Positions 1 through 64,000 of a stretch of 64,000 bases of DNA are shown here, piece by piece; the first letter of the stretch is position 1; every line of letters begins with the position of its first letter. The DNA is from Acutalibacteraceae bacterium (GTDB lineage: Bacteria > Bacillota > Clostridia > Oscillospirales > Acutalibacteraceae). The notes beneath the pieces were generated by a model that was not told the DNA's origin, made no database searches, and worked only from the letters and a program-made list of their open reading frames with translations. A program made the position numbers and the translations under genes. Where the stretch lies: contig JAZLAW010000002.1 of NCBI GenBank assembly GCA_045613385.1, forward strand, positions 8,630 to 72,629, read 5' to 3'.

Positions 1-1
1 C

Positions 2-901
2 GCTAATGTTCTTATCCCATCGCTTTTCCCTTTTACAGTAATGGCGGTATTGCTAATAGAAAGCGGAGTTCTATATAAATTCTACAAAGGACCTTTTTCA
101 TTTTCAATAGTTGTAATTATTCTATCAATTATCGGCGGATACCCGGTCGGAGCAAAAATAATTGCCGAATTACAAAAAAAGGAAATCATTAACGATGATT
201 TTTCAGAAAATTTACTTTGCGTTTCAATAAACGCGGGCCCTGCCTTTATTATAACTGTTGTTGGCGAAAAAATATTACATAACACTAATTTAGGTATACT
301 ACTTTTTACCGCACACATATTGGCAACATTTGAAATGTTTTTAATAATTAAACCTTATAAAAAACAAGAAATTAAAAAAACGGCATTTAATACTCAATCA
401 TTTTCTGAAAGTTTTGTAAATGCAGTTACTCTTTCTTGCGCGTCTATGATATCGATTTGCAGTTATGTAATTATTTTTTCGGGTCTGATAAATATGATAT
501 CTGCGTTAGATTTTGATACAAATCTAATTATAAGTTTTTTCGAAATTACTAATGCGGTTATCAAAAATAATAATATTTATGTCATTTCGTTTTTTTTGGG
601 CTTTTCGGGCATTTGTATTATTATGCAGGTATTATCTATTGGAAAAGAATACCTGACTAACCCTTTTAAAATTTTCATATCGCGTATATTCCACGGAATA
701 TTGTCTGTAATTAATCTGAAGGTTTTATCTACAATTTTCCCCATATCCACACAAACAATTTCAAACAGCATTAATTTTACTTATAAAAATGTTTCACAAA
801 CCGCCTTATATAGTTTCCTTTTGATTGCGCTTTCTGTATTTCTTATATATACACTACAAAAAAAGAATTATTGCGGTAATATTTATAAAGATATTCTTTA
901 G
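2..901 (+). CDS. ylbJ: Sporulation integral membrane protein YlbJ-like (Gate/nucleoside-recognition type), 5' end outside window
   Basis: Frame is open from nt 2, with no stop before the listed Met at 41. Polytopic membrane protein with the LIPSLFPF and GGYPVGAK motifs I associate with YlbJ. Confidence 0.6.
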   Translation, partial: ANVLIPSLFPFTVMAVLLIESGVLYKFYKGPFSFSIVVIILSIIGGYPVGAKIIAELQKKEIINDDFSENLLCVSINAGPAFIITVVGEKILHNTNLGILLFTAHILATFEMFLIIKPYKKQEIKKTAFNTQSFSESFVNAVTLSCASMISICSYVIIFSGLINMISALDFDTNLIISFFEITNAVIKNNNIYVISFFLGFSGICIIMQVLSIGKEYLTNPFKIFISRIFHGILSVINLKVLSTIFPISTQTISNSINFTYKNVSQTALYSFLLIALSVFLIYTLQKKNYCGNIYKDIL

Positions 902-927
902 CATAAAATTTATAATGCAAGTAATAC

Positions 928-956
928 TTGTAAAATATTGAATTTAATGCTATAAT
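928..956 (+). promoter_or_regulatory. Sigma-A type promoter for the DivIVA-like/hydro-lyase gene pair
   Basis: TTGTAA (928-933), 17 nt, TATAAT (951-956). G-rich RBS GGGGGA lies just before the ATG at 990. Confidence 0.55.
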
Positions 957-989
957 AAGTGTAATTATGTTGATTTTGGGGGATGTATT

Positions 990-1538
990 ATGGCTTTAGG
1001 ATTCAGAAAGAGTATTTTTGGCTACAACTGTGAAGAAGTTTCTGAGTATCTTCATAAGAAAGAATTTGAAAACAAACAAACGGTTCTTACTCTTAATGAA
1101 AAAATCGGTGCGCTCAAAAGCGAAATCCAGGTTACTAACGAAACAAAAGAAAAATTAAGAAAAGAAATTAAAGAAATCACCGATGAGCTCAATTTTTATA
1201 AATCTAAATATGAAGAAGTAAAAACGCTTAGTGAAAACATCGGTAAGCTATATTTAGTTGCGCAAACAAATGCTAAATCAATAATGAATTCCGCCAATGA
1301 AACACGTATTATTACCGAAGAAGAAATTAAAGAAAACCTTTCCCTTATTGACAATACAAATGTTTCCCTTAATGAAATTAAAGACGACTTAATCAATATG
1401 AGTAATTCCTTTGTTGAAGAAATCGAAAAGCTATCTGCTTCGCTTGAACAAATCAAATCATTCGCGCAGAAATCAAAAGAAAGCGCAATTAAAGACACTG
1501 AGAATTTTGAAAACATTTATTCCAATATAGTAAAATAA
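990..1538 (+). CDS. DivIVA-domain coiled-coil protein
   Basis: N-terminal FRKSIFGYNCEEVSEYL fits the DivIVA-domain signature (F..GY...EV..YL). The rest is a K/E-rich heptad-like coiled coil. Confidence 0.6.
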   Translation: MALGFRKSIFGYNCEEVSEYLHKKEFENKQTVLTLNEKIGALKSEIQVTNETKEKLRKEIKEITDELNFYKSKYEEVKTLSENIGKLYLVAQTNAKSIMNSANETRIITEEEIKENLSLIDNTNVSLNEIKDDLINMSNSFVEEIEKLSASLEQIKSFAQKSKESAIKDTENFENIYSNIVK

Positions 1539-2071
1539 TGAAAGAGTTTTATTTAAACACTGGAAACATTCAAGAGTGGAAAGATTCCGTTTCTGTTGGA
1601 GATAAAATTTTTCTTTCCGGTACAGTTTATACTGCCCGTGATGCAGCTCATAAACGAATTTTTGATTTGATTAAAAACAACCAACCGCTGCCATTTGATT
1701 TGAAAAATTCTGTGATTTATTACGCCGGTCCAACCCCTACACCGCCGGGACAAGCTATTGGCAGTTGCGGACCCACCACTTCTTCCCGTATGGATAATTA
1801 CGCAAATACTTTATATGACATAGGTGTCAGTTGTACCATCGGAAAAGGACCGCGCAGTGAAAATGTCATAAATTCCATAATTAAAAATGCTGCATTGTAT
1901 TTGTGCGCTATTGGTGGCGCCGGTGCACTTGCTTCAAAAACAATTAAGAAATGCGATGTCATTGCTTTTGATGATTTGGGATGCGAATCTATTAAAAAAC
2001 TGGAACTTGTTGATTTTCCGCTTTTTGTTGGCATCGACTCTTTAGGTAATTCAATATTTTGTCAAGGATAG
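1538..2071 (+). CDS. Fe-S hydro-lyase beta-type subunit (class I fumarate hydratase / L-tartrate dehydratase C-terminal domain)
   Basis: 177 aa with the GTVYTARDAAHKRI and GPTTSSRMD motifs of the FumA C-terminal/TtdB domain. The ATG overlaps the upstream stop (TAATG). Confidence 0.7.
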   Translation: MKEFYLNTGNIQEWKDSVSVGDKIFLSGTVYTARDAAHKRIFDLIKNNQPLPFDLKNSVIYYAGPTPTPPGQAIGSCGPTTSSRMDNYANTLYDIGVSCTIGKGPRSENVINSIIKNAALYLCAIGGAGALASKTIKKCDVIAFDDLGCESIKKLELVDFPLFVGIDSLGNSIFCQG

Positions 2072-2076
2072 ATATT

Positions 2077-3324
2077 ATGAAAAACTTATTTAAACTATAC
2101 TCTATTGTATGGACTGTTTTATTTTTAGTATTTAATGTTGTCGGTTTTATACCAAGTGACAATATTGGCGAATTTTACCGATACAATACTGCTTTTTTTA
2201 TATTTTTGATTTTAGCGGATTTAGTATTGGTGCTTCAGTTGTTTTTAACCTATCTTTCCTTAAAAAATTTTGATAAAAACAGTAAAAAACCATTTCAACA
2301 TCTGGAAATTTTGTTTAAAGATGCCGCTTTTTTATTAGCTGTTATTATTTGCGGTATTATAGTACAAATTTTCAATGTTATTCCGAAATGGCTAAATCCG
2401 ATTCTTGCAGTAATAATTTTTGCTTTAAATTACATTATTGTTGCCAAAAACAACAACTCGCTTAAAAACAAAATTAAAAAATTTCTCATCGTGCTTAATA
2501 AACGATATGTGAAATTTGCTATTATTCCATCTCTCGCGGTTATATGTATTTTATGTACACTTATTTTTGCTTATTTTATACCAAATTCAAAATATAATAA
2601 TGCCTGTATTGCTTTAGAAAACAACGAACTATCAAATGCGTGCAGCTTATTCTATTCGGTTAGAAATTTCAAAGACAGCAATGAGAAGTTAAACAGTATT
2701 ATAAATAGCAATCCCGAATTTTCTTTGTATAATGCAAAAATCGGTGATACTGTTGAATTTGGAAGTTATGAACAAGACGGTAATACCGATAACGGTAAAG
2801 AAAAAATGAAATGGACCGTTTTAGATATAAAAAACGGAAAACTGCTTTTAATTAACAATTTTTGTATAGAAAAAATTCCTTATAACGAAAGCTTAGTAAA
2901 AACAACCTGGGAAGAGTGCACATTAAGAAAATGGCTTAACAATGAATTTTTAAACACTTCTTTTACTGATGAAGAAACAACAAAAATCGATATCACACAT
3001 CTTACAAATCATAAAAACCCGTCATACAGAATGCCTGTTGGCGGCAAAAATACTAATGATAAAGTGTTTGTTCTCAGTTATAATGAAGCCAACTTTTACT
3101 TAAAAGATGATAATTTAATTCACGTAAAAGCGACAAAATACGCAGAAAAACAATCGGCTCACGTCAGTGGCGACACTGGAAACGCGTGGTGGTGGTTACG
3201 TACACCCGGCTCAGCCAATACAAGCGCGATGACTAATCACATTTCAAGAAAGTTTAGTATAATGGGTTATCAAGTTAATCACGAAGCATATACCGTCAGA
3301 CCTTGTATCTGGATAAATCTTTAA
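2077..3324 (+). CDS. Membrane-anchored DUF6273-domain protein
   Basis: ATG at 2077 is preceded by AAGGA at 8 nt. N-terminal TM helices are followed by FGSYEQD, TLRKWLN, DKVFVLS, WWWLRTPG and VRPCIW, the DUF6273 pattern. Confidence 0.6.
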   Translation: MKNLFKLYSIVWTVLFLVFNVVGFIPSDNIGEFYRYNTAFFIFLILADLVLVLQLFLTYLSLKNFDKNSKKPFQHLEILFKDAAFLLAVIICGIIVQIFNVIPKWLNPILAVIIFALNYIIVAKNNNSLKNKIKKFLIVLNKRYVKFAIIPSLAVICILCTLIFAYFIPNSKYNNACIALENNELSNACSLFYSVRNFKDSNEKLNSIINSNPEFSLYNAKIGDTVEFGSYEQDGNTDNGKEKMKWTVLDIKNGKLLLINNFCIEKIPYNESLVKTTWEECTLRKWLNNEFLNTSFTDEETTKIDITHLTNHKNPSYRMPVGGKNTNDKVFVLSYNEANFYLKDDNLIHVKATKYAEKQSAHVSGDTGNAWWWLRTPGSANTSAMTNHISRKFSIMGYQVNHEAYTVRPCIWINL

Positions 3325-3331
3325 ATAAAAC

Positions 3332-3366
3332 AAAAACCCGTCCTACTTTCGTAGGACGGGTTTTTA
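3332..3366. terminator. Bidirectional intrinsic terminator
   Basis: ACCCGTCCTAC-TTTC-GTAGGACGGGT hairpin flanked by an A-run and a T-run, between convergent genes. Confidence 0.85.
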
Positions 3367-3374
3367 ATATCTGA

Positions 3375-3632
3375 TTAAAGAACAATAGCGATAATATTTG
3401 CAACAACTGCTAATACAAAGAACACAACTGCAAAAACTTTGGTCCAACGAGCTAAAAGCGCATCTGCCGTTCTTGCTTTATTCTTCGAAAGAAAAGTATC
3501 AATACCGCCGGAAATTACACCATTAACACCACGGCGATGACTCTGTTGCAAAATAACAATACCTATAATAATTAAAGAAACTAAAATAACTAGAATTCCT
3601 AAGAGTATTTCTAAAGCTCCCACAAGGAACAC
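3375..3632 (-). CDS. secG: Preprotein translocase subunit SecG
   Basis: 85 aa with two TM helices, a central Gly-rich loop (GVNGVISGG) and an FLSKN...R...T motif typical of SecG. Confidence 0.8.
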   Translation of the reverse strand: MFLVGALEILLGILVILVSLIIIGIVILQQSHRRGVNGVISGGIDTFLSKNKARTADALLARWTKVFAVVFFVLAVVANIIAIVL

Positions 3633-3702
3633 CTCCCATTATTTTTATAAACACATTTAGTATAATATCATATAAGTTTAAAATTTTCAAGTAAAAATTT
3701 AA

Positions 3703-4077
3703 TTATTTATTGCAGGAACAGCAACTTTTGTGTAATTTTTGGATATCAAGCGACATATTTTCTTCATTTTTAATGAAATTAAGAAGTTTTAACAAACCTT
3801 TATCAACACTTTCGGTATAGAAAGCTGCCGAAATTCCACGAAAATCAGCAATATGCAGAGCGCTTCGTAATATGCCGTCTGCTAAAAAAACATCATTTAT
3901 TGGGTATAACTTAGTTATAGTAATACTGTTGTTATCGAGCGAAAATGAACAATACCCTAATACTTCATCACCATCTTTAGCGACGGTTACGCCACTACCC
4001 GATAAAAATTCAATATTATTATCTTTGTAAAAATCTTTAATTTTATCAGTTTCACCAATTTGAACAACTTCAATCAT
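3703..4077 (-). CDS. Hypothetical small protein (possible GNAT-like fold) with a C-terminal CCSC motif
   Basis: The ATG at 4077 overlaps the rluB stop (ATGATTGA), suggesting translational coupling. I recognise no clear family and the tail ends KSCCSCNK. Confidence 0.4.
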   Translation of the reverse strand: MIEVVQIGETDKIKDFYKDNNIEFLSGSGVTVAKDGDEVLGYCSFSLDNNSITITKLYPINDVFLADGILRSALHIADFRGISAAFYTESVDKGLLKLLNFIKNEENMSLDIQKLHKSCCSCNK

Positions 4078-4816
4078 TAGTTTTACCACCCATTGCGCTG
4101 ACAGACATAAGTCTTCTTAACTCTCTTTCATTTAAATCGCGCCATTTACCTTGACCAAGCATACCGAGTTTGACGCCCGCAATTTCTGTGCGCTTGAGCC
4201 TTAACACCTCGAGATTTACTTCCTCGCACATTCTTCTTATCTGTCGATTTCTTCCTTCGTGAATTATGAAAAAAAGTACAGTTCTATCCGCTTTACGCTC
4301 GGCAACGAAAACATCGCACGGCTGAGTTTTTACGCCGTCCAACAAAATGCCACTGCATAACTTGTCCAACTGTTCTTCAGTAACTCCACCTTTTACGGTT
4401 ACACGGTATGTTTTATTTACCAAACTTGATGGATGTGTAAGTTTATTTGCTAAATCACCATCATTTGTCATAATAAGTAAGCCTTCCGAATCTTTATCAA
4501 GACGTCCAACAGAAAAAACCTTCGCCGGTACATCCTTCACAAGTTCGGCAACACATTTGCGATTCAATTCATCATTCATAGTTGTCACAAAACCACGCGG
4601 TTTATGCAACATTATGTAAACCTTTTCTTTTACAGCAATGACAGGTTTGCCTGAAACGGTAACTTTATCGCGTTTCGGGTCGACACTGTCCCCTATTTTC
4701 GCCACGCGACCATTAACTCTAACCTTTCCCGCCGCGATTAAATCTTCAGATTTTCTACGGGAAGCGACACCGCTTTCCGATAAATGCTTTTGTAGTCTGA
4801 TTTTTTTGCCACTCAT
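4070..4816 (-). CDS. rluB: 23S rRNA pseudouridine synthase, RsuA/RluB family, with S4 domain
   Basis: N-terminal S4 RNA-binding motif (RLQKHLSESGVASRRKSEDLI) and the catalytic GRLDKDSEGLL motif. Confidence 0.85.
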   Translation of the reverse strand: MSGKKIRLQKHLSESGVASRRKSEDLIAAGKVRVNGRVAKIGDSVDPKRDKVTVSGKPVIAVKEKVYIMLHKPRGFVTTMNDELNRKCVAELVKDVPAKVFSVGRLDKDSEGLLIMTNDGDLANKLTHPSSLVNKTYRVTVKGGVTEEQLDKLCSGILLDGVKTQPCDVFVAERKADRTVLFFIIHEGRNRQIRRMCEEVNLEVLRLKRTEIAGVKLGMLGQGKWRDLNERELRRLMSVSAMGGKTND

Positions 4817-5922
4817 TATAAACCTCTCAATAAAATAAGAAATAATTTAATAATTTTTTCAACTTTGCTATCTTCTTTTTGCGTAATAGCAGTAGATTCA
4901 TCTGCTAAAATATCAAGTGTAAGTATTTTATAACCGTTAGAATAAACCTCTGCGTACCCTAATTTTTCTCCTGCTAAAATATCAGCATAAACAAATCTCG
5001 GTAAGTATGTAATATAATCTAACTTATCATTATTGCTGATACCTATCGGAATATTCTCACAAGAAACCTTAATATGCCCTTCTTCAGAGCCGATACAGGA
5101 AATACTTTCGGGACAAGAAAATTCGGTCATTACTGATTTTGATTTTTCAAAACCAAAATCGAGCAAATTTATATGGTCATTCCAGTCATCTCTATCGTTA
5201 AGAGTAACTGCGATAATCATTATTCCATCGCGCTCGGCGGCAGAAACAAGGCATCTACCGGCCTTGCTTGTATATCCCGTTTTAACACCGACTGCGCCAT
5301 CATATATTTTTAACAATTTGTTATGGTTACTTAGATATTGGCTGCTACCGCCATAATTAAGTAATATTGATTTCGTTGCTGCAACCTGTTTAAAATATTC
5401 ATTTTCCAAAGCAAATGAAGCCAAAAGAGCTAAATCATACGCTGTTGTATAGTGGCCATCTGCATCAAGTCCCGAAGGCGTAACAAAATGGGTATTTTTA
5501 AGTCCCAATTCCGCTGCTTTATTATTCATAAGCTCGGCAAATTTCTGGGTAGAACCGCAAATAGACATAGCTACGGTGTTGGCCGCATCATTTCCGGAAC
5601 ACAAAAGAATACCGTACATTAAATCATTATATGTCACAATATCTCCAACGCGCAATCCCATAGAAGAGCCTTCGACTGCAACCATAGGCGCTGTCACCGT
5701 AACTTCTTTTTCCGGTGTATTATATTCGGCCAAAATAAGAGCTGTCATAATTTTGGTGGTACTTGCCATAGGTAATTTTGAACAGGAATTTTTTGAATAA
5801 ATTATACTACGGGTTTTGCCATTAATAACAATACTCGACAATGCTGAATCATTTACAGCGCCGACAGTCAACGAGTTTCCAATAATATATAAAGCAAGAA
5901 CAAAGACAATAATTTTTTTCAA
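4816..5922 (-). CDS. D-alanyl-D-alanine carboxypeptidase (peptidase S11, PBP5 type)
   Basis: Signal peptide plus SxxK (ASTTK), SxN (SGN) and KTG (VKTGYT) motifs in canonical order. Confidence 0.85.
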   Translation of the reverse strand: MKKIIVFVLALYIIGNSLTVGAVNDSALSSIVINGKTRSIIYSKNSCSKLPMASTTKIMTALILAEYNTPEKEVTVTAPMVAVEGSSMGLRVGDIVTYNDLMYGILLCSGNDAANTVAMSICGSTQKFAELMNNKAAELGLKNTHFVTPSGLDADGHYTTAYDLALLASFALENEYFKQVAATKSILLNYGGSSQYLSNHNKLLKIYDGAVGVKTGYTSKAGRCLVSAAERDGIMIIAVTLNDRDDWNDHINLLDFGFEKSKSVMTEFSCPESISCIGSEEGHIKVSCENIPIGISNNDKLDYITYLPRFVYADILAGEKLGYAEVYSNGYKILTLDILADESTAITQKEDSKVEKIIKLFLILLRGL

Positions 5923-5974
5923 ATTATCACACCCCCGAATAATACTGTTAAATAATACTCGGGAATTAAAAAAA

Positions 5975-6361
5975 CTATAACTGAATGTCTTCTAACTTTT
6001 CTTTTGAAAATAGCTTCTTAATTTTTTCAATTAATTCCGGTGCTAAAGCTATTGCCTTATCAACGGCAGTAGACTCGTTATTGATGGGTAACATTTTAAC
6101 ATTATCCCCCGAAATTACTATAAAAGCAATCGGATTAATTGAAACCCCGGCACCGCCGCCGCCACCGAACAACGGAGAGTTTCCATTTTTAGATTGAAAA
6201 TCGGAGCCACCCGTGGCCATACCGAAAGATACCTTTGATACGGGTATCATTGTGACGTTACCCGAAACAATAGGAGTACCGATAATTGTATCTGCATCCA
6301 CTATTGCTCTGAGTTTCTCCATAGTTGTATCCATTATACTTTTAATGCTGTTTTCTCCCAT
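5975..6361 (-). CDS. ytfJ: Sporulation protein YtfJ (GerW family)
   Basis: N-terminus aligns with B. subtilis YtfJ (IMDTTMEKLRAIVD). Poly-Gly core GGGGGAGVSINP. Confidence 0.8.
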   Translation of the reverse strand: MGENSIKSIMDTTMEKLRAIVDADTIIGTPIVSGNVTMIPVSKVSFGMATGGSDFQSKNGNSPLFGGGGGAGVSINPIAFIVISGDNVKMLPINNESTAVDKAIALAPELIEKIKKLFSKEKLEDIQL

Positions 6362-6945
6362 ACTAACACATCCTTTTTATTAATTAATCTGATTAAAATT
6401 TTAATTGCAAAAACTAAAAGGTATAATAAACGGATTTTACCTGCAAAACTAAACTCAAAATCGCCTTTTTGAGATTCATAATCTTCTTTAACATATATTT
6501 CTTTAATTTCTAAACTTATTAAAGAATGCAGAAAGCCCACAAAGGAATAAACCGCCGCAGACACCGCGCCATACATAATGGCGGTTGAAGCAGCGTCTGA
6601 CTCGGCAACGATGACTCGACATGCAAAATTATTAATTTTTAATTTCGAAATAAGATATTCCATTTCAGAAAAAATTACTTTTATATATGTCATCAATTCG
6701 CAAACAGCAGCGCTAAGTCCCTTTTTTTGCTTCAGCTTTTTAAAATATTCGAAGCTATCCTTGGTGTTGCGTTGCGATTTTTTAGTTGTATCAGCTTTCT
6801 TCTTCCCGGACGATAAAATTCTTATCAAACCAAATTTAAGCTCATAATCAAAATTTTCATTAAATAATACCGAAACTTTTACATTGATTAAAAGAAGAAC
6901 GCCTAATAACAGTAGCAATGCAGCTAAAATATAAACAAAAATCAT
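6334..6945 (-). CDS. ytfI: DUF2953 sporulation protein YtfI-like
   Basis: N-terminal TM helix, directly upstream of ytfJ and overlapping it, which is the conserved ytfI-ytfJ pair. Confidence 0.6.
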   Translation of the reverse strand: MIFVYILAALLLLLGVLLLINVKVSVLFNENFDYELKFGLIRILSSGKKKADTTKKSQRNTKDSFEYFKKLKQKKGLSAAVCELMTYIKVIFSEMEYLISKLKINNFACRVIVAESDAASTAIMYGAVSAAVYSFVGFLHSLISLEIKEIYVKEDYESQKGDFEFSFAGKIRLLYLLVFAIKILIRLINKKDVLVWEKTALKV

Positions 6946-6983
6946 AGATTACACCATTACTAATATTATTCAAATAATTAAAT

Positions 6984-7553
6984 TTATTCTGCAGTTTCCT
7001 CAACGTTCACCGACAGTTGCTCTGCAATATCCGGTAAAGAATCATTTTCTTCCTTTGGAATCTGCGGTAATTCGCTTAAATCACTGATAGAAAAACACCT
7101 TAAGAAGTTTTTAGTGGTTGAATACAATAACGGTCTTCCGGGGAGTTCGAGTCTTCCTACTTCTTCTATTAACTCCTTTTCTATAAGTGTCATCATAACA
7201 CCAGAGCAGTCAACACCGCGCACCTGTTCGATAAACGCACGGGTAACGGGTTGGTTATAAGCTATAACCGCCAAAACCTCTAATGCTGCCTGAGAAAGCG
7301 GAGTTTTTCTTTTAATATCAAAGGCCTTTTTAATGTACGTGGCATATTGTTTTTTTGTGCAAATCTGAAAAGTATTTTCTAAGGTTACAACTTCGAGCGC
7401 AGTTTTTGTATACTTTTCACACAAAGCTTTTACAGCTGTCTGGATAGTATCAGGCTCGACTTCAAAAGTCTGGCAAAGTCTTTGTATACTTACCGGTTCG
7501 CCATTAGCGAACAAAACTGCTTCTATTCCGTTTATTAATTCATTTATATCCAC
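6984..7553 (-). CDS. scpB: Segregation and condensation protein B
   Basis: AILFANGEPVS, SQAALEVLAVIAYNQPVTR and GRPLLY motifs, immediately downstream of scpA. Confidence 0.9.
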   Translation of the reverse strand: MDINELINGIEAVLFANGEPVSIQRLCQTFEVEPDTIQTAVKALCEKYTKTALEVVTLENTFQICTKKQYATYIKKAFDIKRKTPLSQAALEVLAVIAYNQPVTRAFIEQVRGVDCSGVMMTLIEKELIEEVGRLELPGRPLLYSTTKNFLRCFSISDLSELPQIPKEENDSLPDIAEQLSVNVEETAE

Positions 7554-8267
7554 CTATTTTTTCTCCTTTATTATCTTAATTTCCGCATCATTGCCATCAC
7601 CTTTAATATGTACACGGTTGGCTTTGCAAAGTTCAAGAATTGCTAAAAATGTTGCAACTAATTCCGAACGACTTTTAGCACTGTTATAAAGTTTACCCAG
7701 TCTTTGTGGACCCTTAGTAATCAAATTTCGCATAACAAAGACGATTTTTGTAGAAACTGATACAATCTTTTTCGCAACAATTTTTGCAAAAGCATCAGTA
7801 TTCGGTGGCAATCTTCTTTGTCCTCTGCCAACTGCAGATATGTATGCATCAAATAAAACTTCTTTTGGATGAATAAGTTCATATGTTTTAGGGAGTTCGA
7901 CCTTAGAGGGTGCTTTAACAAACTTATCGAAACCATCGGTTTGCAGAGCTAATAATTCAGCAATTTTACGGCAAGTCTGATATTCAATCAACTCGCCGAC
8001 AAATTCATCTTTTAATTGTTCATACTCTTCGTGCTTCGGTAAAAGTTTAACCGTTTTTAAATAAATTAATCTTGACGCCATCTCAAGAAACTCACTGGCA
8101 ATATCGGTGGTATCTTGCTGCATGATTTCAATCTGCTCGAGATACTGGTCGATAAGGACGGTAAGTTTGATATCATAAATATCTAATTTATTTCTTGCTA
8201 TCAGTTGTAGCAGCAAGTCGAGTGGTCCTTCAAAGCCTTCAAATTTATAAGATAAATTACTTTCCAT
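7554..8267 (-). CDS. scpA: Segregation and condensation protein A
   Basis: FEGPLDLLLQLI motif and the characteristic kleisin N- and C-termini. Confidence 0.9.
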   Translation of the reverse strand: MESNLSYKFEGFEGPLDLLLQLIARNKLDIYDIKLTVLIDQYLEQIEIMQQDTTDIASEFLEMASRLIYLKTVKLLPKHEEYEQLKDEFVGELIEYQTCRKIAELLALQTDGFDKFVKAPSKVELPKTYELIHPKEVLFDAYISAVGRGQRRLPPNTDAFAKIVAKKIVSVSTKIVFVMRNLITKGPQRLGKLYNSAKSRSELVATFLAILELCKANRVHIKGDGNDAEIKIIKEKK

Positions 8268-8280
8268 ATATTACCCCGAT

Positions 8281-8976
8281 TTATATAAATAAAGAAAAAA
8301 TATTACTTAATAGATCAGAAATACCGTTATAAATATAACCCGACAGAATATCGAGCGGTGTGGACAAAATGCCTGTATAAAGCAAAACAAATACAACAAT
8401 AATTAAATAACGTTCATATTGCATAACTTTATAATACATTCTGCTTGGTAAAACGGCAGTTAAAATTCTTGAGCCATCGAGCGGTGGTATAGGAATCAAA
8501 TTAAATACCGCAAGATGAATATTGATTATTGCGATATAATCAAAGAAAAGCGACAGATACACCAGAAAACTTCCGCTAAATTTTCTATAAAGTATAAAAA
8601 CAAAAAAATCTAAAGCCAAAGAAAAGAATGCGATAATTATATTGGAAATGGGACCCGCAACCGCGGTAATAGCCATATCCCGCTTTGGATTTTTAAAATT
8701 ACGAGTGTTTACCGGAACCGGTTTGGCCCATCCAAAACCGAATAGTAAAATAAAGGCAGCACCAATATAGTCAATATGCGCAAAAGGATTTAAAGACAAC
8801 CTGCCACTATATCTTGCCGTGCGGTCTCCAAGCTTGTCCGAAGCATACGCGTGTGCAAATTCATGCGCTGGTAATGTTAAAAAAATTACAATAAAACTTG
8901 ATAAAGCATATACAATAAATTCTGTTATGCCGATATTACCTTTAACTGCATCGAACAACAAGACATACCACTCCAA
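8281..8976 (-). CDS. Site-2 protease family zinc metalloprotease (peptidase M50)
   Basis: HEFAHA zinc motif in a TM helix, and NLIPIPPLDG, the second M50 signature. Confidence 0.8.
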   Translation of the reverse strand: MEWYVLLFDAVKGNIGITEFIVYALSSFIVIFLTLPAHEFAHAYASDKLGDRTARYSGRLSLNPFAHIDYIGAAFILLFGFGWAKPVPVNTRNFKNPKRDMAITAVAGPISNIIIAFFSLALDFFVFILYRKFSGSFLVYLSLFFDYIAIINIHLAVFNLIPIPPLDGSRILTAVLPSRMYYKVMQYERYLIIVVFVLLYTGILSTPLDILSGYIYNGISDLLSNIFSLFI

Positions 8977-9012
8977 TCTAATTAAATATTATATAACATT
9001 TTAATCCAAAAT

Positions 9013-9043
9013 ACAAGAAAAAGCTTGTGTTTTACACAAGCTT
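9013..9043 (-). terminator. Intrinsic terminator after the amidase gene
   Basis: AAGCTTGTG-loop-CACAAGCTT hairpin followed by a T-run on the minus strand. Confidence 0.7.
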
Positions 9044-9783
9044 TAATAAAAGTTGAGAAAATTACTGCTCACAAACCCTGAAATCCCATTATAATCAATT
9101 GAGCTCCACTCACCGTTATTTGCATAGACAGTAACGGTAGCGCCATTGGGTGCTCGACCAATAATCTGTGAATTGATTGAAGGCATATTTCTAATGTTAA
9201 GATTTCTGCCCATTGTTTCAACAACCGCAAATTGATTACCTTCCGGCATCATAAAAGGTATATCAAAATAATCTGCCAGAGACACTACCACATTTCGTGC
9301 AATTTCATCAATATTGTTTCTTATCCAATTTGCATCTTCTGTATTATCGTGATATGCAAACTCTATTAGCACAGATGGTGCACGAGTTCTGGTAACTTCC
9401 CCTAATGTTGTTGTAGGAATTGTACGTACAAGATTTGGTAATGGATATATTAATTTTAAATTGTTAGCTAGTATGTCTGCCAATCTTTTCCCCGATGCAC
9501 TACCGGGATAGTAATATACTTCACTCCCCCTATTCTGCCCCGCATTCTGCGGTGCAGAAGCGTTGGAATGAAGAGCCAAATGTACATCGTATCTTCCCAT
9601 ATTTGATTCTCTGATTGAAGATGCAGCCGTCATATCGGGCGTATTTCTCGAATATGAGATACCTGTAGCATTAAGATAAGGAATCATAGCATCCGCTATA
9701 AGATTCATATAATATTCTTCATTTCCACCGCCTACATAGGGATTAAATTCTTGAGTTGATGGACTCAAATATATTCTTGGCAT
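9043..9783 (-). CDS. N-acetylmuramoyl-L-alanine amidase (Amidase_3) with C-terminal SH3b domain
   Basis: YLSPSTQ...N and LALHSNA motifs of the Amidase_3 family. The C-terminal ~65 aa is SH3-like (LNIRNMPS...GWSSIDYNG..GFV). Confidence 0.75.
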   Translation of the reverse strand: MPRIYLSPSTQEFNPYVGGGNEEYYMNLIADAMIPYLNATGISYSRNTPDMTAASSIRESNMGRYDVHLALHSNASAPQNAGQNRGSEVYYYPGSASGKRLADILANNLKLIYPLPNLVRTIPTTTLGEVTRTRAPSVLIEFAYHDNTEDANWIRNNIDEIARNVVVSLADYFDIPFMMPEGNQFAVVETMGRNLNIRNMPSINSQIIGRAPNGATVTVYANNGEWSSIDYNGISGFVSSNFLNFY

Positions 9784-9787
9784 AAAT

Positions 9788-9828
9788 AAACACTCCCCGA
9801 TTTACAGTATATGTTTTGGGGAGTGTTT
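9788..9828 (-). terminator. 11-bp hairpin acting as terminator and/or RBS sequestor between the hypothetical gene and the amidase gene
   Basis: AAACACTCCCC pairs perfectly with GGGGAGTGTTT across a 19-nt loop. The downstream arm on the minus strand contains the amidase SD (GGGGAG). Confidence 0.45.
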
Positions 9829-9836
9829 TGTTAAAA

Positions 9837-10376
9837 TTATTTATTGAGATTATATGCGGTAATCTCTTTTTTAACTACTGAAGCAAACCAACAGTAAAGC
9901 GCTTCGCCAAGTTCCTGATATATCGGGTCTCCATCGTGAGAACAAAGCATAGCAAAAGTTTGTCCGATTCTTCTATCAATTTCATTTTTACGGCGATACG
10001 CCAGATAATAGAACGAAAATGCACCTGTGTCACTGCAAGTATTATATATATCTGCCGCCTGATTTTTTAACGTATCGAGAAAACTTTTCTCTGCTATTCC
10101 CGCAACAGTATCATTAACACAATACTCATCGAGTGTTACAGTGACCGTAAAAGACAAAAGCAGTTGTCTTTGCGAGAGCATCTGTGAATCTGTATTATCA
10201 TCAGCAAAAACGGTATCAACATTTTTTAGGAATGTTTTTGCCACCGAATTACCCAGTTGTTTTGCGGACTTTTTTTGTTCGGATGAAAGTAATGTATCAA
10301 TAGAGTCCGAACTATTGCTCTTTATTGACTGTGATGGTCTACTGCCCGCAATTTTGATATCACTATCATCAAACAA
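9837..10376 (-). CDS. Hypothetical protein
   Basis: 179-aa ORF in the operon-like minus-strand run. Ser/Asp-rich N-terminus, no recognisable motif. Confidence 0.4.
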   Translation of the reverse strand: MFDDSDIKIAGSRPSQSIKSNSSDSIDTLLSSEQKKSAKQLGNSVAKTFLKNVDTVFADDNTDSQMLSQRQLLLSFTVTVTLDEYCVNDTVAGIAEKSFLDTLKNQAADIYNTCSDTGAFSFYYLAYRRKNEIDRRIGQTFAMLCSHDGDPIYQELGEALYCWFASVVKKEITAYNLNK

Positions 10377-10377
10377 A

Positions 10378-10638
10378 CTAATCCACCCTGCTTTCTTTAT
10401 AATTTTTTAGTGCAGCTGCCAACTGTGCTGGACAAGAAGTCTGCTTAAAACCGCATTTGATGTTTTCGAGTTTTTCAATAACTTCATCAATTTTCATGCC
10501 GACAACTAAATTAGAAATGCCTTTCAGATTTCCGTTGCAACCACCTGTAAAGATAACGGATTTAATTATACCGTTATCATCGACATCTATTTCTATATTA
10601 CGTGAACAAACGCTGACAGGTGTATAATTAAACTTCAT
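10378..10638 (-). CDS. TIGR03905-type 4-Cys (TSCPD-like) protein
   Basis: The ATG at 10638 has an AAGGAG RBS. FTGGCNGN and KCG...SCPAQLA cysteine motifs. Confidence 0.7.
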   Translation of the reverse strand: MKFNYTPVSVCSRNIEIDVDDNGIIKSVIFTGGCNGNLKGISNLVVGMKIDEVIEKLENIKCGFKQTSCPAQLAAALKNYKESRVD

Positions 10639-11032
10639 TTTTAAAACTCCTTGAAAAATTCGCTTCTTTAAATAATTTTTGAGTATAAGAACTAACCATT
10701 TCAAAAGTATTTCGAAAATAACATTCTCCCTTGGGATGAGTACAAATGAGACTGTCTTTTTGGCAACTGCTAAAAGTAATCGGACCCGAAATTAAAGCTA
10801 TTACATCGTAAAGAGTAATATTCTCGGGCTCCTTAGCTAAAACATATCCGCCCTTTGCACCTTTATACGACTTTACTATTCCGCCTTTGGATAGCTTATG
10901 AAGTATTTTTAAAGTATAACGCGGTGTTACTCCCGTCCGCTCAGAAATACTTCCTGCATCAAGTTTTTCACCTGTTTCTGCAAGACAAGCAACAATTCTT
11001 ATAGCATAATCTGTTTCACAGTTCAGAAGCAT
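10628..11032 (-). CDS. Rrf2 family transcriptional regulator
   Basis: Begins ETDYAIRIV and carries a winged-helix motif (RYTLKILHKLSKGGIVKSYKGAKGGY). Confidence 0.85.
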   Translation of the reverse strand: MLLNCETDYAIRIVACLAETGEKLDAGSISERTGVTPRYTLKILHKLSKGGIVKSYKGAKGGYVLAKEPENITLYDVIALISGPITFSSCQKDSLICTHPKGECYFRNTFEMVSSYTQKLFKEANFSRSFKNEV

Positions 11033-11036
11033 ATTA

Positions 11037-12095
11037 TTATCTATCCTTAAATTTATTACTACGTACCGGATGACGCAATTTTCTGAGAGCTTTAGCTTCT
11101 ATCTGTCTGATACGTTCTCTTGTTACGTTGAACTCCATACCAACTTCTTCAAGTGTATGACATCTTCCATCGTGTAAACCAAAGCGCAAACGTATTACGG
11201 CTTCTTCACGCGGAGTAAGGGTTTTAAGAACACTGTCAATATCTTCATTTGTAATAGTTTTAAGAGCTGCGTCATCTGGAGCCAAAGCATCATCATCGCG
11301 TATAAAATCCATAAGACGACTGTCTTCTTCAGGCCCGATGGGTGTTTCCATAGAAACCGGTTCCTGTGCTACGCGCATAATTTCGCGAACACGCTCAACC
11401 GATAAGTTCATTTTCTCAGCAATGAGTTCTTCACTCGGCTCATATCCGTTTTCGTGGAGTAACTGACTCTGAATTTTTTTAAGTCGGTTGATGGTTTCTA
11501 CCATATGAACAGGGATACGGATGGTTCTTGCCTGGTCTGCGATAGCACGTGTAATTGCCTGTCTAATCCACCAGGTAGCATATGTTGAGAATTTAAAGCC
11601 TTTTGTATAGTCAAATTTATCAACAGCTTTTATAAGACCAACATTGCCTTCCTGTATTAAATCAAGGAAATACATTCCCCTACCAACATATTTTTTGGCA
11701 ATACTTACAACAAGTCTTAAGTTAGCTTCGGTTAAACGTTGCTTTGCCAATTCATCCCCGTTGCTAAGTTTAATGGCAAGTTCAATTTCCTCATCAGATG
11801 ACAAAAGCGGAACTCGACCGATTTCTCTAAGATAAACCTTTACCGGGTCATCAAGAGCCACCATATCAATATTGACATCATCTTCCAACTCATCAATGTT
11901 AATTTCTTCGAGTTTTAATTCATCATCAGTAGGCTCCCCATCTAACTCCAAAAGCGGCGGTTCGGCAAAAAGTTCATCAATATCATCCGGAGCATTTTCA
12001 AGGTCATCTAAAGAATCGCCCTTGGTTTCACTTTCTTCATATTCTGAAACATCTTTGATATTTAAATTTTCGTTGTTTTCTAATTCCTTTTTCAT
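11037..12095 (-). CDS. rpoD: Primary RNA polymerase sigma factor RpoD/SigA
   Basis: Acidic N-terminus. Regions 2-4 are present ([49 protein letters not shown]). Confidence 0.95.
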
Positions 12096-12098
12096 TCC

Positions 12099-13856
12099 CT
12101 ATTCTCCCTTTTTAATATTAATAATATCCTGAAGATTCTTTTCCCAATCTTCAACCGAAGAATCTCCGGCATTCCCCAATGCCTTAATTCTACTTTCACT
12201 GATTATAACATTAATACAGTCATATAAAACATCTTCGGCGTTTTCAACACCGTTTTGCAATGAAACAATATATCCAAGTTCCGATGGTGAAAACCTATCT
12301 CCTAAAAAGGATATATCTATCGCTTTATTATCAATTAAAATATCCGCAAATTCGGTATATATTCGTTTATTAAGCTCCGACACCATCTGTTGCGGTTTTA
12401 ATTTTTCGTACGCTTTTTCAAACAAATCCGGGTGTTGCATCAAAACCGACAAAAAGGTTTCTTCCGCCGCCACAATTTTAGGAATAATACGTTTTTCAGG
12501 GTTGACATCGTTTCGGGTAAATTTTGGAGTTAAGATATCATTAATTTCCTTTTTAATGCGTTGCTTTGAACGGTTTGAGCGTTTTTCTTTGATTTTTGCA
12601 GCTAATGCGGTCTTTGAAACACCGTATTTTTGTGACAATTTACTTTCATACAAATCTACCGTTAATGCATCATCTACCGTTGCCAAAACTTCTGCGGCTT
12701 TTATCAAGTATTTCAGTCTGCCATCATCCGACACCATATCAATGCCCTCGGCGGCGCGCAGTAGCCTATATTCTATATCGCTTACCGCACCGTCAAGCAA
12801 CATTCTGAATCTTGCAGGACCATTTTTTTTAATAAACTCATCTGGGTCCTTGCACTCCGGCAAAACCAAAACACGAATCGGAACACCTAAATCTTTCATA
12901 GTCTCAAGCGCTCTCATAACCGCCTTTTGACCCGCGGCATCTGCATCAAGCGTTACAACTATTTCTTTTGTGTAACGGCTAAGTAATTTTGCCTGTTCTA
13001 TCGTGAAAGCTGTACCAAGCGGTGCTACAGTGTTTACAAAACCAGCCTGTTGAAGTGAAACAACATCCATATTGCCTTCAACAAGAATTATACGTTCACT
13101 GCAATCATTTTTAGCAAAGTTAATACCAAACAGGTTTTGACCTTTTTTATATACTAATGTATCAGTTGTATTAATAAATTTGGCAGCTTTTTCGTCCAGT
13201 GGATTTTTTCTGCCGCTAAAAGCAATTACATTACCGCGTAAATTTATAATTGGAAACATAACTCTGTTTCGGAAACGGTCATAAAACTTGCCGGAACTGT
13301 TCTTTGAAATAACATTTGCCTGTAACATATCGGCTTCGGAATAGCCCAACTTTTTAAGGTGACGAAGCAGTAAATCCCATTCGTTTGGTGCCGCGCCTAA
13401 ACCAAAATGTTTAATCGTTTTAAGGCTTAGCCCACGCCCTATAAGATAATCAAGCGCCCATTTTCCACCCTGTGACATTAAATACTGATGAAAAAATCTT
13501 GCGGCATCTTTATTTATGTTAAGAATATTTTGCCTGAGTTTCTGCATTGAATCATCATAACTGTCGTCCGGCAACGCCACACCCGAACGCTCAGCCAATA
13601 ATTTTACAGCTTCTATATAATCCAAATTCTCAATTAATTTAGTAAAGGTAAAAATGTCTCCACCGACACCGCAACCAAAGCAATAAAATGAACCATTATC
13701 GGGATATAACGTAAAAGAAGGCGTCTTTTCGTTATGGAAAGGACAAAGACCAATTAGATTTTTACCTCTGCGTTTCAAATTAACGTAAGGAGATATAACT
13801 GTTTCAATATCGTTTCGGTATTTTATTTCAGATAAAATTTCTTCCGGAATTGCCAA
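12099..13856 (-). CDS. dnaG: DNA primase
   Basis: Zinc ribbon CPFHNEKTPSF...CFGCG, TOPRIM EGNMDV and DADAAG motifs. Canonical dnaG-rpoD order. Confidence 0.95.
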   Translation of the reverse strand: MAIPEEILSEIKYRNDIETVISPYVNLKRRGKNLIGLCPFHNEKTPSFTLYPDNGSFYCFGCGVGGDIFTFTKLIENLDYIEAVKLLAERSGVALPDDSYDDSMQKLRQNILNINKDAARFFHQYLMSQGGKWALDYLIGRGLSLKTIKHFGLGAAPNEWDLLLRHLKKLGYSEADMLQANVISKNSSGKFYDRFRNRVMFPIINLRGNVIAFSGRKNPLDEKAAKFINTTDTLVYKKGQNLFGINFAKNDCSERIILVEGNMDVVSLQQAGFVNTVAPLGTAFTIEQAKLLSRYTKEIVVTLDADAAGQKAVMRALETMKDLGVPIRVLVLPECKDPDEFIKKNGPARFRMLLDGAVSDIEYRLLRAAEGIDMVSDDGRLKYLIKAAEVLATVDDALTVDLYESKLSQKYGVSKTALAAKIKEKRSNRSKQRIKKEINDILTPKFTRNDVNPEKRIIPKIVAAEETFLSVLMQHPDLFEKAYEKLKPQQMVSELNKRIYTEFADILIDNKAIDISFLGDRFSPSELGYIVSLQNGVENAEDVLYDCINVIISESRIKALGNAGDSSVEDWEKNLQDIINIKKGE

Positions 13857-13877
13857 AGTTATTCCTCCTTTTTTAAA

Positions 13878-14876
13878 TTATAAATTCCAGGATTTCGGTA
13901 TGTAAATGTCACTATACGCAACGGTTGCGTAATGGTCGGTCATACCCGCTATATAGTCAACAACCGCGCGTTCTATACCTTCGTTTTCCATAATCTTTTT
14001 ATATTCAAAAACAAGCTTTTCGGGATGTGACATATAATAATCGAAAAGTCCCTTAATTATTCCAAAGACTTTACTTTCTTCACTCTTAGCTTTTGGATTA
14101 CGATATACACTTTCAAAAAGATATTCGTGCAGAATATCATAATATTTATTTGTGTACTCATCTAATTTTACAAAATCGGTACTATTGTTCACAACCGACG
14201 TTACCAAGGCATCAATTCGCTCACTCTTGGTACTGCCGAGTGCAGAGACAACATCTCTTGGTAAATCATTCTCAGAAATTATACCGCCGCGTATTGCATC
14301 GTCTATATCGTGATTAATATATGCAATACGGTCGGAAACGCGAACAACTTGTCCTTCAAGAGTAGAAGCCCAGTTACCTTTTGTATGACATAAAATACCA
14401 TCAAGTACTTCTGTAGTAAGATTGAGCCCTTCGCCTGATTTTTCAATCACTTTGCATACTCTGACACTTTGAGCATAATGTGTAAAATCGAATGAAGCCA
14501 ACTCATTTAAAGCTCTTTCCCCTGCATGACCAAACGGAGTGTGACCAAGGTCGTGGCCCAAGGCAATAGCTTCGGTAAGGTCTTCATTAAGTCTTAACGC
14601 ACGTGAAATAGTACGTGCAATCTGAGCAACCTCCAGCGTATGCGTAAGACGTGTCCTATAGTGGTCAGATTCGGGCGACAAAAAAACCTGGGTTTTATGC
14701 TTGAGCCTTCTGAAAGCTTTTGAATGAATAATTCTGTCACGGTCTCTCTGAAATTCAGTTCTTAAAGAACATTTTTCTTCATAAACTTCTCGACCTTGAG
14801 AATTGCAACTGAGCATTGCCTTATCAGATAAAAACAATTTTTCTCTCTGTTCAAATTCTTCCCTAAAATTTGCCAT
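13878..14876 (-). CDS. dGTPase-like deoxyribonucleoside triphosphate triphosphohydrolase (HD domain)
   Basis: The ATG at 14876 has a GGAGGA RBS. F.RDRDRIIHS, RTRLTHTLEV and GHDLGHTPFGH motifs. Confidence 0.85.
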   Translation of the reverse strand: MANFREEFEQREKLFLSDKAMLSCNSQGREVYEEKCSLRTEFQRDRDRIIHSKAFRRLKHKTQVFLSPESDHYRTRLTHTLEVAQIARTISRALRLNEDLTEAIALGHDLGHTPFGHAGERALNELASFDFTHYAQSVRVCKVIEKSGEGLNLTTEVLDGILCHTKGNWASTLEGQVVRVSDRIAYINHDIDDAIRGGIISENDLPRDVVSALGSTKSERIDALVTSVVNNSTDFVKLDEYTNKYYDILHEYLFESVYRNPKAKSEESKVFGIIKGLFDYYMSHPEKLVFEYKKIMENEGIERAVVDYIAGMTDHYATVAYSDIYIPKSWNL

Positions 14877-14940
14877 AATTCCTCCAAGAATGCTTTCTTT
14901 AATAATATATTCGTTAAAAAATGCCAAAAACCTTTAAAAT

Positions 14941-15573
14941 TTATAAATTTTTCTTAAAAGGTGCATAAAATTCATCTATTTCTTGAATTTTAACTCTGCC
15001 GTTTAAAGAATTAATCAGTTTTTCAGAAAAATTATTATAAAATACTTCTTCAATATTAGCCTTAATTATTACATCGGATAAAAATTCTGTATGTACAATT
15101 TCAGCAGAAAAGTTCTCCAATATTTTTTTCACAATTTCAAACTGATTATATTCACATTTGATATTAATAGAAATACAGTTACGCATTTCATAAATTTCCG
15201 AACCTTCAACCGCTTTTGCCGCAGCAGAAGAATAAGCCCGAACAAGACCCCCTGTTCCAAGCAATACTCCACCAAAATAACGGGTTACAACGATAACAAC
15301 ATTTTTCAGTTTGTTACCCAAAATTACATCCAGGACAGGTTTGCCGGCGGTTCCGTGGGGTTCATTATCATCCGAAAAACGCGCCACATTACCTTTTTCT
15401 AAAACAAATGCATAGACATTATGTTTTGCATCCCAGTATTTTGATTTGATATCCGAGATAAATTCAAATGCTTCTGTTTCACTCTCTACATGAGAAATTG
15501 TAGCTATGAAACGAGAGCGTTTTTCAGTTATTTCTGCATTACAAGTATTTAAAACAGTTGAAAAAAGTTCCAT
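14941..15573 (-). CDS. yigZ: YigZ/IMPACT family protein
   Basis: ITEKRSRFIA and DDNEPHGTAGKP motifs. Confidence 0.8.
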   Translation of the reverse strand: MELFSTVLNTCNAEITEKRSRFIATISHVESETEAFEFISDIKSKYWDAKHNVYAFVLEKGNVARFSDDNEPHGTAGKPVLDVILGNKLKNVVIVVTRYFGGVLLGTGGLVRAYSSAAAKAVEGSEIYEMRNCISINIKCEYNQFEIVKKILENFSAEIVHTEFLSDVIIKANIEEVFYNNFSEKLINSLNGRVKIQEIDEFYAPFKKNL

Positions 15574-15602
15574 AACTATCCTCCGGTCTTACTGTCTTTA
15601 AG

Positions 15603-15633
15603 TAAAAGAAAACCGTAACCAAGCGGTTACGGT
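15603..15633 (-). terminator. rpmE terminator
   Basis: ACCGTAACC-AAGC-GGTTACGGT hairpin followed by a T-run on the minus strand. Confidence 0.75.
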
Positions 15634-15649
15634 ATACTTTAAAAATAAC

Positions 15650-15853
15650 TTACTTGTCCAAGCCAAAACGTTTCTTAAATCTGTCAACACGTCCGCCTGT
15701 ATCAACGAGTTTCTGTCTTCCGGTAAAGAACGGATGACATTTTGAGCAGATATCCAAATGAATATCTTTCTTTGTTGAGCTTGTTTCAAACTCTGCACCG
15801 CAAGCACATTTAATTACAGTCTTTTCATACTGTGGATGAATACCCTGTTTCAT
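15650..15853 (-). CDS. rpmE: 50S ribosomal protein L31 (zinc-binding type A)
   Basis: MKQGIHPQY start with an AAAGGGGTGA RBS. CxC...[10 protein letters not shown] motif. Confidence 0.95.
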
Positions 15854-15924
15854 GGTGTCACCCCTTTCAAAAATTCGATAACATAGTGATGATACCATAA
15901 CTCACGCAAAAATGCAAGTAAAAT

Positions 15925-16539
15925 TTACTTATTTATAAGAATTTTTTTAATATGCTGATAAATTTCTACCGTTTTAAAGCGTATTTGGTAGTTTTGCGGC
16001 TCAGTAGCAATTTTAGCAGTCTCTGAACTTACACATTCAGTAAGACTCGCGTCACTTGCAGCCGGGAGACAAAGCGCCGGAAACATAACGCACCACCAAT
16101 TCTTACCTTTTGCTTCGCCGATTTTTACAATCAGTGCATCATATATACCTGCCGGAAGTGTAAAATCATCATATTCTCTTGTATTGAAATATGATTTATC
16201 AACCTGTATGGTTGCTTCATAATTATATCCGTTTTCCTTAATTACATTTTTTACAATTTTTAAAATTTTTTCTTTATTTTTTTCAGCAATGATAATAGCT
16301 TCGGATAAATCAGCGCATTTATCAAACGGCAAAACATCTGCATTTATTACTGCATCTCTGACTTTCAGTTTTAAATTCTGGTCTTCTTCACTATCAGAAT
16401 TAGCTAAAATATGCAGTCTTAATACATTATTTCTCAAATCATCGCATTTCGACTCAAAAGCCACCGCATCTACAGAAACAGTCAAAATCAATGCAATCAA
16501 AAAAGCAATTATTAAGTTCTTCTTGTTTATCTTCTTCAT
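15925..16539 (-). CDS. spoIIR: Stage II sporulation protein R
   Basis: The ATG at 16539 has an AGGAGTG RBS. Signal anchor plus the LRLHILANSDSEEDQ.LKLKVRD signature. Confidence 0.9.
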   Translation of the reverse strand: MKKINKKNLIIAFLIALILTVSVDAVAFESKCDDLRNNVLRLHILANSDSEEDQNLKLKVRDAVINADVLPFDKCADLSEAIIIAEKNKEKILKIVKNVIKENGYNYEATIQVDKSYFNTREYDDFTLPAGIYDALIVKIGEAKGKNWWCVMFPALCLPAASDASLTECVSSETAKIATEPQNYQIRFKTVEIYQHIKKILINK

Positions 16540-16594
16540 AAAAAACACTCCTGTCTTTTCTATTCAAACTGAATATTGACAGAAGTGTATTTTT

Positions 16595-17443
16595 TTATTC
16601 AAATATTATAGCTTTTTTTGTCGGTTGCGTAATATATGCTTCGTATCCTTTTTCCTTTAAGTGCTCTGTACAACCATTAGCAGAAGCTTTTTCAGAAAAC
16701 AAAATGAAATATGTCGGACCGCTACCGCTGAGTGAAAGAGTTAAAGGATTAAATTCACTTGCTATACTCTTAATTTCAGAATCATCCCAAGCTACCGCAA
16801 AAGAGTTTTTTAATTGTTTTGAAATCGCATTTATATTTGCGCTATTAATACCGGTGACCACCGATAATGTATCGCTGTGAATCTTCACATCACTCTTATC
16901 AATCAAATCGTACATATACTTGGTTGATTTTTTATTTTCTTTTTTTGCTAATACGATATAGCAATCGGGAAAATCAGATAACGGTGTACAAACTTCACCT
17001 ATACCACTCACAAGCACCGTACCGCCATATAAAAAATACGGCACATCGGCGCCAAGTGATAACGCTAACTCGGAAAGAATTTCAAAATTTAATGGGTTGC
17101 CAAACAATTCATTTATTCCTAACAATACCGCTGCGGCATCGGTGCTTCCGCCACCAAGACCCGCAGATAACGGTATGTTTTTGTCTACGTGAATTTTAAC
17201 GCCGCTTTTGCGATTAACACGCTCAAGAAAACTTCGGGCAGCACGATAGCAAATATCATTTTCATTGCCGAGTGTATTATTTGATGAAGTTACAATTATG
17301 TCACCATTCGTTAGCTCTAATGAAATTTCATCAAACAGGCTAACAGACTGCATAACTGTATTTAACAAGTGATATCCGTCGTTTCTCACACCGACAATAT
17401 CAAGTGATAAATTAATTTTTGCTGCAGCTTTGATTTTCAACAT
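16595..17443 (-). CDS. ispE: 4-diphosphocytidyl-2-C-methyl-D-erythritol kinase
   Basis: AKINL.L.I and GHMP-kinase PLSAGLGGGSTDAAA motifs. Confidence 0.9.
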   Translation of the reverse strand: MLKIKAAAKINLSLDIVGVRNDGYHLLNTVMQSVSLFDEISLELTNGDIIVTSSNNTLGNENDICYRAARSFLERVNRKSGVKIHVDKNIPLSAGLGGGSTDAAAVLLGINELFGNPLNFEILSELALSLGADVPYFLYGGTVLVSGIGEVCTPLSDFPDCYIVLAKKENKKSTKYMYDLIDKSDVKIHSDTLSVVTGINSANINAISKQLKNSFAVAWDDSEIKSIASEFNPLTLSLSGSGPTYFILFSEKASANGCTEHLKEKGYEAYITQPTKKAIIFE

Positions 17444-17444
17444 A

Positions 17445-18626
17445 TCAAGCGTTCCCTTTAATTTTATCTAAAAATAATCCGATGCGTTTTAATGCTTCAT
17501 TTATATGGTTAACCGAATAGCAGTATGAAGCTCTGACAAAACCTTCGCCACCAAGACCAAAAGCATTACCTGGCACTAATGCAACGTGCTGGTCGTTAAG
17601 TAATTGTTCGCAAAATTCTTCACTTGATAGACCGGTACTACTAATACAAGGAAACGCATAAAATGCGCCCTTGGGCACACGACAGGTCAACCCTAAGTCA
17701 TTAAATCCCTTAACAATCAATCTTCTCCGGGCATCATATTCTTCAAGCATTGCCTCAACCGAACTATCGCTATTCTTTAAAGCTTCGATTGCCGCAAATT
17801 GTGATGTTGTGGGTGCACACATTATCGCATACTGGTGAATTTTTGTAATGTGTTTAATAATTTCCTTTGGGCCACATGCAAAACCTAAACGCCAGCCGGT
17901 CATAGAAAAGGCTTTTGAAAAGCCGTTGACGACAACCGTACGCTCACGCATACCGTCAATAGCCGCAAAAGAAGTATGGCGACTGTTACCAAATGTCAAT
18001 TCAGCATAAATTTCATCAGAAAGAACTAATATATCAGTATCTTTAAGTACTTCCGCAATTTTTTTAAGGTCATCCTTCTCCATTACTGCACCTGTAGGAT
18101 TGCAAGGATAAGGTAAAATTAATACTTTTGTTTTATCGGTAATCTTTTCCTTTAATTCTTCCGGTGTTACTTTAAAATTATTTTCTGCCTTGGTTTCAAT
18201 AATTACCGGTACACCACCGACCAACCTGGTAATCGGTTCATAACAAACATAACTAGGTTGCGGAATAATAACTTCATCACCGAGTGACACTACTGCACGT
18301 AGAAACAAATCTATAGCTTCGCTGCCGCCAACAGTAACAAGTACTTCACTACTACCATCGTAATCCAGAGCGTATTTGCGTTTTAAATAAACCGAAATTT
18401 CCTTTCTGAGAGCTTCTAATCCTTTATTTGATGTGTAACGGGTTTTACTTTGTTCGAGCGAACGTATCCCCGCACTTCTAATATTCCAAGGGGTTGGAAA
18501 ATCAGGTTCACCCACACCGAGCGAAATTACATCTTCCATTTTTTCAGCAACATCAAAAAATTTTCGGATTCCAGACGGCTTTATGTCAACGACAGTAGGA
18601 TTTAATATTGTACTATAATCCATCAC
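17445..18626 (-). CDS. Class I/II PLP-dependent aminotransferase (aspartate/aromatic type)
   Basis: LGVGEPDF, NPTG and SKAFSMTGWRLG (PLP lysine) motifs. Confidence 0.85.
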   Translation of the reverse strand: MMDYSTILNPTVVDIKPSGIRKFFDVAEKMEDVISLGVGEPDFPTPWNIRSAGIRSLEQSKTRYTSNKGLEALRKEISVYLKRKYALDYDGSSEVLVTVGGSEAIDLFLRAVVSLGDEVIIPQPSYVCYEPITRLVGGVPVIIETKAENNFKVTPEELKEKITDKTKVLILPYPCNPTGAVMEKDDLKKIAEVLKDTDILVLSDEIYAELTFGNSRHTSFAAIDGMRERTVVVNGFSKAFSMTGWRLGFACGPKEIIKHITKIHQYAIMCAPTTSQFAAIEALKNSDSSVEAMLEEYDARRRLIVKGFNDLGLTCRVPKGAFYAFPCISSTGLSSEEFCEQLLNDQHVALVPGNAFGLGGEGFVRASYCYSVNHINEALKRIGLFLDKIKGNA

Positions 18627-19105
18627 AGTGAGAGCATCCCCCTGTCATCTGTCGTTCCTTCACAAAGTACCACATCCATTTCTTTATATCTTCTTAAAAC
18701 AAAATGTGTTGCCGTTGAAATAACAGAATCCATAGTAGATAACTCTTTCGCTACGAACATAGCCACCTGATGGAATGTCTTGCCCTTTACTATAACACAA
18801 AGGTCGTAACCGCCCGACATAAGATAAACTGATTCTACTTCATCATATTTCATTACCCTATTTGCAATTTCTTCAAATCCATGCGTGGCCTTTGGGGTTA
18901 CCTTTAACTCAATTAAAGCAGAGACGTATGCCGTATCAAGTTTTTCCCAGTCAATAACCGCTTTGTAACCGCGTATAAGTCCTGCCTGTTCCATAGTTTT
19001 AATTTCTTCACACACAGTATCTTCCGATAACCCTGACATAGTGGCAATCTCCGATATAGAATAACGGGCATTTTTATTGAGTAAACGCAAAATCTTCATA
19101 TTCAT
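18623..19105 (-). CDS. Lrp/AsnC family transcriptional regulator
   Basis: The ATG at 19105 has an AAAGGTGA RBS. HTH (ILRLLNKNARYSISEIA) plus a RAM/AsnC C-terminal domain. Overlaps the aminotransferase start. Confidence 0.85.
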   Translation of the reverse strand: MNMKILRLLNKNARYSISEIATMSGLSEDTVCEEIKTMEQAGLIRGYKAVIDWEKLDTAYVSALIELKVTPKATHGFEEIANRVMKYDEVESVYLMSGGYDLCVIVKGKTFHQVAMFVAKELSTMDSVISTATHFVLRRYKEMDVVLCEGTTDDRGMLSL

Positions 19106-19245
19106 AACAAATCTCACCTTTCAATCAAAAATAGACCTTTTTGATATAATAACACATTTTTTTGCAAAAATATAGTCTTTTTTATATTTACTTTATAATT
19201 TCTGTATGTTATTATATTAAATATAAAAATTTTAGGAGTGATATT

Positions 19246-19515
19246 ATGAACGCGGTAATTACTGTTGTTGGTAAAGATACAGTAGGTATTCTTGCAAAAG
19301 TTTCATCTAAATGTGCAGAATACAACGTGAATATTGCAGAAGTCTCTCAGACCGTTTTGCACGGTATGTTCTGCATGATTATGATTGGTGATGTAAATAA
19401 TCTCAAAGGCAATTTTGGTGAGTTTGCAGAAACTCTTTCTAAATTTGGAAAAGAAATGAATTTAAAAATAAGTGTTATGCACGAAGATATTTTTAATTCT
19501 ATGCATAAAATATAG
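19246..19515 (+). CDS. ACT-domain protein (UPF0237)
   Basis: The ATG at 19246 has a TAGGAGTG RBS. Begins VITVVGKDTVGILA. Conserved partner of UPF0210. Confidence 0.85.
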   Translation: MNAVITVVGKDTVGILAKVSSKCAEYNVNIAEVSQTVLHGMFCMIMIGDVNNLKGNFGEFAETLSKFGKEMNLKISVMHEDIFNSMHKI

Positions 19516-19524
19516 GTGATACCA

Positions 19525-20883
19525 ATGATTGATACGAAAGATATTCTTGAAACCATTCGTATGATTGAAGACGAAAATCTTGACATACGAACAGTAACTA
19601 TGGGTATATCTCTGCTTGATTGTATTAATCCTGATATTGATATAGCCTGCGAAAATGTTTACAATAAAATCGTAAAATGTGCAAAAAATCTTGTACCGGT
19701 ATGCAGTGAAATTGAAAGAGAATTGGGTATTCCAATTATAAACAAGCGAATTTCCGTCACACCGATTGCTATTATCTCTGCCGCCTGTAAAAACAGCGAC
19801 CCAATAAAATTTGCATTAACGTTAGAAAAAGCAGCAAATGAAGTAGGTGTCAACTTTATCGGTGGTTATTCAGCTTTGGTTGGCAAAGGCTTTTCTGCGG
19901 GAGACAGAGAACTAATAGAAAGCATACCTGAGGCTCTTAGCAGAACAGAACATATTTGTTCATCGGTCAACATCGGCTCAACAAAGGCCGGTATTAATAT
20001 GGATGCTGTTGCTCTAATGGGTAAAATCGTTAAGAAAACCGCTGAGCTTACAGCTGACCGCAACTGCATCGGCGCAGCAAAATTAGTTGTGTTTTGTAAT
20101 GCCCCTGAAGATAATCCGTTTATGGCGGGTGCTTTCCACGGTGTTGGCGAATCTGATACTGTTATTAATGTCGGCGTATCCGGTCCCGGTGTTGTACGCG
20201 CAGCCCTTGCTAAATCAGAAGGATTAGATTTAACCGGTGTTTCTGATTTAATTAAGCGTACCGCATTTAAAATTACTCGTGTAGGCCAATTAGTAGCTAG
20301 TTTAGCTTCAAGCCGTCTCGGAGTGCAATCAGGTATTGTTGATTTATCCCTTGCACCTACCCCAGCGGTTGGCGATTCTGTAGCACATATTTTAGAAGAA
20401 ATAGGTCTTGATATGTGTGGTGCTTGTGGTACCACTGCCGCCCTTGCTATGCTTAATGATGCAGTTAAAAAAGGCGGCGTTATGGCTTCGTCTCGTGTTG
20501 GCGGCCTTTCTGGAGCCTTTATTCCTGTAACAGAAGATGCGGGTATGATTGATGCGGCAAGATGCGGAGCTTTATGTATTGAAAAGTTGGAAGCTATGAC
20601 CGCAGTTTGCAGCGTTGGTCTTGATATGATTAATATACCCGGTGACACTACTCCCGAAGTTATCTCGGCTATAATTGCGGATGAAGCGGCAATTGGTATG
20701 ATAAACTCAAAAACAACTGCAGTTCGCGTAATACCAGCAATAGGTAAAGATGTCGGTGATGAACTCTCCTTCGGTGGTCTCTTAGGAAACGGACCTGTAA
20801 TGAAGGTTAATACTCATTCCCCTGCTAAGTTTATCGGCCGTGGCGGTCAAATCCCCGCACCAATTCAAAGTTTGAAAAACTAA
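19525..20883 (+). CDS. PFL-like UPF0210 (DUF711) protein
   Basis: [24 protein letters not shown]-terminus, Gly/Ala-rich core. AGGTGA lies before the ATG at 19525. Confidence 0.85.
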
Positions 20884-20890
20884 TAATAAA

Positions 20891-20925
20891 AGAACCGATG
20901 CAGGTGCATCGGTTCTTTCTTTTTA
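20891..20925 (+). terminator. Intrinsic terminator after the UPF0210 gene
   Basis: GAACCGATGCA/TGCATCGGTTC hairpin followed by TTTCTTTTT. Confidence 0.8.
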
Positions 20926-20963
20926 TAATCAAACTCATGCTATAAACAATCAACCAGAGAATT

Positions 20964-21408
20964 TTAAATGTTTGCTAAACTTGCTACTAACAAGCACAGA
21001 ATACCCGCAACGGTAAAACTCAAACCGATTCTTTGCGCTTTGTTAATTTTTTCTTTAAATAAAAATTTTCCTATTATAGCCGTTCCACCGAGCAAGGAAT
21101 AAGTTGTCAGAACCGATAAGTTGCCGTAGTTTAATGCAAACATAAAAACGACACTGCACACTATCCCCGCAAGTGCATAGATGAGCGAATACACGAGTGC
21201 GGTTTAGTTAAATTTAAAAATATATCGCCACCCGTAATTGCAGCACGCAGCATGCAATATGCGAACCCCAAAAAAGATGATACCGTACTACTAATGAGAC
21301 ACGCCGTAATAGTACCGCCACTTTTATGCTGATAAATTTTATTAAAAATATATTGTACCGAAAAAAAGCACACAAGCTAAAAACAAGTATAAATATTCTA
21401 TAATTCAC
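20964..21408 (-). pseudogene. Frameshifted DMT-superfamily (EamA/GRP-like) transporter remnant
   Basis: Three overlapping minus-strand ORFs in three frames read consecutively as one hydrophobic protein (..ILVFSLCAFF / SVQYIFNKIY..GGDIF / YSLIYALAGIV..). That implies at least two frameshifts, and the total length is only about half of a DMT carrier. Confidence 0.6.
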
Positions 21409-21411
21409 CCA

Positions 21412-22593
21412 TTAGCCTATCGGTCTTGAAGAACACGGAAGTGTAGCGCCCTCACCTGTTTCATAATCAGGAAACGGTGTTAAGAAGTCATTTCTAACTT
21501 TATCGCGCTCTTCCTTGTTTCTAAAGTCAGGAATCAAGTATTCTTTTCCGTCATCCAAAACACTTCGCCATGCTAAAATACCTGCTGCAGCAAGAGTGGC
21601 AGATTTGTACACATCAAATAATGGTTTATCACGGCCACTTAAGCAGTCGAGAATATGTCTGCAAAGATAATAGTCGGCATTTGCGTGACCTGACTTTTTG
21701 GTTTCTTCACTGGCATCATCAAATGCACAGTCATATGTTTTTGTAAGCTCACGGTCTTCAGGTTTTGCCCAATCGGCATATGTATAAATTGCGGTATTGG
21801 GATCTGTTCTACCAGTTTCAATAACACCTTTTTCGCAAACCAATCGATACCATTTAGATGTTGGCGCAAGACCGGCGCATGATGTTGTTCTGAATATAGC
21901 ACCATTGTCCATCTCGGTTAAAATTATAGCAGCAATATCACCAATATCGTTTTTGGAAGATAAATCAGGTGCAAAAATAGTTTTTGCATTAACCTTTCTC
22001 GGCAAAGTACCTGTAATGCTCATAAGCGGTCCCATATCATGCATATTATAATAAGTTCTGGGTAAGAAATGTCTCCAATGTTTTGGGTCATCCATACCCG
22101 AAACTTTTGGGTCCGAAGAATGGAAGTACTCACCTTCTGCATATAATACACGACCGAAAGTACCATCATTATATAATTTATCGAGTTCCATAGGACCGTA
22201 AAGATACGGACAGTTTACAGCAAGCATATATAAAGCATTGCTGTTTTCTACCGCTTCACAAAGCTCAACACATTCACCGAGTGTAGGAGCTGCATTTGTT
22301 TCACTAATTACACTAATCCCCTTTGCCAAAGCAATTTTCGCATATTTTGCGTGCTCGTGGAAAAAGTTGCCTAGTACAACTGCATCAAGACCACAATCAA
22401 TAAACTCATCAAAATTGTCAAAATATTTAACATCGGTTTTTTCTTTGAGTTCTTCTTGCATATGCTCTATTCTGTCGGGTCTGTTATCGCAAATAGCAAC
22501 AATGTCGGCTTCTTCTTTAAAATTGCGATTTAAAATTACGGCAAATGTACCGCCACGCCAGCCACCCATAACACCAATACGGAACTTTTTCAT
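21412..22593 (-). CDS. Gfo/Idh/MocA family NAD(P)-dependent oxidoreductase (paralogue 1)
   Basis: N-terminal Rossmann segment (RIGVMGGWRGG) and a conserved E.P/HFLPRTYYNMHD core. Roughly two-thirds identical by eye to the next gene. Confidence 0.75.
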   Translation of the reverse strand: MKKFRIGVMGGWRGGTFAVILNRNFKEEADIVAICDNRPDRIEHMQEELKEKTDVKYFDNFDEFIDCGLDAVVLGNFFHEHAKYAKIALAKGISVISETNAAPTLGECVELCEAVENSNALYMLAVNCPYLYGPMELDKLYNDGTFGRVLYAEGEYFHSSDPKVSGMDDPKHWRHFLPRTYYNMHDMGPLMSITGTLPRKVNAKTIFAPDLSSKNDIGDIAAIILTEMDNGAIFRTTSCAGLAPTSKWYRLVCEKGVIETGRTDPNTAIYTYADWAKPEDRELTKTYDCAFDDASEETKKSGHANADYYLCRHILDCLSGRDKPLFDVYKSATLAAAGILAWRSVLDDGKEYLIPDFRNKEERDKVRNDFLTPFPDYETGEGATLPCSSRPIG

Positions 22594-22618
22594 AACTATT
22601 CTCCTTAAATAATAAAAT

Positions 22619-22644
22619 GCCAGATGATTTAAGTATCATCTGGC
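22619..22644 (-). terminator. Hairpin between the two oxidoreductase paralogues
   Basis: GCCAGATGAT-TTAAGT-ATCATCTGGC, then a modest T-rich tract on the minus strand. Confidence 0.5.
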
Positions 22645-22706
22645 TAAATTATAGCTTCTTTTATTTTTTGTAGCAAGACAAAAATAAATTAAAAATGGAC
22701 AAAATA

Positions 22707-23897
22707 TTACTTATAAGGTTTTGAAGAGCAAGGTAATGTAATTCCCTCTCCGTTATTATCAGGGAAAGGTGTGCGAAAATCATCTGCATATTTATCGCGT
22801 TCTTGCTTATTCGAAAAATCAGGAATTATAAACTCCTTGCCATCTTCAAGCACACTATACCAGCCTAAAATTGCAGTTGCAGAGAGAGCTACAGACCTAT
22901 AAACATCAAAGAACGGCTCAATTTTTCCCTTTATATAATCAACAAATACTCTGCAAAGAACATTATCAGAATTTCCGTGTCCGGAATTTCTTACTTCATC
23001 CGGTGTTTCTTCAGGACAAGCATCATAAATCCTAAACTGTTCTTCACCTTCCGGCATTATCCAGGGATTATATTCACAAATTATTTGATTGATATCACGT
23101 CTTCCTGTTTCAATACTACCGTTTTCACACACAATTCTGAACCATTTGTTCATCGGTGACAACGCTGCACAAGCTGTTGTTCTGAAAATAGCCCCATTAT
23201 CCATTTCTGTTAAAATGACCGCGGCTATATCCCCTGATTTTTTAGGCATACCGGAAGTGATATCGGGTGCGAAAATGGCTTTTGCATTTACCTTTTTAGG
23301 TACGGTGCGCGTAATACTCATAAGCGGACCTAAGTCGTGCATATTGTAATAGGTTCTGGGTAAGAACATTCTCCAGTGTTTCGGGTCATCCATACCCGAA
23401 ATTTCAATAGTTGGATTCTTGGGATGAAAATACTCCCCATCTGCATACAATACACGGCCTAAAGTGCCTTTGTTGTATATACGTTCCATTTCAAGTGTAC
23501 TGTAAAAATAAGCACAGTTGGCACCAAGCATATATTTAGAACCTGTTTTTTCAACCGCTTCACAAAGTTCGACACATTCGCCAAGAGTTGCAGCAGCAGT
23601 TGTTTCGCTCATAACGTGTATGCCTTTATTTAATGCTTTAATTGCATATTTTGCATGTTCGTGAAAAAAATTACACAGTATTACAGCATCAATTCCACAA
23701 TCGATAAACTCATCAAAATTTTCAAAAAACTGTATAGTATCAGGAAGATTTATATCATCAATTATGTGTTGAACTTTTTCTTTCGAAAAATCACATATTG
23801 CTTTAATTTCAACTTCATCTTTGAATTCACTTGTATAAATTTTCGCAAATGAACCGCCGCGCCAGGCGCCCATAATTCCTATACGAATTTTTCGCAC
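22707..23897 (-). CDS. Gfo/Idh/MocA family NAD(P)-dependent oxidoreductase (paralogue 2)
   Basis: Same architecture as 21412-22593 (RIGIMGAWRGG ... MFLPRTYYNMHD). Confidence 0.75.
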   Translation of the reverse strand: MRKIRIGIMGAWRGGSFAKIYTSEFKDEVEIKAICDFSKEKVQHIIDDINLPDTIQFFENFDEFIDCGIDAVILCNFFHEHAKYAIKALNKGIHVMSETTAAATLGECVELCEAVEKTGSKYMLGANCAYFYSTLEMERIYNKGTLGRVLYADGEYFHPKNPTIEISGMDDPKHWRMFLPRTYYNMHDLGPLMSITRTVPKKVNAKAIFAPDITSGMPKKSGDIAAVILTEMDNGAIFRTTACAALSPMNKWFRIVCENGSIETGRRDINQIICEYNPWIMPEGEEQFRIYDACPEETPDEVRNSGHGNSDNVLCRVFVDYIKGKIEPFFDVYRSVALSATAILGWYSVLEDGKEFIIPDFSNKQERDKYADDFRTPFPDNNGEGITLPCSSKPYK

Positions 23898-23916
23898 TGC
23901 AATCTCCTCCTATTAT

Positions 23917-24777
23917 CTAAACCGAATGATATTCATTTCGGTCGCGCCTAAATTCAGACGGTGTTTTTTTCATATATTCTGAGAAAGCACGATTATAGTT
24001 TCTAACGCTTCCAAAACCACACTCGAAAGCGATTTCTGAAATACTTTTATCACTATATTTAAGTAATTCTAATGATTTTGTCAGGCGAACATTTGAAACA
24101 TAATTTGAAAAACTGATGCCTAAATGAGCCTTTATCATACGGCTTATACATTGCGCGCTCATACCAAAATTATTTGCAAGAACCGATAAAGTGATTTCAT
24201 CCGCACAGTTTTTCTCGATATAAAGCAAAATTTCATTAATAATACTATAATTTTTCTTATCGTTCTGCTTATTCAATCTACGTTGTTTTAAAAAGACAGA
24301 AAGCACAGGATAAATGATTGACTGCGCCTCGATTTTTGTAAATTTTTCTGTTGAACTCAAAAGACTGTCTTTGACATAATTGAAAACCACAGCGTTTACT
24401 TCAAAAATAGGATGCGCCACTTCTGTACTGCCGATTACACTATCAAAATGTTGAACAAGAGAAGGTTGAAATTTAATAACAATCGCTTCAGAGCCTTTTT
24501 CTGTACGGTAAGAGTGCGTTTCATAGGGTATTAAAAAAGCTGCTTGTTTTTCGCCAATATTATAAATACCATCGCCTATTGTAGCTTCCACTACACCGCT
24601 TAAAACAATAATAATTTCGGCCTGTGTATGAAAAATTGGAAAGCACTCAAGATTAATATGATATTTAGCATTAAATACATCTTCATTCATTGTAAAATCA
24701 GAAGCATAGTAATTAATGCTACGTGTCTGTACGTGGTTACTTGTAGTGGGACATACCGGATGAACTATTTTTTCCAT
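23917..24777 (-). CDS. AraC family transcriptional regulator (cupin sensor plus HTH)
   Basis: The C-terminal dual HTH ends ISEIAFECGFGSVRNYNRAFSEYMKKTPSEFR. Confidence 0.85.
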   Translation of the reverse strand: MEKIVHPVCPTTSNHVQTRSINYYASDFTMNEDVFNAKYHINLECFPIFHTQAEIIIVLSGVVEATIGDGIYNIGEKQAAFLIPYETHSYRTEKGSEAIVIKFQPSLVQHFDSVIGSTEVAHPIFEVNAVVFNYVKDSLLSSTEKFTKIEAQSIIYPVLSVFLKQRRLNKQNDKKNYSIINEILLYIEKNCADEITLSVLANNFGMSAQCISRMIKAHLGISFSNYVSNVRLTKSLELLKYSDKSISEIAFECGFGSVRNYNRAFSEYMKKTPSEFRRDRNEYHSV

Positions 24778-24875
24778 AGAACTCCTCACACCATTCTCTA
24801 AAATACAAATTATATTGTACTCAAAACAAAAAAAATTTAAAGAAAAAAGTTATAAAAATGTAGACATAAATTAAT

Positions 24876-26384
24876 TTATTTTAAAATTTTAAATTTTTTA
24901 AGTAATAAAATCCTATCATTCTTTTCAATATCTGTAAAAAACAAAGTTATAAAATAAACTATTGCCATAATACAAACAGATGCTACAAACGTGATGAAAT
25001 TAACATCTTTAAAAATTGAATTAAGTCCAAAGCCCACCAGCAAGACTAAAATTGCCGAAAAAGACCATTTAAAATACATGTTTTTAAAATATTCACCGAT
25101 ATTTATATTTAAATATTTTTTGTAAAGGAAATTTTCAGCAACTGTTCTGAAAATATACGATATGAAAATCGCAGCAGATGCGCCAATAGCACCGAAAACA
25201 GGAACTGTTATAAACGAGATAATAACTGTTAATACAACCATTACAACATAGATAATTGCCTGGGGTTTTACAACCTCTTTCGCCAAGAGAGCTGTCTTTG
25301 CAATCTGTTGAGGAAGCTCAATTAATGATGGGAAAATTATTAAAATGGCGCAATAATAAACCTTTTGATAGCCGTCCCCCAGCCATAACTGTACAAAGTT
25401 TTGTCCAAGTGCTAAAATGCACAAAATAACAAAGCCTATAGTGTACACATGAAATTTGGCAACTTTAACAAGCAGTTTATTCAATTTTTCATCAGAATTT
25501 TCTCCGACCAGAATTCGTGAAATTTTTGGAAGAAACATACCATTAATAGCATTGGCAAAAGTAAACACATAACCTTCAATAGTTGTAGCCAAACTGAAAA
25601 AAGCAACTTCTACAGAACCCACCATTGCGGCTATAATTGAAGGAGAAATATTAAACATTATTCTCTGTGCAAAGCTCTTTATTGTTGTCCACATAGAAAA
25701 CCCGAATATTTGTTTTAAAAGTTTATTATCCTTAAATTTAAGATTAACCTTAACGTCAGTCTTTGAACGCAAAATTAAGAGCTTAATTAAAATCGTAAGT
25801 ATACCCGAAAGTGCATTTACCGTTACAAGTGCAAAAACACCGTAGCCCATATAAAGTGCGAAAACCATCGCAACGATTATAAACACTTTGTGGAATAAAT
25901 CAGCTAGTTTTAAATTAACGAATTTTTCATACGCTGTAAGAATACCGTTAAGATTGGTAAACGGAAAGGAGATTATACTAAAAAGTCCTACAATTAGGTA
26001 AAGAGACTTAAACGTTGCGAGTTCATCTATGGTAAGATTGGCATAAATTCTATTAATAAAAAAGCTAAGCACCAAAAATACAACAAGTATAATTCCATCT
26101 AAGGCTATATAAAGCTTATAAGTTAAACCTAAAAAATCGTTAATTGCTTTTTGATTGTTTTCAGCTCTGTATTTAGAAACAAAACGCGACACGGCAGAAC
26201 CCATTCCAAAATCCATAACAAATATGGTTATCAAAGAGTTGGCCAATGTATATAATCCATAATTATTCTGACCTATCTGCGAAATCATCCATGGTGTATA
26301 AATTAATCCCGCCAACATATTAAAGATAATTGCAAAATAGGAAATTAAGGCGCCTGTTCTAATTTGTTTTGAACTATTCAACAA
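24876..26384 (-). CDS. wzx: Polysaccharide flippase (Wzx, MOP superfamily)
   Basis: 502 aa with about 14 predicted TM segments. Its position in the glycan cluster and an N-terminus of the form ...GALISY..I..N...GL..TPW are typical of Wzx. Confidence 0.75.
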   Translation of the reverse strand: MLNSSKQIRTGALISYFAIIFNMLAGLIYTPWMISQIGQNNYGLYTLANSLITIFVMDFGMGSAVSRFVSKYRAENNQKAINDFLGLTYKLYIALDGIILVVFLVLSFFINRIYANLTIDELATFKSLYLIVGLFSIISFPFTNLNGILTAYEKFVNLKLADLFHKVFIIVAMVFALYMGYGVFALVTVNALSGILTILIKLLILRSKTDVKVNLKFKDNKLLKQIFGFSMWTTIKSFAQRIMFNISPSIIAAMVGSVEVAFFSLATTIEGYVFTFANAINGMFLPKISRILVGENSDEKLNKLLVKVAKFHVYTIGFVILCILALGQNFVQLWLGDGYQKVYYCAILIIFPSLIELPQQIAKTALLAKEVVKPQAIIYVVMVVLTVIISFITVPVFGAIGASAAIFISYIFRTVAENFLYKKYLNINIGEYFKNMYFKWSFSAILVLLVGFGLNSIFKDVNFITFVASVCIMAIVYFITLFFTDIEKNDRILLLKKFKILK

Positions 26385-26395
26385 AAATCACCTGT

Positions 26396-27196
26396 TTAAA
26401 TATTTTTTGAAAGAATCCTGATATTCTGATTATGTGAAGGTTTTCTCTTATCCTCATCGGGTAGCTCATTAGCATAATTTTTACCAAATCGGGTTTTTAA
26501 AAACTCATCATATTCGCTTATTGCTAAGAATTTATTATCTCTGAACTGAAGTTCTGTAAGAGAAGTATATACATCTTTTTTTAAAGGAATAAAACTGCGA
26601 TTAGAATTACAAACCTCGTACATATACCCTGTTTGCTTTTTGTTGTATTTTTTACAACTTTTATCAACCGCCTTAATAAGCGTACACATAGGCAAAAGCG
26701 ACAATGCTCCGTATATCATTTTTCTAATTCCTCGCGGCTTAATGGATTTAAGTTTTGTTTTTCGTGCTCCTGTAAAAAGACCAACCATAGAACAATGTTT
26801 GCCAAGTTTTTCGGGCACTACGTTGTCTATTGGAAAAATATCCATAAAAATGCCGTGGTGCATATTTTTTAAGTGCGAATAATCATATTCATATATTTCG
26901 GTACCATTTAAGCAAAGTTTAGCATAATTAAGCGGAAACTCCGGGATATTATTGTATGACTGAAGAAAAAAATCACTTCCGAGTTCACTTGGAGCGACCT
27001 TCAAGAATCGCTCATATTCTTCTCGTCGCATAACAACATCAATATCATCATCCCACGGAACAAAATCACTGTATTTGACAGCACCCATTAGAGTGCCGCC
27101 TTCCATAGTGTATTCTATATTATGTTTGCGACATATTCTGTCAAACTCTGAAAAAATTGAATACACGTAATCTTGCAAAACTTTTAATTCTATCAT
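26396..27196 (-). CDS. licD: LicD family phosphotransferase
   Basis: L..IF.EFDRICRKHNI.Y.MEGGTLMGAVKY..F.PWDDDIDV is the LicD nucleotidyltransferase-fold signature. Confidence 0.8.
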   Translation of the reverse strand: MIELKVLQDYVYSIFSEFDRICRKHNIEYTMEGGTLMGAVKYSDFVPWDDDIDVVMRREEYERFLKVAPSELGSDFFLQSYNNIPEFPLNYAKLCLNGTEIYEYDYSHLKNMHHGIFMDIFPIDNVVPEKLGKHCSMVGLFTGARKTKLKSIKPRGIRKMIYGALSLLPMCTLIKAVDKSCKKYNKKQTGYMYEVCNSNRSFIPLKKDVYTSLTELQFRDNKFLAISEYDEFLKTRFGKNYANELPDEDKRKPSHNQNIRILSKNI

Positions 27197-27210
27197 CTTA
27201 AACTCCAAAA

Positions 27211-28359
27211 TTATTTTTTAGCAGATTTTATTATGGGAGCCGGACTGCAAACACCTTTTTTATACTCGGCTTCCCCCTTACATAGCGCTACAAATCTCTT
27301 AGCCGCAACTTCGGGAGATGCTTCATTAATCATATAATAATAGGCATTCTTTTGTATCTCTTTGCGATACTTTTCATCCCTAATAATTTTTTCAATTATA
27401 GGAAATACGGTTTTTATATCTTGATTTTTATATACAAAACCATTTTCGCCGTCATTAATAAGATATCTGCTTGCTCCCGCGGCAGCATCTGCAAAAACTA
27501 CACAGCCACTATTTAAGCTTTCGTTTATAACAACGCCCCAACCCTCGTTATAATCGCTTGTCATTAAAAAGATATCGGCATTTTCCATAGCACTACGAAC
27601 TTCAGGCGCAGTCTTTTTTCCTAAAAATGTTATGTAATCGCTAAGTTCGTTCTTAACAATTTCTTCTTTGATTAGATTTTCTAATTCTCCGTACCCTATT
27701 ATGTCCATGTGGAATGGTAAATTTATTTTTTTGAGATGAATCGCAACCTGTAAAGCTTTTTCAGGATGTTTTAGCTCAAGAAAGCGTGCAGCCCATAATA
27801 TTTTTATCGGCTTATCACCGGTTGCTTTTTTAGATAAAAGTTCATCTATATCGTGCTTTACAACTTCGGGGAAATAACCCCATTGATACGCCTTACCACG
27901 CCAACCGCAAAGGGATAAATCATAGGGCAAATAAGCACTTGCGCAAAGTACCTTAAAATTAGGTTTTGTATACTTTGCCGCTCTGTTAATTACCTTTCTT
28001 CTGATTTGCGGAATAAAAGCACGCCAAATGCCCTTTTTGAAAAAGCGTTCTGAGAAAAGATAGGTTTCGGTACCGTTATTAACACACTCTTCAATAACGT
28101 TATTAGGTGCGGCACCAATAATTACAACGTCGCTCTCTCTTATTAATTCTTTGGTTTTTTCGGTGCCTTCTTGGGTGTATGCTTTTACCACAAACGGATA
28201 CTGGTCGGCAAGATTCTTAAAACCCGCCTGTTTTCTATATTCGGGCAAATCACCATACACAACACAATGATAATCCACACCCGGAATATTATAGAAAGCT
28301 TTTGCAAGGCCCTCCTGATGATAACCTAAAACACTACTAAAAAACGTGAGTTTCATCAA
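27211..28359 (-). CDS. Glycosyltransferase, GT4-like (GT-B fold)
   Basis: The C-terminal domain carries the ...SDYNEGWGVVINESLNSGC...GENGFVY motif (E-x7-E type). Confidence 0.75.
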   Translation of the reverse strand: MMKLTFFSSVLGYHQEGLAKAFYNIPGVDYHCVVYGDLPEYRKQAGFKNLADQYPFVVKAYTQEGTEKTKELIRESDVVIIGAAPNNVIEECVNNGTETYLFSERFFKKGIWRAFIPQIRRKVINRAAKYTKPNFKVLCASAYLPYDLSLCGWRGKAYQWGYFPEVVKHDIDELLSKKATGDKPIKILWAARFLELKHPEKALQVAIHLKKINLPFHMDIIGYGELENLIKEEIVKNELSDYITFLGKKTAPEVRSAMENADIFLMTSDYNEGWGVVINESLNSGCVVFADAAAGASRYLINDGENGFVYKNQDIKTVFPIIEKIIRDEKYRKEIQKNAYYYMINEASPEVAAKRFVALCKGEAEYKKGVCSPAPIIKSAKK

Positions 28360-28373
28360 TTAAATCTCCTAAA

Positions 28374-29627
28374 TTATTCTGAAAGAATAGTTTTATACAC
28401 ATCTATCATATCTTGGATGTTCTTAACTCTATCGTGCATAATTTCTGCATCTTTGATTGCATTTTCTGAAAATTTCACTGCTAAATCATCGTTTTCAAAA
28501 AGTTCGATTATTCTACCTGCAAGATATTCCACTTCATTAAAATCGAAGAAAAATCCACTGATACCATCTTTTAGAAGATGGGTCATACCGCCGCGATACG
28601 ATGCAAGACTAGGGGTGCCTATATGCATAGCTTCTCTTAGAGTTGCCGAAGCATTTTCCATTGAAGACGGAATCACACACAAATGCGAAGTTCTCATAAC
28701 GTCAATTACACCGTTAGCATCAAGTCTGGGTAAAAATTCAAGATTGTCTTTAAGACCTAATTTTTCAATAAGTCTATTACAATATTTTGAATAACCAGTT
28801 TTTACTACAATGTTACCATCTTTATCTTTTGGGGATAAAACACGCATTTTAACATCGGGATATTTTTCTTTTACTATAGCCAACGCTTTAAGAGCGATAT
28901 GTCCACCCTTAAAAGGTGTCTGTGGAGAGTTGGAAGCATAAATAGTATGCCTTTTTATTTTATCTATCGACCACTTTTCGCTACTGTAAAACTCATCTCT
29001 CAGGTTATAATTGCAACGGAAATATTTTATATTCTTATTAACAGATTCCATCCAGAATTTATCCCAATCCGTTCTGCCGGTAGCATAACCGCAACGGGAA
29101 ATAATCTCTTTTTCAAATCGGCTATTTTTCTTCATTAAAAGCTTCTTTTCAAACATACCGTTCATATGTAGATTATCGCTCTTTGTGCGGTATTTAACCT
29201 TCTGCCAGAAAGATAGTTCACCGTCATTTTTTTCGGCTATTTTGCTGATAATGCCTTGTATTGTAACAAGATATTTCTTATCTGGAAATTCATTCATATA
29301 CGGCAAAGAGTGGCTATATTCCGTGCCGTGTATATGTACAATATCGGGGGAAAAATCTTCTTCAATTTTCTTCCAATACTCTAAACTTTTATTATTATAA
29401 AAAAGCAACTGCTTTCCGCCACCGGGGATAATATAGTAGATTTTATTATTCAGTTCAGTTTTTTTAAATTCATTTCCCTGTACACAAGCAACAGCAAGTT
29501 CTACATCATAACTTTCGGCAATCTTATTTGATAAATCTATCATCCAAGTGCCACTCGGACTGGTTGTAAGACCTAAATGCGACGCGAGTTCGGGCAATAA
29601 CATATTTACTATCCATAAAATCTTCAT
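28374..29627 (-). CDS. Glycosyltransferase, GT4-like (GT-B fold)
   Basis: PSSMENASATLREAMHIGTP...GISGFFF motif. Confidence 0.75.
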   Translation of the reverse strand: MKILWIVNMLLPELASHLGLTTSPSGTWMIDLSNKIAESYDVELAVACVQGNEFKKTELNNKIYYIIPGGGKQLLFYNNKSLEYWKKIEEDFSPDIVHIHGTEYSHSLPYMNEFPDKKYLVTIQGIISKIAEKNDGELSFWQKVKYRTKSDNLHMNGMFEKKLLMKKNSRFEKEIISRCGYATGRTDWDKFWMESVNKNIKYFRCNYNLRDEFYSSEKWSIDKIKRHTIYASNSPQTPFKGGHIALKALAIVKEKYPDVKMRVLSPKDKDGNIVVKTGYSKYCNRLIEKLGLKDNLEFLPRLDANGVIDVMRTSHLCVIPSSMENASATLREAMHIGTPSLASYRGGMTHLLKDGISGFFFDFNEVEYLAGRIIELFENDDLAVKFSENAIKDAEIMHDRVKNIQDMIDVYKTILSE

Positions 29628-29661
29628 AATTTACTCACCTTTTAGTTTAATAATGTTATCA

Positions 29662-30723
29662 CTACTGCCAAAAAAATAGATATTTTGGATTGTTTAAAAT
29701 TAAATAAAATACTAATACACCCGCAGATGCGGCATATACAATAACCCTACTCATTTTATCAAATGAACAGATAACATCCGGAAAAGAAATCATCAAAAAT
29801 AGTGAATAATATTGTTGAATTCTCATAAATGACTGGTTTTGGAAAACTAATAGTGAAGACATAAGAGTTAGCAAAGTAATATTGAATATGTGAGTTGCAT
29901 TTTCAGTGTTCTTTTTATAATAAAAATAAAACAAAAGAATAATAACACAAAGCAAGGTCAGGATAAGTGCATAAGTTTCCGCTCCACCGACAGCATAATC
30001 AATCTGATCTTCGCCGAAACCTAAAAAACCTGCAACAACGCCATACAGGCTTTTACCTGTTAGCGCAACAACAATTATTACAATAAAAGCAATAAATACA
30101 TAAGGTGCTGTTATTGGAATATGGGCTATAAAATAAAACGGGATAAACACGATTGATGATTTGTGAAGCAAAAAAGCTATAAAGGCAAGTATTAAGAATT
30201 TAATAAGTTTTTTTTCTCTTATGTATTTATAACCCCAAAACACGATAAGAGCTGTCGCCAGAGTTTGTCTATGACCTGTAACCGAATAGAAAGCGTAAAA
30301 CAACACGGAATACAAGATGAAACTGAAACACGGCATTTTTGAGTATTTATACACCCAAACCGCCATCAAAACAGTAAAAACAACGGCAATAAAAACCAAG
30401 TACAGTTGATAGCTACCGCTGAAAATTTGAAAAATCTTTTCTACAAGTTCGTAACCCGGGTCTTTAATTTCAAGGCCGTTAAACAAATAATTATAGATAT
30501 CTGAAAATATTTTCGACCAAGAAACATTTTTAGTTCTTTCAAAAGCGGTAAAATAAGCATAGGTATCATTACCAACCGAAAAATGTCTAAGGCCGGACAA
30601 AAGTATCCATTGTACCGCAACTATACCACAATAAATTTTCGTGTTTTTCTCGCTTTTTTTTAAATAAAGAAGGATATAACCCCAAAAAAATATCAAGAAA
30701 ATATTTATAAGATATACTGTCAC
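29662..30723 (-). CDS. EpsG-family polysaccharide polymerase (Wzy-like)
   Basis: 353 aa, about 10 TM segments. The early GLRHFSVGNDTYAY motif is typical of the EpsG family. Confidence 0.7.
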   Translation of the reverse strand: MTVYLINIFLIFFWGYILLYLKKSEKNTKIYCGIVAVQWILLSGLRHFSVGNDTYAYFTAFERTKNVSWSKIFSDIYNYLFNGLEIKDPGYELVEKIFQIFSGSYQLYLVFIAVVFTVLMAVWVYKYSKMPCFSFILYSVLFYAFYSVTGHRQTLATALIVFWGYKYIREKKLIKFLILAFIAFLLHKSSIVFIPFYFIAHIPITAPYVFIAFIVIIVVALTGKSLYGVVAGFLGFGEDQIDYAVGGAETYALILTLLCVIILLFYFYYKKNTENATHIFNITLLTLMSSLLVFQNQSFMRIQQYYSLFLMISFPDVICSFDKMSRVIVYAASAGVLVFYLILNNPKYLFFWQ

Positions 30724-30740
30724 TTTTACACTTCCTAAAA

Positions 30741-32033
30741 CTATATTAAAGCTCTTAAATCTTTAATTAACATATTTTCAATATCTTCTTTATTGTGATT
30801 TTTTCTACCACAATCAAATGCCAGCTGGGATAATTCATTCAATTTTTGCGGATTTTCTAAAACATTTTTAAGTTTATCGTATAATTCATCCCTATTATCA
30901 GCAACTATTGCACAATCATTTTTTACAAGATGATGTATTGAAGCGACATCTTTGGGACCAAACGCCAAAATCGGTCGTGCTGCCGACAAATAATCGACAA
31001 TTTTTGTAGAAAAAGATTGCCGTACCAATAATTTGTTTTTTAAATCCGTTGCTTCAATATGTACTAACATATCAGCATTATTTTGAATTTCGGGCACCTC
31101 GATTGATGAAACGCTACCCATTACAAATGAGGACTCACCAACATTTAGGGCTTTGTTCATTTTTTCAGTTAAAGTATTACCTGTATAAATACGAAGTTGT
31201 GCTTTAACCGTATCTTTATTTATTTTTTTAAGAACACTTGCTATTTCTGAAAGTGAGCGCCAACGATTAAGACCAATATTACCGGTATAAACTAACTGTA
31301 ATGGTTCGTTGTACTTGTCTTTAATTGGTGCATCACCTGAAAAATCCGCTGATTTTGTAAGGACTTTACACTCTTTTTTTAACGCGCTTTCGTAATCGTT
31401 TTTTTGCACATTGGAAATCACATAAAATAAGTCTGCCTTTTTAACTACTTTTCGCATATATGACCGGTCTATAAAATGTTTTATCCAACGAAGTGGTGAC
31501 AATATAAACTGTTTAAGGGAATAATTGTTATCCCAAGCATATAGGACAAGCTTTTTATTCGATAATTTCGTTATATGCAAAATTAATCTATTTAAGAATG
31601 ACGACTCTGACAAAACTGTAAAGATAATGTCAGGGTTATACTCTTCAACAAATTGTTTGAGTTCAGGAGATTTCCATTTGCCTATTCTCCACACAAAATC
31701 TTGTAACCAAAAAAACATAGTCCATCTACAAGATTTTATAAAATCTATAACACCTTGTTCGTTTTTTGTGTTTGATACCTTTAGTTTTTTGTTGGTTTCT
31801 TTACCTTTAACATGAACGCCAACTGGTGTCTTTTTTAAAAGGTTTTTTATAAGCATTTTTTCAGTGATGCAAAAAGCTTGTAAGATTTCCTTATCAGGAA
31901 AACCTGCTCTTGTATAAATACTTGCAAGTTCTACATCTTCCATATCCTTAAAAAGATTTATAAATGTATTGCCTATGCTTATTTCTTTATTAAGTGGTGA
32001 TGATGATATGAAAAGTATTTTCAAGAAGCTCAC
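30741..32033 (-). CDS. Putative glycosyltransferase (GT-B fold)
   Basis: The C-terminal half resembles GT-B donors (LVYTGNIG...., SFSTKIVDYLSAARPILAFG). The N-terminal half is not recognisable. Confidence 0.5.
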   Translation of the reverse strand: MSFLKILFISSSPLNKEISIGNTFINLFKDMEDVELASIYTRAGFPDKEILQAFCITEKMLIKNLLKKTPVGVHVKGKETNKKLKVSNTKNEQGVIDFIKSCRWTMFFWLQDFVWRIGKWKSPELKQFVEEYNPDIIFTVLSESSFLNRLILHITKLSNKKLVLYAWDNNYSLKQFILSPLRWIKHFIDRSYMRKVVKKADLFYVISNVQKNDYESALKKECKVLTKSADFSGDAPIKDKYNEPLQLVYTGNIGLNRWRSLSEIASVLKKINKDTVKAQLRIYTGNTLTEKMNKALNVGESSFVMGSVSSIEVPEIQNNADMLVHIEATDLKNKLLVRQSFSTKIVDYLSAARPILAFGPKDVASIHHLVKNDCAIVADNRDELYDKLKNVLENPQKLNELSQLAFDCGRKNHNKEDIENMLIKDLRALI

Positions 32034-32057
32034 TCCTTTCCACTGAAATAAGAGATA

Positions 32058-32951
32058 TTATGAAATATCTATCCAGTCGCCTAGTTTACGTTCCCATTCA
32101 TCAGGTTTAAACAACTGAAATCCTCCGCCAGCAAAAAATGTATATTCACCAAAATATATTTTGCCGCCTAATTCGTATAAATCGATTCTGACAAACTTTT
32201 TATTTTTTGCAAGTTCAGCAACAATTCGATGCATTTCATCAAACATTTTTGGTTTTTCAATCGGTTTGTCGGAATTTGGACAATGTCTTTTAACATCAAG
32301 ATGGTTAAAAGACATATCAAAAAAATCAAATCTGCAATCTGTATCCCTATCCGTAACCATTAGCATCATTTTGGGTATTCCGTTGAAACAATAAAATTTA
32401 TAATCATCTATACTTTTTTCGGGATTTTTATCATCAGTCATCATTTTTTCAGCAATAATATAGGGTTTTATATCTTTATATGGATATTCTCTACCGGCAT
32501 AGAAAAAATCTTGCTTTAATCTCTTTGAATAAAACTTCTTCATTGCATCTAAATCATCTTTTGTCAACGCAGATTTATCTTTAATCACTTTAGAACTACC
32601 CGAATCATGATTACATTTAAGTACAAACTGATTTGGCAATGTATCAAAATCAATTTCATCAAATGATTCCCATTTTCCCAAAAGCGGAAACAAATATTCT
32701 TCGCCTAAAACTTCAGTAATATGCTCACGAACAGCAAGTTTGTCAACAAGTTTGCTATATTCCGGATGTCTGTCATTAACCTTCAGCCACTGTAATTTTT
32801 CATTGAAGCCTTTAGGGTCTTTAAAATTTATAAACTTCCTTGTCGTAGCAAAGTAAAATATTTGTAAATATAACTTATCTGGCAAAAAAGAAAGCGCATA
32901 CATCATATTGCTTCTGAAATTACGACTGAAAATTTTACGTAAATCAACCAT
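32058..32951 (-). CDS. TupA-like ATP-grasp amidoligase
   Basis: F.EKLQWLKVNDRHPEYSKLVDKLAVREH, KCNHDSG and the C-terminal RIDLY...GKIYFGEYTF are typical of the TupA-like ATP-grasp family. Confidence 0.7.
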   Translation of the reverse strand: MVDLRKIFSRNFRSNMMYALSFLPDKLYLQIFYFATTRKFINFKDPKGFNEKLQWLKVNDRHPEYSKLVDKLAVREHITEVLGEEYLFPLLGKWESFDEIDFDTLPNQFVLKCNHDSGSSKVIKDKSALTKDDLDAMKKFYSKRLKQDFFYAGREYPYKDIKPYIIAEKMMTDDKNPEKSIDDYKFYCFNGIPKMMLMVTDRDTDCRFDFFDMSFNHLDVKRHCPNSDKPIEKPKMFDEMHRIVAELAKNKKFVRIDLYELGGKIYFGEYTFFAGGGFQLFKPDEWERKLGDWIDIS

Positions 32952-32966
32952 TACATTTCCTCTTAA

Positions 32967-33950
32967 TTATAAGTTTTCTTTATACCACTCGATAGCAAGT
33001 TTAATTCCGTCCTGGAAACTATAATCGGGGTCATATCCCAAAAGGCGTTTTGCTTTACTTATATCTGCATTAGAGTGCTTAATATCGCCTTTACGATCGG
33101 GTCCGAAGTTTGGCTCAATATCAAGGCCTAAAGCAGCGGTAAGACCATAGTAAATATCAATAAGATATTCCCTTCCACCATAGGCAACATTATACGCTTC
33201 GCCTGCTGCTTCGCTTGGTGCTAAACATGCTTTAAGGTTAGCTTCTATAACATTTTCAATATATGTAAAGTCACGGCTTTGTTTACCGTCACCGTTAATT
33301 GTAGGAGTTTCTCCGTTTAATAACTGTTTTAAAAATTTCGGAATAACTGCCGCATAGGCGCCATCGGGGTCCTGACGGCGACCAAATACGTTAAAGTATC
33401 TCATTCCGTATGTATCAAGTCCGTAAAGCTTAGTATAGAGTTTACCCCACTCTTCATCACAACGCTTTGTAAGTGCGTAGGGAGAAAGCAAATTACCTTC
33501 CCTGCCTTCATATTTTGGCAAGTTAGGCTCGTCCCCGTAAACCGATGAACTTGAAGCATAAACAAACTTTTTAACGCCATTCTGCCTGGCGGCTTCCATC
33601 ATGTTAAGTGTACCTTCAATATTGTTTTTGCAGTAAAACAGTGGCATTTCAATAGAACGCGGTACGCTGCCCCAAGCGGCTTGGTTAAGAACGTAATCTA
33701 CACCTTCACAAGCTTTCACACAGGTGTCAAGGTCCTTAATATCACCCTTGATAAAGGTATAATTCGGGTTGTCAATAAACATATCGATATTCTTTTGTTT
33801 ACCGGTTGATAAGTCATCAAGTGCTTTTACTTTATATCCTATATTAAGTATTGCTTCGCAAAGGTTTGAGCCAATAAAACCTGCCGCACCTGTTACGAGA
33901 AATACTGAATTTTCAGGAAATTTTAAATGTTTATAGCCCATTATTTTCAC
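32967..33950 (-). CDS. NAD-dependent UDP-N-acetylglucosaminuronate/UDP-GlcNAc 4-epimerase (TviC/WbpP-like SDR)
   Basis: VTGAAGFIGSNL Rossmann motif, SSSSVYG and YALTK catalytic motifs. Lies beside a TviB-type dehydrogenase gene. Confidence 0.75.
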   Translation of the reverse strand: MKIMGYKHLKFPENSVFLVTGAAGFIGSNLCEAILNIGYKVKALDDLSTGKQKNIDMFIDNPNYTFIKGDIKDLDTCVKACEGVDYVLNQAAWGSVPRSIEMPLFYCKNNIEGTLNMMEAARQNGVKKFVYASSSSVYGDEPNLPKYEGREGNLLSPYALTKRCDEEWGKLYTKLYGLDTYGMRYFNVFGRRQDPDGAYAAVIPKFLKQLLNGETPTINGDGKQSRDFTYIENVIEANLKACLAPSEAAGEAYNVAYGGREYLIDIYYGLTAALGLDIEPNFGPDRKGDIKHSNADISKAKRLLGYDPDYSFQDGIKLAIEWYKENL

Positions 33951-33955
33951 TCCGT

Positions 33956-35527
33956 TTAGAAAGGTAAAATTGAGTTAATTTTGAAATATAAATTTGCTAA
34001 TTTTTTTCGTGTGTCAGTTTCATTGAGATTAACAACACGGATGTTCATGTCGAAAAGTTCTTTATTCATGATTTTTTTCAAGTCCATATGATGCTTGTCT
34101 GAAATTCTATATTCAAGCGGAACCCGAAGCAACAAATCAAGAAGTTTTCTATTGTTGTATGGGATTGTTATATCAAAGCAAGATTTCATTACTCCTATAT
34201 TTAGACCGCATTTACCGCCATGCATTAATTCCCAAACAAAAAAATCGCTTTCATCGTAGTTGAATAAATGTTCTTTAAGTTGAGTGTTTTTAAAATACTC
34301 TTTAAAATATTTATCTGTTTCCCAAACAAGTTTTTTGTTCATGAAGAAAATGTTGTAAAGTGATGTATAATTGCGTGCAGAAAGATTTTTTGGGAATTTT
34401 TTACGACCAAAATACTTGTATGCATATGCACGTATAGATTCGGAAATCCATGATTTGACTTCAACGTCGCAAACATCGTTTTGTATTAAAATAATTTTTT
34501 TACGAGCGTCGCTATCCTTTGAAGCGCCTATTCCGCCCTGGTTATAATCGAAAACCGTTTTATACACTTGGAAGTCAGCAATTTCTTCATTGGTTTCGGG
34601 TATCTTATAAACCTTATGTTGAACATTAAATTTATCACTGATTTCTTTTGCCTTGTCGGCATCAACAGATTCGCGATACATTGAAACATAGCTAAAAGTT
34701 TCATATTTTTCATAACAGCCATTGGCAGCCGCAAACGTGGTATTACTGTCAACACCACCTGTAAGAGAAATCGCCGGCTTGTTCCATTTCTTTGGTATAA
34801 GGACCATACTATTCTTCATAATCCTGGCGGCCTCATTAATTACCTGAAAATACTCATCTTTGTTCTGGCACATCTGAATTTCTTTATTCGGATAAAATCT
34901 TGTAACAGAATAATTGCCGTTTTCAAACTTTACATATGTATTTGGAACAATACGTTTAATCTCTTTATAACAAGTAATATCCCCTGGCATATAATTTCCC
35001 ATCATAAAGTGATACCATCTATAATTTGTGAGACGCTTTACATAATCATCAGTTTCTAAATTGCAAATATCACCAATTAATCGCATATGTGATGAAATAT
35101 ATTGTTTGCCGTAGGCAGTGCCATAACAACCGTATTGTTGTCCTGAAGCATCTAAAACAAACTCAATTTTTTTATTATCTACAACTCCTAAGATGAAAAC
35201 ACCTGTCAGCTCATCTATACAATCGAAATATTTATTTGTGTTGTAAGCTTCCGCAATTTTTGAAAGAATTATGTTTTCATCATAGTCCATTGAATACGGA
35301 TTATATGCGTGTCCAATCAGGAAAGCTGTTTTGCCATCAAAATCATATACAAAAAGTTTATTTGAATTATAAACCCAAAAATTATAATCACCGATTATGG
35401 TTTTTCGCCAATTATTATAAAAAGGATAATCACTAACATTATCCAATTCGGCATCCGTGATTAAATAACCTTTTTCAAACAAATGCTTTTGTATGTTTGG
35501 TTTTTTATCCAAAATGTTTTTTAGCAT
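33956..35527 (-). CDS. Asparagine-synthetase-like PP-loop ATP pyrophosphatase lacking the N-terminal catalytic Cys
   Basis: ISLTGGVDSN PP-loop motif at mid-protein. The N-terminal ~230 aa resembles an Ntn-glutaminase fold but the protein starts MLKN (no Cys2). Confidence 0.5.
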   Translation of the reverse strand: MLKNILDKKPNIQKHLFEKGYLITDAELDNVSDYPFYNNWRKTIIGDYNFWVYNSNKLFVYDFDGKTAFLIGHAYNPYSMDYDENIILSKIAEAYNTNKYFDCIDELTGVFILGVVDNKKIEFVLDASGQQYGCYGTAYGKQYISSHMRLIGDICNLETDDYVKRLTNYRWYHFMMGNYMPGDITCYKEIKRIVPNTYVKFENGNYSVTRFYPNKEIQMCQNKDEYFQVINEAARIMKNSMVLIPKKWNKPAISLTGGVDSNTTFAAANGCYEKYETFSYVSMYRESVDADKAKEISDKFNVQHKVYKIPETNEEIADFQVYKTVFDYNQGGIGASKDSDARKKIILIQNDVCDVEVKSWISESIRAYAYKYFGRKKFPKNLSARNYTSLYNIFFMNKKLVWETDKYFKEYFKNTQLKEHLFNYDESDFFVWELMHGGKCGLNIGVMKSCFDITIPYNNRKLLDLLLRVPLEYRISDKHHMDLKKIMNKELFDMNIRVVNLNETDTRKKLANLYFKINSILPF

Positions 35528-35543
35528 TCAGCATCACCTAAAA

Positions 35544-36863
35544 TTATAATCTCCAATAGTTATATCCTGCGGCTTCATATTCCTTGCGGCAAAGAAGTCC
35601 CTTAATATCTGCGAGAACCTTTTTAGAGTTGTCGCCCGATTTAAACATATTGTCAAAGTCTTTTTGTGTTAAATCCTTAAACTGCTCGTGAGCAACTGCA
35701 AGAATAACTGCATCACAATCAGCAATTGTATTCATATCTACAAACTCCATACCGTAAAGGTGTTTTGCTTCATCGGCATCTGCAGCAGGGTCGGCAACAG
35801 TTGCAGTAATACCGTATTCTTTAAGTTCATTGTAAATATCTATAATCTTTGTATTACGTGTATCTGGACAGTTTTCCTTGAAAGTGAAACCAAGAATGGC
35901 AACCTTTGCGTTCTTAATAGCAACATCAGCTTTGATAAGGTTTTTAACAACGCTCTCGGCAACATATTTACCCATATCATCATTAATTCTGCGACCTGAC
36001 AGAATAATCTGGCTGTGATAACCTAACTGTTCAGCTTTGTATGTAAGATAATACGGGTCAACGCCGATACAGTGACCGCCAACAAGACCGGGGAAGAACT
36101 TAAGGAAGTTCCATTTTGTACCCGCAGCTTTAAGAACCGACTGTGTGTCAATACCCATTTTATTAAATATAATTGAAAGCTCATTCATAAACGCAATATT
36201 TATATCACGCTGACTATTCTCAATAACCTTTGCAGCTTCGGCAACCTTGATACTTTCAGCTCTATGAACACCTGCTTCAACAACAAGCTCATAAACTTTA
36301 GCTATTTCATCGAGTGATTCTTCATCCATACCGGAAACAATCTTCACTATCGTCTCGAGTCGATGAACCTTGTCGCCGGGGTTGATTCTCTCGGGTGAAT
36401 AACCGATTTTAAAATCAACTCCGCATTTAAGACCTGATTCTTTTTCAAGAATCGGGATGCAAATATCTTCTGTAACGCCGGGATAAACTGTTGACTCATA
36501 AACAACAATAGAACCTTTTGTAAGATTGCGACCAACAATAGTTGATGCGCCTTCAACAGGTGTTAAATCGGGTGTATGATCATCATTTACAGGTGTGGGT
36601 ACTGCTACAATGTGAAATTTAGCTTCACGGAGTTTACTCTCATCTGCAGTAAACTCAACAGTACATACTTTAATTGCATCATCACCAACTTCGTTTGTTG
36701 GATCGATACCGCTCTTATAGAGTTCAATTTTCTTGGCATTAAGGTCAAATCCAACTACCTTTACCTTTTTAGAAAATGCAACCGCAATAGGCATACCTAC
36801 ATAACCAAGGCCAACCAGGGAGATTTTTTCTTCGCCATTAACAATTTTTTCGTAAAGTGACAT
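35544..36863 (-). CDS. UDP-N-acetyl-D-glucosamine 6-dehydrogenase-type nucleotide-sugar dehydrogenase (TviB/WbpO-like)
   Basis: GLGYVGMP Rossmann motif, catalytic GGHCIGVDP, and the C-terminal UDPG_MGDP_dh domain. Confidence 0.8.
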   Translation of the reverse strand: MSLYEKIVNGEEKISLVGLGYVGMPIAVAFSKKVKVVGFDLNAKKIELYKSGIDPTNEVGDDAIKVCTVEFTADESKLREAKFHIVAVPTPVNDDHTPDLTPVEGASTIVGRNLTKGSIVVYESTVYPGVTEDICIPILEKESGLKCGVDFKIGYSPERINPGDKVHRLETIVKIVSGMDEESLDEIAKVYELVVEAGVHRAESIKVAEAAKVIENSQRDINIAFMNELSIIFNKMGIDTQSVLKAAGTKWNFLKFFPGLVGGHCIGVDPYYLTYKAEQLGYHSQIILSGRRINDDMGKYVAESVVKNLIKADVAIKNAKVAILGFTFKENCPDTRNTKIIDIYNELKEYGITATVADPAADADEAKHLYGMEFVDMNTIADCDAVILAVAHEQFKDLTQKDFDNMFKSGDNSKKVLADIKGLLCRKEYEAAGYNYWRL

Positions 36864-36868
36864 AACGA

Positions 36869-37975
36869 TTACTCCTTTATTTTAAGATATTTACACATTT
36901 CTTCATTAACTTTTTTAACATCGAACTTATCTTGACAATATATGTGACTTGCTTTACCCATAGTTTCTATAAGTTCGGGATGCTTAATAAATTCTATCAT
37001 TTTTTCGGCCACTGCCTGTCCACTATGGGTTGGAACAAGAAAACCTGTTTCTCCATCGATTACAGTCTCTCTGCAACCTGGTGCATTAGTCGTAATTACT
37101 GCTCTTGCCATTGCCATGGCTTCAAGGACAGTTCGCGGTGTTCCTTCTCTGTAAGACGGAAGAACATAAACAGAACATTGTTTATAATAATCGGCAACCG
37201 TATCTGTTTCTCCAAAATGCTCAATAATGCCTTTTTGAATATATGTATCAAGGTCACTTTGAGACAGAGAATCTTGAATACCTTCACAGGCCCCGAGCAA
37301 CATACAACGCACTTCGGGATATTTTTCTTTAACTATTTGACAGGCTTCCAGATACTCACGTATTCCTTTTGAATACATAACTCTGGACAACATAAAGAAA
37401 GTGATTTGTTCGGGATAAGGTGTAACTGCAAACTTTCCCATATTTACACCTGAGCCGTTGACTATGTAGCATTTTTCTGGTTTTACTAACTTTTCACTTA
37501 TGAACTCTTTTTTGTCATCAGAATTTTGAAAAATAACAGTATCAGCACACATAAAACCGATTTTATAGAGCACCGACATTATAAGTTTAATTATTTTGGC
37601 TTTTTTAGTTTTTGCGGTGAAAGCATACCCTGCGCCGGTAACCATAGCAACCTTATGCGGTACCCGTGCTAATTTACCTGCCATAGAACCATAAATAACC
37701 GGTTTTGAAGTGTATCCTAAAATGACGTCGGGTTTTTCTTTTTTGAAGAGTTTCCTAAGAGCGTTCATATAAGCAAAATCTTTTAACGGATTTACCCCAT
37801 TCTTATTCATGGGAATTTCCAGAAACTTTGCACCCAACGCTTCGACCTTATCAACATTATCCTGATTAGGTCCGGTAACGATTACTTCATAACCCGCCGC
37901 GATAATTTTTTTAACCAAATCACCGCGAAAGTTATACGCCGTCCGGTTTTTAGGAGAAACAAGTATAAATTTCAA
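36869..37975 (-). CDS. Glycosyltransferase family 4
   Basis: VLPSYREGTPRTVLEAMAMARAVITTNAPGCRETVIDGETGFLV signature. Confidence 0.8.
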   Translation of the reverse strand: MKFILVSPKNRTAYNFRGDLVKKIIAAGYEVIVTGPNQDNVDKVEALGAKFLEIPMNKNGVNPLKDFAYMNALRKLFKKEKPDVILGYTSKPVIYGSMAGKLARVPHKVAMVTGAGYAFTAKTKKAKIIKLIMSVLYKIGFMCADTVIFQNSDDKKEFISEKLVKPEKCYIVNGSGVNMGKFAVTPYPEQITFFMLSRVMYSKGIREYLEACQIVKEKYPEVRCMLLGACEGIQDSLSQSDLDTYIQKGIIEHFGETDTVADYYKQCSVYVLPSYREGTPRTVLEAMAMARAVITTNAPGCRETVIDGETGFLVPTHSGQAVAEKMIEFIKHPELIETMGKASHIYCQDKFDVKKVNEEMCKYLKIKE

Positions 37976-38102
37976 ATTAACATCTCCCTACAAAAATGTA
38001 TATTATGATGCTATTATATACCTATTATATACCTATCATATAATAGCACAACCGCTCAATAAAGTCAACAAGTTATAATATATACAATATATTATACTAC
38101 TG

Positions 38103-38131
38103 TTGAAAATATTGTCTTATTGTGTTAAAAT
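38103..38131 (+). promoter_or_regulatory. uvrB promoter
   Basis: TTGAAA, 17 nt, TAAAAT, with a TGT extended -10. Confidence 0.5.
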
Positions 38132-38162
38132 TATAAAATCGATATAAAATATTTAGTAAGGG

Positions 38163-40127
38163 GTGAGATATGTGCCGAACAAGTTTATTTTGCACAGTAG
38201 TTACAAGCCGACAGGCGACCAACCGCAAGCGATTGAAAAATTAGTTGAAGGCTTAAATCGTGGCGATAAAGAACAAACACTGCTTGGTGTTACAGGTTCA
38301 GGTAAGACCTTTACAATGGCTAATATTATTGAAAAAATAAACCGTCCAACACTCGTTCTCGCTCATAATAAAACCCTTGCCGCACAGCTCTGCTCTGAAT
38401 TTAAAGAATTTTTCCCGGAAAACGCTGTTGAGTATTTTGTTTCCTATTATGACTATTATCAACCTGAAGCCTATATTCCCGGTACCGACACTTACATTGA
38501 AAAGGACTCTGCTATAAATGATGAAATTGATAAACTGAGACACAGTGCCACCTGTGCACTTTCAGAACGCAGAGATGTTATTATCGTTGCATCAGTTTCC
38601 TGTATATACTCTCTTGGTAACCCTATAGACTACAGAAATATGGTTATTTCTCTCCGTAATGGTATGGAGAAAAGCCGTGATGACTTTATCGCAAAATTAG
38701 TGGATTTGCAGTATGAACGCAACGATGTAAACTTTACGCGTAATAAGTTTCGCGTTCGCGGTGATGTTGTTGAAATCTATCCGGCTTACTCTTACGGTAA
38801 TGCCATACGTGTTGAGTTTTTTGGAGATGAAATAGATAGAATTTGTGAAATTAATACACTTACCGGAGAAGTCAAGGCTACCCTTTCTCATGTCGCTATC
38901 TACCCTGCTTCACATTATATTGTACCGCAGGATAAAATGATAGATGCTCTTAAAAATCTTGAAGAAGAAATGGAAGAGCGTGTGAAATTTTTTACGGAAA
39001 ACTCCAAGCTTATTGAAGCACAGAGAATTCGCCAACGAACCGAATATGATATTGAAATGCTAAGAGAAATTGGTACTTGTAAAGGTGTCGAAAACTATTC
39101 GAGAGTACTCTCTGGCAGACCAAAAGGCAGTGTGCCCTTTACCCTACTTGATTATTTTCCCGATGATTTTGTTTTATTCGTTGATGAGTCTCACGTAACA
39201 TTACCGCAAGTGCGCGGTATGTTTGGTGGTGACAAGGCAAGAAAGGAAAATCTGGTGGAATTTGGTTTCCGTTTGCCATCGGCATTTGATAATCGACCGC
39301 TTAATTTTGATGAGTTCTATAAACATATCAATCAAGTGGTTTTCGTTTCTGCTACTCCCGGTGAATTCGAAAAAGAAAAATCTGTACAGATTGCTCAACA
39401 AGTTATCCGACCCACAGGACTTCTTGATCCGAAAGTTACCGTAAAACCCAGTGACGGACAAATAGATGATTTGGTTTCGCAAATTAATATACGTTCCGCA
39501 CGTAATGAGCGCGTTCTTGTTACGACGCTTACCAAAAAAATGGCGGAAGATTTAACAGAATATCTTGAAAATCTTGATATAAAAGTCAGATATATGCATT
39601 ATGATATTGACACTATTGAACGTATGGAAATTATCCGCGATTTGCGACTTGGTAAATTTGATGTACTAATCGGTATCAACCTTCTCAGAGAAGGTCTTGA
39701 TATCCCTGAAGTATCGCTTGTGGCTATCCTTGATGCTGATAAGGAAGGTTTTTTGAGAAGTGAAACTTCGCTTATACAAACAATAGGCCGCGCCGCACGT
39801 AATGCTTCGGGCGAAGTGATTATGTACGCCGATACGGTTACGCGCTCTATGGAAAACGCAATTCGTGAGACTCTGCGCCGCCGACAAATACAAGATGAAT
39901 ATAATAAGCAAAACGGAATCATTCCACAAACCATTATTAAAGACGTTCGTGAAATTATTGAAATGACATCAAAGCCTATTGGTGAAGAAAACATTAAAAA
40001 GATGGCAAAGGCCGAAAAAGAAAAGCTCATTTTAAGACTCAGTGCAGAAATGCGTGAAGCCGCAAAAATGCTTGAATTTGAACACGCCGCATATTTGCGC
40101 GATAAAATAGCAGAACTTAAAAAATAA
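38163..40127 (+). CDS. uvrB: Excinuclease ABC subunit B
   Basis: [14 protein letters not shown] Walker A, helicase motifs and the C-terminal UVR domain ([11 protein letters not shown]). Start is GTG at 38163 or, better placed behind the AAGGGGTG RBS, GTG at 38172. Confidence 0.95.
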
Positions 40128-40157
40128 GAAGGATGTACTAAGTACATCCTTCTTATT
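40126..40157. terminator. Bidirectional terminator between uvrB and trmB
   Basis: AAGAAGGATGTAC-TAA-GTACATCCTTCTT perfect 13-bp hairpin. Confidence 0.85.
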
Positions 40158-40163
40158 TTAGAT

Positions 40164-40829
40164 TTAATATGCAGTTAACCTGTAAATCGGGCAACCAAAG
40201 TCTACAAACTTTTGCTCGTACTCGGTTACAATATTGTCTTCAATATCACTTTTATGTACATCTAAGCAAACATCCTTTAACTTAAAGCCGTTAGCGGTTA
40301 ACTGTTCAATTGAAAACTCAAACAACCCACGGTTGTCGGTTTTAAAATGTATTTCCGCATTGTCTTTTAAAAACCCTTTATAAATATTTAAAAATGGCTT
40401 TGCAGTTAAGCGGTGATTGGCATATTTTTTCTTAGGAAACGGGCAGGAAAAATTAAGATATAATCTATCAATCGAGTTTTTTGGCAAATAGCATCTTAAA
40501 TATTCCGCAGAACATTTTATAAAAATTAAATTTTTAATGTTTTGCTCTTTTGCTTTTTCACAGGCAGACACAATTACGTTTGCAGTTTTTTCAACTGCGA
40601 TGAAGTTGATATCGGGATTTCTTTTTGCAATCTCGCAGGAAAACTGACCTTTTCCGCAACCTATTTCTAAGTGAACAGGATTATTATTTCCAAAAATTTC
40701 CGAATAATCAAAAATCTCACTTTCCAAAATTTCCGCATTGAAATTACGGTCTTCACGGTCAATAACTATTAGATTTTGCTGACAGTTACCCAGTCTTTCT
40801 TCTAAATATTTTTTCTTTCGCATTCTCAT
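40164..40829 (-). CDS. trmB: tRNA (guanine46-N7)-methyltransferase
   Basis: LEIGCGKG SAM motif and the FPDPW-like block (NFSCPFPKKKY..HR). Confidence 0.85.
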   Translation of the reverse strand: MRMRKKKYLEERLGNCQQNLIVIDREDRNFNAEILESEIFDYSEIFGNNNPVHLEIGCGKGQFSCEIAKRNPDINFIAVEKTANVIVSACEKAKEQNIKNLIFIKCSAEYLRCYLPKNSIDRLYLNFSCPFPKKKYANHRLTAKPFLNIYKGFLKDNAEIHFKTDNRGLFEFSIEQLTANGFKLKDVCLDVHKSDIEDNIVTEYEQKFVDFGCPIYRLTAY

Positions 40830-40893
40830 TATAATCACCGAAAGAATTATAACATACTGTTTAAAATTATTCAACAATCTTGCCGTTAATTAC

Positions 40894-40922
40894 TTGACAA
40901 TAAAAGCTAATATATATATAAT
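40894..40922 (+). promoter_or_regulatory. Consensus sigma-A promoter driving the leader plus tRNA-Leu transcript
   Basis: TTGACA (40894-40899), exactly 17 nt, TATAAT (40917-40922). Confidence 0.75.
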
Positions 40923-40931
40923 ATAATTTGT

Positions 40932-40956
40932 TATGCGGGTATGGCGGAATCGGCAG
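40932..40956 (+). repeat. Direct repeat copy 1: decoy copy of the tRNA-Leu 5' end
   Basis: TATGCGGGTATGGCGGAATCGGCAG is identical 25/25 to 41101-41125. Confidence 0.95.
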
Positions 40957-41100
40957 TTTTAAACCAAACGCTCACTGTGTGAGATGCAGTGAAGGTTTAA
41001 AAGGCGCAGCGGTCGAAATTATTCGGCCCTCCAAGCCGAAAATAATTTCGGGTAACCGCAAGAGTCACGCGGAAGCGCGGCTGCAATTTTTACAACTAAA
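40957..41100 (+). ncRNA. Unclassified structured RNA segment (candidate sRNA or tRNA-precursor leader)
   Basis: Paper fold: a 9-bp stem TTTTAAACC/GGTTTAAAA, a 13-bp hairpin CGAAATTATTCGG/CCGAA(AA)TAATTTCG with a CCCTCCAAG loop, GCGGT/ACCGC, and CGCG-GAAG-CGCG followed by AATTTTT. There is no credible ORF. Confidence 0.45.
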
Positions 41101-41103
41101 TAT

Positions 41104-41190
41104 GCGGGTATGGCGGAATCGGCAGACGCGCTAGATTCAGGTTCTAGTCGGGGCAACTCGGTACAGGTTCAAGTCCTGCTACCCGCACCA
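41104..41190 (+). tRNA. tRNA-Leu (anticodon CAG), class II with long variable arm, CCA encoded
   Basis: Acceptor GCGGGTA/TACCCGC, anticodon stem CTAGA/TCTAG with loop TTCAGGT, variable arm TCGGG-GCAA-CTCGG, T-loop GGTTCAAGTCC, 3' ACCA. 87 nt. Confidence 0.9.
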
Positions 41191-41233
41191 ATTCCCAAGC
41201 CATACAAAATTGTATGGCTTGGGAATTTTTTTT
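41191..41233 (+). terminator. Strong intrinsic terminator after tRNA-Leu
   Basis: 16-bp perfect hairpin ATTCCCAAGCCATACA-AAAT-TGTATGGCTTGGGAAT followed by T8. Confidence 0.9.
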
Positions 41234-41266
41234 AATTGCTACAAAATATAATGTAAGGAGAGAAAT

Positions 41267-41833
41267 ATGAAAAAGAAAACTGATTTTAAAATGCTTCTTA
41301 CCCTATTTGCGATTTTCTTTAAAATCGGTGCTTTTACTTTTGGCGGCGGTTATGCTATGATACCTCTTATCCAAAAGGAAGTAAGCGAAAACAAAAAGTG
41401 GATAACTAATGAGGAAATATTAGATGTCTTTGCGATTTCCGAATCAACTCCTGGACCGATTGCAATTAATTCCGCAACTTTTATCGGTTATAAGGTTGCA
41501 GGCTTCTGGGGCTCATTTTTCGCTACATTAGGGGTTGTTTTACCATCTTTTCTTATAATTTCATTGATTTCTTTGATTCTTGATAAATTCCAAAATTTAA
41601 AAGCGGTGCAATATGCCTTCTTCGGCATTCGCGCAGGTGTTTTAGCGCTTATCGTTAAAGCTTTCTGGAGCATGGCAAAGGTTTGCCCTAAAAAAACAAT
41701 TTCTTATGTTTTGGCAGCTCTTTCTTTCATCTTTGCCGCAATTTTGAAGGTCGATGTACTAATAATTATCATTGCTTGTGCTATTATTGGTTTGGTTACA
41801 TCTCTGATAACTGAAAGGAGATTAAGTAAATGA
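41267..41833 (+). CDS. chrA: Chromate transporter (CHR family, short half-protein 1)
   Basis: FGGGYAMIPLIQ and ESTPGPIAIN motifs. 188 aa. Confidence 0.85.
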   Translation: MKKKTDFKMLLTLFAIFFKIGAFTFGGGYAMIPLIQKEVSENKKWITNEEILDVFAISESTPGPIAINSATFIGYKVAGFWGSFFATLGVVLPSFLIISLISLILDKFQNLKAVQYAFFGIRAGVLALIVKAFWSMAKVCPKKTISYVLAALSFIFAAILKVDVLIIIIACAIIGLVTSLITERRLSK

Positions 41834-42396
41834 TTTTCCTGCAGTTATTTCTAACATTCTTCAAAATCGGATTATTCACTATCGGCGGTGGGTATGCCAT
41901 GCTTCCGCTTATCCAAGCGGAAGTTCAAAGATTAGGTTGGATGAGCGGTACAGAACTCGTAAACTTTATTGCAGTTAGTGAAAGTACTCCCGGGCCTTTT
42001 GCAATAAACTGCGCCACCTATGTTGGAGCACAAATGGGCGGTGTATTTGGTAGCATTTGTGCAACACTCGGTGTGGTGTTACCATCATTCATAATTATTT
42101 TAATCATCGCCGCATTTTTCGAAAAATTCAAAGATAATAAAATTGTAGTTGGTTGTATGACCGGTCTTAAACCCGCAGTAATAGGTTTAATAGGTTCTGC
42201 ATTGGTTTCCATTGCGACTACCGTTTTCTTTCACAATGGTTTTTCTCTTAATATTTTCTCTACCCCGCAGTTTTATGTGTCACTAATATTATTTATAACA
42301 ATGACTGTATGCGCTTTAAAAAAAGTCCATCCAATAATAATTATCTGTATTTCAGCTGCAGTTGGTATAATAACGGGGTACGCATTTAATTTCTGA
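41830..42396 (+). CDS. chrA: Chromate transporter (CHR family, short half-protein 2)
   Basis: IGGGYAMLPLIQ and ESTPGPFAIN motifs. Overlaps the first half-gene by 4 nt. Confidence 0.85.
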   Translation: MIFLQLFLTFFKIGLFTIGGGYAMLPLIQAEVQRLGWMSGTELVNFIAVSESTPGPFAINCATYVGAQMGGVFGSICATLGVVLPSFIIILIIAAFFEKFKDNKIVVGCMTGLKPAVIGLIGSALVSIATTVFFHNGFSLNIFSTPQFYVSLILFITMTVCALKKVHPIIIICISAAVGIITGYAFNF

Positions 42397-42409
42397 TACT
42401 AAAACAAAA

Positions 42410-42446
42410 AACTCTGCTACGGAAATTCCGTAGCAGAGTTTTTTTA
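42410..42446. terminator. Bidirectional terminator between chrA and oadA
   Basis: CTCTGCTACGGAA/TTCCGTAGCAGAG palindrome flanked by an A-run and a T-run. Confidence 0.85.
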
Positions 42447-42447
42447 T

Positions 42448-43845
42448 TTAGATTGATAAATCTTCAACAATAAGTGTACGAACTGCATCTTCGCCTTTAG
42501 GAGCATTGCGTTCAGCTAAGAACTTAGAAGCAACCTGTGGGAAGAGTGCGTAGCTTAATACATCCTCTTCACTCTTGGCAAGCTCGCCAGCTTCTTGTTT
42601 ATATTTTTGAAGTTCGGGTTCGAGCAAATCTGCAGGACGGCAGGTAATTACCTTGTCATCTCCTATTGCTTTTTTGCGAACTTCTTCATTAACGATACCC
42701 GGAACCTGACCGTATTCTCCGCGAAGAACACCTTTAGATTCCTTAGTAACCATCTTGTATCTTTCACCTGCAAGAACATTAAATACCGCCTGAGTGCCTA
42801 CAATCTGGCTTGTAGGAGTTACAAGTGGCGGATAACCGAAATCTTTACGAACATTCGGGATTTCTGCCAAAACATCATAGTATTTATCTTCTGCATTAGC
42901 TTGTTTAAGTTGTGAAATAAGGTTTGAAAGCATACCGCCAGGTACTTGATATAAAAGTGTCTTAACATCAACATTGAGCACCTTCGGATCAAGTGTGCCG
43001 TCTGCCTTCATCTTATTTGCGACATCACGGAAATGCGCCGCAACATCACTTAACTTATTAAGGTCAAGTCCTGTATCACGCTCTGTACCTTGTAAAGTAG
43101 CAACAAGTGCTTCGGTAGAAGGTTGTGCAGTACCGTTAGCAAACGGAGATAACGCGGTATCAACAATATCAACCCCTGCCTGAACAGCCATAAGATACGT
43201 CATATCACCAGTACCTGTGGTGTTATGTGTATGAAGATGAATCGGAACCTTGACGTTCTCTTTCAATTTTTTAACCAGAGAATACGCATCATAAGGAAGC
43301 AAAAGGTTTGCCATATCCTTGATACAAATAACATCTGCGCCCATTTTTTCGAGTTTTACAGCAAGGTTTACAAAATACTCTTCATTGTGTACAGGGCTTA
43401 CTGTATAACTGATAGCAGCTTCACAAATACCGCCATATTTCTTACAGGATTTCATTGCCTGTTCCATATTTCTGGTATCGTTAAGAGCATCGAAAATACG
43501 AATAACATCAATACCGTTTTCAATAGATTTTTTAACAAATGCATCAACAACATCATCCGCATAATGCTTATAACCAAGAAGGTTTTGACCACGAAGAAGC
43601 ATTTGCAATTTTGTATTAGGCATATGCTTTTTAAGGGTACGAAGTCTCTCCCACGGGTCTTCGTTTAAGAAACGCATACAAGCATCAAATGTTGCGCCGC
43701 CCCAACACTCAAGCGACCAATAGCCCATTTTATCAAGCTTTTCAAGAGCAGGTATCATATCTTCAATACGCATACGAGTAGCAGCTTGAGACTGATGAGC
43801 ATCACGCAAAATAGTATCGGTTATATATAGTTTTTTGTTTTCCAT
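42448..43845 (-). CDS. oadA: Oxaloacetate decarboxylase alpha subunit (carboxyltransferase 5S, no biotinyl domain)
   Basis: ITDTILRDAHQS, HLHTHNT.G and the PYC_OADA C-terminal region. No AMKM motif, because the BCCP is encoded separately. Confidence 0.8.
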   Translation of the reverse strand: MENKKLYITDTILRDAHQSQAATRMRIEDMIPALEKLDKMGYWSLECWGGATFDACMRFLNEDPWERLRTLKKHMPNTKLQMLLRGQNLLGYKHYADDVVDAFVKKSIENGIDVIRIFDALNDTRNMEQAMKSCKKYGGICEAAISYTVSPVHNEEYFVNLAVKLEKMGADVICIKDMANLLLPYDAYSLVKKLKENVKVPIHLHTHNTTGTGDMTYLMAVQAGVDIVDTALSPFANGTAQPSTEALVATLQGTERDTGLDLNKLSDVAAHFRDVANKMKADGTLDPKVLNVDVKTLLYQVPGGMLSNLISQLKQANAEDKYYDVLAEIPNVRKDFGYPPLVTPTSQIVGTQAVFNVLAGERYKMVTKESKGVLRGEYGQVPGIVNEEVRKKAIGDDKVITCRPADLLEPELQKYKQEAGELAKSEEDVLSYALFPQVASKFLAERNAPKGEDAVRTLIVEDLSI

Positions 43846-43859
43846 ATTATATTCTCCTA

Positions 43860-45062
43860 TTAACTAAACAATGCTATGAGAACGCCTGCGGCAACCGCCG
43901 AACCAATAACACCCGCAACGTTCGGACCCATTGCGTGCATCAACAAGAAGTTTGAAGAATTGGCTTTCTGGCCTTCAGCTTGTGAAACACGAGCAGCCAT
44001 CGGTACAGCAGAAACACCAGCGGAACCGATAAGCGGGTTGATTTTGTTTTTAGAAAACAAGTTCATTACCTTTGCCAGTAATACACCACCTGCAGTACCA
44101 ATACCAAAAGCAACAACACCCATTGCAAGAATCTTAAGTGTCTGTAAATTAAGGAATGCCGAAGCGGTGGCTGTTGCACCAACTGATATACCTAAGAATA
44201 TCGTTACAATATTCATAAGTTCATTTTGAGCAGTCTTACAAAGGCGTTCAGCAACACCCGATTCTTTCCAAAGGTTACCGAGCATCAAACAACCAACAAG
44301 CGGAGTAGCCGACGGAACAAGAAGAGCCACGAAAATAGTAACTGCAATCGGGAAAATAATTTTCTCAGTGCGTGAAACCTTACGAAGCGGTTTCATAACA
44401 ATTTCGCGTTCTTTCTTGGTTGTAAGTAAGCGCATAATCGGCGGCTGGATAACGGGAACCAACGCCATATAAGAATATGCGGCAACAGCGATAGGACCAA
44501 GTAAATCAGGAAACAACTTAGATGTTGTATAAATGGCTGTAGGACCATCTGCACCGCCTATAATACCGATAGAAGCAGCCGCTTCTTGCGGAAATCCAAG
44601 GAAGAAGCAACCAATAAAAGTTATAAAAATACCCATCTGAGCGGCGGCTCCGAGTAACAAAGATTTCGGATTGGAAATAAGCGGACCAAAGTCAGTCATA
44701 GCACCGATACCTACAAATATAAGGCAGGGATACACGCAGGTCTTAACGCCAATATAAAGGATATCGAGCAATCCGCCTTCTGCTAAAATACGACCATAGT
44801 CATGATAAAATTCTGAGCTTTCATCCATAAAAGCAGTCCAGAATTCAGTATGATACATCTCTGCACCCGGAAGATTTGTCAAGAGCATACCAAAAGCAAT
44901 ACCGATGAGCAATAACGGTTCAAACTGCTTTTTGATTGCCAAATATAAAAGCAAAAGTGAAACGCCTATCATTACAAGGTTTTTCCACATTTCACCGGCC
45001 ATAAAACCATCAATAAGCATAAAAAATCCGGTCTGTTCAATAAAATTAACAATATATTCCAT
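43860..45062 (-). CDS. oadB: Na+-translocating decarboxylase beta subunit
   Basis: 400-aa polytopic protein with the GGADGPT and [15 protein letters not shown] motifs of the OadB/GcdB/MmdB family. Confidence 0.85.
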
Positions 45063-45081
45063 AACTGATTACCTATTCCGA

Positions 45082-45444
45082 TTAAGCAATTACACAAAGT
45101 GTAGCACCGGTATCAACAGATGCTCCATTCTGTACATTTACAGATGCAACAGTGCCGTCTACAGGTGACAAAATTTCGTTTTCCATTTTCATAGCTTCAA
45201 GTATCATAAGAACATCGCCTTTTTTAACTGCAGCGCCATTCTGTACTTTAACAGAAAGAATAGTGCCGGGCATCGGAGCGTTTACAGTAGCGCCATTTGC
45301 TACCGGTGCGGCAGGAGCTGGTGCAGCAGCAGGTGCAGCCTCAGCTTTTGCAGGAGCCGGTGCAGCTTTAATCTCAGATGCATCAGCTACTTCGAGTACA
45401 ACTTCATAAGCAGTGCCATTAACAGTTACATTATATTTTTTCAT
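45082..45444 (-). CDS. Biotin carboxyl carrier protein of the decarboxylase
   Basis: Ala/Pro-rich linker and the EAMKMEN biotinylation motif. Confidence 0.85.
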   Translation of the reverse strand: MKKYNVTVNGTAYEVVLEVADASEIKAAPAPAKAEAAPAAAPAPAAPVANGATVNAPMPGTILSVKVQNGAAVKKGDVLMILEAMKMENEILSPVDGTVASVNVQNGASVDTGATLCVIA

Positions 45445-45462
45445 AATTAATTTCCCCTTTTA

Positions 45463-45771
45463 TTAGATTCTTCTAAATGATTTAATACGTATTGCCGAAA
45501 CATCGGCACCGAGTTCTTCTGCAATTACTGCAGAAACCGCCGCAATAATTTCCTGACGGTTTTCAATCGGTTGCTCAACCACCGGTGCGGCAACTACCTG
45601 TGGCTCAGTATTCTCGGTTTTATTAATGAAGAACAAACTTATTATTTTGCAAAGAACAATAATAGCTAAAAGTCCTACAAAAACCGTACCGAATCCTAAT
45701 AAAACCACATATCCGTTCGGCACTTTTTCAGGCGGAAGATTTGATAAAAAATTCTGAAATATTTCCTGCAT
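45463..45771 (-). CDS. oadG: Decarboxylase gamma subunit (OadG family)
   Basis: 102 aa with a single TM helix (GFGTVFVGLLAIIVL). First gene of the oad operon. Confidence 0.65.
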   Translation of the reverse strand: MQEIFQNFLSNLPPEKVPNGYVVLLGFGTVFVGLLAIIVLCKIISLFFINKTENTEPQVVAAPVVEQPIENRQEIIAAVSAVIAEELGADVSAIRIKSFRRI

Positions 45772-45810
45772 TATGGCACCTCCTTTATGTTACAAAAAAC
45801 TTCTTGGAAA

Positions 45811-45851
45811 ATTATCCGTAATCAAATTTATTGTAATACAAAATACGGATA
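45811..45851. promoter_or_regulatory. Candidate operator: 9-bp perfect inverted repeat spanning the oad promoter
   Basis: TTATCCGTA (45811-19) and TACGGATAA (45843-51) are separated by 23 nt. One arm lies in the -35/-10 spacer and the other just downstream of -10. Confidence 0.4.
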
Positions 45852-45857
45852 AAATCA
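45829..45857 (-). promoter_or_regulatory. oad operon promoter
   Basis: On the minus strand: TTGATT, 17 nt, TACAAT. Confidence 0.5.
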
Positions 45858-45905
45858 ACTGTTTTTTCTACTATTTGTGAAAATTCTGCTAAAATTCTTA
45901 TAAGA

Positions 45906-45934
45906 AAAAGCACCGCGCATTTCACGGTGCTTTT
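45906..45934 (-). terminator. arg operon terminator
   Basis: GCACCG-loop-CGGTGC hairpin followed by a T-run on the minus strand, 4 nt after the argF stop. Confidence 0.7.
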
Positions 45935-45937
45935 CTA

Positions 45938-46921
45938 TTATATAGTTTCATCTATAATTGCTTTAATGGTGTGCATTCTGTTTTCGGCCTCGTCAAAAAC
46001 TATTGAGTTTTTACTTTCGAAAACTTCGTCAGTTACTTCCATACAGTCGATTCCAAATTTTTCATAAATTTCTTTGCCTACGCCTGTTTTAAGGTCGTGG
46101 AAAGCGGGTAAACAATGCATAAACTTACAACCATCCCCCGCCGCCTTCATAAGTTCGCTATTTACCTGATAGGGCTTCAGGTCATTTATTCGCTCTTCCC
46201 ATACATTTGCGCTTTCACCCATCGAAACCCAAACATCAGTATAAATTACATCGGCGTTTCTAACTGCATCCTTGGGGTTCTCCGAAAAAGTAAGAGTAGC
46301 ACCTGAAAGTTTTGCAATTTTTTGGCACTCATTAATTAATTCTTGGTTCGGAAAATATTTTTTAGGACAACAGGCCGTAAAATTAAGTCCCATTTTAGCA
46401 CAACCAACCATAAGCGAGTTACCCATATTATATCGAGCATCACCAATATATACGAAATTAATTCCCTTCAGTTTTCCAAAATGTTCTTTAATTGTGAGAA
46501 AATCAGCTAATATTTGTGTGGGATGAAACTCATTTGTTAAACCATTCCATACAGGTACACCGGCGTACTTTGCAAGTTCTTCCACAATCTCTTGCCCGAA
46601 TCCACGGTACTCAATACCATCAAACATTCCGCCCAATACTCTTGCGGTATCGGCAATACTCTCTTTTTTACCGATTTGTGAGCCCGATGGGTCAAGATAT
46701 ACCGGATGAATGCCTAAATCGGCCGCGGCCACTTCAAAAGCGCAACGTGTACGTGTACTTGTTTTTTCAAAAATTAATGCAATATTTTTGCCACTGTACT
46801 TCTTTTGTGAAACACCGTTTTTCTTCTCTTTTTTTAATTCGGCCGCTTTATCAATTAAATATTCAATTTCTTGTGCTGAAAAATCAAGCAGTTTTAAAAA
46901 ATTTCTGCCTTTTAAATTCAT
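45938..46921 (-). CDS. argF: Ornithine carbamoyltransferase
   Basis: The ATG at 46921 has an AGGAGA RBS. STRTR, HPTQ and HCLP motifs. Confidence 0.95.
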
Positions 46922-46932
46922 AAAAATTTCTC

Positions 46933-48096
46933 CTAAATACAAGCTTGTTTGATAATTTTTATTGCTTTTGATAATTCTTCAAACGAAATATTTAACGCAG
47001 GAAGAAGTCTTATTTTATCCTTAGCAGTTAAGCATAAAACTCCATTATCCATACACTGTTTTAATACTTGTGTCGCATCTTTTTTTGTTTTAATACCAAT
47101 CATTAGTCCCTTGCCGCAAACATATTCAATACCTTCTGCACCATTTAATTCCGTGAAAATATAGTCACTCTTTTTAGAAACTTCGTTCAGTAAATTGTCA
47201 TCAATGCGATTGATTATATTTAAAGCACCGGCGCAACAAACGGGATTACCACCGAATGTTGAACCGTGTTCACCGTATCCCAGAACATTTTGTGTTTTTT
47301 CTCCAAAAAGTACTGCACCTATCGGTAAACCACCGCCTAATCCTTTGGCAGTAGTGACAATATCCGGCTTGATTCCATAATGCATATAGCTGTATAGTTT
47401 TCCTGTTCTGCCGTTGCCTGTTTGAACCTCATCAACAATAAACAATATATCGTTTTCCCGGGCAAAATTGTATGCGCCTATAACGAAATCTTCATTTAAT
47501 ACATTAACTCCGCCTTCGCCCTGTATACACTCAATCATTATTGCTGCAGTTTTATTTGATTTAGCGGTATTAATAAGTGTTTCAAGGTCGTTTGCCGGAG
47601 TATGAACAAATCCATCCGTCAACGGATTAAAGAGTTCATGATAATGTTCCTGGCCGGTTGCAGCTAAAGTAGTGATAGTTCTGCCGTGAAAACTATTTTC
47701 AAGTGTAATGATTGTATAATAATCGTCACCCTTTTTCTCGGCCGCATATTTTCTTGCAGTTTTAATGGCACATTCATTCGCTTCTGCGCCAGAATTACCG
47801 AAAAACACCTTTTTCATTCCGGTTTTTTTGCAGAGAACTTTTGCGAGTTCCGCACAGGGTTTTGTATAAAACAGGTTCGATGTATGTTGGATTAACGATA
47901 ACTGTTTTACAACGGCATTAATCCACTCTTTATTTTCAAAACCAAATGAAGTAACTCCGATTCCCGAAGTTAAATCAACATACTCCTTGCCGTTTATGTC
48001 AGAAACTGTTGAGCCGCTACCGCTGACTATTTCAACAGGAAAACGATTATATGTATTTGCTACAAACTTTTTATCGACCGATAAAAAATCAGACAT
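46933..48096 (-). CDS. argD: Acetylornithine aminotransferase
   Basis: Class III aminotransferase motifs ([28 protein letters not shown]). Confidence 0.9.
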
Positions 48097-48962
48097 TATC
48101 TATCCCCCATAACCATTGTACCGGCACCTTCGTCGGTAAGTATTTCCATAAGAATTGAATGTGGCACTCTGCCATCCATTATTACAACATTTTTAACGCC
48201 GTTATTTATAGCTTCGATACAGCAGTCAACCTTTGGAATCATACCACCTGAAACAATGCCTTCCTTTTTTAGTTGTTCTGCCTCACTGACGGTTACATCG
48301 GGTATAAGTGTTGTCGGGTCATCTTTATCACGCAAAATTCCCGCGATATCTGTCATCATAATAAGACGCTCTGCATTAATTGCCCCTGCAATGTAAGCCG
48401 CCGCGGTATCACCATTAATGTTATAAGCATTACCATCCCTGTCACAACCCAAGGTGGAAATTACGGGTATATACCCTTTTTCAAGCAAATCTTCTACGGG
48501 TTTTATATGAATTTTGGTTATATCTCCAACATAACCTAATTTTTCATCTTTGATTTTTGCTTCAATGAGCATACCGTCCATACCCGATATACCCATTGCT
48601 TTCCCGCCTTTTTTCTCAAGAAGATTTACAAGTGTCTTATTGACTTTACCGGCTAAAACCATCTGAACAATATCGACAGTTTCTTTATCTGTAACACGAA
48701 GTCCATCTACAAACTCGGCTTTTTTGCCTAATTTATTCATCATTTCACTGATTTCAGGGCCACCGCCGTGTACTAAAACAACCTTAACACCAATTAACCA
48801 AAGGAGAACTATATCTTCCATAACCTGAAGTTTGAGTTCTTCGTTAATCATAGCATTTCCGCCATATTTTATAACGACAACTTTTGAATTATACCTTTTG
48901 ATATAAGGCAAAGCCTGTGTAAGTACTTCTGCCCTTTCCGCGTTAGAAAAATTGTTATTCAT
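48096..48962 (-). CDS. argB: Acetylglutamate kinase
   Basis: VIKYGGNAM and LVHGGGP motifs. Confidence 0.95.
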   Translation of the reverse strand: MNNNFSNAERAEVLTQALPYIKRYNSKVVVIKYGGNAMINEELKLQVMEDIVLLWLIGVKVVLVHGGGPEISEMMNKLGKKAEFVDGLRVTDKETVDIVQMVLAGKVNKTLVNLLEKKGGKAMGISGMDGMLIEAKIKDEKLGYVGDITKIHIKPVEDLLEKGYIPVISTLGCDRDGNAYNINGDTAAAYIAGAINAERLIMMTDIAGILRDKDDPTTLIPDVTVSEAEQLKKEGIVSGGMIPKVDCCIEAINNGVKNVVIMDGRVPHSILMEILTDEGAGTMVMGDR

Positions 48963-48980
48963 AAATATAACCCCACAATA

Positions 48981-50195
48981 TTAAGTTCGGTAATCTCCGT
49001 TGATTTTTACATAATCATAAGTAAGGTCGCAACCCCACGCTGTTGCAGATGCTTGTCCTGAAGAAAGACCAATGAGTATTTCAATCTCATCTTCTAACAA
49101 AATTTCTTTAGCGATTTCTTCGGAAAAATCAACACCCGCACCATTTTTGCAAACATTAATGGTTCCCTTTACAGATTTAAAAGAAACATCTATTTTATTA
49201 ACGTCTACATTAGCGCCGCTATAACCTATAGCACATAATACGCGGCCCCAGTTTGCATCGGCGCCAAACATTGCCGCCTTTAAAAGAGAAGAACAAACCA
49301 CACTTTTTGCAACAGTTTTGGCAGTATCAACCGTATCGGCACCGCTCACTTTACATTCAAGAAGTTTAGTAGCCCCTTCACCATCGGCCGCAATCATTCT
49401 GCAAAGATTAACGGTTACCGTGTTAAGTGCCTTCATAAATATAGCAAAATTTTCATCTTCTTTATCAATAATACAGTTATCCGCTAAACCATTGGCAAGT
49501 ACAACAACCATATCATTTGTAGAAGTATCACCATCAACACTAAGCATATTAAAAGTGTTTTGTATATCTGTTGAAAGTGCTTTTTGCAGCATTTCACCAC
49601 TAATATTAACATCACTTGTAATAAATACAAGCATAGTCGCCATATTCGGATGAATCATACCGCTACCCTTTGCAATACCGCCAATACGGCAGGTCTTACC
49701 GTTTATTTCAAATTCAACCGCAATTTCTTTCTTGATGGTATCGGTAGTCATAATACCTTCTGCAGCAAATTCTCCGCCGTTTTCAGATAAACCGTTGATC
49801 AACTCAGGTATACCATTTTTTATGGGCTCAATATTAAGGGGTTGACCGATAACACCTGTAGATGCAACAACCACATCTGCAGGGTCAACATTTAGTGCAT
49901 CCCCCAACATTTTACACATTTTTTCGGCAATTTCGATACCGTCTGCATTACAGGTATTAGCATTACCGCTATTACAAATTATGGCTTTTGCAGTATTATT
50001 TTGCAAATTATTTTTTGTAACAACCAGCGGTGCGCCTTTTACAAGGTTTGTTGTATATACCGCCGCGGCATTAGCCTCTTTCTCGCTCACTATAAGTGAC
50101 AAATCTCTTTTAGAACGATTTTTTCTGATACCGCAATGTACTCCGTTTGCAGTAAATCCCTTAGCGGCACACACGCCACCTGAAATTATTTTCAT
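48981..50195 (-). CDS. argJ: Bifunctional ornithine acetyltransferase/N-acetylglutamate synthase
   Basis: GFTANGVHCGI, the autoprocessing site ATMLVFITSD, and the C-terminal NGDYRT. Confidence 0.95.
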   Translation of the reverse strand: MKIISGGVCAAKGFTANGVHCGIRKNRSKRDLSLIVSEKEANAAAVYTTNLVKGAPLVVTKNNLQNNTAKAIICNSGNANTCNADGIEIAEKMCKMLGDALNVDPADVVVASTGVIGQPLNIEPIKNGIPELINGLSENGGEFAAEGIMTTDTIKKEIAVEFEINGKTCRIGGIAKGSGMIHPNMATMLVFITSDVNISGEMLQKALSTDIQNTFNMLSVDGDTSTNDMVVVLANGLADNCIIDKEDENFAIFMKALNTVTVNLCRMIAADGEGATKLLECKVSGADTVDTAKTVAKSVVCSSLLKAAMFGADANWGRVLCAIGYSGANVDVNKIDVSFKSVKGTINVCKNGAGVDFSEEIAKEILLEDEIEILIGLSSGQASATAWGCDLTYDYVKINGDYRT

Positions 50196-51118
50196 TATAT
50201 TCCCTCCACGAGTGCCGTATTCTGCGATACGCCAAGAACCAAATTCATATTCTGTATAGCTGAGCCAGAAGCACCCTTGCCTAAATTATCATATCTTGCA
50301 ACTAAAATTATTCTATCATCGTTGCCGTATACACTGATTTCCATATCATCTCTGCCGGAAAATTTTGCTGCAGACAGAAATCCGCCTTCATCATCGGCTT
50401 CACAAAAAGACACTAAACCATTTTTATAATAAGACTTATATGTATTTTTTATATTCTCAATACTACCGTTTATTTGTGACTTAAATAGTGGAACCGTAAC
50501 TTCCATACCACTATAATAAGATGCTACGACAGGACAAAATACTGGCTCGGTTTTAAGGCCGCAGATAATCTTCATTTCTTTTAAATGCTTATGTTGTTGA
50601 GCAATGCCGTATTGTCTGGGTGCTGACAATAATTCGTTGTTAGTAGTTTCATAATCGGCTATCATTGATTTGCCACCACCCGAATAACCGGTAAGAGAAA
50701 AACAAGTAAGTTCTGCATCTTTAGAAATTATTTTAGCATCAATAAGCGGTTTTACAAGCGCTATAAATCCACTTGCGTGGCAACCTGGGTTGGCAATACG
50801 CTTATGATTTTTTATTTTTTCGTCACCCAAAACTTCAGGAAAGCCATATACCCAATCATTTTCCGTGCGGTGAGCAGTTGAAGTATCAATTACAACTGTA
50901 TTTTCATTTTCAATCATACCTACAGCTTCCTTGGCCGCCGCATCAGGCAGACAGAGAAAAGCAATATCGCAGTTATTAAGTGCTTCGCGTCTTGCGTTCA
51001 AATCTTTTCTCAATTCATCGGGTAATATAATCAGTTCTATATCGTCTCTGGCAGAAAGTCGGTCATATATCCTTAAACCCGTAGTACCCGCACTACCATC
51101 AATAAAAACCTTTGTCAT
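50195..51118 (-). CDS. argC: N-acetyl-gamma-glutamyl-phosphate reductase (short type)
   Basis: GSAGTTG Rossmann motif and the catalytic NPGCHASG motif. 307 aa. Confidence 0.9.
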   Translation of the reverse strand: MTKVFIDGSAGTTGLRIYDRLSARDDIELIILPDELRKDLNARREALNNCDIAFLCLPDAAAKEAVGMIENENTVVIDTSTAHRTENDWVYGFPEVLGDEKIKNHKRIANPGCHASGFIALVKPLIDAKIISKDAELTCFSLTGYSGGGKSMIADYETTNNELLSAPRQYGIAQQHKHLKEMKIICGLKTEPVFCPVVASYYSGMEVTVPLFKSQINGSIENIKNTYKSYYKNGLVSFCEADDEGGFLSAAKFSGRDDMEISVYGNDDRIILVARYDNLGKGASGSAIQNMNLVLGVSQNTALVEGI

Positions 51119-51121
51119 ACT

Positions 51122-52492
51122 TTATAGACACGCCCTTACGTAATTTATCTGATTTTCTACAGAACTAAATGAAGTACCGCCTTTACTTATACGTTTTTCA
51201 ACACAAGCAGTAAGACTAATTTCTCCATATAAATCTTCACGGAATAATTCACTAAATTCTTTATATTCTTTCAGTGATAAATCCTCTAAAATTTTATTTT
51301 CCTTTATACATCTTGCAACTATCTGTCCGGATATTTTATAAGCCGTTCTGAAAGGCATACCGTTTTTGACCAGATAATCGGCAAGGTCTGTGGCGTTAAT
51401 AAAGCCTTTCTGAGCCGCTGCCAACATATTATCTTTATTAACAGTCATTGTCTCAATCATTCCTGTCATAACAAGAATACATTTCTTGACTGTCTCTACT
51501 GCATCAAATACACTTTCCTTGTCTTCTTGCATATCCTTGTTATATGCTAACGGTAAACCCTTCAAGACTGTAAGAAGTGACAGTAAATCTCCATATACTC
51601 TACCCGTTTTACCACGGATAAGTTCCGCCATATCAGAATTCTTTTTCTGCGGCATAATGGAAGAACCTGTTGTAAAATCATCGGAAAGTTCTACAAATTT
51701 AAATTCCCAGCTTGTCCACAAAATCAGTTCTTCAGATAAACGTGACAAATGCATCATAATCAGCGAAATATCCGCCATAAGTTCTACGGCGAAATCCCTG
51801 TCAGAAACACCGTCCATACTGTTTTGGCAGATAGAATCAAAATTCAATTTTTTAGCTTCATATTCCCGGTCGGTGTTGTATGTAGTACCAGCTAATGCAC
51901 AACTGCCTATAGGACATACATTTGTCCTTTTTCTCGTATCGGCAAGTCTGTCGATATCTCTTAGAAGCATCATACAATAAGCCAACAAATGATGGCCAAA
52001 TGAAATAGGTTGTGCACGTTGCAAATGTGTATAACCGGGCATAATTGTTTTTATATTTTGTTCCGCTTTGTCGGTCAATGCACTTATTAAATTCCTTGTA
52101 ATTTTCGAAATTTCATCAATCTCTTCCCGCAAATTCATTCTAAGGTCCAATGCAACCTGGTCATTACGGCTTCTTGCAGTATGCAGTTTTTTACCTGTAT
52201 CGCCGATTCGCAAAGTCAATTCCTGTTCAACAAACATATGAATGTCTTCACATTCCATATCAAATTGGAGTTTTCCGGAATTCAGGTCATCTAAAATTTC
52301 CCCAAGTCCATTAATCAAGGCATCGGCATCATTATCGGTTATAATACCGCAATTTGCCAACATAGCCGCGTGAGCCATACTTCCTTCAATGTCTTGTTTA
52401 TAGAGCTTATAATCAAAATGAATGGAAGAATTAAAGTCATCAGCCAGTTTATTTGTGGCGCCATCTGTTCTTCCTGCCCATAATTTAGCCAT
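51122..52492 (-). CDS. argH: Argininosuccinate lyase
   Basis: KLWAGR start, SRNDQV and GSSIMPQKKN signature motifs. Confidence 0.95.
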   Translation of the reverse strand: MAKLWAGRTDGATNKLADDFNSSIHFDYKLYKQDIEGSMAHAAMLANCGIITDNDADALINGLGEILDDLNSGKLQFDMECEDIHMFVEQELTLRIGDTGKKLHTARSRNDQVALDLRMNLREEIDEISKITRNLISALTDKAEQNIKTIMPGYTHLQRAQPISFGHHLLAYCMMLLRDIDRLADTRKRTNVCPIGSCALAGTTYNTDREYEAKKLNFDSICQNSMDGVSDRDFAVELMADISLIMMHLSRLSEELILWTSWEFKFVELSDDFTTGSSIMPQKKNSDMAELIRGKTGRVYGDLLSLLTVLKGLPLAYNKDMQEDKESVFDAVETVKKCILVMTGMIETMTVNKDNMLAAAQKGFINATDLADYLVKNGMPFRTAYKISGQIVARCIKENKILEDLSLKEYKEFSELFREDLYGEISLTACVEKRISKGGTSFSSVENQINYVRACL

Positions 52493-52560
52493 AATTACAC
52501 CATACCTTAAAAATTATTAATAGTCCTGTACGGATAATCCATACAGGACAGATTATTATA

Positions 52561-53775
52561 TTATTTGCCATCAACAATGGCCTGAACCTTTATCGGCAAA
52601 CCGTAAAGATTTATAAAGCCTGCTGAATCCTTCTGGTCATAATCGCTCTCACCAAATGTAGCGATTTCTTCACTGTAAAGTGAGTACGGACTCCAAACAC
52701 CTGCATTAATCATATTGCCTTTGTAGAGCTTGAGTTTAACCTTACCGGTAACTCTCTCCTGCGTCTTATCAACAAACGCAGAAAGTGCTTCGCGAAGCGG
52801 AGTGAACCACTGACCGTTATATACGAGCTCTGCAAAAGTAATTGACAATCTCTGTTTTTCGTGCATTGTCATTTTATCGAGACACAAGGTTTCAAGAACA
52901 TTGTGAGCCTTGTAAAGAATTGTACCGCCGGGGGTTTCATAAACACCGCGGCACTTCATACCAACAAGACGATTTTCAACAATGTCAATAATTCCGATAC
53001 CGTTTGCGCCTCCGATTTCATTGAGTTTAAGGATAATTTCCTTTGCGCTCATTTTAACGCCGTCAAGTGATACCGGAATACCTTTTTCAAATTCGAGTTC
53101 AACGTAGGTTGGCTTATCGGGTGCCGCAATGGGAGAAACACCCATTTCAAGAAAACCGGGTTTTTCATACATAGGTTCGTTTCCTGTATCTTCAAGGTCC
53201 ATACCTTCGTGTGATAAGTGCCAAAGATTTTTATCTTTTGAATAGTTGGTTTCCCTATTTATCTTAAGCGGAATATTATGTGCTTCCGCATACTCTATTT
53301 CTTCTTCACGAGATTTTATATCCCACTCTCTCCAAGGAGCAATGATGGGCATATTGGGTGCAAAATGTTTAATGGCAAGTTCAAAACGAACCTGGTCATT
53401 ACCCTTACCGGTACAACCATGGCAAATTGCGTCTGCGCCTTCTTTAATGGCAATTTCAACAAGACCCTTTGCAATACAGGGACGCGCATGTGAAGTACCA
53501 AGCAGATATTCTTCGTATACAGCGCCTGCTTTCATTGTAGGAATTATGTATTCATCAACATATTCTTCGGTTAAATCAAGTACATAAAGTTTGGATGCAC
53601 CCGTTTTAATAGCTTTTTCTTCCAAGCCTTCAAGTTCATCAGCCTGTCCTACGTTGCCCGAAACGGCTATTACTTCGCAATTATTGTAATTCTCCTTCAG
53701 CCACGGAATTATAATAGACGTATCAAGTCCACCCGAGTACGCCAATACAACCTTTTTGATATCTTCTTTTTTCAT
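52561..53775 (-). CDS. argG: Argininosuccinate synthase
   Basis: [11 protein letters not shown]-loop motif and the [13 protein letters not shown] motif. Confidence 0.95.
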
Positions 53776-53788
53776 AATTTTCTCTCCT

Positions 53789-53802
53789 TGAATAAATATG
53801 CA
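53789..53802. promoter_or_regulatory. ARG-box-like palindrome downstream of the arg promoter
   Basis: TGAATAAATATGCA fits TGMAT-W4-ATKCA. Lies between the promoter and the argG RBS. Confidence 0.45.
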
Positions 53803-53826
53803 TAGTCAAATTTTTAACACTTGACT

Positions 53827-53855
53827 ATTATACACAGTAAAAATTGCTTTGTCAA
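53827..53855 (-). promoter_or_regulatory. arg operon promoter (consensus)
   Basis: On the minus strand: TTGACA (53855-53850), 17 nt, TATAAT (53832-53827). Confidence 0.7.
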
Positions 53856-53874
53856 GCACTAAAATAAATATTTA

Positions 53875-53940
53875 TGCATAATTATTGAATTTTTACTCTA
53901 TATTTTGCATTTTTATGCAAGTTTTGTGCAAATTATTCAA
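53875..53940. promoter_or_regulatory. Cluster of three ARG-box-like palindromes upstream of the arg promoter
   Basis: TGCATAATTATTGAAT (53875-90), the perfect palindrome TTGCAT-TTTT-ATGCAA (53905-20), and TGTGCAAATTATTCAA (53925-40). Confidence 0.45.
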
Positions 53941-53976
53941 AAAACAAAATGCCCTTTCAGAAAAGAGCATTTTTTA
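53941..53976. terminator. Terminator after the amidohydrolase gene, insulating it from the arg promoter
   Basis: AATGCCCTTT-CAGA-AAAGAGCATT hairpin (one mismatch) with T-runs on both strands. Confidence 0.65.
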
Positions 53977-53983
53977 CGATTTT

Positions 53984-55057
53984 TTATTTACAGTAAAAGT
54001 TCTTGATTTCATCAAAAACTTTTTTCTCATCTTCAGAAAAAGTTTCATATTTCAAGGACAATCTTTCAATTTCTTTGATTATTGCTGATTTATTATTCGG
54101 TTTCGGAGTATCACCCAATAACTTTCTATGATTATTGAAAACAATATTTCTTACTGCCTGTTCGCTTAATCCTAACGGTTTGTACACATATTCAGGTTTA
54201 AAGTAAAAATCTGACAAACTGAATTCTTCGGTGTCGGCAATATTTTTGCAAACAAGATTATAAAGATTTTCAAAGTTCCTTAAATCATTAAACTCAGCGT
54301 TATAAGAGTCGGTTCCAAGATATATACGCTCTGAGTTCCTTTCTAAGAAATATCTCATTGCTTCCCTGTTTTCAGTAAACACCTGGAACATATGTACCCC
54401 CGGTGTTAAGTCGAAAGAAAGATTTGGATATTTATCAAGAAATCTCTGCGCCATATCAAGTTTATCATACATAAAAGCAAAATGTGCTAAAATTACATTT
54501 AAATTTTGATGTTTATCCATCATTTTCTCAAATTCCGCATAGGTTTCATCAAGAGATAAAAATCCTTCAGCACCGTAATAATGTCCGTCAGTTATACGGT
54601 ATGGCTCTTCCTTTTTTAGTCTCTCATAGTCCCAATAATAAATAGGGTCAGCAATATGTATTAAAACAGGTAAATTGTTTTTTTCGGCATAATCAAAAAC
54701 CTTATCATACATCGGAGAATCAAAACCAAAACCTAACTTCTTACGCATGTCGGGTTTGCCTTCAATTAATTTAAGGCCTTCGAATCCCTGCTCCATAGCA
54801 TTTTCTAATTGCTCAAGCAAATCATCTGCCGTAGTATCCTTATCATACCAAAAACCGTAGAAAGCAAAAGCATCGGGATACATCATATCCTTAGCCATTA
54901 AAATCATCAAATTCTGAGAAATGCAGTCATCGTAAATCGGCACCGAAAGAAAAACGATTTTTTCAACATCATTCTGTTTCATTTCTTTTCTGAAAAAATC
55001 AACCGTATCGGTCATCGGACGTAACTTATCAATATGATAATGAATATCTCTAACCAT
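53984..55057 (-). CDS. Metal-dependent amidohydrolase-fold (TIM barrel) hydrolase
   Basis: The ATG at 55057 has an AGGAG RBS. DIHYH N-terminal HxH motif, with later LIHIADP, ILAHFA and GTDS. Confidence 0.65.
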   Translation of the reverse strand: MVRDIHYHIDKLRPMTDTVDFFRKEMKQNDVEKIVFLSVPIYDDCISQNLMILMAKDMMYPDAFAFYGFWYDKDTTADDLLEQLENAMEQGFEGLKLIEGKPDMRKKLGFGFDSPMYDKVFDYAEKNNLPVLIHIADPIYYWDYERLKKEEPYRITDGHYYGAEGFLSLDETYAEFEKMMDKHQNLNVILAHFAFMYDKLDMAQRFLDKYPNLSFDLTPGVHMFQVFTENREAMRYFLERNSERIYLGTDSYNAEFNDLRNFENLYNLVCKNIADTEEFSLSDFYFKPEYVYKPLGLSEQAVRNIVFNNHRKLLGDTPKPNNKSAIIKEIERLSLKYETFSEDEKKVFDEIKNFYCK

Positions 55058-55170
55058 TAAAATCAACTCCTAACAAATGAATTATAACACACAAAAAATT
55101 TTGTCAATGAGTATCCGCACGCTGTACGGGTTGATATTTATTTGATATAAAATTAGAATCAGTTGTTTTG

Positions 55171-55389
55171 CTACTTGTTAATCTCGGGATTATCAGTACG
55201 ATTCAAAAGATAATCAACAGAAACATTGTGAAAATCTGCAATACCGATTAGGATAGATGTTGGTATATCAATATCTCCGCGCTCATAATTACTATATACC
55301 CTTTGACTGCACGAAAGCAATTTTCCCATATAGGTTTGGGTCAAATCTTTATCCTCGCGTAAATTTCTAATTCTGTCGTAAACCGCCAC
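55171..55389 (-). CDS. XRE-family HTH transcriptional regulator
   Basis: 72 aa with IRNLREDKDLTQ..MGKLL.CSQRVYSNYERG, the classic Cro/C1 HTH. AGGTGGTGA RBS. Confidence 0.85.
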   Translation of the reverse strand: MAVYDRIRNLREDKDLTQTYMGKLLSCSQRVYSNYERGDIDIPTSILIGIADFHNVSVDYLLNRTDNPEINK

Positions 55390-55428
55390 ACTATCACCAC
55401 CTGTTTAATTTTTAGTTTTATTATGTAC

Positions 55429-55470
55429 TAGCGAATTATTCGCTATTGACTTTTAGCGGACAATTCGCTA
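55429..55470. promoter_or_regulatory. Two 17-nt palindromic operator candidates flanking and overlapping the -35 of the divergent promoter
   Basis: TAGCGAAT-T-ATTCGCTA (55429-45, perfect) and TAGCGGAC-A-ATTCGCTA (55454-70, 6/8 pairs). Centres are 25 nt apart. Confidence 0.6.
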
Positions 55471-55474
55471 AAAT
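55446..55474 (+). promoter_or_regulatory. Promoter of the permuted peptidase-like gene
   Basis: TTGACT, 17 nt, TAAAAT. The listed ORF start at 55446 is this -35 element read as a TTG codon. Confidence 0.6.
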
Positions 55475-55517
55475 ATACTTATCAACATATAAAACATACA
55501 AAAGTGGTGATAAATTT

Positions 55518-56381
55518 TTGATAAATTTTATTAAACGTATAATAAATAGTCGATATTTTCAATCATTTAAATGTGTAATTAATGACCCGAAAGGCTATAT
55601 CGACAGAAATAAATTCGTTAAATATATGAACAAGACTTCTAAGCAAATCGGAATGAAGAGTAGTCGCTTTCAAAATCCTAGTGGAACTTCTTCTTACTCA
55701 TTTACAACTGCTTTAGATTTATCCGTTTTATGTGAAAAAGCAATATCCTACAATTTAATTAATAAAATTTGGCAAAAAAAAAGCATAAGTGTGAATATTA
55801 AAGGCACAAATTCCCGTACAATAAATATTAAAAATATAGTCTTTAATAATTGTGATAATAACCTAAAAAATTTTTTAATTGGTGGTAAAAGTGGTTCTTT
55901 GAATGCTAAAAACAAATCGCATATTTTTTATTTAGAAATTAACAAAGAAAAACACATTTTAGCAATATTGGCACAAGATAAAATAAGTTTTCAAAAAATT
56001 TATACTATTGCATACGAAATATGTACTAACAGTTTTAGCGGAGTAATTGGTGATTTTACTAATAAAATGTTAGAAAATAGTGGTGGTTTTATATTTAAAA
56101 AGATCAATAATGGAACCTGTTTTTTTAAAAATGAAAATATTAGAATGATTCCTGCCAGTGTCACAAAGATTTTAACGGCAATTTGTGTACTAGAATCAGG
56201 TATTAATCTTAATTCAAATGTTGTAATTTCAAAAAGTGATATTTCGAAAGGTTCTGGCTCAAAATTTCTCACAGGTGACATCGTTACTATGACAGAAGCA
56301 TTATATATAATGATTATGGAATCTTCAAATACAATGGCAAATGCAATTTCTAGGACTGTTGGTTCAAATTTTAATTTTTAA
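55518..56381 (+). CDS. Peptidase S11 (DD-carboxypeptidase/beta-lactamase fold) homologue with circularly permuted motif order and no signal peptide
   Basis: KSG (nt 55887-95) precedes SVTK (56157-68) and SSN (56322-30). The N-terminal half aligns to the C-terminal half of the PBP5 gene at 4816-5922 and vice versa. The start is uncertain: TTG at 55518 behind GTGGTGA, or ATG at 55626. Confidence 0.55.
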   Translation: MINFIKRIINSRYFQSFKCVINDPKGYIDRNKFVKYMNKTSKQIGMKSSRFQNPSGTSSYSFTTALDLSVLCEKAISYNLINKIWQKKSISVNIKGTNSRTINIKNIVFNNCDNNLKNFLIGGKSGSLNAKNKSHIFYLEINKEKHILAILAQDKISFQKIYTIAYEICTNSFSGVIGDFTNKMLENSGGFIFKKINNGTCFFKNENIRMIPASVTKILTAICVLESGINLNSNVVISKSDISKGSGSKFLTGDIVTMTEALYIMIMESSNTMANAISRTVGSNFNF

Positions 56382-56383
56382 TA

Positions 56384-56418
56384 AAAAAGGCAAGACCAAA
56401 TTGGTCTTGCCTTTTTTA
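56384..56418. terminator. Bidirectional terminator
   Basis: AGGCAAGACCA-AAT-TGGTCTTGCCT hairpin flanked by an A-run and a T-run. Confidence 0.85.
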
Positions 56419-56432
56419 TGCTTATTATTCGA

Positions 56433-57665
56433 CTAATTTTTAAAATCTTTTAGTATATCATTTACGGTTTCTTCAGCAGAAATTTTTGAATTAATTAGTT
56501 TATCCGAAACCTTACAATATATCTCGTACCGCTCGTTATAACGTTTTTCGAGTGATTCTCTGTCTTTAGATAGCGGTCGGTCATCGGTGGGAATAATTTT
56601 ATCAAGCGGTCGGTCGATAAAGTAAATTTTACTGTTAAGTTTAAGAAAATCAATATTTTCTTGTCTTAAAACTGCGCCGCCTCCTGTAGCTATAACCTTG
56701 CCTTGCAATGCCGAAACACGTTTAACAACGTCGGTTTCAATATCCCTGAAACCGCTCTCTCCCATTTTTGCAAAAATATCGGTAATATCCCCATTTTCCT
56801 TTGATATAATTTCATCGGTATCGATAAATTCCCTGCCCAGTTTTTCTGCCAAAATTTTACCAACTGTCGTCTTACCGCAGCCTGGCATACCTATTAAAAC
56901 AATATTTTCTTTGGACTTATATATATTATCAAAAATACCGTTTGCCAATTTTTGTGAGCATTTCTCACCCTTAAATTTTTCTACCGCAAATATTGCTTGG
57001 CTTACAAGCATATATAGTCCACCTGTTGCTATAATATCGCGTTTTTTAGCTTCTATAACAAGTTTTGAACAAAGCGGATTATAGACAGCATCAAAAACGC
57101 CTTCCAATGCAGGAAAATCATCTAAATCAACAAGACACGCATCAACATTTGGAAACATACCGACAGGTGTTGTGTTTATTATTATTTGTGTTTGTGGTCT
57201 GTTCTTTGCTTCTTCATAGGTAATTGTACCGTTTTTCTTTTCGCGCGAAACCATATTAATTAATTTTGCATCACAGGACTCCGCCACAGCATAAGCTGTT
57301 TTTGATGTACCGCCATCACCTAAAATTAAAACTTCCTTGTCCTTAAGGTCAATTCCCGTTTTTTCAATATTGGCTTTTAAACCCAAAAAATCGGTGTTAT
57401 AACCTTTAAGTTTACCTTCATCATTTACAACAACATTAACAACACCTATTTTTTTCGCTACATCACTTATTTCATCGAGATACGGTATTACTGTCTGTTT
57501 GTAAGGAATTGTAACGTTAATACCCCTAAAATCTTTCTTTTTCATAAAAGCATCTACTTCTTCGGGTTTTAATTCCTTAACACAATAATCCATATTAAAA
57601 TAAGGACTATAAATTTCTTTAGAAAAACTATGCGATAATTTTTCTCCTATAATTGCATATTCCAT
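56433..57665 (-). CDS. aroE/aroK: Bifunctional shikimate dehydrogenase / shikimate kinase fusion
   Basis: The N-terminus is AroE-like (IIGEKLSHSFS, NVTIPYK, GDGGTSK). The C-terminal ~165 aa has the P-loop GMPGCGKTTVGK and FIDTD of shikimate kinase. The ATG at 57665 has a GGAGAA RBS. Confidence 0.85.
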   Translation of the reverse strand: MEYAIIGEKLSHSFSKEIYSPYFNMDYCVKELKPEEVDAFMKKKDFRGINVTIPYKQTVIPYLDEISDVAKKIGVVNVVVNDEGKLKGYNTDFLGLKANIEKTGIDLKDKEVLILGDGGTSKTAYAVAESCDAKLINMVSREKKNGTITYEEAKNRPQTQIIINTTPVGMFPNVDACLVDLDDFPALEGVFDAVYNPLCSKLVIEAKKRDIIATGGLYMLVSQAIFAVEKFKGEKCSQKLANGIFDNIYKSKENIVLIGMPGCGKTTVGKILAEKLGREFIDTDEIISKENGDITDIFAKMGESGFRDIETDVVKRVSALQGKVIATGGGAVLRQENIDFLKLNSKIYFIDRPLDKIIPTDDRPLSKDRESLEKRYNERYEIYCKVSDKLINSKISAEETVNDILKDFKN

Positions 57666-57724
57666 TCTTTTTCTCCAAAATAACAAATTTTTTCTTTATT
57701 ATACAACAATATTTCCATTTTCTC

Positions 57725-57768
57725 AATAAAAAATCATACCGCACAGATTTTCTGTAGCGGTATGATTT
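57725..57768 (-). terminator. Strong terminator downstream of the orphan spoIVB 3' fragment
   Basis: 12-bp stem AAATCATACCGC/GCGGTATGATTT plus a T6 run on the minus strand. Confidence 0.8.
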
Positions 57769-57807
57769 CATAATTTATCTTTTATTCGCGGCATCAAAGT
57801 ATCATCT

Positions 57808-57963
57808 TTAAGATGCAGGATTCAATTCATTGTTTTCTGCAATCGATTGTGCCGTTTCAAGCATAGTTTCAGCAAATATTCCATAGCCTTTGTTTGGTGT
57901 GTCTATTAATACATGCGTTACCGCACCCACAAGTTTTCCTTCTTGAATAATCGGACTGCCCGA
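57808..57963 (-). pseudogene. Orphan 3' fragment of a spoIVB gene (last 51 codons plus stop)
   Basis: SGSPIIQEGKLVGAVTHVLIDTPNKGYGIFAETMLETAQ... is 38/51 identical to the C-terminus of the intact SpoIVB at 59722-59877. The upstream part of the listed 78-aa ORF is unrelated. Confidence 0.8.
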
Positions 57964-58030
57964 CACGCACGTGTCAATATAGGACCAACATATTTTTGCT
58001 TTGTTAGATTGCAAAAATTTCCCTAATACG

Positions 58031-58065
58031 CAAAGAAATCGCACCTAATAGGCACGATTTCTTTG
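58031..58065 (-). terminator. Hairpin after the 92-aa gene
   Basis: CAAAGAAATCG / CGATTTCTTTG perfect 11-bp stem with a 13-nt loop. The T-tract is weak. Confidence 0.4.
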
Positions 58066-58129
58066 TATTATAGGTAATGCTATTTTAGTGTACGTGTTAT
58101 ATTAGGACCAACACAAAATAAATATTTTA

Positions 58130-58408
58130 CTAATCATTCAGATATGTATCTCTAACCGTAGAAAGTTTTGTTTGACCAGGTGCTTTTTTTCCATCGGCAG
58201 TTAATACTTCAACGTTGTATCCTGGGTATTGATTTTGAAATTTTTCACGAAAATCACTTACTGAAAATGAATTCCTTGTCATTCTTTCAGCGTAATATTG
58301 TGTAGGCAAAGATGCATCACCGCGAACATTTTTTCCGTTATATAAAATGTTAACTTCAAAACCCTCAATATTATAAATTCGCTTTTCTATATTTTTTACT
58401 AACGGCAT
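58130..58408 (-). CDS. Hypothetical 92-aa protein
   Basis: Good RBS (AAGGAGAGGG). Located 26 nt after the lipoprotein gene stop, so probably co-transcribed with it. No recognisable motif. Confidence 0.55.
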   Translation of the reverse strand: MPLVKNIEKRIYNIEGFEVNILYNGKNVRGDASLPTQYYAERMTRNSFSVSDFREKFQNQYPGYNVEVLTADGKKAPGQTKLSTVRDTYLND

Positions 58409-58434
58409 ATTCCCTCTCCTTTTGCTCTAAATTA

Positions 58435-59415
58435 TCATTGAAATGATTTAGCAGAACTTTTTTGAATCATTTTAGGTTCATCTAACCATTCTCCTTGTTT
58501 ATCAATTGTAACACTATAAAGATTTTTATCCTTGCCTTCAAATGTTAAAACAGCTTTTCCATCAGCAAAATTCTCAACATATTGAATATGCTCATAGCTT
58601 TCATTGCTATTATTATCTATTTTTAATAATGCCTCTCCGTTTTCATCAAAATATTCTACGGTGTTAGGTCTATGACCCAAATAGCCATTTTGCGCATCGT
58701 ATGTAACTACACGTATAAGCCCATCTGAAAGACTAATTGGAGCATCCTCAAAAGAACATAAAAATAATTCGTTAATCTTTACTAGTTTATTTGTATTACA
58801 AAAAAATACTATACTTGACATTTTATTGTTTGTAAGTTCTTTACTACCCCAAATGTTACGAGCAACAATTATATTCTTATTTACAATTATTATATTTTCC
58901 CAGATATCAGCAGTAGTATAATAATCAAATAAAATGTTCCCTACTTTATCTATAACTGAAAATCCAGGGATTCCAATATAATCCTTTTTGTGTTTAACTA
59001 TGGCAAAACCATCTTTAAAATTAGTTGTTTCTTCTATCTCACTCGTCAATGGCATAACCGCTTTTCCGTTAAAATCTATATAACCATACTGTATACCGGT
59101 ATAGTCTGATTTTTTAACCCACATAATACCGTCTTCGCCGAATTTACCATGTTCGGTATATTGCGACAAATCAAGTTTTTCATACGCTTGGCTATAATCA
59201 TACTCTACAATTGTTTCACCATCCACTATTTTGTGTGTAGAATATGGATTTCCGTCTTGGTCTGGTAAAACTGTTTCTTTACTTGATGTCTCTTGTGATG
59301 AAACAGTTCCTTGACCACTACTATAGTCGGAAGTTCCGCAACCGACCAAGCCAATAATAACGACAAGCAATAAACACAAAATACCTACTAATTTTTTCGA
59401 ACTAACCTTTTTCAT
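58435..59415 (-). CDS. Lipoprotein with WG/KWG-type repeats
   Basis: The ATG at 59415 lies behind GGAGGAAAAGAAA. Lipobox LVGC. Repeats of the YGYIDFNGKAVMP...FKDGFAIVK type. Confidence 0.65.
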   Translation of the reverse strand: MKKVSSKKLVGILCLLLVVIIGLVGCGTSDYSSGQGTVSSQETSSKETVLPDQDGNPYSTHKIVDGETIVEYDYSQAYEKLDLSQYTEHGKFGEDGIMWVKKSDYTGIQYGYIDFNGKAVMPLTSEIEETTNFKDGFAIVKHKKDYIGIPGFSVIDKVGNILFDYYTTADIWENIIIVNKNIIVARNIWGSKELTNNKMSSIVFFCNTNKLVKINELFLCSFEDAPISLSDGLIRVVTYDAQNGYLGHRPNTVEYFDENGEALLKIDNNSNESYEHIQYVENFADGKAVLTFEGKDKNLYSVTIDKQGEWLDEPKMIQKSSAKSFQ

Positions 59416-59430
59416 TTTCTTTTCCTCCAT

Positions 59431-59463
59431 AAATAAAAAGTGCGGCTACCGAAGTAACCGCAC
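59431..59463 (-). terminator. Leader terminator immediately upstream of the lipoprotein RBS
   Basis: On the minus strand: GTGCGGTTAC-TTCG-GTAGCCGCAC (one mismatch, UUCG loop), then TTTTTATTT, then ATGGAGG. Confidence 0.6.
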
Positions 59464-59654
59464 AAAAAACCCAAACTCCGATAGTCGCCAAACTAACCGA
59501 GTGTGAAATAGGGCGTAAAAACGCACAACATACAATCGCCGGAATTTGCATTTTTATCAAATTCAAAACAATTATATGTTGCACAAACTAAGCGCATTTA
59601 TCCCTATAAAAAGAAAAATACACCCAATTTCACACAGTATTCAGTTAGTTTGGC
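59464..59654 (-). promoter_or_regulatory. Structured 5' leader (candidate riboswitch/attenuator) of the lipoprotein operon
   Basis: GCCAAACTAACTGA..GTGTGAAAT at the predicted TSS pairs with ATTTCACAC-TCGGTTAGTTTGGC about 130 nt downstream (23 bp, one G-U, a 5-nt bulge). A second AGTTTGG copy offers an alternative pairing. Confidence 0.45.
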
Positions 59655-59660
59655 AAAATT

Positions 59661-59689
59661 AGTATAACACATTAAAATTTAAATTGCAA
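59661..59689 (-). promoter_or_regulatory. Promoter of the leader/lipoprotein operon
   Basis: On the minus strand: TTGCAA, 17 nt, TATACT, with a TGT extended -10. Confidence 0.55.
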
Positions 59690-59692
59690 TAG

Positions 59693-59715
59693 AAAAAGGA
59701 CTCCACATGGAGCCC
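59693..59715 (-). terminator. Terminator of the intact spoIVB
   Basis: On the minus strand: GGGCTCC-ATGT-GGAGTCC (one mismatch) followed by TTTTT. Confidence 0.6.
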
Positions 59716-59721
59716 TTTCGG

Positions 59722-61008
59722 TTATGATGCATCTTTTAATTTTTGTTCTCCCGCCACATTTTGCGCAGTCTCAAGCATATTTTCGGCAAAGATGCCGTAT
59801 CCCTTTGTTGGGTCGTCTATCAGCACATGGGTTACTGCGCCGACAAGCTTACCGTTTTGCAAAATCGGACTACCCGACATACCCTGTACTATTCCTCCGG
59901 TTTTTGAAAGTAATTCGTCATCAGTTATTTCTACAATCAAATTCTGTAAAGAACTTACAGATTTATTTATTGTAATTTTACATTTATATTCCTGTGCAAT
60001 TCCATTTTCAACAGTTGTTAGTATTGTAGCCTCACCATTTTTAATATCTTGCTTTAAAGCAACCGGCATCATTTTCCCATTTATTGAATTTCCGTTACAC
60101 GCGCCATATACTCCGGTTTCACTATTAAGGGAAAAATCGGCATACTTAAGAGACAATAATCTCCCGTGGAGTTCCCCGGGTGAGCCGCTTACGGCTTTTG
60201 TCAGAGAAACTATCTCAGCCGCTACCATTTCACCAGAGCCTATGCTGAGCATTTTACCGGTGTCGTTATCATTAACGCTATGACCGAGCCCACAGACAAC
60301 ATTATTAGTCGGACAGAAAAACGTCAATGTACCTATACCAGCAGAACTATCGCGCACCCAGATACCTGCCTTATACGTCTTTGTACTGGCAGACAAAACT
60401 GGTTTTAACACAAGATTTTTTATAACATTATCCCGTTTAATTACAAATGATAAATCTTTTCCACCGGACTTTTCAATAATTTCGGCAACCCCTTCGTTTG
60501 TATACACCTTTTGGCCGTCTATCGAAATTATAAAGTCACCTATTTGCAGACCGCTCTGTTTTGCGGGTTGAACATATCCGTTTTCGGAATCGACATCACT
60601 AATATCGATTATCAGAACGCCGTCGGTATATATTTTCATACCAAAAGGACTACCGAGCACCGATACATACATATCATCTACAATCTCGACATTTGCGCGT
60701 TTCACAGGAATTATTCCAAAAATCTTTAGTTCGACATCATACTTTGAACCAACTTTATTATACAGTTCTGCCTCGGCCGACAGGTTTTCACAGGGAGAAA
60801 CGCGGACAGGAATATTACTTTTTATTGTCAGATTTGTATTATCAACAATTTTATAATTCGTTACGGTGTTGCTATCAACAAGAAAGACCGCGCTAAAAAT
60901 TAGCACCGAAAAACACATTAAAATTAATGTCAAAAATTTAAAAAATTTAGAAACAGAATTCAAAACTTCCCCTCCTTTTTTACATTCTGCAAATATTAAT
61001 TTGCTCAT
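59722..61008 (-). CDS. spoIVB: SpoIVB peptidase (S55), sporulation signalling protease
   Basis: N-terminal TM helix, a PDZ-like region (GLQIGDFIISIDG), and the catalytic GMSGSPI..NGKLVGAVTHV motif. A TTG at 60963 behind AAGGAGGGG is a plausible alternative start. Confidence 0.9.
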   Translation of the reverse strand: MSKLIFAECKKGGEVLNSVSKFFKFLTLILMCFSVLIFSAVFLVDSNTVTNYKIVDNTNLTIKSNIPVRVSPCENLSAEAELYNKVGSKYDVELKIFGIIPVKRANVEIVDDMYVSVLGSPFGMKIYTDGVLIIDISDVDSENGYVQPAKQSGLQIGDFIISIDGQKVYTNEGVAEIIEKSGGKDLSFVIKRDNVIKNLVLKPVLSASTKTYKAGIWVRDSSAGIGTLTFFCPTNNVVCGLGHSVNDNDTGKMLSIGSGEMVAAEIVSLTKAVSGSPGELHGRLLSLKYADFSLNSETGVYGACNGNSINGKMMPVALKQDIKNGEATILTTVENGIAQEYKCKITINKSVSSLQNLIVEITDDELLSKTGGIVQGMSGSPILQNGKLVGAVTHVLIDDPTKGYGIFAENMLETAQNVAGEQKLKDAS

Positions 61009-61040
61009 TAAACGTTCTTTTATAAGGGTAATTTTTTGCT

Positions 61041-61071
61041 AAAAAAAGAGCAGATGACTCTGCTCTTTTTA
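61041..61071. terminator. Bidirectional terminator after ylmC/ymxH
   Basis: AGAGCAG-ATGACT-CTGCTCT hairpin flanked by an A-run and a T-run. Confidence 0.7.
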
Positions 61072-61329
61072 AGAAATTTTAAGCATTTCGCAATTTACCA
61101 ATATGGTTTCATTACCTATAACTTCAATATCTTTCCAGGGAATTACTATATCATTTTCCTTGCCGAAAAGTCCTAAAAAATGATTTTTACCGTAAATTAT
61201 AATTGCGGTAAGTGTTCCAGTTTCTGTATCAAATTCAATATCTGAAACATTTCCTAAAATTCCACCGTTTTTAACACAAACAACCTGTTTATCCTTTAAC
61301 TCATCAATTCTGAATATCATATAAATCAC
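61069..61329 (-). CDS. ylmC: YlmC/YmxH family sporulation protein (PRC-barrel)
   Basis: RIDELKDKQVVCVKNGGILGNVSDIEFDTETG signature. Confidence 0.85.
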   Translation of the reverse strand: MIYMIFRIDELKDKQVVCVKNGGILGNVSDIEFDTETGTLTAIIIYGKNHFLGLFGKENDIVIPWKDIEVIGNETILVNCEMLKIS

Positions 61330-61365
61330 TCCCAGTAATTTATATGATTAAAATATAAAAAATTA

Positions 61366-62130
61366 TCAATTTTTAATTTTTTCGAGTGCAAATTTTTCAA
61401 GTCTTGATACCTGGGCTTGTGAAATTCCGATTTCTTCAGATACTTCCATCTGTGTCTTTCCTTGCATAAATCTTAAATTTAAAATTTTCTTTTCCCTTTC
61501 ATTAAGATTTTTTATGGCTTCTTTAAATGAAATTTCCTGCAGCCAATTTCTATCATCATTGTTATCTCCAACCTGGTCGAGAACATAAATAGTATCCCCT
61601 CCATCAGAATAAATCGGTTCATAAAGAGATACCGGTTCAACCACACTATCCAATGCTATTACGACATCGCTTATCGGTATTTGTAATTCTGTCGCTATCT
61701 CGGTAACAGTCGGTTCCCTATTAAGCTTTGCGGTCAGTTGCTCTTTTACCTGCATTGCACGATAAGCGGTATCCTTTATCGACCTACTTACGCGTATAGA
61801 ATTATTATCCCTTAAATACCTTCTGATTTCTCCAATAATCATAGGAACGGCGTACGTCGAGAACTTTACGTTGTGGCTATCATCAAAGTTATCTATTGCC
61901 TTAATAAGTCCTATGCAACCTACCTGAAACAAATCATCAAGATTTTCGCCCCTGCCAACAAATCGTTGGATAACGCTTAAAATAAGTCTTAAATTTCCAT
62001 TAATAAGCCTTTCTCTTGCGTTCTTATCACCTTTTTTACATTCAATCAGTAATTTTGTTTTTTCGCTTTCTTTTAAAACAGGTAATTTTGACGTATCAAC
62101 TCCGCAAATTACCACCTTTGTTTTATACAA
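61366..62130 (-). CDS. sigG: Sporulation sigma factor SigG
   Basis: KVVICGVDTSKLPVLK and NGNLRLILSVIQRF..RGE..DDLFQVGCIGLIKAIDNFD match B. subtilis SigG closely. The TTG at 62130 is 9 nt behind GGAGG. Confidence 0.9.
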   Translation of the reverse strand: MYKTKVVICGVDTSKLPVLKESEKTKLLIECKKGDKNARERLINGNLRLILSVIQRFVGRGENLDDLFQVGCIGLIKAIDNFDDSHNVKFSTYAVPMIIGEIRRYLRDNNSIRVSRSIKDTAYRAMQVKEQLTAKLNREPTVTEIATELQIPISDVVIALDSVVEPVSLYEPIYSDGGDTIYVLDQVGDNNDDRNWLQEISFKEAIKNLNEREKKILNLRFMQGKTQMEVSEEIGISQAQVSRLEKFALEKIKN

Positions 62131-62189
62131 AAACCAACACCTCCGTACAATAAAATTATTGCCAGAAACGTTGGTAAATAATCGTACAA

Positions 62190-62222
62190 AAAACAAAATA
62201 GGAAAGGTTTTGCCTTTCCTAT
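62190..62222 (-). terminator. Terminator upstream of sigG
   Basis: ATAGGAAAGG-loop-CCTTTCCTAT hairpin followed by TTTTGTTTTTT on the minus strand. Overlaps the upstream stop codon. Confidence 0.75.
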
Positions 62223-62719
62223 TGTTCTATAACACTTTTAAAATATTCGATTGCTTCATCACGAATTTTATCAACCATATCTGTTTTACTTTCAAAGGAT
62301 ACTTCACTTGAAATAATATTAAGAATTTCTGCTTTAGCCACTTCAGTACGGCCAAGAATCAGATTAAGCAATTCTTTGATATTTTCCTTCTTTTCAACCG
62401 ATAACCTATTACTGAAAGATGTGGCAGACATTACTATTTCCCCGATTATTTTCGAACCGTATTCTATTTCAGGAGAAAGTTCGAAAGGCTCAGAAACAAT
62501 TTCTTCTGCTAATTCTTCGGTCTCAATAATATCATCTGTTGCAGGTTCAACTTCTATTTCTTTTACCTTTTTTAGTTCATCAGATAATTGGCTCTTAAGA
62601 AAGGCTATTTCTTCTTTTAAACGGATATTTTCTTCTGTCAATCTTTTACAATTAAGATTGGCTATTTGTAATTTATCGAACAGTTCCCCGTTCTGTTTAA
62701 TTAGTAATTTACTACCCAT
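62219..62719 (-). CDS. Hypothetical coiled-coil protein
   Basis: 166 aa. N-terminal leucine-zipper-like heptads (LTEENIRLKEEIAFLKSQL) and an acidic middle. No family recognised. Confidence 0.45.
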   Translation of the reverse strand: MGSKLLIKQNGELFDKLQIANLNCKRLTEENIRLKEEIAFLKSQLSDELKKVKEIEVEPATDDIIETEELAEEIVSEPFELSPEIEYGSKIIGEIVMSATSFSNRLSVEKKENIKELLNLILGRTEVAKAEILNIISSEVSFESKTDMVDKIRDEAIEYFKSVIEQ

Positions 62720-63216
62720 TATATAGCACTCCTGTTGCTAATCTTAATTTTTTTATAACAGAAAAAGACAAACCAAATTATAAATATACCAAATATCGCG
62801 CCTGAGCAATCAAGTATTACATCTGAAAACTGACCACTACGGCCGAAAACAAACAACTGATGTATTTCATCGCTTATCGCATAAAAAAGGCAAATCAAAA
62901 AAGAAATAACCATTTTTAAAGATGTTGTAGCAGTATATGTCAACAAATGTCCACAAACAGAAAAACCAAGACACATATAAATAATAAAATGCGCCGATTT
63001 TCTAACAAGTTTCTGATACATTGCTATTATTGATATTTTATATTCGGGAGCGGCATTTTCAAAATCTTTGATGAAAATTTTAGCGATTCTTTCGATTACG
63101 AGTCCACTGCTTTTACTCGAAATATTAGCAGGTTGCGCCGACATCAAAAAGATATAAACCATTGTCGCAACCGCTAATATCAAAAAAGCATACCTAAAAA
63201 TATTTCTCTTTGCCAT
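62719..63216 (-). CDS. vanZ: VanZ family membrane protein
   Basis: RKSAHFIIY and SDEIHQLFV.GRSGQFSDV.LD..G motifs. Confidence 0.8.
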   Translation of the reverse strand: MAKRNIFRYAFLILAVATMVYIFLMSAQPANISSKSSGLVIERIAKIFIKDFENAAPEYKISIIAMYQKLVRKSAHFIIYMCLGFSVCGHLLTYTATTSLKMVISFLICLFYAISDEIHQLFVFGRSGQFSDVILDCSGAIFGIFIIWFVFFCYKKIKISNRSAI

Positions 63217-63218
63217 TT

Positions 63219-64000
63219 TTATAAATAATTACTCGGGTTCCTGTATGCATTGTTGACTACAACTGCAAAATGCAAGTGGTCGCCTGCAGAAAATCCTGTT
63301 GTACCAACATAGCCGATAACCTGACCGCGATTATAATATTTATCATTGTGCATACCCGATGCCACACTCTTCATATGACCGTAAATTGTAAGATAGGAAT
63401 TGCCGTTATACTGACCATGTGAAAGTCTGACGTGATTACCAAAACCGCTGCCGCAACCGCAGCTGGAATACTTCCTATAGTCATGCCTACAACTGTTGAC
63501 AAATTTTGTTACCCAACCGGATGCCGCCGCAACAATCGGCTTTCCTCTTATATTTCCACCTGCAATATCGATTCCATTATGGTTACCGCGATGAAGTGAA
63601 CAGTTACACTTCCAAGGTGAAGATATATAATAGTGTCCAGGAACGGGCCACGCAAATTTACCGTCAAAAATCGCATCAACATCGCCTTCATAAAGAAGGG
63701 TGTTTAAATATTTATTTTGCTCTTCCAAAGCCTTAATCTGACTTTCGGCATTATTGATATCTTTATTGATTGCGCTTATAACACCGTTTACTTCATCAAC
63801 AATTTTATCCTGTTCTGATTTATCTGCTTTTAAGCTTTTAATCAACTCGGCCTGTTCTTGCTGACGCTTTTCATTGGCATCAATCTCAGAATTAATACCC
63901 TCAATCGTTTCAATAAGGCTATCAATAAGAGTACTATCCTGTTTTGAAATACATTTGGTAAGTTCCAGTCGGATAAGAAAATCTGAAAATGACTCTGCAC
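63219..64000 (-). CDS. M23 family metallopeptidase with N-terminal coiled coil, 5' end outside window
   Basis: My translation of the minus frame stays open to nt 64000. HxxxD (HNGIDI) and HxH (GDHLHF) M23 motifs. Coiled coil upstream. Confidence 0.8.
   Translation of the reverse strand, partial: AESFSDFLIRLELTKCISKQDSTLIDSLIETIEGINSEIDANEKRQQEQAELIKSLKADKSEQDKIVDEVNGVISAINKDINNAESQIKALEEQNKYLNTLLYEGDVDAIFDGKFAWPVPGHYYISSPWKCNCSLHRGNHNGIDIAGGNIRGKPIVAAASGWVTKFVNSCRHDYRKYSSCGCGSGFGNHVRLSHGQYNGNSYLTIYGHMKSVASGMHNDKYYNRGQVIGYVGTTGFSAGDHLHFAVVVNNAYRNPSNYL

Follow-up and report, generated by a model that had tools for sequence, protein, structure and literature searches.

A 25-nt sequence that occurs twice in the 64,000-nt stretch of DNA analysed here (the window), together with the 144-nt spacer between its copies, makes up the visible parts of a truncated upstream tRNA-Leu(CAG) gene copy whose D-loop holds a structured module. 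The locus is ordered as tRNA-Leu nt 1–21/22, the module, tRNA nt 22–26 and a ~30-nt tail, followed by the intact tRNA, which lies 38 nt past the module (Table 1). Because the module sits inside broken tRNA gene copies and in a small jumping DNA element, and is absent from Rfam 15, it probably represents a new RNA class, functional or mobile.

The truncated tRNA-Leu(CAG) gene copy and its insert

The two copies of the 25-mer (TATGCGGGTATGGCGGAATCGGCAG) are identical at 25/25 positions and the identity stops at both edges; simple arithmetic gives a chance expectation of ~2e-6 for exact 25-mer repeats in 64 kb. With up to three mismatches allowed, the 22-nt tRNA part has exactly two matches in the 64 kb and none in 100 shuffles. 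In agreement with the original prediction, the second copy consists of 3 leader nt plus the first 22 nt of a tRNA recognized by both ARAGORN and Rfam, which report this as the only tRNA and no cloverleaf in the first repeat plus spacer. The first copy had been taken for a free-standing decoy; it is instead the 5' part of a truncated gene copy, with the acceptor 5' strand, the D-stem 5' strand GCGG (40944–40947) and the D-loop, and the D-stem 3' strand ACGCG persists after the module, as read directly against the intact tRNA (...GGCAG/ACGCGC). This ACGCG can pair with GCGG, making the module a giant D-loop insert, and remnants of the same kind trail the module in Ser, Pro and fMet hosts. The fold-back in the tail (CGCGGCUGC) is antisense to tRNA nt ~19–26.

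Table 1. Positions of the promoter, repeat, module, tRNA and terminator features at the tRNA-Leu(CAG) locus of the window.
Feature	Position	Strand	Description
Promoter	40894–40922	+	sigma-70-type, TTGACA-17-TATAAT, 12/12 match
25-mer, copy 1	40932–40956	+	3 leader nt plus nt 1–22 of truncated tRNA-Leu(CAG) gene copy
Structured module	40957–41066	+	~110 nt, two arms; model R1, covariation
P1	40957–40965/40994–41002		module arm
Inner pairs of P1 arm	40968–40990 and 40969–40989		
5-bp hairpin	40971–40975/40979–40983		
Joiner GGCGCA	41003–41008		holds lone pair C41005–G41062
P2	41009–41013/41055–41059		GCGGU with ACCGC
P3	41014–41027/41035–41050		variable loop 41028–41034
Bulge GGUA	41051–41054		
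Tail of module	41060–41066		AAGAGUC
ACGCG remnant	41067–41071	+	nt 22–26 (D-stem 3' strand) of truncated tRNA copy
Tail/leader accompanying module	41072–41103	+	fold-back GAAG-CGCGGCUGC, then AAUUUUUACAACUAAAUAU abutting tRNA
25-mer, copy 2	41101–41125	+	last 3 leader nt plus nt 1–22 of functional tRNA
tRNA-Leu(CAG)	41104–41190	+	intact, type II, CCA encoded; ARAGORN; Rfam RF00005, 49.2 bits
Intrinsic terminator	41190–41227	+	of module-tRNA transcription unit; 17-bp stem, then T-run

The TTGACA-17-TATAAT promoter claimed upstream of the first copy is present, and a + strand scan from there to the tRNA finds no further promoter-like site and none between module and tRNA, an interval in which a terminator scan also returns no terminator-like site. 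The promoter position is kept in the related loci L003, L004, L005, L008 and L251, and relatives likewise show a promoter only upstream of the first repeat, with such a motif preceding the truncated copy in 36 of the 42 comparable listed loci (class 1, described below). Since no promoter is recognizable other than the one before the first repeat, the natural reading is that both are co-transcribed in a ~300-nt precursor. The neighboring genes code for UvrB, TrmB, ChrA and oxaloacetate decarboxylase, with no integrase among them; an exact-protein look-up of the ChrA neighbor gave no match. A 68-aa open reading frame (40928–41134) was rejected as a gene, being without a Pfam match and overlapping the tRNA. 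Comparison of the spacer with phage and plasmid collections by BLAST, and with viral contigs by pattern scans, gave no relevant match; the 22-mer has a single viral match, to an ordinary tRNA-Leu(TAA) of a phage.

The spacer was predicted to be highly structured, and this is borne out on the tRNA strand, where its MFE fold has a z-score of -3.3 (-6.2 for the whole precursor). The predicted TTTTAAACC/GGTTTAAAA stem, the 13–14-bp hairpin and the GCGGT/ACCGC stem are all part of the MFE fold, and all three covary in relatives. Other details of the predicted fold are not sustained by the comparison. The CCUCC loop, described as anti-Shine-Dalgarno-like, reads GCUCCAA in L003 and L008 but GCUUAAA in L005, and most of the family has unrelated hairpins in its place; as the CCUCCAA loop is not conserved among family members, identity with a C-rich-loop sRNA of Firmicutes was rejected. 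Pairing of TAACCGC with the acceptor strand is not conserved either, its ACCGC being the partner of the internal GCGGU, and this pair covaries to GGGGU/ACCCC in L036. The hairpin followed by AATTTTT is not a conserved terminator, as the U-run is absent in L005 and L008.

The relatives show how the locus has varied. L003, L005 and L008, with TrmB identities to the window (100%) of 91%, 87% and 79%, respectively, carry the module within the same 145–170-nt insert, so that all four loci are occupied; L251 (75%) has the same synteny and a virgin site, with a plain promoter-leader-tRNA arrangement, and neither L251 nor L004 has a module in a search with the covariance model R1. The tail accompanies the module in L003, L005 and L008 and is absent from L251, whose leader is unrelated; L004 is a site with the tail alone. 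P1 is formed by UUUUAAACC/GGUUUAAAA in the window, UUUUUAACC/GGUUAAAAA in L005 and UUUUUGUUC/GAACAAAAA in L008, and beyond P1 another five modelled pairs are changed on both sides among these three loci. Such compensatory change between orthologous copies indicates that selection acts on the fold at this locus. In the truncated copy the acceptor part varies, with GCGGAUA in L008 in place of GCGGGUA, and it is missing from the copy in L064.

The module family and its host sites

R1 was built from 108 copies, with the window copy among the training sequences, and it matches 40948–41073 at 96.2 bits (E 9e-26, model positions 1–127), the only copy in the 64-kb window. The family signature in R1 comprises a P1 arm of the form GA.CGC-hairpin-GA...AG.GA, a lone pair (columns 65–133), P2 as GCGGU/ACCGC, a 3-nt bulge GGN, and P3; the window copy matches R1 full-length and so belongs to the family as defined. 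Copies missed by the seed pattern, which are independent, score 50–92 bits. Covariation in the family is very strong, although an alignment (A3) was fitted to the model, which biases somewhat toward the structure. In the 108 copies 97.4% of cells are paired, versus 81.7% in shuffles and ~40% with the partner slid, with 406 double-change cells versus 118. The top mutual-information pair is the lone pair, which is 100% Watson-Crick (GC 44, CG 42, UA 19). Compensatory changes are seen in 22 of 26 pairs in a sample not selected on P3, including 4/5 in P2 and 8/9 in P3, and the unpaired purine-rich joiners (GA...GA, AA and the GGN bulge) are conserved. The paired columns have 23 G-U and 29 C-A combinations, which identifies neither the strand nor RNA over a single-stranded DNA fold.

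At its gathering score, Rfam 15 finds nothing at the locus except the tRNA, so that no known family matches the module; when E values up to 10 are admitted across 700 nt, a single match, speF at 11 bits, overlaps the module, and nine other family members have no match in Rfam 15. Identity as an sRNA, riboswitch, ribozyme, T-box, group I intron or Y-like RNA was rejected, there being no Rfam 15 covariance-model match. Because no Rfam model matched, resemblances to T-box, twister, hatchet and hairpin ribozyme, and to group I P/Q elements, Y RNA and a T-arm, are kept as leads only. We found no published description of the module in the literature, and the mentions of tRNA in two motif-discovery papers (PMC8632094 and PMC11109978) describe nothing resembling it.

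Clostridia carry the module in at least 120 genome stretches, and at least 120 metagenome stretches have it as well; the carriers are dominant gut and rumen Clostridia (Acutalibacteraceae, Oscillospiraceae, Ruminococcus and Lachnospiraceae) and human-gut metagenomes. It usually occupies a partial copy of a neighboring tRNA gene (Leu, Ser, Pro, fMet, Trp or Asn), at either the D-loop or the anticodon loop, and one copy adjoins an antisense 5S rRNA fragment. An intact same-strand tRNA lies within 400 nt in 83 of the 124 listed genome copies. In 42 of these 83 an exact copy (at least 10 nt) of the downstream tRNA 5' end directly precedes the module (class 1, the layout seen in the window), and in 18 a copy of the tRNA 3' part follows it; in class-2 copies the repeated tRNA 3' part extends to CCA. 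In 62 listed loci the module separates promoter and tRNA, while 21 listed copies lie downstream of the tRNA and its terminator; the module always has the same orientation relative to its host tRNA. Antisense arms begin at the mature 3' ends of tRNA or 5S RNA.

About 90 near-identical copies are located at the apex of a 284-bp MITE with terminal inverted repeats (TIR) and 4-bp target duplications, a short form of which lacks exactly the 113-nt module. Variability in the MITE is 0.013 in the module versus 0.022 and 0.032 in the arms, values that are biased by the search pattern and were not used. Tandem or back-to-back module copies are seen in L011, L115, L118 and L038, a single assembly can hold several copies, contigs frequently break at the module, and outside the MITE the copies per genome are few. 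The nearest-neighbor module shares the host amino acid in only 45 of 76 cases, so the module does change hosts. Among the 120 listed loci, a search for a linked protein family returned only spurious ORFs over the module and a few integrases typical of tRNA loci (six listed loci, at tRNA-Ser and tRNA-Leu); there is no linked transposase, reverse transcriptase or integrase, and no TIR or fixed target duplication of the module's own. A crude comparison of true and mismatched flanks gives duplex energies of -15.7 and -15.4 kcal/mol (p = 0.2), and as this is non-significant we claim closing stems solely where they are directly seen: the D-stem at this locus, GATAA/TTATC in the MITE, L071, and GGGCCGATG/CATCGGCCC.

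Candidate roles and origins of the module

Our preferred reading, which we consider an even call, is that a tRNA precursor releases the module as a structured RNA, judging from the promoter and terminator layout and the conserved fold. A single precursor, running from the truncated copy through module and tail to the tRNA, would be transcribed from the promoter at 40894, and RNase P cleavage at 41103/41104 would free the tRNA and a ~175-nt module-bearing 5' product. With the fold kept by compensatory change in situ, this product would most likely be a stable structured RNA, which may bind a protein, ligand or RNA partner, or be catalytic. The module RNA would thereby borrow the strong promoter and the processing of the tRNA gene, with the host hairpin serving as the closing stem that it needs, and it could spread when module-plus-tRNA cassettes recombine or undergo segmental duplication, and as a rider on the MITE. 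The original prediction had offered an sRNA co-transcribed with the tRNA and the scar of an unusual insertion among its explanations, and each of these captures part of the truth. Some observations tell against a released RNA: no protein gene is consistently linked and the context suggests no ligand or target; and the ~90 MITE copies, together with presence or absence at this site (L004 and L251 versus L003 and L008), equally fit a selfish element.

The main rival is such a selfish, non-autonomous element lodging in hairpin loops, which we regard as possible if somewhat doubtful. It would insert, via DNA or reverse-transcribed RNA, into the hairpin loops of non-coding genes with high transcription, and its fold would serve its own propagation and not the host; the truncated copy and 25-nt repeat would be by-products of insertion or recombination, and the intact downstream tRNA would make the insertion tolerable. 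This accounts well for the unrelated hosts (D-loops and anticodon loops in tRNAs of six identities, the 5S fragment and the MITE apex), for the short MITE form lacking precisely the module, for the virgin L251 beside the filled L008 and others in the same synteny, for the tandem copies, multiple copies per assembly and contig breaks, and for the host switching, with the same amino acid in only 45/76 cases. The antisense arms start at mature tRNA and 5S 3' ends as cDNA would, but duplicated segments that include upstream leaders (L005 and the Ser loci) argue against mature-RNA intermediates for those events. It is harder to reconcile with orthologous copies that keep their fold by compensation, which dead insertions would not do unless gene conversion refreshes them, with the missing TIR, fixed target duplication and linked transposase, reverse transcriptase or integrase, and with the low copy number per genome outside the MITE. 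A further and unlikely reading has the module as a new small catalytic or self-mobilizing RNA, with a three-way-junction, ribozyme-like core and the host hairpin as its third helix, that colonizes the loops of abundant stable RNAs. It might enter the loops of tRNA, 5S rRNA and MITE transcripts, for example by RNA cleavage and ligation, with the product then reverse-transcribed and recombined beside the matching gene, and this would explain the D-loop and anticodon-loop junctions, the antisense arms from mature 3' ends and the permuted tRNA pieces. We note that these permuted pieces (module, nt 22–26, linker, nt 1–22) resemble Campbell-type integration of a ~170-nt circle.

The remaining alternatives place the function, or the origin, elsewhere. 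A cis-acting leader tuning tRNA-Leu(CAG) maturation or output, with the acceptor 5' copy competing for the 3' acceptor strand, is the decoy idea of the original prediction; it agrees with the MFE fold of the whole precursor, in which the first GCGGGUA is paired to the 3' acceptor strand of the functional tRNA, and with the 62 listed loci in which the module separates promoter and tRNA; it is made improbable by the 21 listed copies past the tRNA terminator and the ~90 in the MITE, where there is no tRNA to regulate, by the variable acceptor part (L008 and L064), and by the lack of a conserved terminator or anti-terminator between module and tRNA. A structure acting as DNA, folded as a single-strand site for recombination, replication or transposition in the manner of attC or single-strand origins, likewise seems to us improbable. 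As G-U is not enriched over C-A (23 vs 29 in the paired columns) the covariation would fit a DNA hairpin too, and the module occupies the apex of long inverted repeats (the MITE and class-2 tRNA arms) where cruciforms or hairpins form, but the module keeps one orientation to the host tRNA and occupies transcribed leaders, no recombinase is linked, and the unpaired purine-rich joiners are typical of RNA tertiary motifs. A deletion scar of an integrase-borne island between the two 25-mers would explain direct repeats of a tRNA segment beside an intact tRNA, and integrases do occur near the six tRNA-Ser and tRNA-Leu loci mentioned above. That reading is close to refuted: the repeat is the 5' end and not the 3' end of the tRNA, the insert is a covarying 110-nt module common to hundreds of loci with non-tRNA hosts among them, and no integrase is among the neighbors. 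The original prediction had also disfavored an integrase att scar, and this is borne out by the three relatives that share the insert and by the absence of a kilobase island at the site in any relative examined.

If the family is as it appears, a widespread, strongly conserved structured RNA joins the few bacterial classes of unknown function, and its invariable lodging in hairpin loops of stable-RNA gene fragments or a MITE has no close precedent among the families and elements compared. The module accounts for the truncated tRNA genes and 5' tRNA fragments that precede real tRNA genes in these genomes, for assembly breaks at such sites, and for long, structured tRNA leaders in the clade. A host function would make it a new abundant RNA produced at tRNA-gene levels; a selfish one, a new way for a 110-nt non-coding element to persist.

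Comparison with known systems

Elements with tyrosine integrases leave partial tRNA-gene duplications (attL/attR), and tRNA-linked repeats follow E. coli tRNA operons. The module loci are similar in that a tRNA gene segment is repeated beside the intact gene and brackets foreign DNA, reaching CCA in class-2 copies, but they differ in repeating the 5' end, and their insert is ~145 nt, folded, without an integrase, and also found in non-tRNA hairpins.

Bacterial tRNA introns are group I introns in anticodon loops, and archaeal ones have bulge-helix-bulge motifs at the D-loop and other positions. Like these, the module is a structured insert in a tRNA-gene loop with nearby segments complementary to the flanking tRNA; unlike them, its hosts are truncated, an intact neighboring copy does the job of the tRNA, and there is no group I core. 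To our knowledge bacteria have no splicing endonuclease. Deletion of the module over a grid of boundaries restores a tRNA by ARAGORN in only 1 of 130 cases (L064, in which the acceptor 5' strand is decayed), and none of 676 boundary combinations does so for the truncated copy at this locus; a tRNA intron was therefore rejected. The intervening sequences of bacterial 23S rRNA, in helices 25 and 45, are sporadic, replace the apical loop and are removed harmlessly by RNA processing. They too are extra structured segments in a hairpin loop of a stable-RNA gene, but they form simple long hairpins that lack a conserved multi-helix core, and they are not known from tRNA fragments or MITEs.

A riboswitch or attenuator leader was rejected, with no terminator-like site before the tRNA, the hairpin and U-run not kept in L005 and L008, and many copies located downstream of genes or in the MITE. 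Small structured repeats include MITEs, BOX, RUP and Correia elements, and comparative genomics has yielded orphan RNA classes such as raiA, ROOL and the RAGATH motifs. The module resembles these groups in being multi-copy, strongly folding and of ~100–300 nt in gut Firmicutes, with one lineage a MITE passenger, but it lacks a TIR or target duplication of its own and is not in Rfam 15. No inverted repeat flanks the module at this locus, where the surrounding direct repeat is host tRNA sequence, and it was therefore rejected as a MITE; the 284-bp carrier element elsewhere qualifies. The 3'ETS of leuZ in E. coli is a functional RNA cut from a tRNA precursor, and the module would be similar in being a non-tRNA RNA made from a tRNA promoter and released by tRNA processing enzymes. 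Spacers of the leuZ type are short, lineage-specific and act by base pairing, whereas the module is a widespread, covarying 110-nt fold set in a tRNA-gene fragment.

The tRNA-Leu(CAG) locus

The 25-mer TATGCGGGTATGGCGGAATCGGCAG occurs twice with no mismatches, identity ending at both edges, and its tRNA-derived 22 nt match nowhere else in the window even when up to three mismatches are allowed (no match in shuffles). As the original prediction held, the second copy enters a normal, intact tRNA-Leu(CAG), a perfect promoter precedes the first copy only, with no other promoter-like site on the + strand up to the tRNA, and the 144-nt spacer is highly structured (z = -3.3 against shuffles; z = -6.2 for the whole precursor). 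A 17-bp terminator follows the tRNA. The spacer carries a two-arm module, of which the covariance model R1, built from 108 copies, finds a single copy in the window. The module lies between GCGG and ACGC, the D-stem strands of the truncated tRNA-Leu copy, whose D-loop it thus occupies as a giant insert; the first 25-mer represents what remains of a host tRNA gene copy.

Features of the locus in the window, and elements of the module as derived from the alignment of 108 copies
Feature	Position	Strand	Description
Promoter TTGACA-17-TATAAT	40894-40922	+	perfect; upstream of first 25-mer copy
First 25-mer	40932-40956
Second 25-mer	41101-41125
D-stem strand GCGG	40944-40947		truncated tRNA-Leu copy
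D-stem strand ACGC	41067-41070		truncated tRNA-Leu copy
Module, R1 match	40948-41073		96.2 bits
tRNA-Leu(CAG), intact	41104-41190	+	entered by second 25-mer copy
trmB promoter	40874-40846	-	extended -10 type, 10/12 match
TrmB start, probable	40826-40829		221 aa, rather than 237-aa ORF
ChrA half-genes	41267-42396		188 aa, PF02417, adjacent, 4-nt overlap
Module P1			variable
Module inner arm			GA.CGC-(5-bp hairpin)-GA...AG.GA
Module joiner			between inner arm and P2
Module P2			GCGGU/ACCGC
Module P3			3' bulge GGN
Module lone closing pair	alignment columns 65-133

The genes around the locus have housekeeping functions (UvrB, a divergent TrmB, two ChrA halves and oxaloacetate decarboxylase), and there is no integrase among the neighbouring genes of the window. 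A 68-aa ORF spanning the spacer was rejected, matching no family. The tRNA and trmB promoters lie back to back (40846-40922), so that the tRNA m7G46 methyltransferase gene is divergently paired with the tRNA unit. The chromate-transporter half-genes are 73% identical along 79 nt of DNA, and the split pair is also kept in the relatives' loci L004, L005, L009 and L251.

Presence and absence of the unit among relatives

Relatives were located via TrmB homologues and their contigs compared at the locus; TrmB identity to the window is 91% in L003, 88% in L004, 87% in L005, 79% in L008 and 75% in L251. L003, L005 and L008 share the order promoter, tRNA-Leu 5' piece, ~105-nt insert, ~40-nt tail and tRNA, and in L005 the direct repeat reaches ~62 nt because the tail is duplicated as well. 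L251 keeps the ChrA / tRNA-Leu(CAG) / TrmB / UvrB synteny but has a plain promoter-leader-tRNA arrangement. The L251 leader (cttcttcactattacttat...) shows homology to the DNA preceding the first tRNA piece in L008, and an R1 search of L251 found no module. L251 thus represents a virgin site, to which L008 adds module, tail and tRNA nt 1-22. The presence of this unit differs between close relatives. L004 retains GAGTC and the tail but has neither module nor first tRNA piece, and we read it as a deletion derivative; L009 has a tandem pair of tRNA-Leu genes with tail-like leaders.

Orthologous P1 helices read UUUUAAACC/GGUUUAAAA in the window, UUUUUAACC/GGUUAAAAA in L005 and UUUUUGUUC/GAACAAAAA in L008. 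Both-sided changes between orthologous copies affect P1 and five other modelled pairs, and the module fold is maintained among these copies.

L005 also contains a 98-aa fragment of a Y1 transposase (IS200/IS605-type, PF01797; 1858-2154) ~1.5 kb from the tRNA-Leu locus, a single occurrence that is probably coincidence. L002, identical to the window, ends 5 nt past the first 22-mer, and contig ends within or adjoining the module or tRNA piece (L002 at 1-30, L006, L007, L018, L035, L054, L077, L107, L124, L125) suggest assembly breaks at the repeat, or population heterogeneity.

The module family and its settings

The core pattern GCGGTCGAAATT...AATTTCGGG was found in at least 120 stretches of species-representative genomes. 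The matches listed are nearly all gut and rumen MAGs of Clostridia, with two, three or tandem copies in some assemblies, and four (L015, L016, L061, L117) are unrelated. The first three of these, Micropepsaceae MAGs, carry a GC-rich element that has in common the hairpin GCGGTCGAAATTTCGG...GAAATTTCGGG and, further on, GTTCGACCGC; it is probably an Alphaproteobacteria structured repeat of another kind.

In the alignment of 108 distinct copies 97.4% of cells are paired, versus 81.7% when shuffled and ~40% with the partner slid; the lone closing pair has the top covariation and is 100% Watson-Crick (GC 44, CG 42, UA 19). R1 also recovers copies in fetched loci that the core pattern missed, with compensating changes in P2 (GGGGU/ACCCC) and P3 (CAAAAUU/AAUUUUG, CGACGA/UCGUCG). 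A second pattern with P3 left unconstrained was found in at least 120 metagenome stretches, and in the matches listed P3 varies freely together with its partner strand. Compensatory changes occur in 22 of 26 pairs across 60 diverse copies in an alignment fitted to the model. No Rfam 15 family matches the window module or nine other members, and no description was found in the literature searched. The spacer, which the original prediction had proposed to check for covariation and against Rfam, belongs to a large covarying family outside Rfam 15.

Among 124 genome copies listed, an intact same-strand tRNA lies within 400 nt downstream in 62 and upstream in 21, and 23 more are at contig ends. Class 1 comprises 42 strict cases among the listed copies, with Leu, Ser or Pro hosts, a count that omits the sole fMet case (L023, recovered by R1 alone). 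An exact copy of the tRNA 5' end, at least 10 nt long (10-24 nt in listed loci), breaks off in the D-loop and the module follows directly, succeeded by a few tRNA nt (Leu ACGCG, Ser CATAACGGGGC), often a short antisense fold-back, a leader and the intact tRNA. The window locus is a typical class-1 Leu case. The 18 class-2 cases among the listed copies (Pro, Met, Trp, Ser(GCU), Asn and one Ser(CGA)) lie 3' of an intact tRNA plus terminator; they open with an antisense tRNA copy, several starting at the mature 3' end, and continue with the anticodon-stem 5' strand, the module, the sense 3' part including CCA, and a second terminator. Tandem units in L036 (1-500, - strand) have the module preceded by the antisense 3' two-thirds of 5S rRNA, so that hosts extend past tRNA; gene calling on this 8-kb locus gave no intact 5S gene. 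In-silico deletion of the module gives back a tRNA in just one case, which rules out working tRNA introns. Nearest-resembling modules share the host amino acid in 45 of 76 (30% expected), with exceptions, and no protein family is linked to module loci.

Tandem arrays of units are seen in L118 (4200-4420), L011, L115, L038, L105, L074 and L078, and one pair of L118 modules adjoins without a tRNA piece in between (...CAACAGG directly followed by TGACG...). Further truncated tRNA-Ser copies, lacking a module, separate the module unit from intact tRNA-Ser in L102, L097 and L066; they comprise nt 1-42, breaking off in the anticodon loop, precede a common ~190-nt sequence, and may be remnants of old attachment sites. 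Seven tRNA genes are clustered in a 153-kb phage contig (IMGVR_UViG_3300021426_000002; L001:345-5000), whose tRNA-Leu(TAA) is identical to the window tRNA-Leu(CAG) over the first 22 nt.

One ~284-bp MITE from human gut (L131-L250; e.g. L132:9090-9380) accounts for about 100 of the 130 matches listed from metagenomes. It has 18-bp terminal inverted repeats (GGCAATACCGCATAATTC / GAATTGTGCGGTGTTGCC) and IS5-like 4-bp target duplications (CTAA, TTAA, TTAG), and is present in both orientations and in many copies per contig. It is a single long hairpin with the module in its apical loop. A short form of ~172 bp is without exactly the 113-nt module (90 long versus 22 short copies among listed metagenome matches), with junctions ...CTGGATG[CTGCAAAGGT...CCGCAACCCGACA]TTATCGAG in the long and ...CTGGATGTCTTATCGAG in the short form, the latter prevailing in uncurated "Bacteriophage sp." fecal records. 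The retrieved DNA yielded no autonomous partner. Complementary flanks surround other non-tRNA copies (L071, the GGGCCGATG/CATCGGCCC group); a crude general test for a flank closing stem was not significant. On Subdoligranulum variabile plasmid OY725839.1, 35 nt (94133-94167) match the P1 arm of the module carried by the MITE at 94%, a hint at the MITE host clade.

Structured RNA or mobile element

A single promoter would drive one precursor, from which RNase P would cut the tRNA free, leaving a ~175-nt RNA with the module; this RNA, or at least its fold, may matter after insertion, since compensatory change occurs in situ. Such change, with the presumed single precursor, favours a predicted functional structured RNA exploiting tRNA promoters, tRNA processing and the host hairpin, a reading from sequence that we hold with even confidence. 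Host diversity, the long and short MITE forms, tandem arrays and the virgin site speak for its main rival, a selfish element lodging in loops, which we rate as possible and clearly weaker; the two are not exclusive. A catalytic or self-mobilising RNA inserting into stable-RNA loops seems improbable.

The observation of the original prediction is confirmed and its interpretation supported in part only. A cis-regulatory decoy is less likely, as is a site acting at the DNA level. The repeats bracket no island in any relative compared, and the scar of one is also less likely. The feature is real, non-random and of no family found, and its genomic habit is unusual.
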